Part shown: piece after piece, positions 1-32,000 of the stretch
How positions within the stretch are numbered: the first letter of the stretch is position 1
How the letters are laid out: every line of letters starts with the position of its first letter
Origin: Candidatus Thorarchaeota archaeon
GTDB lineage: Archaea; Asgardarchaeota; Heimdallarchaeia; Hodarchaeales; Hodarchaeaceae
DNA: 32,000 nt
Reading direction: 5' to 3'
Assembly: GCA_048882505.1 (NCBI GenBank)
Contig: JBHLRO010000001.1
Location: 360,001-392,000 of the forward strand
Notes under the pieces: generated by a model
Told to the model about the DNA's origin: nothing
The model's input: only the letters and a program-made list of their open reading frames with translations
Database searches by the model: none
Translations under genes and position numbers: made by a program

Positions 1-258
1 TTTACCCATTTAAGATCTTTTGCTGTATAAGAAAACATACCCTCAAACCTCTTGAACTGGTGCGATCGAACAGACGATTCGGCGTTTCCGACGCCACATA
101 ATTCATCGGGAGCTTTTAGAAAGTGGCAAACGCTCATATCCTGCTTAATCGCGGAAATATGATATTAGAATCGGCCAAAAAAGATGAACTTTGGCACTAG
201 AGAACCTCAGATCCTACGGTCTGATAAGCCCTATCCATCTGGAGTATACATATTCATT

Positions 259-774
259 TTAGCCATAAAGGAGTTTACTCCCACTAGGATCAAATTCCTC
301 CATAGCACCTCTGTTTTTTATAATCATAACTTCAACAATTTTTTTAGCTAGATTATCAGAGATGTCCAAGGACTCTTGTAACCTTTCTAGGAATTCTTTT
401 TCCTTTGTATCCACGATTCCATCTGCTAATACGATATCTACTGCAACTGCAAATGCCGTTTCCTTTAAGTTATGATCTAAGCTGTTTTTAGCGGAATCTA
501 CAATCGTTCCAATTCCTTCTCTTCTAATTATATTCTGAAATCTGTTTAACATGTCTACAACTTGGTTAGGATGGAATCTCCTAAATGCTCTCATCCTTCC
601 AAGAGTATGTATCATGGAATTGATTTCAACCTGATTAATTACGTCATCAGCAGCTACAGAACTCAATGCGATTCCCAAAAAGGCTTCTTCTGTAGATAGC
701 TTTAGTTCTTTGGCACGTAATGAATTTACTTTAAATAAAGAGTCAAATAATCCCAACTTGATACCACCTCTCAT
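259..774 (-). CDS. TerB-family (tellurite resistance TerB-like) protein
   Basis: Two AAD/ADG helical motifs (SSVAADDVINQVE; DIVLADGIVDTKEKEFLERLQESLDI) typical of TerB. The real start is probably TTG at 756 (MGLFDSLF), preceded by GAGGTGG. Confidence 0.85.
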   Translation of the reverse strand: MRGGIKLGLFDSLFKVNSLRAKELKLSTEEAFLGIALSSVAADDVINQVEINSMIHTLGRMRAFRRFHPNQVVDMLNRFQNIIRREGIGTIVDSAKNSLDHNLKETAFAVAVDIVLADGIVDTKEKEFLERLQESLDISDNLAKKIVEVMIIKNRGAMEEFDPSGSKLLYG

Positions 775-928
775 TTAGTTTAGAAAAGCTATTTAAAAAC
801 GCGTATTTGTATCGGTGTTTACTTTTAAAGTTATCTATGCAACTTTCTGCTTCAAAAAACCCCCTAATATTGGGCCTTCCTCTAGCACAATCTATGGGTT
901 GTAATTTGGTCAGGTTTGATTTCAAGAA

Positions 929-991
929 GGCTTAACTGCATTTAGAAACTAGTCAATTCCTTATTCTTGCAGTTTAATGCAGTGTTAAGCC
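929..991. repeat. Imperfect inverted repeat in the TerB/SnoaL intergenic region
   Basis: GGCTTAACTGCATT (929-942) pairs with AATGCAG-tg-TTAAGCC (976-991) with a 2-nt bulge. Confidence 0.55.
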
Positions 992-1351
992 GCCTTAACC
1001 AAATTTATTTCATTTGGTTTGTAATAAGATCGAATACGTCACTCATGTAGGTTCCTAGAGTTCCGAAGTAACGTGCCGTGTCATGAAAGAAATCGTTTCT
1101 TAAACTACATCTCCTCCCGATCTTCATCGACGTTCTCAAACTAAGGAATGAACCTGTAATTCATTATCAAACTGTAATGGTTGATTTTATATCAAAAACG
1201 TCATAAATGCGTCCTCATGAATCCCTCAAGAGATGGGACCTCTGTTTACCAGATCTCCCCGTTTCGTCTCTTTTATTTGTCCTTGAAACTACTTGAAACT
1301 ACCTAAATGCTAGGCCATTTGAAAATTTCGGGCTGATTAAGCAACCAAAAC

Positions 1352-1358
1352 TTTAAAA
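1352..1358 (+). promoter_or_regulatory. Putative archaeal TATA box for the SnoaL gene
   Basis: TTTAAAA preceded by an A-rich BRE-like stretch, about 37 nt upstream of ATG 1395. Confidence 0.4.
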
Positions 1359-1394
1359 CCACCCACTATTATTTGCCCTGGGTTTTAGCACACG

Positions 1395-1913
1395 ATGACT
1401 AATCACAACAAGCAGCTTGTAAGAGATCTAGTTGAATGCATGAATGAGCGAGATTTTGACCGGGGAAAAATGTTGCTTCATCCAGATGTCACCTTTGGTG
1501 TATTTATGACATCGACTGGGAATTTCCATGATGTAAAAGGAATAAATGATGTGATCGCGGTCTTGGAAGCTAATTTTGGAGGGTCCAATGATATTATCTT
1601 TGTTACTAGCAAGATAGTCTGCGAGGGGAATGCAGCATGCCTGTGGGGACTTTTGAAAGGCTCAACCTTCTTGGACGTTGCCCTTGGCCCATTTGAGGTC
1701 AAAGCATCGGCACTGATTGAATTTGAGAAGGAGAAGATGATCCGATTTACATGGATACCTGACACATTTGCCGTGATGCGTTTAATGGGACGGGTCTCAT
1801 TTGTTTCAAATGACCAAGACATAATAAACCAGTATCTCGATAATCTAGTTGAGATGGGGCTAATCCGTGAAACGGACAGAAGGTTAAGACGGCCAAAAGA
1901 ACATGGGGCTTAG
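1395..1913 (+). CDS. NTF2-like / SnoaL-family (ester cyclase-like) protein
   Basis: NKQLVRDLVECMNERDFD...LLHPDV N-terminal pattern, EGNAACLW strand and C-terminal DTFAVMRLMG pattern. Confidence 0.75.
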   Translation: MTNHNKQLVRDLVECMNERDFDRGKMLLHPDVTFGVFMTSTGNFHDVKGINDVIAVLEANFGGSNDIIFVTSKIVCEGNAACLWGLLKGSTFLDVALGPFEVKASALIEFEKEKMIRFTWIPDTFAVMRLMGRVSFVSNDQDIINQYLDNLVEMGLIRETDRRLRRPKEHGA

Positions 1914-2075
1914 ATTATGACTGCTCTATGATGAAGTTAAAAAACCAGAAACGAATAGGTTCTTCAACAGACGGTGATAGAAAATCGCAATTTAACATGA
2001 GACTACGATCATTGTAAATTCTAGGAAGAATAAAATGCGCAGACAACAGACAATTTTTGAAAAGAGGTTTGAATC

Positions 2076-2948
2076 ATGGATAAAACCGATATTAGATCTC
2101 TCCTTGCTGTTTTGATTGTGGTAATCATTGCTTCGGTTCTCGCACTCGCGGGAAGTGATGGAGGAACAACTGTTTTTAGCGGAATCCCAATATTTGCTCT
2201 TGGGGTGCTTATTACTTTTCTCATTCAATGGATTGCATTTATCCCTTCATATATCAAGCGAACGGAGAAATTTTTCGATTTAACTGGCTCGTTCACTTAT
2301 ATTTTTGTTGTGGTTTTTGCTGTACTACTGAGTCCTCTCAATATTCGGTCCGTAGTTTTGATGGTTCTAATTCTAATTTGGGCACTTCGTTTGGGGGCAT
2401 TTCTCTTTATTCGTGTCTTAAGAGCTGGAGAAGATCGCCGATTTGCGACACTCAAGCATTCTGCGTCACGATTTCTAATAACTTGGACGCTTCAAGGACT
2501 CTGGGTAAGTTTTACTGTTGCTGCTGCATTAGCAGCAATCACAACAACACAAGGAGAAGATTTTGGTGTTTTTGGTATTTTAGGTGTTCTCATTTGGATC
2601 ATAGGGTTTGGATTTGAAGCTATCGCAGATTACCAAAAGAATAAATGGAGGTCAATCCCAGAAAATAAGGGAAAATTCATTACGACCGGGTTATGGTCAA
2701 TTTCCAGGCACCCTAATTATTTCGGTGAAATCATTCTCTGGGTTGGTATCGCGATAATTGCGTTACCCACACTTGCTGGCTGGCGTTTCCTCACTCTAAT
2801 CTCCCCCGTTTTTGTGACCCTTCTTTTGACTAAAGTGAGTGGGATTCCATTACTAGAAAATTATGCAGAGGCAAAATGGGGTGGGTTGGAAGAATATGAG
2901 GAGTATAAAAGAAAGACTCCTGTTTTAATCCCTAAACTTCCTCTTTGA
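2076..2948 (+). CDS. DUF1295 / steroid 5-alpha-reductase-like membrane protein
   Basis: Multi-TM protein with EKFFDLTGS, WALRLG, EDRRF, EAIADYQK, GLWSISRHPNYFGE and GIPLLE motifs. Confidence 0.92.
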   Translation: MDKTDIRSLLAVLIVVIIASVLALAGSDGGTTVFSGIPIFALGVLITFLIQWIAFIPSYIKRTEKFFDLTGSFTYIFVVVFAVLLSPLNIRSVVLMVLILIWALRLGAFLFIRVLRAGEDRRFATLKHSASRFLITWTLQGLWVSFTVAAALAAITTTQGEDFGVFGILGVLIWIIGFGFEAIADYQKNKWRSIPENKGKFITTGLWSISRHPNYFGEIILWVGIAIIALPTLAGWRFLTLISPVFVTLLLTKVSGIPLLENYAEAKWGGLEEYEEYKRKTPVLIPKLPL

Positions 2949-2985
2949 ACAGCTCCATTGTTTTTCTTCAATAAATGGAGACAGC

Positions 2986-3720
2986 TTGGTATTCTTGGAA
3001 CCGGAGGACAACCTCTTGGAACCGTATATAATCGAAAAAAAACTCGGATTTCGGAGACGATTGGTTCACTACTTCCTACTTCATCTAGCTCGGATGATTT
3101 TTTGGCTTATTCCTTTCAAAGTAAATGGAAAGGAGAATCTACCTGATGAGGGTATCCCCACCTTACTTGTCTCTAACCATATATCACATATGGATTCGAT
3201 TTATACAGCAGTAGCAGCCTTTCCTGTGAAACGAGCCATTCGGTTTACTGGTGCTGCCGATTTCATGCGAAAAATTATGTTTCGGTGGACAAAATACGAA
3301 CTAGCCTTCCCTGTTGGCCGGGGATCCAAAGAGAGAGATAGGTTTATTCGCAAAACTCTCACATTATTAAAAAATAATGAAACCGTGGGCATTTATCCTG
3401 AGGGGGGGAGATCAAGAACGGGCAAATTTCAATTGGATCGCGTTAAGGTAGGGGCTGGATGGATAGCTAAGTTGGCAGGTCATAAAACCAAAGTTGTCCC
3501 TGTATATGTTTATGGTACAAATAGGATCATCCCCGTGGGAAAATTTTTCCGTTTGAACCTCCATGCTCCTGTACGGATTTATTTCGGCCCTCCTCTTGAT
3601 CTGACTCCCTATTATACCTTGCCCAATAGCCTTGAAACCTCGCAATTGATAACTCAGGAAGTTATCAAAGGAATTCTCGCTGAACAGCGGAAATGCTTTC
3701 TAGATCTAAACTTCTCCTGA
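2986..3720 (+). CDS. plsC: 1-acyl-glycerol-3-phosphate (lysophospholipid) acyltransferase, PlsC family
   Basis: Catalytic NHxxxxD (NHISHMD), YPEGGRS block and VVPVYVYGT. Confidence 0.88.
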   Translation: MVFLEPEDNLLEPYIIEKKLGFRRRLVHYFLLHLARMIFWLIPFKVNGKENLPDEGIPTLLVSNHISHMDSIYTAVAAFPVKRAIRFTGAADFMRKIMFRWTKYELAFPVGRGSKERDRFIRKTLTLLKNNETVGIYPEGGRSRTGKFQLDRVKVGAGWIAKLAGHKTKVVPVYVYGTNRIIPVGKFFRLNLHAPVRIYFGPPLDLTPYYTLPNSLETSQLITQEVIKGILAEQRKCFLDLNFS

Positions 3721-3745
3721 TAAAAAAAAAGAGGAAAAGGGGAAT
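3721..3745 (-). terminator. Pyrimidine/T-run terminator downstream of heliorhodopsin
   Basis: The minus strand reads ...CCCCTTTTCCTCTTTTTTTTTA (A9 at 3722-3730 on +) just after the HeR stop, between convergent genes. Confidence 0.6.
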
Positions 3746-3751
3746 GAGGCG

Positions 3752-4588
3752 TCAGGCGAAGATTAGACCCATAAAAACAAGCCAAGCTAGCGCAGATTTT
3801 GCAACCAAACTCAGGATTTGATAACCTCGTTCTCCAAACAGATAATCTTTCCAAGGCCCTATGCGTTTATACTGAAGAAACATGTTAAGGGCGAAACTAT
3901 TGAAGAAGATGAAATACATTACAACAGCTACATAGATAAATGTCGGAATGGCTTGATCTACGCCTAAATCGAAACTGAGGAATGTTCCAAGAATGACAAT
4001 CCAGGGCATGATCCCTGCAATCCAACCAAGCCAATACGGAAGCCAGTTCGTGTGTGTTGTGTATTGATTGTATTTTTCCATCAATAATCCAAACATGTTC
4101 ATTAAGAAATTCAATACAAATATCAATGCAATAACCCAGAAATCCAGAATACCAAATGCTAGGGAAATGAAGATGATCATGACTGAAGAACTAAAAGCAT
4201 ATTCCCACCAACGGACTGGATTCATTTTATTTTTTAGATTCTCGACATAAGAATTGTTCAATGGATAAGCAATCAGAAAATGGGCAACTGCGGACATAAA
4301 AAGGAAGCTAGCCAATAATATCCCAGCTATGTTCTCGAACGCAAAAAAAACTTCAGGTTCAGGTCCAAAAATCGGTTTTGTTCCTGTTAATTGCTTAATC
4401 ACTAATTTTGATATATAAATGTCCACGCTGAAGTTTTTAATTTCATCTATGATCAGACTAAGACCGAAAACTAAGATACTTTGTATTAAATGCAATATAG
4501 CCATCGCAATATTAAATTTCTTTAGGTAAGACATACTTATCGACGATGTTTCTCCACTTGTAAATGTGAATTCACTCATTCTTCTCAA
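3752..4588 (-). CDS. heR: Heliorhodopsin (HeR)
   Basis: Seven TM segments. LHLIQ (TM1 His), AVAHF (TM2 His), NPVRWWEYAFSSSVM (TM3 R-W-x-E-Y counterion) and GERGYQILSLVAKSALAW (retinal Lys, codon 3797-3799). Likely start is ATG 4579. Confidence 0.95.
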   Translation of the reverse strand: MRRMSEFTFTSGETSSISMSYLKKFNIAMAILHLIQSILVFGLSLIIDEIKNFSVDIYISKLVIKQLTGTKPIFGPEPEVFFAFENIAGILLASFLFMSAVAHFLIAYPLNNSYVENLKNKMNPVRWWEYAFSSSVMIIFISLAFGILDFWVIALIFVLNFLMNMFGLLMEKYNQYTTHTNWLPYWLGWIAGIMPWIVILGTFLSFDLGVDQAIPTFIYVAVVMYFIFFNSFALNMFLQYKRIGPWKDYLFGERGYQILSLVAKSALAWLVFMGLIFA

Positions 4589-4618
4589 ACCTCTTCTTAG
4601 AGATAATTAAAGGGAAAT

Positions 4619-4641
4619 TACCTCTATTATTAATACCTCTA
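4619..4641 (-). promoter_or_regulatory. Direct repeat TAGAGGTA-N7-TAGAGGTA upstream of the HeR TATA-like box
   Basis: TACCTCTA at 4619-4626 and 4634-4641 on +. TTTAATTA lies on - about 26 nt before ATG 4579. Confidence 0.4.
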
Positions 4642-4661
4642 GCATTTCCAAAGCAGTCTCA

Positions 4662-5765
4662 TCACAGCTGGGCCATGACGAAGTTAAATACATCACTCAT
4701 ATAATTTCCTAGGATTCCAAAATAGTAGGCGGTGTCTTCAAAGAACTGTCTCATAAACTTCTTTTCATCTGGATCTATGCTTATTTGCTCGAGTTCTGGG
4801 ATAAACCTACTATTCATGATTAGCTTGATCTGATTGATTTTATGGCGGGAGAGTTGGATCCGGGTACTTATGAATGATTGAAGAGAGGAACTGGGAGTGT
4901 AATACTTCTTGCGATCATTCGGTTTCTTCACAATGGTAACGAATTTCTGTCTATCCAGCAGAGTCAAAGCTTCCGAAATGGCAGCACGGCGAGATCCCGT
5001 CACCCTCTGTATTTCTTCTTGTGTGATAGGATCTTTATCCATGAATAACATGAAAAACGTATAAGCGAGGTCTTTATTTGTTCCAGTACCGCTGCCTTGG
5101 CCCAGCTTTAACATTTCCTCCATAAAATCGCGTTTAATCTGATCTAAGTTATCATCTTCAGGAATTGGAATCTTTCCATGTTGAAGTTTTCTGGTTACGT
5201 CTTTTGTTAAATCTGATTCAGATATAAATTCCTTCAAACTCGGTGGATATTCCGGGTTTTCAAAATAACCTTCCAGGCAAGCCTCATAGGGACCCATCAC
5301 TACCTGAATGTAATAATTATATTTGTAGAAAAAGACCATGAAATCTTTGGTGTGATTAACTTCTTCATTTTGTGGCCCTAAAGCCTGACACCTTCTCAGC
5401 AAAGCAGGTACAAAATCTAGGTTGAATGCAATTGTTTTTAATGCTCCTCCAAACATTCTCTTGATGTATTCTGGGAATTTTAGAGGTACATAGTAATAAT
5501 TTCTACTATCCCCCCGTTTCCTGGTTTTAAGCACGGGTATGCCACGGGGATCATTTATTAAGAGCGAGAGAGTTTCAGAAATCGTAGATCTGCTCAGTCC
5601 AGTAAGATCCATTAACTCCTTCTGAGTAATCTTTTTTCGTTCCATCAAGAGTGCGTAGATTATTAGTGTAATATTTGGATCATGCCAATCTAGGAGTTGC
5701 ACCATAAACTGTAAATAGTCTATTTTCAGCTGAAATAATGCTTCATTGGTGTCAGTTTTCTCCAT
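4662..5765 (-). CDS. Tandem (duplicated) GbsR/MarR-family winged-helix transcriptional regulator
   Basis: Two homologous wHTH units: ITQKELMDLTGLSRSTISETLSLL...RGDSRNYYY and ITQEEIQRVTGSRRAAISEALTLL...KPNDRKKYY. Confidence 0.85.
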   Translation of the reverse strand: MEKTDTNEALFQLKIDYLQFMVQLLDWHDPNITLIIYALLMERKKITQKELMDLTGLSRSTISETLSLLINDPRGIPVLKTRKRGDSRNYYYVPLKFPEYIKRMFGGALKTIAFNLDFVPALLRRCQALGPQNEEVNHTKDFMVFFYKYNYYIQVVMGPYEACLEGYFENPEYPPSLKEFISESDLTKDVTRKLQHGKIPIPEDDNLDQIKRDFMEEMLKLGQGSGTGTNKDLAYTFFMLFMDKDPITQEEIQRVTGSRRAAISEALTLLDRQKFVTIVKKPNDRKKYYTPSSSLQSFISTRIQLSRHKINQIKLIMNSRFIPELEQISIDPDEKKFMRQFFEDTAYYFGILGNYMSDVFNFVMAQL

Positions 5766-5860
5766 AAAATATCACTTAGTCGTGGATTGCTGAAATTGGG
5801 CCGATTCAAGGTTTTCTTGAGGAATATAAGAAACTAGTTTTTCCGGTAAAATTCCGAAAA

Positions 5861-6217
5861 TTGTTCTTCCAAGGAATCCCCTTAAAGCGAAATAAAGTTC
5901 CTATTCCAAAATACGAGGCAAGATTGAAGATCGTAGCTTATCTGGATAAAATTGATATTTCTGGTCATAATTTTCGAATTCAGGTCACTCTCCGCTGGTG
6001 GGCGCAGAACAGTTGTGAGACAACGACCACAGCTCCATCAACAACGGACAACCCCACAACTACCGAAACCACCCCAACACCCACCACCACTACCACAACC
6101 AGCCAAACGACCACAAGATCTGTGGTAGACACACCGTTGGATATTACGCTAATTCCGATAGCAATTCTTCTTCTATGGATATATTCACAGAAAAAGGAAC
6201 GAAAAAGGCGCGACTGA
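5861..6217 (+). CDS. Thr-rich linker plus C-terminal TM anchor; probable 3' remnant of a cell-surface protein
   Basis: TTTTAPSTTDNPTTTETTPTPTTTTTTSQTTT followed by ITLIPIAILLLWIY and the basic tail SQKKERKRRD. No signal peptide; weak TTG start. Confidence 0.55.
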   Translation: MFFQGIPLKRNKVPIPKYEARLKIVAYLDKIDISGHNFRIQVTLRWWAQNSCETTTTAPSTTDNPTTTETTPTPTTTTTTSQTTTRSVVDTPLDITLIPIAILLLWIYSQKKERKRRD

Positions 6218-6250
6218 TTAACGATTCCCTTAGACTGGGCAAGAAGATGT

Positions 6251-6514
6251 TCAGGGGGATATGGCTTGGTTATTGATCAAGCGGGTTTCCTGCACCTCGT
6301 CCCTCACTCCGTGCAGGATGGTCTCTAAATCTCTGATAAAGTGGAGGAGCGAATTCACAATGGCTATATAGTGGTGGGGGTTATCATCGGGCGAGGTGGT
6401 TTGGTACTCGTTCACTAGTCCTAAAAAATCATGGGAAATAGAAAGAAATTGGGCTGTGGTTTCTGGAGTTAACTTCGTTGACGGGGTGGAAGCACCACTG
6501 ACTGCCATGGTCAA
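6251..6514 (-). CDS. Hypothetical helical protein
   Basis: 87-aa ORF translationally coupled to 6511..6714. Likely ATG at 6508. Confidence 0.55.
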   Translation of the reverse strand: MTMAVSGASTPSTKLTPETTAQFLSISHDFLGLVNEYQTTSPDDNPHHYIAIVNSLLHFIRDLETILHGVRDEVQETRLINNQAISP

Positions 6515-6714
6515 GTCCAGCCTTTGATGACCTCTAACACAAACTCTGCCATTTCAAGATCGGTCTCCGCAGGGCCATTCTGACTAATGAACCGTGAGAT
6601 TTTCGCGTGCTCTTGGATTTGTAGATTGTCGAAGACATCAGGATGGAGCCGTTGGAGCCGGTTCAACAGCATGTACACTTGGGTCACTTGGATTAGGTTT
6701 GTCGTATATGACAT
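6511..6714 (-). CDS. Hypothetical protein
   Basis: 67-aa ORF with GGGGT SD-like sequence and TATTTAAA (6759-6766, minus strand) upstream. Confidence 0.6.
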   Translation of the reverse strand: MSYTTNLIQVTQVYMLLNRLQRLHPDVFDNLQIQEHAKISRFISQNGPAETDLEMAEFVLEVIKGWT

Positions 6715-6816
6715 GTCTCAAACCCCTGATATGAGGTCAACCCATTACCGCCTTGGCCTTTAAATACTAGAAAAAATCGCTCGGACACACTCTCCATTTA
6801 TTTCGCAGTTCTCTCA

Positions 6817-7650
6817 TCAACCAGATCGTGCTACTTTTTCGATCTGCACTTCGGTTTTTTTATCAATGACAACGATCCCCTTCGGTTCTGTAGCATCTAC
6901 TATGATCCTGGTCGTTTCTATTCTCGAAAATGGTTTGATGCGAGGGTAAGTTGGAGGGGGAATTTTACGAACATACCCTTTAAGATGAAACACTTGCCCT
7001 TGAGTCACGGATGCATAGGTTAACCTATCCTTCAGAATGGTGGGCGACACGAGCAATGTAACTTTCTCTTCGACGGGTCTGAAGGTCACTGTGATGGCGA
7101 TTTGCTTGTTGATAACCTGGCACTCGACAAACTGGCCCTCTTTAACTTTCAAATTCTCTCTGGTTATCTGATCCATCCTCAGGATGGGAAGACCAGAATC
7201 TCTGCTATGGAGGGGTAACACTCGTACCCCCAGCCTTCGTTCACTACCTTCGGCCCACACTGCCATATATTCCGCCCGATCAATCCCTAACAGGTGCATT
7301 TGGGACGGTTCCATCCGAACGAGGCCCCGTCCTTCATCGGACGGATACGAATGCGCCACTCGGAAGGTGAAAACCGATTCTAAATCACGATAGCGGGGCG
7401 CGATTTCAATCTGGGTCGCGGAAGTGACGATCACCCCAGGGTCATTGGGAACAATCTCCATAATTCGATAGAACCAGTCACGCCTGCCAGGACGGCCCAC
7501 TCGGAGAAATTTGTCAGAACGAACCGTTTCCTGGAATTTTTTTGAGAGTTTAGGAAGGATGTGTTTGAGGGTCGTATGCTGAAGAGCAGGAGAAGAGGGA
7601 ATCCGAACCACAGGCGCCACTACTATCTTATCTGCAATCCTTTCTGCCAT
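6817..7650 (-). CDS. Stand-alone Cdc48/VAT N-domain protein (CDC48_2 + double-psi barrel + CDC48_2; no AAA ATPase)
   Basis: DPBB pattern VAHSYPSDEGRGLVRM...LGI...DSGLPILRMDQITRENLKVKEGQFV, flanked by two ADKIVVAP/AITVTFRP...T.P.G.V.....T.I.I subdomains. No Walker A/B. Confidence 0.8.
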   Translation of the reverse strand: MAERIADKIVVAPVVRIPSSPALQHTTLKHILPKLSKKFQETVRSDKFLRVGRPGRRDWFYRIMEIVPNDPGVIVTSATQIEIAPRYRDLESVFTFRVAHSYPSDEGRGLVRMEPSQMHLLGIDRAEYMAVWAEGSERRLGVRVLPLHSRDSGLPILRMDQITRENLKVKEGQFVECQVINKQIAITVTFRPVEEKVTLLVSPTILKDRLTYASVTQGQVFHLKGYVRKIPPPTYPRIKPFSRIETTRIIVDATEPKGIVVIDKKTEVQIEKVARSG

Positions 7651-7734
7651 CCTAGTCCCTTCACCCCCTCAAGATACCAAAACCGCTTAAATACTCGAAG
7701 TGAAATCCAAGGGTTCTGGTCTCAATATTTTCGC

Positions 7735-7744
7735 CTATATAAAT
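7735..7744. promoter_or_regulatory. TATA elements in the divergent Cdc48-N / ERCC4 intergenic region
   Basis: CTATATAAAT about 20 nt before ATG 7764, plus CTTAAATA near 7686, in a 113-bp divergent gap. Confidence 0.45.
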
Positions 7745-7763
7745 TACCACCCGTTCTGTTGGA

Positions 7764-8417
7764 ATGAAGGCAAAATGTATGGCAGATCTCCTCCTCTGTA
7801 CCAACGAACCTGATATTCTTGCCATGTATCTCGAACAAGAAGATCATACAATCGTCCGCAAGGCATTGAAAGGGCGTGATTTTGAGGGGGCCACCATTAT
7901 TGGGGAGATCAAACGTAAGGGCGACCTATTTCGCTCCATCCAGGATCGACGGTACATCAATCAGATGAAACGGATGCGCGAGTCCGGAAAACGCCCTTTC
8001 GTGATTCTTGCCGATGTCATTCGAGATGAACGATATCGTCTGGAGCCCGTTTTGGGTGCCCTCTTAACTGCGGCCTTCCATTATGGGGTGACCCTCATTC
8101 CTGTTCCGAATAATGAGCAAATCATTGCCTGGGTGATTCATAAACTCCTTACGGACATTGAGGGCCAGACCCCGAATCCCAATCGGTTTCAAAGCTATGA
8201 CTTCACCCCAAACCTCCATCAAAATATTACTGTCAATATGTTACGGATGATCCCCGGGGTCGGATTACGACGGGCCATCACCGTTGGCACCAAATATCCC
8301 AGCATCGTGGCGATAGGTAATGCCCCCCTCACTGACCTCCAAGCGCTCGAAGGTATTGGCCCGAAATTGGGTGCCAAAATCTTGCGTGCTATCACGCAGG
8401 GGACGCTTCAGGAGTAG
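7764..8417 (+). CDS. ERCC4/XPF-type structure-specific nuclease with tandem HhH
   Basis: RDF...EIKRKGDL (variant of GD-x(n)-ERKxxxD), RRYINQMKRM, and C-terminal (HhH)2 IPGVGLRRA / LEGIGPKLG. Confidence 0.85.
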   Translation: MKAKCMADLLLCTNEPDILAMYLEQEDHTIVRKALKGRDFEGATIIGEIKRKGDLFRSIQDRRYINQMKRMRESGKRPFVILADVIRDERYRLEPVLGALLTAAFHYGVTLIPVPNNEQIIAWVIHKLLTDIEGQTPNPNRFQSYDFTPNLHQNITVNMLRMIPGVGLRRAITVGTKYPSIVAIGNAPLTDLQALEGIGPKLGAKILRAITQGTLQE

Positions 8418-8650
8418 ATCTTATGTTCCCATTCCACGGAGAGATAACCTGTGACCCTACATGATACAATAGGAAAAACTGAGGCCCTGGTCATAACCAG
8501 GCTAAATCAAAGATTAGGAAAACCCCTGGTAGGGGTACCTAAACGTAAGATAGGTTCGCATACATGTCATATTTTTCATTGATGGAGTGAGTACGGACTT
8601 AAACACCTTTTTAAGGTCTTATCCATTGTTATCTGATTTCACAGCCCTCC

Positions 8651-8664
8651 CTCTTATTTTTTTT
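8651..8664 (+). terminator. T-run terminator
   Basis: CTCTTATTTTTTTT (T8 at 8657-8664) downstream of the ERCC4 gene. Confidence 0.45.
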
Positions 8665-8835
8665 GGTAGAATCAATTAGCCATCTCCCTATTGAAACCTT
8701 CGGTGACAATTTCCTGACCAAAAACTAGGGTGCTTAAAAGGATTTTATAAGTAACCAAAAACTCCTATAAAATGGAGCCCTATCCATCTATTTTCGAATA
8801 GGTCGGTGCGTCTATAGTCACCGACCGTCAGGAAA

Positions 8836-9219
8836 GTGATGAAAATGGGTTCCAACCATCTTGAGGGGGCTGTAGCCCCCATTCCGCAATTTGCGGGATT
8901 GTATGTCCCACTAGATGACTTTGACCCCCGACGGGGCCATCCAGAACGTCAGCGAATCTGGGTTAATGGCACCCGTGCGCGGATTAAAGAATGGGCCGAG
9001 TATGGCCCCGAGTTTCGCCGATTGGCGCGCCTTCACATCCTTGTGTCACTAAGGGTCTGTGAGCGGACAAAAATAACAAACATGTTCTCGCATTGGTCTT
9101 TTCAGAAATTTCATTTGAAGGGTAGATCTCCTTTACGGAAGTATTGCTTGAGAGGCCCCTCGCAATACGGACGGACCCAGTGTGGCAGGGGTAACATCGA
9201 ATTCGTGAGGGTTCGGTAA
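8836..9219 (+). CDS. Possible hypothetical protein
   Basis: 127-aa ORF with a TATA-like CTATAAAA near 8765. It overlaps 9111..10148 by 109 nt and sits on a hairpin cluster, so it is doubtful. Confidence 0.25.
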   Translation: MMKMGSNHLEGAVAPIPQFAGLYVPLDDFDPRRGHPERQRIWVNGTRARIKEWAEYGPEFRRLARLHILVSLRVCERTKITNMFSHWSFQKFHLKGRSPLRKYCLRGPSQYGRTQCGRGNIEFVRVR

Positions 9220-10148
9220 GTTTCTGCAATGAGGAGGAGCCCAATCACAAAGCATTCCGCTTTCTTCCCTGGAGCCAAGGAGGAGGCGTGTTTTTTGGCC
9301 TGAGCTATGACCTGCTGAATCTTGAGGTGCGGGTGTTTTGACTCCAATGCCTGAATCAAATTCCTTCTGAACAGCACGTAGATCATCTGAAAATGAAACA
9401 CGCCTTTGACAAACCCGCAAAATTCCAGCTCGTCCTTTATCTCGGGGAGAAGCATTTGTAGGTCATTCTTGACGCCTTCGGCAGTTTCCTGATCCTTGAG
9501 GTTTCCAGGTAGACGTCTTGAGGCTGTAGCTTTGCCTAGCGTGAATAAGGTGGTGGTGAGGCGGATTACGGTTCGCTGGGCGAATTTTTTGTCAAATTCC
9601 TTCTTGGAAAAATACGTATCTATCCAGCTGGGGAGCGCAATAAAGCCAGTTGTGTCGGGATGGATCAACCCTAGCGCTTCGGTGGCAAAAGTATTGATTA
9701 AGGGCACGATCTCGGGGTGGTGGGACGCAATGACGTATCGACTTCGATCGCACTGGGCACAGTAGCCATTCAATAAGAAATGATACCCTTCCTGAACGGC
9801 TGAAATTTGACCAGTAGTAGGGATGGAGGCTTCTTGCCCATCTTCTGTAAAATATGTCATCCCGTTTTTCGAGAACGCGGCCCCCTCGAAGATTACGGGG
9901 ACGCCATTACAGACATCGCATCGAAAATTGAACAGACAATCGATTAGCGCAAACTTGGACGTTTTATCTTCTTTCAATCCGTCAATTTGAAGCAGTTTAA
10001 TGGCGATGTCGGATTCTACCAAGCTGGGCAGAATGTCTTTAATCTTGGCTGGTAATTGATCGGGTGTTACTCCTGGAACGTAAGCTAGTTCTCCAGTGTG
10101 GGTTTGGAAAAATGATTTAACTATCTCGTCACGTTCGGGATCCTTCAT
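9111..10148 (-). CDS. Hypothetical protein with two CxxC motifs (putative Zn-binding)
   Basis: 345-aa ORF with CDVC and CAQC; GGAGAAG SD-like sequence upstream. Confidence 0.75.
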   Translation of the reverse strand: MKDPERDEIVKSFFQTHTGELAYVPGVTPDQLPAKIKDILPSLVESDIAIKLLQIDGLKEDKTSKFALIDCLFNFRCDVCNGVPVIFEGAAFSKNGMTYFTEDGQEASIPTTGQISAVQEGYHFLLNGYCAQCDRSRYVIASHHPEIVPLINTFATEALGLIHPDTTGFIALPSWIDTYFSKKEFDKKFAQRTVIRLTTTLFTLGKATASRRLPGNLKDQETAEGVKNDLQMLLPEIKDELEFCGFVKGVFHFQMIYVLFRRNLIQALESKHPHLKIQQVIAQAKKHASSLAPGKKAECFVIGLLLIAETYRTLTNSMLPLPHWVRPYCEGPLKQYFRKGDLPFK

Positions 10149-10300
10149 CGAAACTTCTCCCTGAGCATGCCAAACTTGGCGTGTTCCTCGTAATTTGGAG
10201 GAATAATGGCGCTGATCTCATTTCACTAAACTGTCAGGCGACCTGCTTATATAGATGAAATATGCCCCGTACAAGAATTTTTCCCTTTCTTTATCCTCTA

Positions 10301-11056
10301 CTAATAATGGTTAAACAAGAATTTTTTATCAATATATTGATTTATAAATGTCTGCAACAAAAAAAGGCCGAGATGAACACCAATAATAGATATTGCATCA
10401 ATAAAAAGCGGATGATATTCTTGAAATAAAGCCCAGTTCAGAAGATTGTTCCAGAAATGGATTACATAACCTATAGAAGCCCCATATATTAATAGAAAGA
10501 TAATTCTCATTCTTTTTTGATTTTTGATTAGTAGAATTCTCGATTGATTTATACACAATATTGAGAAAAATATACCAGCAATGAAAACTGGTAAAATTCG
10601 GAAAGTCTCATGAATGAGAGCCCAATTAAAACTTGAAATTACTATAATTATCCCTAGCTTATAATCCTCAAATAAAAGTAAGACTCCCAGAAATATAAAG
10701 CTGAATATTAATGTGAAAAAACTACAGTCACTAGACAAATAATTCTGTATTCTTAAAAAGCTCATTCCGAATTCGAAATATACAGAAAGTATAAATGCCA
10801 TTCCCCAGTATATTTTTGTTTTTATTGACTCACCTTGAGCTATTTTATTAGTACTATAAACAGCTGTTAGGATACCCAAGTAGCGGTAGATAAACTCCTC
10901 AAATAATGGGGCGATGATAACAGATCTAGTAAAATTAGGTATCTGTTGTTGTTGATAATAAGGAGTAAGGTAATGTAATAATAAGGAGAGTCCAAATAAT
11001 CCTGAATAAACCCAAATTTTATCGATTTTTTCAAAGAATAAGATTCTTCTTGTCAT
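10301..11056 (-). CDS. CPBP (CAAX/Abi) family intramembrane glutamic endopeptidase
   Basis: APLFEEFIYR (EExxxR), FNWALIHE (FxxxH-like) and IHFWNN (HxxxN) motifs; multi-TM; AT-rich. Confidence 0.8.
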   Translation of the reverse strand: MTRRILFFEKIDKIWVYSGLFGLSLLLHYLTPYYQQQQIPNFTRSVIIAPLFEEFIYRYLGILTAVYSTNKIAQGESIKTKIYWGMAFILSVYFEFGMSFLRIQNYLSSDCSFFTLIFSFIFLGVLLLFEDYKLGIIIVISSFNWALIHETFRILPVFIAGIFFSILCINQSRILLIKNQKRMRIIFLLIYGASIGYVIHFWNNLLNWALFQEYHPLFIDAISIIGVHLGLFLLQTFINQYIDKKFLFNHY

Positions 11057-11247
11057 CTATACACACGTTGATCAGGTTCTGAATTCAAAAAGCTCTTTTT
11101 TTATTGATTGAATGTTTTAGGATTTCATTGAAATAACAACTACATTTAAATCAGATCAAATGAACATGAAAAACCACGAAAATTTTGATTTTCCCCCCAC
11201 GACATCCTGAAGTGTATGTATATACTCGGGAATTTTCATAAAACCCA

Positions 11248-11430
11248 ATGACTGACCATACTTCCCCGTCACCGACGTTTGAGGAGTTCTTTGGGTTGAA
11301 GAATTTGAAAGATACTAAGGAGAAATGTCGGTACCCATACCAATTAATTGAAATATGTGGCGTTTTTGAGATTCCAGATAATTTCATAAAACTTTTAAAA
11401 AAAGAAAGGGCCCCCTCGGCGTTCTCCTGA
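11248..11430 (+). CDS. Possible small hypothetical protein
   Basis: 60-aa ORF downstream of a TATATA element near 11219. It competes with an antisense ORF at 11151..11387. Confidence 0.3.
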   Translation: MTDHTSPSPTFEEFFGLKNLKDTKEKCRYPYQLIEICGVFEIPDNFIKLLKKERAPSAFS

Positions 11431-11437
11431 ATTGTTT

Positions 11438-12151
11438 CTACAACAGGATTCCGAGGATTTTTAGGAGGAGAATTACAATTTCAATGAATTGTGCAGCCCG
11501 TTTAAAGAAACGACGGGCGGTCTCTGGGTTTTGGGTTTCCGGCCGCTGAGCTATTATGTCCAACAGGGCTTCTAAATCTTCTCTTGTACGCTGAAGTTTC
11601 TTTAGGTACCGATGAAACGCTGGCTCTTGTTCTGATGAAATAAATTCACTCAAAGATTCCGCCATTTCTTCTATGGTTTGTAAACCACGAACTATTTGAT
11701 CTAATGAATCAGGGCTTGCAATTTCCGCGGAAATGAGTCGTTGGAGATCCGTAATCGTGTCTTTTTGGGTGTCAACTTTAATCTGAAGTCTGTCTGACTT
11801 CCTCCTAACCGTTTTGTATCCTATCAAATATGATTTAGGATCCTCTTGAGTATCAAGTGCTTGCTTGATGCCCGAACTATATAAAAAGGCAGTCTCTTTA
11901 TAGGAGGCAGCCACTTGCTCTGAGACATGGACTAGTTTTGATGAGAGATCTAGAACTCTTTTTTCTATTGTACGGAACATATCCGTTTTATTATTACTTT
12001 TCATAATCTGAAGGTGCACGGCAAGCATCTTCAGATTAAATATCATCAAGCACCTTTTATGTCTAGGATCCATTCTCGTTGTTATATAAGGCTTTCTATG
12101 GTCTGACCCCGAAGCATCCATTTCCCTTTCGAAATCGAGGGGCGTTGCCAA
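11438..12151 (-). CDS. Helical/coiled-coil hypothetical protein with hydrophobic C-terminal tail
   Basis: 237 aa, amphipathic helices, ends FIEIVILLLKILGILL-stop. Confidence 0.7.
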   Translation of the reverse strand: MATPLDFEREMDASGSDHRKPYITTRMDPRHKRCLMIFNLKMLAVHLQIMKSNNKTDMFRTIEKRVLDLSSKLVHVSEQVAASYKETAFLYSSGIKQALDTQEDPKSYLIGYKTVRRKSDRLQIKVDTQKDTITDLQRLISAEIASPDSLDQIVRGLQTIEEMAESLSEFISSEQEPAFHRYLKKLQRTREDLEALLDIIAQRPETQNPETARRFFKRAAQFIEIVILLLKILGILL

Positions 12152-12192
12152 GAATTTGACTTGACTTAAAGGGCATATCTACCTAGTTTAGC

Positions 12193-12260
12193 CACAAAGG
12201 AAACATTTTGAATCTGGAAGCTATTAATCACAAAGGAATTAAATTCCGAAGTCCTTTGTG
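12193..12260. repeat. Three copies of CACAAAGGA (two direct, one inverted) in a divergent promoter region
   Basis: CACAAAGGA at 12193-12201 and 12229-12237; TCCTTTGTG at 12252-12260. Confidence 0.8.
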
Positions 12261-12308
12261 TTAAGCAGAGTTAATTTTTGAAGGAAATTGGAGATCAGGG
12301 AATGAGAA

Positions 12309-12833
12309 ATGGATAGCAACCTAAGGACAACTCAAAAAGCCTTTTCTGATCTAAAGGACATGATTCACAAGGTGAAACGAAGGAGAATCTACTCCAAAAC
12401 TTTTGAAAATGAGGTCAGAACGATTTTTGACCGTTTTCACATTATTGTTACTCAGACTCAAAGTCTTTCCTCCTTTTACAACGCACAATTCCCTGATCGA
12501 ATGCCTATGGATTGGTATAATCAAAAAGGGGGCAAATATTTCGCGGATGAGGATTTTGATTCCGATGATTCTTACTATACTGATGATGATGACTTTTTAA
12601 AATTCTTATTTCAGGAATTGAAGAACGAACTTGAGAAATGTGAGTTGGTAGTCAAAAATGCCCTTTATGAGTTGGAGCAATTGAGACAAAAGCAAGTACA
12701 ATCTCTACCAAATGCAAGACCAACAGGACGAATTCCAAAAAAAGCGCAACCTAAGCTCATTTTTCCAACTCGTGAAAGGCAAGATTTAGCTCCAGAAAAA
12801 AAGGTGGAACAGAATATTCAAGAAGGAATTTAG
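12309..12833 (+). CDS. Hypothetical helical protein (possible N-terminal part of a frameshifted fusion with 12871..13989)
   Basis: 174-aa ORF with an acidic patch DEDFDSDDSYYTDDDDF; A7 run at 12796-12802 near its 3' end. Confidence 0.7.
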   Translation: MDSNLRTTQKAFSDLKDMIHKVKRRRIYSKTFENEVRTIFDRFHIIVTQTQSLSSFYNAQFPDRMPMDWYNQKGGKYFADEDFDSDDSYYTDDDDFLKFLFQELKNELEKCELVVKNALYELEQLRQKQVQSLPNARPTGRIPKKAQPKLIFPTRERQDLAPEKKVEQNIQEGI

Positions 12834-12870
12834 CACCAGCACTCAAGTTATCGATCTACGCAATGAAGGA

Positions 12871-13989
12871 TTGATAGAGGTCGATCTATCCCAATTATTT
12901 GATTGTAAGCAGCTGGAAATAATCAACCTTGAGGGTAACCCGCTGAAACAAGTGGATATTGGGGGTTTAAGACAATGTCCGATGTTAACTTCGGTCAAGG
13001 TCGATGAAACGGTAGATCTTTTTATTGGTGGATCCCTTGGTCATTTAACAATTCATGTTACGTCCCTTTTTCAGCATAACTTACAAGCAAATTACAACTT
13101 GAGAGGGATTTTACTAAAGCACTTGAAACGTAAGATCAAAGCCAGTAAAATTACGCCAAAGGACTTTTCGAATCTTCAATTACCACTTATGGAATTGATA
13201 ACCAATTGGGAGGTACTAACCAATCTAAATGGGTATAGAAACCCCGAACTAAGTGATGCCATCGAAATCTTAGGAGAAGAATTTCCATCCTTTCTAGCCC
13301 CTGCTTATCACTTCAACCAGTATCTCAACTACCTGTCTCAAGATGTTGCAGAATTTGGCAGAATATTACCAATAAGGCACATCGTTCCATTTAATGCTGT
13401 TGGTAAAGCAACATTAAATAGTAGTTTACTTCTAATAGAATTTGAAGACACCTTGATATCCCTTAAGATTGCACTAGATAGGTTTGTTCGCGTGTTGATC
13501 AAGTTTTTTCCAGCGGCTAAAGGGACTACATTTGGAGGAATCAATAAGAAGGAGAAATCCAGGGGTTTTATGAGTGAAGTAGTCCGAGGAAAGGAAGGAA
13601 AACGGACGGGGAAAAATGCAGCTACTTGGTTCATTTCAACATACATTTATGACCAGTACTTTGATTGGATTCAGGATGTTGTTATACCCCGAGATGAACT
13701 AATACATTACTTTGGGGCTCTCCTTCAATATAAAGAAATAGCGAATGTCAATCTGGATCAAAAAACACTCCTTTCAACCCAACATTGGGTGAGAATCCGA
13801 AAAAAGACACAAAATGAATTAGATCTGGATGCCAACGAAATTCTCGTAACTACTGACCAAATTAGTGGGTACGTTACGAAGTGGTATGAATTCTTCTTCT
13901 ATCTCCTCAAATATCTACCTGGTAAAAGACGCTGGGAGTTGGAACACACAAAAAATCAAGAACAAAGCAAAACTGAACAAGCTGAATAA
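12871..13989 (+). CDS. Short LRR module fused to a putative HEPN RNase domain
   Basis: LRR units (IEVDLSQLFDCKQLEIINLEGNPLKQVDIGGLRQCPML plus cap TSVKVD). Helical C-domain with EFEDTLISLKIALDRFVR and W...V..PRDELIHY (Rx4H, 13690-13707). The frame is open from 12790. Confidence 0.65.
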   Translation: MIEVDLSQLFDCKQLEIINLEGNPLKQVDIGGLRQCPMLTSVKVDETVDLFIGGSLGHLTIHVTSLFQHNLQANYNLRGILLKHLKRKIKASKITPKDFSNLQLPLMELITNWEVLTNLNGYRNPELSDAIEILGEEFPSFLAPAYHFNQYLNYLSQDVAEFGRILPIRHIVPFNAVGKATLNSSLLLIEFEDTLISLKIALDRFVRVLIKFFPAAKGTTFGGINKKEKSRGFMSEVVRGKEGKRTGKNAATWFISTYIYDQYFDWIQDVVIPRDELIHYFGALLQYKEIANVNLDQKTLLSTQHWVRIRKKTQNELDLDANEILVTTDQISGYVTKWYEFFFYLLKYLPGKRRWELEHTKNQEQSKTEQAE

Positions 13990-14215
13990 CTGACAGGTTA
14001 ACTTCCCCCATGGGCTTGTTCCTACCGAATGCATGTTACAAAAGCTCGCCGGTTATGGTCTGATTGAACTAGAAATGATGATCTCGCAACTCGGTAATAC
14101 CCCGACCATCCTATAGAGCTTTCCAGACATATCCGCCGATCTAGAAAAAATCTAGAGCTTTTCGAAAGACTCTGCGATCATGTAGGTGAAGTCGAAATTG
14201 GGACTTGACGGGGTG

Positions 14216-15136
14216 CTACGAGAGGATCCGGGAAAGCAACTCAATAAAGAATTGATAGTCTCTCAGAATTATTGCGATCAAAAGAGATAAGATGGTTTTT
14301 TTCGGCATTTTGATCGAGAAATCGTTTTTTACGAATACTGGGGGAGAAACATACTCAGGTTTATGAGGATACGTCTTGCTAGAATAATAGGAATTTATCG
14401 CATCCCTAAATCTCTTTCTTTGAAGGAGATTTTTCATGTAAACCACCAACAAGGAAAAATCGAATAGTATCGGAAAAAAAAAGAAAATTAGTAGTTCTAT
14501 ATCAAAGATTAAAGTTTTGTGAAGCTTTAGGTAGTAAACAAGTAACCACAAAGATAACACGAGCCAAATAGGCGCCAATTGGGCCGTTTTTATCTTATTA
14601 TTGAAGAACTGTTTTTTCTTTTTGTATGAGTCCATTGATATTACAGCTTCATTCTCTTTTAGAGAAAAATGGTGATAAGCAATGATGAAAATCCCACAGA
14701 AAAAATAAGCAAATGTTATGACCCATATTAAATCATAAAAAATAATAAAAACAAATGCATCAACCCCATATAAGGATTTCATGGCTATAATACCATCATA
14801 TATGGAACTTCCTTCAACGAGCACTCCATAATATAATGGAAGGGAGAATGAAAGGAAATTAGGGAGAAATAAGAAAATAATCATAATTGTCGGAATTATT
14901 GTTATAAATAAGCCTGGTAAAACAATAGAAAATATAAATGACGTCAATTGGTATGTCTGTTCTTTGTCTTTTGCGATCCAGTTATCATAATCAATATCAT
15001 ATTCAATATAGTTCCTGTATGAAAATGCGCGCAAATCTCTTATCAAGGAATAGCTTTTATTTCTGATTGACATTATCCATTTCCTAAATCTTGAGTTCTT
15101 CATGGACAATTCGGCTGTCCTCCTGACTATCATCAT
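14216..15136 (-). CDS. Hypothetical multi-pass membrane protein
   Basis: 306 aa with about 4-5 hydrophobic segments; AT-rich cassette. Confidence 0.7.
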   Translation of the reverse strand: MMIVRRTAELSMKNSRFRKWIMSIRNKSYSLIRDLRAFSYRNYIEYDIDYDNWIAKDKEQTYQLTSFIFSIVLPGLFITIIPTIMIIFLFLPNFLSFSLPLYYGVLVEGSSIYDGIIAMKSLYGVDAFVFIIFYDLIWVITFAYFFCGIFIIAYHHFSLKENEAVISMDSYKKKKQFFNNKIKTAQLAPIWLVLSLWLLVYYLKLHKTLIFDIELLIFFFFPILFDFSLLVVYMKNLLQRKRFRDAINSYYSSKTYPHKPEYVSPPVFVKNDFSIKMPKKTILSLLIAIILRDYQFFIELLSRILS

Positions 15137-15314
15137 TAAAGTGCAGCATTTAATCCGTTTTGGAAGGTTGAATCTTTATCACGGATTATATCTTATATTT
15201 CTCTTCTAATCATGCCAAATAGGTAATTATCGAAGATTAGATAGATTTCTCACATCATTTCATCTTCTGTTCTTCATCAACTCTGTTGGATCTTCAAGTC
15301 AGTTTCCTTTTCAT

Positions 15315-15686
15315 CTAGGTCTTCTTGATAGTGACACGGAGGGTTCGTCCTTCCCGCATCGTCTCGAAGGAGAGATGAGCAGGATCAAAATTCTGGAACT
15401 CGAACTCCAACGACAGATCCTCATGGATGACCAGATCGACACACACCTTGGCGTCGCGCGGGTCACGTTCCCAGTAATTATAGATATAGATGGGAAAGTA
15501 GGCCATACCCAGACGCCCCTCCGTGTTGTGAAGGTTCAGCGGGGTTGTACGGGCCAGATGTTGGCCACACAGGATATAGGACCGGAACAGACTCAGATAG
15601 TAGTCTTGGGCCTGTTGGAGAATGTGGTCTTGTTCCTCTGGGGACAGAATCGAGTCGTTAGGATCGGACATGGTAAATACCTTCAC
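15315..15686 (-). CDS. Hypothetical protein
   Basis: 123-aa GC-richer ORF with GAAGGTGAAGG SD-like sequence and TATTTAAA (near 15707) upstream. Confidence 0.65.
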   Translation of the reverse strand: MKVFTMSDPNDSILSPEEQDHILQQAQDYYLSLFRSYILCGQHLARTTPLNLHNTEGRLGMAYFPIYIYNYWERDPRDAKVCVDLVIHEDLSLEFEFQNFDPAHLSFETMREGRTLRVTIKKT

Positions 15687-15825
15687 CTTCCAATTCGTAC
15701 CCCTGTTTTAAATAGGTGAAAAACTTGAAAGTTTCGATGAAGAATATTAAAGAAAACTACGAATTGGCTTTCTTAGAAGTGATTGGGGCGTGAATCGAGT
15801 GAGAGTGAGGTAGGAAAAATAAGTA

Positions 15826-16692
15826 ATGTTGCATCATTTCCTTTTCATTCACAATTACATGCCCACAACTCGCGATATCAAGTTTAAGAAAAAGGATGGC
15901 GGTCAATTGGATGAGGCACGAAGTAACAGGAAGTATGGAGTAAGATTACCACTCAAATCTCATGCGGCACGTTTCGCCGATATAGAACGTATCATTCAAG
16001 GCTATCCTCATCGAAAGGAAGGTAGATTTCAATTCATTACCTTTTATGATCTCAATATCGATCTTGAAAATGTTTTAGGTATGGCACGCAGCTTATCGGC
16101 ATTTAAATTTTATGTTGATGGAAATGAGATTCCTAAATCGAAAACTTCGGCGATCCAACGCGTTCTTTTTTGTGAATATAAAAACCAATGCCAAGGGGTT
16201 TGTATGCGCAGTGCAATTTGGCATCCAACCAGTTATCAAGGCTTTAGCGTTCCAGATATCCTACATTTGATCCTCGCTGAAACGTACTTCGAACCTGACA
16301 TTGCTGATCTCAAAGAAATGGCGTATATCGGTCAAAAAGCTGGCTGGATCTCCTTTGAAACGACAAAAACGCATAATATAACGCATATTAATCCCACGAA
16401 GCTTTTATCAACTGTAAAAAACGGACTATCCCTGGAGTGTAGTTACTGCCCAATCATTAAATGGGAGGAGATCGAAAAACAAGTACAGGAAATCCCACCT
16501 GACCGATTACACATTGAAACGGACTTGGAGGGCGAAGAAGGAGAAACAACTGTGGAACCAATATTGGTAAGTTTTACCGAAGAACAGATAGATCTACTAG
16601 TGGCAAAGATCAGTACCAAGATGCAGCACGTTTTTCGCGACCTCTTTATTGAGGCCGGATTATTGAAAAAGAGATCTTCGAAGAAATCCTAA
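15826..16692 (+). CDS. Hypothetical protein with Cys clusters (Cx5Cx3C, CxxC)
   Basis: 288 aa; CEYKNQCQGVC and CSYC motifs; may start at ATG 15859. Confidence 0.75.
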   Translation: MLHHFLFIHNYMPTTRDIKFKKKDGGQLDEARSNRKYGVRLPLKSHAARFADIERIIQGYPHRKEGRFQFITFYDLNIDLENVLGMARSLSAFKFYVDGNEIPKSKTSAIQRVLFCEYKNQCQGVCMRSAIWHPTSYQGFSVPDILHLILAETYFEPDIADLKEMAYIGQKAGWISFETTKTHNITHINPTKLLSTVKNGLSLECSYCPIIKWEEIEKQVQEIPPDRLHIETDLEGEEGETTVEPILVSFTEEQIDLLVAKISTKMQHVFRDLFIEAGLLKKRSSKKS

Positions 16693-16761
16693 GAATTCCC
16701 TAATGCGAGCGAGTCATCTTATGTGGTTTGGGATTCAATGTCTAAACTGATTTGAGGCTTA

Positions 16762-17577
16762 GTGATGGATATGGAAAAGTACAGTTCTGCCATTAAAATG
16801 CTAAAAAAAGCTTCGAAGGAAGCACAGGAAGCAGTAAATGAGGAATTCAGGAAAAAGAAATATCCTTTGAAAGAGATTGACTTTATGGAGACCTGGGACT
16901 GGGCGTTTTCCTGTCCGAATTGCACCGCGTTAACGGATCAAAAAATGTGTCCCAAGTGTCAAATATCCATGAATGGAGAAAACCTGCTGTTCTTACGGTT
17001 GAAATGGCTTGAACCCCCTGAACCAACCGTGGCTTATGATGATCTCATTTCAGCGGAAGAAAAGGAAATTTATGATATTGAATTCAAGAAAGCGGAACAA
17101 ATCCTCAGTAGGATGTATGCTAGTAGTAAGAACAGGGGAATGCCATCTCAGGTAGAATTAAGGAGAGCATTAGAGTACTGTATGTGGGCAAATAAACAAG
17201 ACGGTCACTATGCAACGGCTATAATCGCGGCAGGGGTTTGTTATTATTTGCTAGAGGAGTACTTTGAAGCTATTCTTTGTTGGGTTCACGAAGCGGAGGA
17301 AGATGACATCGACTCTCTGTATTATCTGTTTAAAGCCTATAGAAAAGTTGGGTGGTATCGCCATGCAGCTGGCGTCGCTAGGATGATCAGCAGCTACTGT
17401 AGTCCTACTATGAACATTGTAGCTAAAAAACTTGAAGAAATTCCTCGGCCAAGCATGGATAAGGAATTAATTGATTCTGTTGATTCAGCAATTGAAGAAA
17501 AACTAAGAGATTGTCTGAGAGAGTGTTTAGGAGCAGAAGATATAATGTATAGACCAGCCAATGAATTTTTTGATTAG
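16762..17577 (+). CDS. Zn-ribbon plus TPR-like protein
   Basis: CPNC-x8-CPKC followed by TPR-like helices (ATAIIAAGVCYYLLEEYFEAILCW). Confidence 0.75.
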   Translation: MMDMEKYSSAIKMLKKASKEAQEAVNEEFRKKKYPLKEIDFMETWDWAFSCPNCTALTDQKMCPKCQISMNGENLLFLRLKWLEPPEPTVAYDDLISAEEKEIYDIEFKKAEQILSRMYASSKNRGMPSQVELRRALEYCMWANKQDGHYATAIIAAGVCYYLLEEYFEAILCWVHEAEEDDIDSLYYLFKAYRKVGWYRHAAGVARMISSYCSPTMNIVAKKLEEIPRPSMDKELIDSVDSAIEEKLRDCLRECLGAEDIMYRPANEFFD

Positions 17578-17637
17578 AAGAGAAATAAGCAAGGATTTAA
17601 TAATAGATTTAACCAAGACAATTGATAAATATCTGCA

Positions 17638-17874
17638 GTGAAGGGGTTATTGGATATGGTGCAATGCGAATTTGTTGTAATTCTCGATATTGATCTTCCA
17701 GCTGATCAAGAATTTAAGAATAAGGAGGAAATACTAAGCTACTTGACTGATGAAGGGTATCGGCAACTTAAGAAGCTTCCGACCTTTAGTGAACTCAGTG
17801 GTGAGATTCATGTCTTTAATGAAGACAAATTAGACAGGTATTTTTCCATTGACGAAGAAGAAGAAACCCTATGA
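17638..17874 (+). CDS. Small acidic hypothetical protein
   Basis: 78-aa co-oriented ORF; start (GTG 17638 or ATG 17656) uncertain. Confidence 0.6.
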   Translation: MKGLLDMVQCEFVVILDIDLPADQEFKNKEEILSYLTDEGYRQLKKLPTFSELSGEIHVFNEDKLDRYFSIDEEEETL

Positions 17875-17929
17875 TAAGGAAGAAGAGCTTGAAATATTTA
17901 GAGAAGTGAAAGGTTAACTTGGTGACCCT

Positions 17930-18427
17930 ATGTGGTTTACTCAATTAGGATGGGGAGCCCCAGTCACAGGAATTTTCTGGGACTATGAGAACGTTCCCCT
18001 CCGGCATACCGACTGGGAGGACTTTCTGCACGGCTTGAGAGCCTATGTGAATAGTAATCAGGTGATTTTCGCCCGCGTCTACGTACGGAAGGCCACCCTG
18101 CCTATCAAAGATCGTGAGCTGATCAATGCCCTGAATATCTTTGATTATAAATGGATCCGCAAGGATGATCCTAATGCCGCCGATTATTCCCTGATTCAAT
18201 CCTGTCTGGATGTCCTAAAGATTCATTCCCAAATTAACCATGTGCTTCTCGTCTTTGGGGACGCAGATTTTCTCGAATTGACTGATCAGCTTCACGAATG
18301 GCAGGTAGCTATCAGTTTGATCTGCCAGTCTCGCAATTATAGTGAGGATTTGCGATCCGAGGTGCACTACGCATATTCGGTTCATTTCGTGGCGAGCCAT
18401 CCCCAGGATTGGTGGCTATATCGGTAA
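17930..18427 (+). CDS. NYN-domain (PIN-like, LabA/limkain-b1 type) ribonuclease
   Basis: GIFWDYENVP, NAADYSL, LLVFGDADF and YSEDLRSEV motifs carry the conserved acidic tetrad. Confidence 0.88.
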   Translation: MWFTQLGWGAPVTGIFWDYENVPLRHTDWEDFLHGLRAYVNSNQVIFARVYVRKATLPIKDRELINALNIFDYKWIRKDDPNAADYSLIQSCLDVLKIHSQINHVLLVFGDADFLELTDQLHEWQVAISLICQSRNYSEDLRSEVHYAYSVHFVASHPQDWWLYR

Positions 18428-18803
18428 CCGGGGGGTAACAATGCGGATTTGCCGGTCATCGGATCGCCAAATACTGGAAAATCGAGAGTCGTTTCGGTAA
18501 CTAAATCGAGGAATTCGTGATCTATGAGGAGTATAATATTCATAACAATCGGAGATGGTTTCATTTGAGTGATAAAGTTGAGAATGACATAAAATTTGCT
18601 TATAAATTTCAAATTACTTTTGAACAGGAGGCAAACTCTCAGCTCTTGGATGTCAAAATCAAAAGCCGCTTCTTACACGATTTAAGGAACATTTGGGCAC
18701 ACACGATTAACTTATTGGACCAAAACATCAGGCATTTGGGACTTGGACCACCGACGAATATTATGATCAAAATTATCCCTACGAATACGTTTCTGTCGCC
18801 CAA

Positions 18804-21800
18804 ATGGATCCCGACTTTTCACAAGGGTTCACGGCCGCGGCCTGGGTTTGGTATGACGTGACGAATAATAATTCTCGAATTATGGACTTTGGAAATGGTC
18901 AAGCTTCGGACAATATCGTGTTCGCCAATTCGGGGACTACCACAGATCTCATCTTTAAGGTGTACACAGGAGCTACTTCGGGGGGAACTATCACAGCCGC
19001 TGGTGTCATCGAAACAGGAAAATGGATGCACCTGGCAGCGACTGTAGATATGAATGGAAACGCCAAAATTTACAAGGACGGAGCAATGCTTGCCTCAGGT
19101 ACAACCGCGGTTCCAGCCAGCATTAATAGAACCCAGAATTGGTTGGGCCGCAGTAATTGGGCCGGGGACTCCTATTTCGATGGTCGCCTGAAAGATTTTG
19201 AAATGTGGAATTATGCGTTAAATGAGGACGAAATTGTCCAGAGTATGATGGATGCCCACTATGATCCGATCGAGGATAATGTGGCATTAATCCGAGACGG
19301 CCTCCTCGCTAATCTACAAAGTATTGTCTTACCTGCCACGGTAATGAATACTGTCCGCCTTGAACACTATATGCAAACTGAAATTGAGATGTATGACCCT
19401 AGTTCGGGCGCGGTTCTCTGGCATCCCTTTGGCCAAGTGTTGTTAACTTCGGATTTACTTCCCGACGCTATTTGGGAAGGATCCCAGAACGGGTCAGTAG
19501 TTGAACAATACTTGGAACAAGGGGGTAAGATGGTATGGCCAGGGGGTTATCCTGCATTCAGTATCCATACCACGAAGGCAGAGTATCCAGATTGGGCCAC
19601 GGGGAACTATGTCGGTATTGGATTAGATTACGAGGGCGCTTTGGGTCATCAGTTTATTTTTGACATAAACACTGCCAATAACCGGGGGAATTCCTTTGGC
19701 ACTGGATTGATCGCCTACTCGGATGGGGAGTACCATGATGACGACTATGATGCCGATTACGATTATGCCACCCAGACCTACAACAGTAACGATAATGTAA
19801 TCGATGCCTTTACCCAAAGCGGGGGAAATTGGCACCAAGACACGAGCGGGAATTATGATGACATCAAGTACGATATCGTCGCAGCCCAGCATCCCGCGTT
19901 TACCCAAGCCATTTGGGCGGGACTGGATGCCCACGTCATCCTGGGTAAACATGAGTTCGATTCGGAATGGTATCGCGATGGAGTCGGTGGTGGAACAAAC
20001 AAATGGGACGTTTACGACCTTGATGGTTATTCTCGGGGAGTAAGTCAGAAGGATCCTACTACTGGGTACGGGATATTGAACGTTCAAGATGAATTTCGCG
20101 ACGAGATCGGAACTGATCCCATGGACATGGGACTCTGGTTCAAACCATACTTAGCAGATACAAACGGCGCTATTGAGGAGGATCTCATAGATGCAAATAC
20201 TGCAAACTGGTATGCTCAAGATGAACTTACTGGTGATCCAGTTCCAGATTCTAGTAATTTTTACCACCATGAACTGTGGAATGTCGGATCGGGTTCGATT
20301 CAGGCTGGGGTGGATGGGCGTGGTATTGTGTCTTTACTACCCATGTTTCCCTGGGATGATTTTCAGCATCCGATTACTGGTACTCAAGTTAGAAAGAATG
20401 GTGGACCGACTACCTGGTATATTGACTCCACCGATGACTATTACGGTGTGTACAGTGATCGTGGGTCTGGAGGACTCATGAATAGTCCTTCCACGCGTGA
20501 TTTATCCCGCATAAAACTCGGGATGTCTGTCGGCTCCATGATGGTGGCTATGGCGTTAGATAACATCATCATAAATGCGTTAAGAGATAACCAGACGTCA
20601 GGAACTAACCTCCTCAATCCTATGTGGTCTGATGGGAATGCATTAGATAAATACCCGTATTTGGATGATAATGTGTTAGGTCTTCGGAACAACGCATCCA
20701 CAGGTCAAAACCAGTACAGTCCTGACCATATGAATTTCCCAATCTGGACTGGTAACTACAATAAATGGATGTTTGCTAATGGATTTGCTCTCCGTGGAGA
20801 TAATGCGTACGTTTTGGAGGGCCCTGGTGGTAACTTTGATAGTGGTGATTCAATCTTACAATTGGTTTACGAGGGGAATAATCTTATTACCACCCTGCCC
20901 GTGGAAACAGGAGGTCAAGATGGGGGAGGAACGCCCAAACAGGCGAATCCGTACACCAGGCCCCAGTATTTATCTCTGGAAAATATCACATATAGTGGCG
21001 CGGACTCGGGCGATGACGGTAGTGCCTTACCCTCCATTATTTCCGGTGTTGCTACCTCTGATTGGAGGAATGTCGGAAGTCAGTATGGTCTTGAGATAAT
21101 ACCCTCTGCTTCAGGTCATCATTACTCCGCTGGAATTAGTAGTAATACCCACATCGGAGCGGGCGGGCCAAACGGAATTCATGAGTGGAGTTATTACCCC
21201 CAAGATACCACGAATGACTCCCGATCGCGGCCCGTCCAGCTGTCTCACGATATAAATTCTTACAGCGGTTTTGCCACCTCATCAGGGGCCATGGGCGATT
21301 TACTGGACGATTCGTTTACGACGAACCTAAATCGAGAAATAATTCTCAGACACCCTATAGTGAACTTGTTTTCCAATCAGGCATACTATGAGGCTGGCAT
21401 CATTGATGATATATCCGCACCAGAATGGTGGGACTACACTGTAACTCCACGAGGCAGAGGTGATTCGGGTAACTCTTACAATTACGGGGCCAGCATGCCT
21501 TGGTCAATCTATTCCCCCCTGATATTGAATGATGGGTTCAGTAGTGATAGTATTAATGCTTCTTTTACTGCAGGAAGCTATGGTGGTCAAAACCTTCAAT
21601 GGGGTGAGGATGGGGGTAGTTCCTATACGTTCTTACCCTCTTACGTTTTGGACGGGACAGCTTATGACAATTCCTCTCCACAAGCGGGGGGTGGTTCTAC
21701 TCCTGCAGGGCAACCTCGTCAATGGTTGGCCGCGGATGAATATCATATTTTAACCCTTGAGGCCAATGAAGCAGTCAGTCTCGACGCTATCCGAATTTCA

Positions 21801-23066
21801 CCTGCTCTAAACTCAGTGTTCGATTTCGTGGGTCCCAGCATTGGTTATCTAAAAGTAGCCCCAGTTAAGACGCTAGAGGTGATCATCTCCAATACCAATG
21901 ATTTTCCCATTGGTGGGGATGATATCTTAGCCAGTTACCTCGTTACGCTGCAAAAATTCCAGACTACCGATATAATAATCCCTGTTAATCCTTCTGGCAC
22001 CGTGGATGATTTTATGTCCGTGCCTGCTGGAGGGTCAATCACTTTCCGTGTGGTTAATTCCTATGATTCCTCGTATGCAGGATTTGCAGGGAATACGGAA
22101 GACTTTGATATGACCCTCCCTTATCTTGCGAATTCCAATTCTGGTGGTATCGGGGAGATCTATCTCTATGGGACTCCTGGGACAACATACACTCCAATAT
22201 CAACGAAGCTAGTACCCTTCAATGCACCCGAAGATGGCAGGCGCTACACTGATAATTTGAAGCCATGGATGATAGATGGAGGGACTTATTACCAGGATGA
22301 TCAAGAAAACAAAGGTATCCGCCGAGGAATGAATGGAGGGACATACCAAATATCAATTAGTACCGCTAGGAACGAACCTGACATTGGTAGTCTCCGATTT
22401 ATGGTAGATCATGGAGTTCTTGCCAATGTTGCGTCCACCGATTTCACCCCTGAATTCATTGCTCATTGGCAGGCCGAAATTCAGAAAACACAATTAGCTC
22501 AATTAATATTTCTTCTCTTCACTGTTCTTCTCTCCATCATTCTAATTGCCGTAACCGCAGGGATCGGCGCCCTCGCAATGGGAGGAGTTACACTCTCTGC
22601 CGCAGTCGTAGTGGGAGCCAAGGCTGGATTTGTAGCTACTATGGCCATAGGAGGTATTATCACAACGGTCCAAATAGCGGGCATCGTTAGTCCAACACTG
22701 GGTGGTTTCCTAGGTTTACTTCTTCAGATGGAAGATATCGTCGCAGGTGCGCTCATTAATCTATTCTGTGAGCTCCTAGATCTGGGTACGACGTGGAGCT
22801 TTGGTCTGTTCAACTACCTGCTGACAGGGGAGCAAATCGTCTCTCACCGATGGCGAAAGAAGCTACAACCCCTCCTTTATGCCCTGTACGCCCTATTCCT
22901 AGACTTCAACGGCACGATACCACGTCAAACTGCGGGGGCCTTTATGGACATCTTCCTTGGCTATGACCCAGATGATCTGACCCACATCATGTACGACAAC
23001 TACGAACTAGCCCTCCAACGGGGAGAAGCCTATAACTTCTTCGACTATGCTAGCTATTTCAGCTAG
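18804..23066 (+). CDS. Large (1420 aa) LamG/concanavalin-domain protein with C-terminal hydrophobic helical region
   Basis: N-terminal LamG (FTAAAWV...RIMDFGNG...GKWMHLAATVD...IYKDG...NWLGRSNWAGDSYFDGRLKDFEMWNYALNEDEI). Long G/D/S/Y/N-rich extracellular-type body and a Gly/Ala-rich hydrophobic stretch near the C-terminus. No signal peptide. Confidence 0.85.
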   Translation: MDPDFSQGFTAAAWVWYDVTNNNSRIMDFGNGQASDNIVFANSGTTTDLIFKVYTGATSGGTITAAGVIETGKWMHLAATVDMNGNAKIYKDGAMLASGTTAVPASINRTQNWLGRSNWAGDSYFDGRLKDFEMWNYALNEDEIVQSMMDAHYDPIEDNVALIRDGLLANLQSIVLPATVMNTVRLEHYMQTEIEMYDPSSGAVLWHPFGQVLLTSDLLPDAIWEGSQNGSVVEQYLEQGGKMVWPGGYPAFSIHTTKAEYPDWATGNYVGIGLDYEGALGHQFIFDINTANNRGNSFGTGLIAYSDGEYHDDDYDADYDYATQTYNSNDNVIDAFTQSGGNWHQDTSGNYDDIKYDIVAAQHPAFTQAIWAGLDAHVILGKHEFDSEWYRDGVGGGTNKWDVYDLDGYSRGVSQKDPTTGYGILNVQDEFRDEIGTDPMDMGLWFKPYLADTNGAIEEDLIDANTANWYAQDELTGDPVPDSSNFYHHELWNVGSGSIQAGVDGRGIVSLLPMFPWDDFQHPITGTQVRKNGGPTTWYIDSTDDYYGVYSDRGSGGLMNSPSTRDLSRIKLGMSVGSMMVAMALDNIIINALRDNQTSGTNLLNPMWSDGNALDKYPYLDDNVLGLRNNASTGQNQYSPDHMNFPIWTGNYNKWMFANGFALRGDNAYVLEGPGGNFDSGDSILQLVYEGNNLITTLPVETGGQDGGGTPKQANPYTRPQYLSLENITYSGADSGDDGSALPSIISGVATSDWRNVGSQYGLEIIPSASGHHYSAGISSNTHIGAGGPNGIHEWSYYPQDTTNDSRSRPVQLSHDINSYSGFATSSGAMGDLLDDSFTTNLNREIILRHPIVNLFSNQAYYEAGIIDDISAPEWWDYTVTPRGRGDSGNSYNYGASMPWSIYSPLILNDGFSSDSINASFTAGSYGGQNLQWGEDGGSSYTFLPSYVLDGTAYDNSSPQAGGGSTPAGQPRQWLAADEYHILTLEANEAVSLDAIRISPALNSVFDFVGPSIGYLKVAPVKTLEVIISNTNDFPIGGDDILASYLVTLQKFQTTDIIIPVNPSGTVDDFMSVPAGGSITFRVVNSYDSSYAGFAGNTEDFDMTLPYLANSNSGGIGEIYLYGTPGTTYTPISTKLVPFNAPEDGRRYTDNLKPWMIDGGTYYQDDQENKGIRRGMNGGTYQISISTARNEPDIGSLRFMVDHGVLANVASTDFTPEFIAHWQAEIQKTQLAQLIFLLFTVLLSIILIAVTAGIGALAMGGVTLSAAVVVGAKAGFVATMAIGGIITTVQIAGIVSPTLGGFLGLLLQMEDIVAGALINLFCELLDLGTTWSFGLFNYLLTGEQIVSHRWRKKLQPLLYALYALFLDFNGTIPRQTAGAFMDIFLGYDPDDLTHIMYDNYELALQRGEAYNFFDYASYFS

Positions 23067-24184
23067 GTGTCGTCCGCCATATCTTGCGACCTGTTTGACA
23101 GAATACGATAACTCCCATAGCTAAGCACACAACCTCCCAGAAAGATGAGGGGGGTGTACAACAGATCTACTGGGACACTGAATCGGAGGTCAAAGATCCC
23201 CGCAATAAGGTAGGGGAAGAAAATACTTAGAAATCCGAAGATAGACAATATTATTAGAGGAATGATTCGTAATTGGTAGGTGCTTGAATCAGATTTTAAA
23301 ACTCTCTCGAGTCGGTTTTTCATTTCGTGTGAGATTAGGGGATACTGATAATAGCTAGACAAGGCTAATATGGGGAGGAGGAGGAGACAGCTCTGGATTA
23401 AAATGACCGTAAAGATCTGTAGGTTCATTATCCCAGAAAAGAATCTTACAATGGCTTGATTACTGGCCGCGCTATTAATGTTATCATCTATCCTCATGAA
23501 GAAATACAAAGAAACATAGGCCATAAGCATAAGAGAAGCAGCCAGTGTTATTACGGGGGGTTCATCTGAGTCAAGTTGAGAGTTAGCCTTTAAGAATTGG
23601 GGAATGTTGACTACTAACAGCAACAGAATAGTGGTTAAAATGAACTCCTGGAATATAAGAAGAAAGATGAGGGGTTCCAATGGTAGAACATCAGAAAGCC
23701 ACACCTCCCATTGGATCCACTCCAATGGATAACCTTGGTCAAAAAGATAGGAACCTGGGATCCCCAAGGCAGCAAGAACTAGTGAGATGATGAGAAGAGC
23801 GGCGAGACTTTTCGTAAGACCACACCCGATGTAGATTGTAAGCCATGAGTGGATCGGAGGATTTCGAGATTGATCTTTCACTGGTTTTCGAAGACTGAGG
23901 TAACCGAGTGTTCCAAGTAGAATGCTCACACAAAGCAGAAGAATCATGTGCCATTCGGGACTAATCAATAGGAACCGTGAAATCTCTGCATACAACCCCT
24001 TGAGTTGAAATACTTCTGCCCTCCTTCCACGACTGATGCTATTGTCAAGTGAAGCAAAAATAAAGAGCATATAATTGAGCACACATAGGAACACCCCCAA
24101 GATGCATAATATACTTCCCCCCAGGTAGTCGTAAGCAGATCTCGTACTCATTCTCAAGCGGTCATGCTTCCTCTTCTTCCTCAA
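23063..24184 (-). CDS. Hypothetical multi-pass membrane protein
   Basis: 373 aa with about 8 hydrophobic segments; its stop overlaps the LamG gene stop. Confidence 0.75.
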   Translation of the reverse strand: MRKKRKHDRLRMSTRSAYDYLGGSILCILGVFLCVLNYMLFIFASLDNSISRGRRAEVFQLKGLYAEISRFLLISPEWHMILLLCVSILLGTLGYLSLRKPVKDQSRNPPIHSWLTIYIGCGLTKSLAALLIISLVLAALGIPGSYLFDQGYPLEWIQWEVWLSDVLPLEPLIFLLIFQEFILTTILLLLVVNIPQFLKANSQLDSDEPPVITLAASLMLMAYVSLYFFMRIDDNINSAASNQAIVRFFSGIMNLQIFTVILIQSCLLLLPILALSSYYQYPLISHEMKNRLERVLKSDSSTYQLRIIPLIILSIFGFLSIFFPYLIAGIFDLRFSVPVDLLYTPLIFLGGCVLSYGSYRILSNRSQDMADDT

Positions 24185-24725
24185 TCCACCTTAGTCTCGG
24201 ATGAATGCCAGACCGCCACTTTAGGTCATATTTTTCGGCCAATGCATAAATCTCGTCAATTTTTTCTTCAAGTTCCTTTTCATTAAAGAGGTCAACATCG
24301 CCTAACCAAATAAGATACGCGTTCAAAATCCGGTCCAATCTTTGTTTAAAGTCAATTGGTCTGACCAACTGCTCCAACTTTGTCATTAACGGGTTATCCT
24401 CATAAGCATCGAAGAAAAATAGCAGGATTTTCCCCTCCCCAGGATTTACGGCCGCTCCAATGAAGGATTTGTCGTGTTTTATTAGAACCTCCCACACATC
24501 GGAGCGTTCGATGTCGTCCCAAAGCCTATGATGGTTTATTTCAGCCCCTTTATATCGTAGGTACTGGTAACGAGCCCAGTTCTCGTCTTTAATCCTCTCA
24601 TGTTCTGTAATGTGTCTAAACTCTGAGATGTCTCGATCTTCCTCATTATCGGGATCTTGGCGAAACCCATGGGTCTTGAGGAATGCTTCTAGATCTGCGA
24701 CGGTCTTTATATCCATAGTATTCAT
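24162..24725 (-). CDS. Hypothetical acidic soluble protein
   Basis: 187-aa ORF overlapping the start region of 23063..24184 (coupled pair). Confidence 0.75.
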   Translation of the reverse strand: MNTMDIKTVADLEAFLKTHGFRQDPDNEEDRDISEFRHITEHERIKDENWARYQYLRYKGAEINHHRLWDDIERSDVWEVLIKHDKSFIGAAVNPGEGKILLFFFDAYEDNPLMTKLEQLVRPIDFKQRLDRILNAYLIWLGDVDLFNEKELEEKIDEIYALAEKYDLKWRSGIHPRLRWIEEEEEA

Positions 24726-25046
24726 ATCTCAACCCTATATTAGATTTAAGTCCACAGTCCTGCACTCTATGGAATTGGAACCAATTCGTCTATTATTAGT
24801 TTTATGGTATACTACCTAGATGGAGAGCCACTTCCTTTTTAAAGTCTTCACACCACGCAATATAACTAATCATTTCTCAAATTGACATGCCTTCTCCATG
24901 TATAGTTATGTGGGTAAACCCCCTTCATCCATCCTTTATTAGTCTTCAACTACCTAAAACACAATTTAATCATCTAAACTGGCTGATTGAAAATAATGTG
25001 AGTGACTGAGATACTTTTCCTCCCCAAAAAGTCAGGAAAACAATTT

Positions 25047-25106
25047 CCGAAATGTACACTTTTTTACGCCCCCACCGAAATGTATATATACTTTCCGCAA
25101 ATTGCG
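25047..25106 (+). promoter_or_regulatory. ABC-operon promoter with repeated operator-like motifs
   Basis: CCGAAATGTA at 25047-25056 and 25075-25084, TATATATA at 25083-25090, and palindromic CGCAA-A-TTGCG at 25096-25106. Confidence 0.55.
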
Positions 25107-25187
25107 AAATTGACGCAATTAAATTAACAAAAAAAGGTTGAATCAACATTTACGCAAAAATTCAATTGGCAAGGAGAACGGAAAAAA

Positions 25188-26129
25188 ATGAGTAAATCGG
25201 AAAATGGAACCGTTTTGGAAGTTTCCGACCTTACCAAGGTTTATGGTCGTGAGATCAGTCTTGGAAGCCGTAAACTGGTTGGACAGAAGGTTGTAGGGGC
25301 CCAAAACGTCAGCTTTTCTGTGAAAAAAGGTGAAATCTTCGGATTTTTAGGACCGAATGGTGCTGGCAAGACTACCACTATGCGAGCTATTTTAGATTAC
25401 TTGAAGATCCAAAAAGGGGGTACAGTTACCATTTTCGGTCTTGACCATCATCGAGATCGACTCGCCATTCGGAGACGGATAGGCTATGTTCCTGGCGATA
25501 TGGCGTTATTCGACAATTTCACCGGCGAAGAGCTCTTGCAGTATTTCAGTAAGTTCAGACCGATCGATGAAGATTTCCTCAAAGAGCTTCGACAATTCTT
25601 TAGGGTGAAGCTAAAGAAAAAAATTAAGTCGCTCTCTACAGGCAACCGTCAGCAAGCCGGGCTAATTGCGGCAATTGCATCAAAACCAGATCTTCTGATC
25701 CTCGATGAACCAACGAGCGGACTAGACCCACTAATGACCGCAAACTTTCATAAAATTCTACGTAAACTCAGAGAAGAGGGTTTTACAATCTTTTTGAGTT
25801 CACACGATCTTGCCGAGGTTCAGGCGGTCTGTGATCGAATAGGGATTATCAAAGAGGGCAAAATGATTCTTGTAGAATCCGTTGAAGAACTCAAGACAAA
25901 ATTCCTTCAGAAAGTTACTGTGAAATTTAATGGAACAGTCACACCGTCTGAAGAAGAAATCAAGCAATTAGGTACTGTAATTTCTGTTGAAAAGAAGAAA
26001 GATACCTTTATCTTACAGATTAAGGAGAATGTTAATGAATTGATCAAATGGCTAGCTAGATACGATATAAGGCGGTTTACATGTGAGGATGCTTCGTTAG
26101 AAGAGATTTTCCTCCAGTATTACAAGTAG
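25188..26129 (+). CDS. ABC-2 type transporter ATP-binding subunit
   Basis: GPNGAGKTT Walker A, LSTGNRQQ signature, LLILDEPTSGLDP Walker B/D-loop and SSHDL H-loop. Confidence 0.95.
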   Translation: MSKSENGTVLEVSDLTKVYGREISLGSRKLVGQKVVGAQNVSFSVKKGEIFGFLGPNGAGKTTTMRAILDYLKIQKGGTVTIFGLDHHRDRLAIRRRIGYVPGDMALFDNFTGEELLQYFSKFRPIDEDFLKELRQFFRVKLKKKIKSLSTGNRQQAGLIAAIASKPDLLILDEPTSGLDPLMTANFHKILRKLREEGFTIFLSSHDLAEVQAVCDRIGIIKEGKMILVESVEELKTKFLQKVTVKFNGTVTPSEEEIKQLGTVISVEKKKDTFILQIKENVNELIKWLARYDIRRFTCEDASLEEIFLQYYK

Positions 26130-26140
26130 GTGATCAAAAA

Positions 26141-27010
26141 ATGGTACATGTTTATTTGAAGAATTTACGGAAATCTTGGGTTACTGGGATTGTCCCTCCA
26201 CTAATCATAATCGGATTTGTTGGAGTTATTGCCTTCGGATTTCCATCCATGATTGATTTAATCCTGGACAGACTAGAAACTATGAGTACACCAATATTTC
26301 AGGCAATCGTTGGTAATCTGGGTCTCGAACAACTTGGGTTTACTTGGCAAGCGACTCTTTTTATGTATACAGGAGGAACACTAAATCTTGTTGTTCTATT
26401 TCTGGCAATTTTTGTCCCTGCAAGATTGTTATCAGCGGAAGTAGATAAGAAAACACTTGACATTATGTTAAGCTATCCTATTCCTAGATGGCGGTATCTA
26501 TTTGAAAAATTCTGTGTGTTTCTTACGTACAGTCTTCTAATCCCGATTTCCATAATTGGAATGCTCATTGGTTCAACAATGGTCATGAATTCGCTCTTCC
26601 CTGAAGGATTCTCGTTTACTAATCCTACTACCCAGCTCACGGATACGCAACTGTATGAGATCGATACGAATTTAGTGGTTAATTATGCAACAGGTATCTT
26701 TCTCCTTATCTTTGCCTTGGGATCGGTCTCATTACTTGTTGCTACGATATTCTTGGAATCAAACAGGAGTCTAAGTGTAGCGGGTTTGGTTATCACGAGC
26801 CAATATTTTTTGGATAGCATGGGTGGATTGTTAGATCCTGATGGAAGTCTCGGGATTCGAATGTTGTCTTTATTCCACTACTTCCAGGTTTCGTCACTTC
26901 TTGATGGCGGAGTTCTTCCTATCTTTGATCTGATTGTGGTTGTTGGAGTGGGATTAGTCGCCCTTGTTAGTGCCCTAGTCATATTCCACAGAAGAGAATT
27001 TGCGCTTTAA
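26141..27010 (+). CDS. ABC-2 type transporter permease
   Basis: Six TM segments, EVDKKTLDIMLSYPIPRW motif; directly follows the ATPase. Confidence 0.92.
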   Translation: MVHVYLKNLRKSWVTGIVPPLIIIGFVGVIAFGFPSMIDLILDRLETMSTPIFQAIVGNLGLEQLGFTWQATLFMYTGGTLNLVVLFLAIFVPARLLSAEVDKKTLDIMLSYPIPRWRYLFEKFCVFLTYSLLIPISIIGMLIGSTMVMNSLFPEGFSFTNPTTQLTDTQLYEIDTNLVVNYATGIFLLIFALGSVSLLVATIFLESNRSLSVAGLVITSQYFLDSMGGLLDPDGSLGIRMLSLFHYFQVSSLLDGGVLPIFDLIVVVGVGLVALVSALVIFHRREFAL

Positions 27011-27020
27011 ACGTAAAAAT

Positions 27021-27050
27021 CCCTTTTTTCTCCACTCTTTTTTTTTCCTT
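27021..27050 (+). terminator. T-rich terminator after the ABC operon
   Basis: CCCTTTTTTCTCCACTCTTTTTTTTTCCTT, 10 nt after the stop. Confidence 0.65.
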
Positions 27051-27101
27051 CTTGATAACGACATCACGTGGGATCTCCCCATCCTACTTAGTTATACGAA
27101 T

Positions 27102-27350
27102 CTAACCTTGGTGACCATCTAGGAAATTTATTTTCCAGATCGTCTGCGGAGACAACGGATCTCCATCTGATATTTTGATCCGATGTATGAAAAATCCGCA
27201 ACAAGATTCTCGAATCAGAATCATGACGGGAGTAGTACTCATCCAGACATACGTACTAAACAATTTCCCGCAGCTATTCGCTCTAAGCCTATATTGACCA
27301 TTGTTAGCACCAACAGTATAAGCACTTTTGTCTGAGCTAATTTCTGGCAT
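27102..27350 (-). CDS. Possible small hypothetical protein
   Basis: 82-aa ORF co-oriented directly downstream of the hydrolase; no recognisable motif. Confidence 0.35.
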   Translation of the reverse strand: MPEISSDKSAYTVGANNGQYRLRANSCGKLFSTYVWMSTTPVMILIRESCCGFFIHRIKISDGDPLSPQTIWKINFLDGHQG

Positions 27351-27375
27351 TAGAAATTTATCGCTTTAGAAGATG

Positions 27376-28323
27376 TCAATTCATTGTTTGGTTGTTAAGC
27401 CAATCTATGATTAGATCATTGTAAAACCAATTATGACCATTGTTTAAGCTGTAAATAATTGTAAAAAATTTGTTGTAATCCTGTATAATCTCCTCTAGTA
27501 TAGATTTACTCTCCCGGGAGGGTATTATGGGATCCTTATCACCCCACAACCATAGGCCAGGGTTAGTCATATTCATAATTGACGTACGAGGATCAAAACC
27601 AGGATTTCCATCGAATGTTGCCAGTTCGGCGGAAAGGGCCTCGTGCTCAATCGATGGTATGTAACCCTCTGTGATATGTTCCCAAAAGTTTTGTACACCT
27701 ACAGAAACCGTAGCACCAGATACAATTACAGAGAAACTAGAAATATTCGATTGGGATGCAGCGAGAGGTATAATCCATCCTGCTTGGTCCCAACCTATAA
27801 AACCTATCTGCTCAGGGTTAATCTCTTGGAGATTTCTCAAGAAATAAGCTGACGCAAGCAGATCATCAGCTTGGAGCTGGATGAGATCAGCACAATTCTC
27901 TGATACCTCACCTTCTACAATGAATTGAGGGAAAAATCCCGCGGAATCACCAACTCCACGTTGGTCAGGAAAAAACAATGCGTATCCCGCCTGTTTGAAG
28001 AAATAAACGAGCATATCACGGGTACTTCGCGTTGCGTAAATTGCGCCTGGGCTAGGTACAAAAATGAGTAATGGAAATGGACCCTCTCCATCTGGCATCA
28101 CAAGTGTGCCGACAAGTCTCGTGCCACGACTACAGAATTCAATACGAGCAAGGTTGGCAATCTCTTGTATTGATGTCGGAGAGCGAGGCGCACTACATGG
28201 AAAGAGACCACCGTATCGTGCAATTGAATCGTCAATATAGAGAACCGTAATAACCGAACCACTTATAGTCAGAACTATCAAGAGGCTAATTATTATAAGG
28301 AACTTCCTGGAAACAGACATCAT
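27376..28323 (-). CDS. Membrane-anchored alpha/beta-fold hydrolase (S9/S33-like) with atypical nucleophile
   Basis: N-terminal TM, LVGTLVMPDGEGPFP, PDQRGVGDSAG, elbow IGFIGWDQAGW, WGDKDPIIP (Asp) and NNGHN (His). Confidence 0.85.
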   Translation of the reverse strand: MMSVSRKFLIIISLLIVLTISGSVITVLYIDDSIARYGGLFPCSAPRSPTSIQEIANLARIEFCSRGTRLVGTLVMPDGEGPFPLLIFVPSPGAIYATRSTRDMLVYFFKQAGYALFFPDQRGVGDSAGFFPQFIVEGEVSENCADLIQLQADDLLASAYFLRNLQEINPEQIGFIGWDQAGWIIPLAASQSNISSFSVIVSGATVSVGVQNFWEHITEGYIPSIEHEALSAELATFDGNPGFDPRTSIMNMTNPGLWLWGDKDPIIPSRESKSILEEIIQDYNKFFTIIYSLNNGHNWFYNDLIIDWLNNQTMN

Positions 28324-28370
28324 TTCACATCACAGGTTCTCAATTTAGGTATAATCATCCTCAAATGATT

Positions 28371-29111
28371 TCAATAAAAACCTTCGATGAAAGACCGAAC
28401 GTTCTTCCCGAGGACATTGTGATTGTAGCCTCCTTCGAGTACTGCAAATCGATGAACTGCATCCTTTTTTAAAATCTTACCTATGGTTTGATAGTCCTCT
28501 GTGGTTAATAAACCTCCCCAGTCATCAATGTGACGATCAAAACCAGCAGATACCCCTAGAAGATCAAAATCAGGCATTTCAGTCAAAATAGCCTCAATAT
28601 TATCGAAAAATTCCTCTCGAGCGTGGCCTCGTACCCAATAATAGTGAACTTGGGAATTCTGGTTAAAGGTGTTATCTGTACCGTCTCCGAAGTGGTAATC
28701 GAAATCTATCACCACTCCATGATCAATTTTGTTCGTGATCAGCATTTTCTGCATTGCTATGGCCATATTATTGAAATAACAAAACCCCCAATATCCTTCC
28801 GGGCTGGCATGATGGCCAGGGGGACGTATGACACCGAACATGGGCCTTGCAGCAAGAGCAGACTCCGCGGCCTTAATGGCTCCACCAACACTAAGAAGCG
28901 CAACAGGAAAAACCTGGGAATCGTTTTTAACTCTCTGAAGATGAACGGGGGAGTGGACAAGCAAAATATCTTCCTCAGATGCAGGATCTGGCGAGATTAG
29001 CTCGAAATCTTCCATTTCTGCTATTATCGCCTCCATCCGTCCAGGTTCAGAAGCGGGATCTCCCGAGTAGTCCTTGTAGAATCTTTCCGAAAATACGATC
29101 TGTTTAAGCAC
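28371..29111 (-). CDS. Zn-dependent histone deacetylase-family protein (AcuC/AphA-like)
   Basis: RPPGHHA, GFCYFNNMAIA, IDFDYHFGDGT, SAGFD and LEGGY motifs. Confidence 0.95.
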   Translation of the reverse strand: MLKQIVFSERFYKDYSGDPASEPGRMEAIIAEMEDFELISPDPASEEDILLVHSPVHLQRVKNDSQVFPVALLSVGGAIKAAESALAARPMFGVIRPPGHHASPEGYWGFCYFNNMAIAMQKMLITNKIDHGVVIDFDYHFGDGTDNTFNQNSQVHYYWVRGHAREEFFDNIEAILTEMPDFDLLGVSAGFDRHIDDWGGLLTTEDYQTIGKILKKDAVHRFAVLEGGYNHNVLGKNVRSFIEGFY

Positions 29112-29247
29112 AATAAACCCTCATTTTCTTCACATACTTATTGCCAATTATAATACCTATAACGGGATGTAGATCGACGCCTGTTTAATATTCTTATAAT
29201 CCAAGGAAAAGTGCCTTCTATTGACCTAGATTCCTATAACGCAGATC

Positions 29248-29805
29248 TTGTCAAGTTTGGAGATTGCCTTGGTGTCTTATCCTAAGCAAATGGCTGCTCA
29301 TTTCATAGGAGTGGGGGGCGTTGTTATAAATGATGGCAAAGTATTGCTTGTAAAGTTAACGTACGGACCGGCCCAAGGGAAATGGTTGATTCCAGGAGGG
29401 ATGGTTGATCCTGGAGAAACCCTCGGCGAAGCAGTTAGACGCGAGGTTGAAGAAGAAACGGGAATGGTTGTTGAACCCGTCGGAATTTTAAGTGTAAGAA
29501 GCATGGTACGGACGGGGGATGGATTGACCGATTTATACTGTATTTTTCTTTGTGTCCTCGTTGATACTCCTGATAGTATCCCTCACGCAAACGATGGAGT
29601 GGAAATTACGGAAGTGGCTTGGTTTCCATTGGACCGTTTAGAACGTGATAAGTTGGTAACAGGATATACCAAAAAGATTGTTAAGGCCGCGCAACGTCAA
29701 TCCTTCCTTGTTCCAGGTCGACAAAGGTCCAAAGATGAGTTAAGAGCAGGAAATTTAGAAAAGTACGAGGATTTCTGGTTACAAGATCATATTGGGAAGA
29801 TATAA
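29248..29805 (+). CDS. Nudix hydrolase
   Basis: Nudix box GGMVDPGETLGEAVRREVEEETG. Confidence 0.92.
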   Translation: MSSLEIALVSYPKQMAAHFIGVGGVVINDGKVLLVKLTYGPAQGKWLIPGGMVDPGETLGEAVRREVEEETGMVVEPVGILSVRSMVRTGDGLTDLYCIFLCVLVDTPDSIPHANDGVEITEVAWFPLDRLERDKLVTGYTKKIVKAAQRQSFLVPGRQRSKDELRAGNLEKYEDFWLQDHIGKI

Positions 29806-29826
29806 CAAGAGGATGTAAATTTGGCT

Positions 29827-30795
29827 TTACGTTGCAGGTTCTTCGACGGAGAGAATCACTAAAACAATTGAGGAAATGAGCGCAAAACCTCCAAAGAGAT
29901 ACCATGGCGTAATTGGTTCTGATAAAAATACCAAACCAAGAAGAATAGCGCTGATCGGTTCCCCAAGAAGAAGGATGGATTGCCGAGAGGCTTCGACATT
30001 AAATGAATTACTTAACATGATCAAACCATAAGGTAGAATGGACCCGAAGAAAGCAAGACCTATCCCGAGGACAAGAAAATCTATTGACAACAAAGTATTG
30101 ATAGAAAATGTGCTCAGTTCGGGAGGTAAGGGAAGAAGGAACTGTAAGAGAAGGAGAGGAAGACTTGCTATAAACCCCCATATAAGAACCCATGATATTG
30201 ACAGAGCAGGAGGTATATTTCGACGGGATTCGCTCGTATAAGCACCCACAAGAAGGTATAGAGCGTACACAGATCCATTGAACACAGCCAATAAATCGCC
30301 GCCAAATGAGGAAAGAAATGAATCCCACTCCCAAGGACGGGTTAACACTACAATTCCTGTGAATGCCAACCCAAGAGCAAGTAGCTTTGATCTCGTCATC
30401 CTTTCTTTTAATAATAAAGTTCCAAGTAATAGAGTAACAAATGGATGGACTTGTACAAGGAGGGCAGCTTCTCCGATTGGGGTTTTTAAGGCAATTGCAC
30501 TAAGATAGGCCACAATGCTAAGTGTGAATAGAAAACCTTGAATGATATAAGGGATCTGATATTGTAGACTAGTAAAAACTATACCTCGATTACGGATCAA
30601 AGAAATAAGAAGGAAAGAACCCCCCCAAATTGCTCCAATGAATAAACGTATAAAGGTTTGTTCTACACTGGAGGCTCCTATGTCTCGCAATAAAGCTGAG
30701 AATACTGGAATCGATCCAAACGTAAACCCAGCTAGTACTGCCACGAAGTACCCAGGTAACCTGCTTTGTGATACCATGTGAATCACTGCAATCAA
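29827..30795 (-). CDS. EamA/DMT-family transporter
   Basis: Ten TM segments in two repeats; LLKERMTRSKLLALGLAFTGI and GEPISAILLGLVFLSEPIT. Confidence 0.9.
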   Translation of the reverse strand: MIAVIHMVSQSRLPGYFVAVLAGFTFGSIPVFSALLRDIGASSVEQTFIRLFIGAIWGGSFLLISLIRNRGIVFTSLQYQIPYIIQGFLFTLSIVAYLSAIALKTPIGEAALLVQVHPFVTLLLGTLLLKERMTRSKLLALGLAFTGIVVLTRPWEWDSFLSSFGGDLLAVFNGSVYALYLLVGAYTSESRRNIPPALSISWVLIWGFIASLPLLLLQFLLPLPPELSTFSINTLLSIDFLVLGIGLAFFGSILPYGLIMLSNSFNVEASRQSILLLGEPISAILLGLVFLSEPITPWYLFGGFALISSIVLVILSVEEPAT

Positions 30796-30801
30796 TAACG
30801 G

Positions 30802-31284
30802 CTATTCAGTTGCATTTGGGGGTGGCAAGCGCCTCATCATTTCGTTATCCATAGCAGAATAACCCATTTTTTCATAAACTGCGCGAGCTATTTCGGTAGT
30901 GTGCAAAGATGTCAAAGAAACTTGTTGTTGTTTGAGAAAGTCATGAATTTTTTCTAGCAACTTCATGGCGAGCCCTTGGTTTCTCCACTCCTTGCGAGTA
31001 TACATATTCATAACGTATGCTTCTCTGCCAGAAGGATTCTGTGGAGAAGGAGGTTTTTGGAGGAAAATTAGCCCGCTTGATGCGACTATCAGGTTGTCTG
31101 AAAATGCGACCCAAGAAAGGAATTTTCCAGAAGGAATGTTTGTACGAAAGAATGATCTTAAAGAGTTCCTGAGTAATTGCTCGTCCTTTCTGGATGGAAT
31201 TGCGTTCATTTCGTAAAACAGTTGAACACGAAGCTCTACGAGCTCTGAAATATCTTCAATGCCTGCTCGTCGAATAATAATCAT
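30802..31284 (-). CDS. GNAT-family N-acetyltransferase
   Basis: AYVMNMYTRKEWRNQGLA acetyl-CoA motif A; LHTTEIARAVYEKMGY. Confidence 0.92.
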   Translation of the reverse strand: MIIIRRAGIEDISELVELRVQLFYEMNAIPSRKDEQLLRNSLRSFFRTNIPSGKFLSWVAFSDNLIVASSGLIFLQKPPSPQNPSGREAYVMNMYTRKEWRNQGLAMKLLEKIHDFLKQQQVSLTSLHTTEIARAVYEKMGYSAMDNEMMRRLPPPNATE

Positions 31285-31449
31285 AATAGATCTCTTCTCT
31301 GGAGCACCAATGGTAATTCTGATTACTAGACAGCAGAAATACCAAACAAATTTAGATGATACCTCAGTTGGCGTAGGGTAAAAAAAACTTCAGAAGCGCT
31401 ATCTAACTTACATCTTTTTAATTTATTATCAGAATTATTTCATAGCAAA

Positions 31450-32000
31450 GTGTCTAACCATAAGAGTGTAATTGAAAAGCGGAGCTACCAAACCCAGATC
31501 CTAAAACGGCTTCGGGATAATTTTGACCACGATCCCAAACAACACACCATTGCTGAGATAGACACCGGGATGGGGAAGCGTGTTCTAATGTACCTTCTGA
31601 TGAAAGAGACCCTTCCCTCTCAACGCACGCTCTTATTACTTCATTCAACCACCAGCTTCTCAGAGACGATTCATTACTTCAATGAAGAATATGGGGGTTT
31701 TCCCGAAAATTCCTTCCAATATATTAGCTCTCGCACTCCAGGGTGGCTTAGGAAAAAAATCCTCTTAGACGATAAGTCACGCATAATTGCGGCAACGCCT
31801 CAAGCGTTCGCCAACGCCTTCGATAAGCTTTCAGGCTCAGAAAAACCAACATTCGACGTTGTCATCATCAACGAGATTGATAAGATTGTCAGACGACAAG
31901 GCGATTCTCGCCTCCTGATTTTTCCTTACAATTCTCTGATCCCTTATTTCATCGAGACAGGCAGTTGGATTCTGGGAATGACAGGGACAATACGAGACAC
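31450..32000 (+). CDS. SF2 helicase (Hef/FANCM-like N-terminus), partial, runs off the window; not in the ORF track
   Basis: Hand translation from GTG 31450: Q-motif EKRSYQ, motif I DTGMGKR, Ib ATPQ, II IINEID, III GMTGT. No stop before 32000. Confidence 0.8.
   Translation, partial: MSNHKSVIEKRSYQTQILKRLRDNFDHDPKQHTIAEIDTGMGKRVLMYLLMKETLPSQRTLLLLHSTTSFSETIHYFNEEYGGFPENSFQYISSRTPGWLRKKILLDDKSRIIAATPQAFANAFDKLSGSEKPTFDVVIINEIDKIVRRQGDSRLLIFPYNSLIPYFIETGSWILGMTGTIRD

Follow-up and report, generated by a model that had tools for sequence, protein, structure and literature searches.

A gene of an Asgard archaeon that joins a collapsed leucine-rich repeat protein to a HEPN-like family

Among described HEPN proteins, the Cthe_2314 type (PF18730) was found without fusions and without a conserved operon partner in the survey of Anantharaman et al. 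2013 (PMC3710099). ApeA (PF18739) is a single-protein anti-phage tRNA anticodon nuclease (bioRxiv 10.64898/2026.01.26.701840), which carries a beta-rich N-terminal domain of ~300 aa and forms doughnut-shaped oligomers activated by deoxydinucleotides (PMC3710099; bioRxiv 10.64898/2026.01.26.701840). Animal HEPN proteins of the DZIP3/hRUL138 type carry LRR, NACHT and death-fold domains as fusion partners (PMC3710099), and are the only combination of LRR and HEPN that we found described in the literature.

The gene studied here lies in an archaeal stretch of 32,000 nucleotides, called the window throughout, and joins leucine-rich repeats (LRRs) to a HEPN-like C-terminal domain (module 2). The family of module 2 resembles Cthe_2314 in that both are stand-alone, about 250 aa long and mostly bacterial, and in that R-[N/D]-x3-H stands in the late part of the sequence, behind a helix that carries a conserved Asp. 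Unlike Cthe_2314, it is missed by Pfam PF18730, has its own APAYH, TTFG and GFM motifs and, in the predicted model, carries a beta-hairpin insert after the R-[N/D]-x3-H motif. With ApeA it shares the pattern of a single-gene candidate effector without a partner gene, and a hydrophobic helix followed by R-N/D-x3-H-Y that can be aligned; unlike ApeA, it has helices or LRRs ahead of the core and no beta domain of ~300 aa, and its Pfam scores stay under the cut-off. The DZIP3/hRUL138 type, which is set beside the gene by description only, differs in belonging to another HEPN family, in being eukaryotic and in its multidomain, STAND-like build. In contrast to NLR/STAND sensor-effectors, the gene has no central ATPase: Pfam, NCBIfam and PADLOC gave no NACHT/NB-ARC-type domain between the repeats and the effector. 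The closest relatives of its N-terminal part are small all-LRR proteins (L008, L009, L011-L013) with a homologous N-cap, 22-24 aa repeats (I/V-D-L-S-x-L-x-x-C), C-cap and basic tail. Where those proteins carry about 7-17 repeats without an effector domain, the gene here has two repeats and a 280-aa enzyme-like C-terminal domain.

Architecture and the LRR module

The initial annotation described an open reading frame at 12871-13989 with R-D-x3-H at 13690-13707, and both were found exactly there, R274 being encoded at 13690-13692 and H279 at 13705-13707. Its description of a capped mini-LRR followed by a helical C-domain also agrees with our BLASTP and Pfam LRR matches and with a helical AlphaFold2 (AF2) model. 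Read from its sequence, the gene is a two-module fusion of a collapsed LRR protein and a full copy of a family without a name, and in the alignment the LRR tail passes straight into the C-terminal family domain. The parts are as follows.

12871-13989, + strand: open reading frame with a TTG start, 372 aa
About 12802-13146, + strand: module 1, made up of LRR N-cap, two repeats, C-cap and basic tail
12802-12870, + strand: LRR N-cap and start of repeat 1, in frame with the open reading frame and upstream of its first ATG, GTG or TTG; conserved in the orthologue
12847-12984 (12847-12912 and 12913-12984), + strand: two leucine-rich repeats of 22-24 aa, from Pfam, tblastn and BLASTP to true LRR proteins
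12985-13146 (C-cap 12985-13032), + strand: LRR C-cap and basic tail, from BLASTP matches at the C-termini of L008, L011 and L013
13147-13986, + strand: module 2, a full-length copy of the HEPN-like family, residues ~93-372 (280 aa)

Searches of Pfam, NCBIfam and PADLOC gave no match for the whole protein, in line with the earlier statement that no named system has such an architecture, and PADLOC returned nothing meaningful for 58 members of the C-terminal family. The only close homologue is a protein of 418-422 aa with 71% identity, encoded on a JGI metagenome contig by the gene that also occurs in G004, a genome of the same genus (hereafter the orthologue).

On 12790-13150, Pfam LRR_8 scored 20.6 bits (E 3.8e-4), under its 27-bit cut-off because only two repeats are present, and LRR_4 gave E 0.017; for LRR-only proteins of the class, LRR_8/LRR_4 reach E 1e-14 to 1e-46. 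Residues 1-50 match many true LRR open reading frames of related genomes by tblastn. The first 125 residues of the orthologue match LRR proteins of the class at both of their extreme ends, N-terminal and C-terminal (BLASTP, E 1e-9 to 2e-12 in a small database), so the module consists of an N-cap, two repeats and a C-cap. It is thus a complete, though collapsed, LRR protein and no fragment. The likeness of its basic tail to those of the class's small LRR proteins was judged by eye.

We compared the window copy with the orthologue and obtained the following Ka/Ks values.

12802-12870 (23 codons), N-cap ahead of the TTG: 0.20
Residues 1-56, LRR and C-cap: 0.08
Residues 57-125, tail and linker: 0.15
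Residues 126-290, HEPN-like core: 0.32
Residues 291-372, C-terminal part: 0.41

The LRR and C-cap are the most constrained region of the gene, and the LRR stub, being under the gene's strongest purifying selection, would therefore be functional.

Small LRR-only proteins with the N-cap, 22-24 aa repeats, C-cap and short basic tail in common are abundant in this archaeal class, with 41 matches in one genome. On contig C40 of the window's own genome, a 507-aa open frame (L003:467-1987) has LRRs followed by a C-terminal region of ~270 aa without a Pfam match; it may be another LRR fusion.

The C-terminal family and its relation to HEPN domains

An exhaustive HMMER search of 1.84 billion representatives returned 57 homologues of the C-terminal family at E<1e-3, including 16 at E<1e-10. 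Before it, a word-index search and the genomes of relatives had given no homologue of the C-domain beyond the orthologue; a word-index search with the family profile gave 4 proteins in all, and a PDB sequence search with that profile gave no match. All 57 homologues are 165-367 aa long and none has an LRR. The family consists of stand-alone proteins of 250-300 aa in 57 clusters, bacterial wherever the organism is named; the named members come from Chryseobacterium, Emticicia, Runella, Salinivirgaceae, Paenibacillus, Bacillus, Fictibacillus and Lysinibacillus (Bacteroidota, Bacillota).

Loci of named homologues were retrieved with a 12-sequence subset of the family. No common neighbour gene was found across ten homologous loci (L019-L027 and L014, the last a duplicate of L025), so the family is a solo gene. 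As for a type II toxin-antitoxin arrangement, no conserved adjacent antitoxin gene was seen at these ten loci or between the two archaeal loci. At L014:6933-9185 (= L025), the genes after the Bacillales homologue P0060 encode an HTH_3 protein of 65 aa, a protein with a faint DUF559 match and an Nmad3 protein, a neighbourhood that looks mobile or defence-like, though it is absent from the other loci.

In a 58-sequence alignment, L202, D203, T220, Y263, W266 and R274 are invariant (58/58), and K199, R204, G222 and H279 are kept in 57/58, the lone exception at H279 being a truncated sequence. Position 275 is D in 51 sequences and N in 7, and Y280 is kept in 55/58. The two stretches singled out earlier, E.E..L.S.K.ALD and W..DVV.PRDELIHY, turned out to be the family's two most conserved helices. 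The initial annotation had regarded the Rx4H motif as meaningful and proposed its conservation in homologues as a check; R-[D/N]-x3-H is indeed kept family-wide, with the counts just given for R274 and H279. Further invariant family motifs are TTFG, GFM and APAYH, which to our knowledge do not occur in any HEPN family. The main conserved elements are located as follows.

13297-13311, + strand: APAYH motif, conserved (P144 kept in 53/58) and in the predicted dimer interface
13459-13482, + strand: helix motif S-L-K-x-x-L-D-R (K199, L202, D203, R204), kept in 57-58 of 58 and aligned with the LLDKLG helix of Cthe_2314 HEPN
13687-13710, + strand: P-R-D-E-L-I-H-Y with R-[D/N]-x3-H (Rx4H), a putative catalytic site whose R and H align with ApeA and Cthe_2314

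The C-domain had been called HEPN at the outset, and the results bear on this in both directions. In its favour, the motif is invariant and the polar D or N after the Arg (D51/N7) fits the HEPN rule. Against it, no member of the 58 reaches any Pfam HEPN cut-off. HEPN_Apea (PF18739) gives weak matches in 6/58 members (best E 0.0034), and the match that we inspected, which spans the motif, scores 13.5 bits against a cut-off of 24.4 bits. HEPN_Cthe2314 (PF18730) has no match at E<=0.1 in the 58 members and missed the family genes in five bacterial genomes at E<=10. We built domain alignments of ApeA and Cthe_2314 from genomes with true members, the ApeA sequences coming from Bacteroidota, since a search of 251 genomes of the phylum with PF18739 gave no match. 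With hhalign, the family aligned to ApeA with a score of 28.9 (P 0.0012), R to R and H to H, against 24.8 for the best of 60 column shuffles, and to Cthe_2314 with a score of 24.8 (E 0.011) across 84 columns over the Asp helix and the motif helix, against 17.6 for the best shuffle, the reported probability being low in both cases. ApeA and Cthe_2314 aligned to each other with only 15.7, below both family scores. These profile links to HEPN families depend largely on the motif itself.

With the 58-sequence alignment, AF2 gave a helical model with a pLDDT of 76.7 and a pTM of 0.75, mostly >90 over residues 100-290, as against a pLDDT of only 40.7 with a 3-sequence alignment. In searches of predicted structures, the best match was an Atlas cluster named Cthe_2314-like HEPN (TM 0.74 by target, 189 residues, rmsd 3.4), followed by DUF8310 and, more weakly, Abi_2; language-model features agree with this search, giving the same two names. 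DUF3644, another structural lead here, overlaps a HEPN family (PMC3710099). Among solved structures, Foldseek of the model against the PDB had no match at E<=0.001, and other searches returned generic helical bundles, two VIA searches being dominated by rhodopsins and GPCRs. The HEPN assignment is thus backed by the motif and by the profile and predicted-structure links, while Pfam cut-offs stay unreached and solved structures add only helical-bundle noise.

On this evidence the C-domain probably belongs to the HEPN superfamily. The family could instead represent some other sort of helical protein or enzyme, in which R-x4-H is convergent or structural. In favour of this, no curated HEPN model is reached, PDB searches give generic helical bundles, and the family has extra invariant motifs of its own (TTFG, GFM, APAYH). 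We nevertheless consider it unlikely, for the invariant R-[D/N]-x3-H-Y obeys the HEPN rule for the residue after R, two independent HEPN profiles align on the motif, that of Cthe_2314 also on a second helix, and the top predicted-structure match carries a HEPN name.

An AlphaFold model of the dimer had been proposed as a way to see whether two Rx4H motifs form a composite site. Two copies of residues 95-372 were predicted to pair symmetrically with a score of 0.71, against 0.00 for the best of 3 controls; this mark is reached by 20/30 proteins solved as pairs and by 1/23 solved as single chains. Three runs share at least 50% of contacts, and the partner pLDDT is at least 68. Confident contacts fall in residues 106-114, 138-147 (the APAYH stretch) and 178-197, the last being the first half of the long helix that bears K199, D203 and R204. 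A symmetric homodimer is thus predicted, but the two Rx4H motifs (residues 274-279) are not among its confident contacts.

The start of the gene

The open reading frame called earlier does exist from the TTG at 12871, but its start is doubtful, as the conserved N-cap at 12802-12870 lies upstream and the LRR frame is open from 12790. The following features bear on the start.

12787-12789, + strand: in-frame TAG that closes the LRR frame upstream
12796-12802, + strand: A7 run where frames 0 and +1 overlap
12309-12833, + strand: upstream 174-aa ORFan in frame 0, with a 44-nt overlap with the LRR frame; given a +1 shift, it might form an N-terminal part

The N-cap codons have a Ka/Ks of 0.20 and were therefore translated during most of the time since the two copies diverged. 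In the orthologue, ATG starts lie upstream of the N-cap, and the codon at the position of the window's TTG is CTG; in the window, the positions of the orthologue's ATGs read AAG or are missing. The start may thus reflect recent 5' damage with use of the TTG, a +1 fusion, or a non-canonical start.

In the first reading, which we hold tentatively and regard as somewhat unlikely, a rearrangement at ~12805 replaced the original start of the window copy, so that the TTG at 12871 would give a truncated product or there would be none. It would account for homology to the orthologue that begins abruptly at 12805, for the AAG or missing codons at the ATG positions and the CTG at that of the TTG, and for the in-frame TAG at 12787, TAG being the commonest stop in the window and PylD not above cut-off. 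The 372 downstream codons are intact and under purifying selection, which speaks against damage, although Ka/Ks from two copies cannot date a recent loss.

In the second, the window copy is a fusion of ~560 aa with the upstream 174-aa frame, made at the A7 run by a +1 ribosomal shift or by slippage of the transcript. It is at this very run that the two frames overlap, and a second assembly (depth 29) bears out its sequence; the N-cap ahead of the TTG is conserved, and by eye an AT-rich box and a purine-rich stretch stand ahead of 12309 with none ahead of 12871. Set against this, the orthologue has no such upstream frame and starts at its own ATG, the 174-aa frame has no homologue in 61 relatives or in a 5.8 G protein set and is absent from the orthologous locus, and an A7 run is short for slippage. 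The 174-aa frame and the neighbour in G004 have no more in common than six identical residues at the start, a likeness that is not significant. We consider such a fusion quite unlikely.

Simpler accounts were rejected. An assembly error at the A7 run is ruled out by an independent Logan contig at depth 29, probably from the source sample, which is identical there with no indel. A reading of TAG as pyrrolysine disagrees with TAG ending 12/28 open reading frames of the window and with the lack of a PylD match above its cut-off. A -1 shift at the dnaX-type slippery heptamer A-AAA-AAG (12795-12803, in frame 0 of the 174-aa frame) would lead into the wrong frame for the LRR gene.

Distribution, possible function and neighbourhood

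Among 83 genomes of the class, the family profile was positive only in G000, the window's own genome, and in G004, and among 301 genomes of the phylum it was positive in 3, one of them with a fragment. The fusion of LRR and HEPN-like domain is thus rare, being found in two genomes of one genus: the proposed survey of Asgard genomes did turn it up in a second genome of the same genus, but found none further in the 301. The fragment, a 109-aa open frame at L055:1309-1638 (- strand) of genome G1108, covers just the C-terminal half of the family with the motif region, and seems to be a remnant of the family in another Asgard genome. The earlier view that the source is probably an Asgard archaeon is plausible from two EAP30 (ESCRT-II Vps22/36-like) matches above the Pfam cut-off (G000:C11:40140-40778 and G000:C18:9163-9549). 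Given its near absence from other Asgard genomes, the family was probably gained by transfer before joining an LRR gene already present there; a union of a host LRR gene with an acquired gene is thus the likely origin, and the direction of transfer is one that we infer.

As to function, the core of module 2 (K199, D203, R204, T220, Y263, W266 and R274-[D/N]-x3-H279-Y280) would fit a very divergent HEPN domain. We infer a HEPN fold and RNase activity, with catalysis that would depend on the dimer: module 2 may be a metal-independent RNase, active as a symmetric dimer, with the role of a toxin or conflict effector. For the LRR stub, the most likely role would be that of a small surface for protein binding, by which the enzyme is recruited or held back. 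For the gene as a whole, we lean slightly towards a fusion of an LRR stub, still functional, with an acquired divergent HEPN domain that works as a dimeric RNase toxin or conflict effector.

A stronger proposal is that the gene encodes a sensor and an effector in one polypeptide, in which a viral or foreign ligand, once bound by the LRR, would set the HEPN RNase free, similar to NLR/TLR proteins or RNase L. The extreme constraint on the LRR stub (Ka/Ks 0.08) and the position of an effector-like domain directly behind the LRR are consistent with it, and ApeA provides a precedent for HEPN defence by a single protein with a sensing domain (bioRxiv 10.64898/2026.01.26.701840). However, two repeats make a very small LRR, the fusion is limited to two genomes of one genus, PADLOC and the comparison with the G004 locus give no defence context, and the bacterial homologues work without any LRR. 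Such LRR gating and an immune function are therefore conjecture, and in our view doubtful. Still less likely, we think, is the wider idea that an Asgard lineage built a one-polypeptide sensor-effector from its own LRR scaffold and a horizontally acquired bacterial HEPN-like RNase, within a broader Asgard habit of joining LRRs to immune effectors.

Because eukaryotic innate immunity has LRR-effector fusions as its hallmark, examples from archaea are relevant to the origin of this design. If the enzyme assignment of module 2 is true, there is a further HEPN family without a database name, present as solo genes in Bacteroidota, Bacillota and other bacteria, a copy of which an Asgard archaeon took up and joined to a minimal LRR. 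If the sensor-effector reading is true as well, LRR-effector immune logic would have been explored in archaeal relatives of eukaryotes. The case is limited to two genomes, two repeats, a locus without defence context and a window copy with a doubtful start.

The surroundings of the gene do not bear out the earlier claim of an island with other nucleases or defence genes. Nucleotide similarity between the window and the G004 locus begins abruptly at 12805 and ends at 13977 with unrelated flanks, and no neighbour gene is common to the two; nor is any neighbour conserved at the bacterial loci. PADLOC gave no credible match in the window, only weak ones for NYN (E 6e-4) and, to a coiled-coil open reading frame, for SspC/Cas8a (E 4e-4 and 4e-3). 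An ERCC4 gene with an HhH tail (7764-8417) is presumably an ordinary archaeal repair nuclease of the XPF/Hef type, and besides it the NYN gene at 17930-18427 is the only nuclease-like neighbour.

The 9-18 kb part of the window consists mostly of ORFans without family matches; between 9111 and 17577, open reading frames of 345, 251, 237, 174, 306, 123, 288 and 271 aa have no match in Pfam, NCBIfam or PADLOC. In the G004 locus, ~0.8 kb downstream of the orthologue, a 129-aa open reading frame (L007:3379-3768, - strand) shows an HNH-like Cys/His pattern and has no counterpart in the window. Two AT-rich open reading frames of the window, at 10301-11056 and 14216-15136, look like multi-pass membrane proteins, one of them with a weak match to an Rce1-like CAAX protease (E 0.08).
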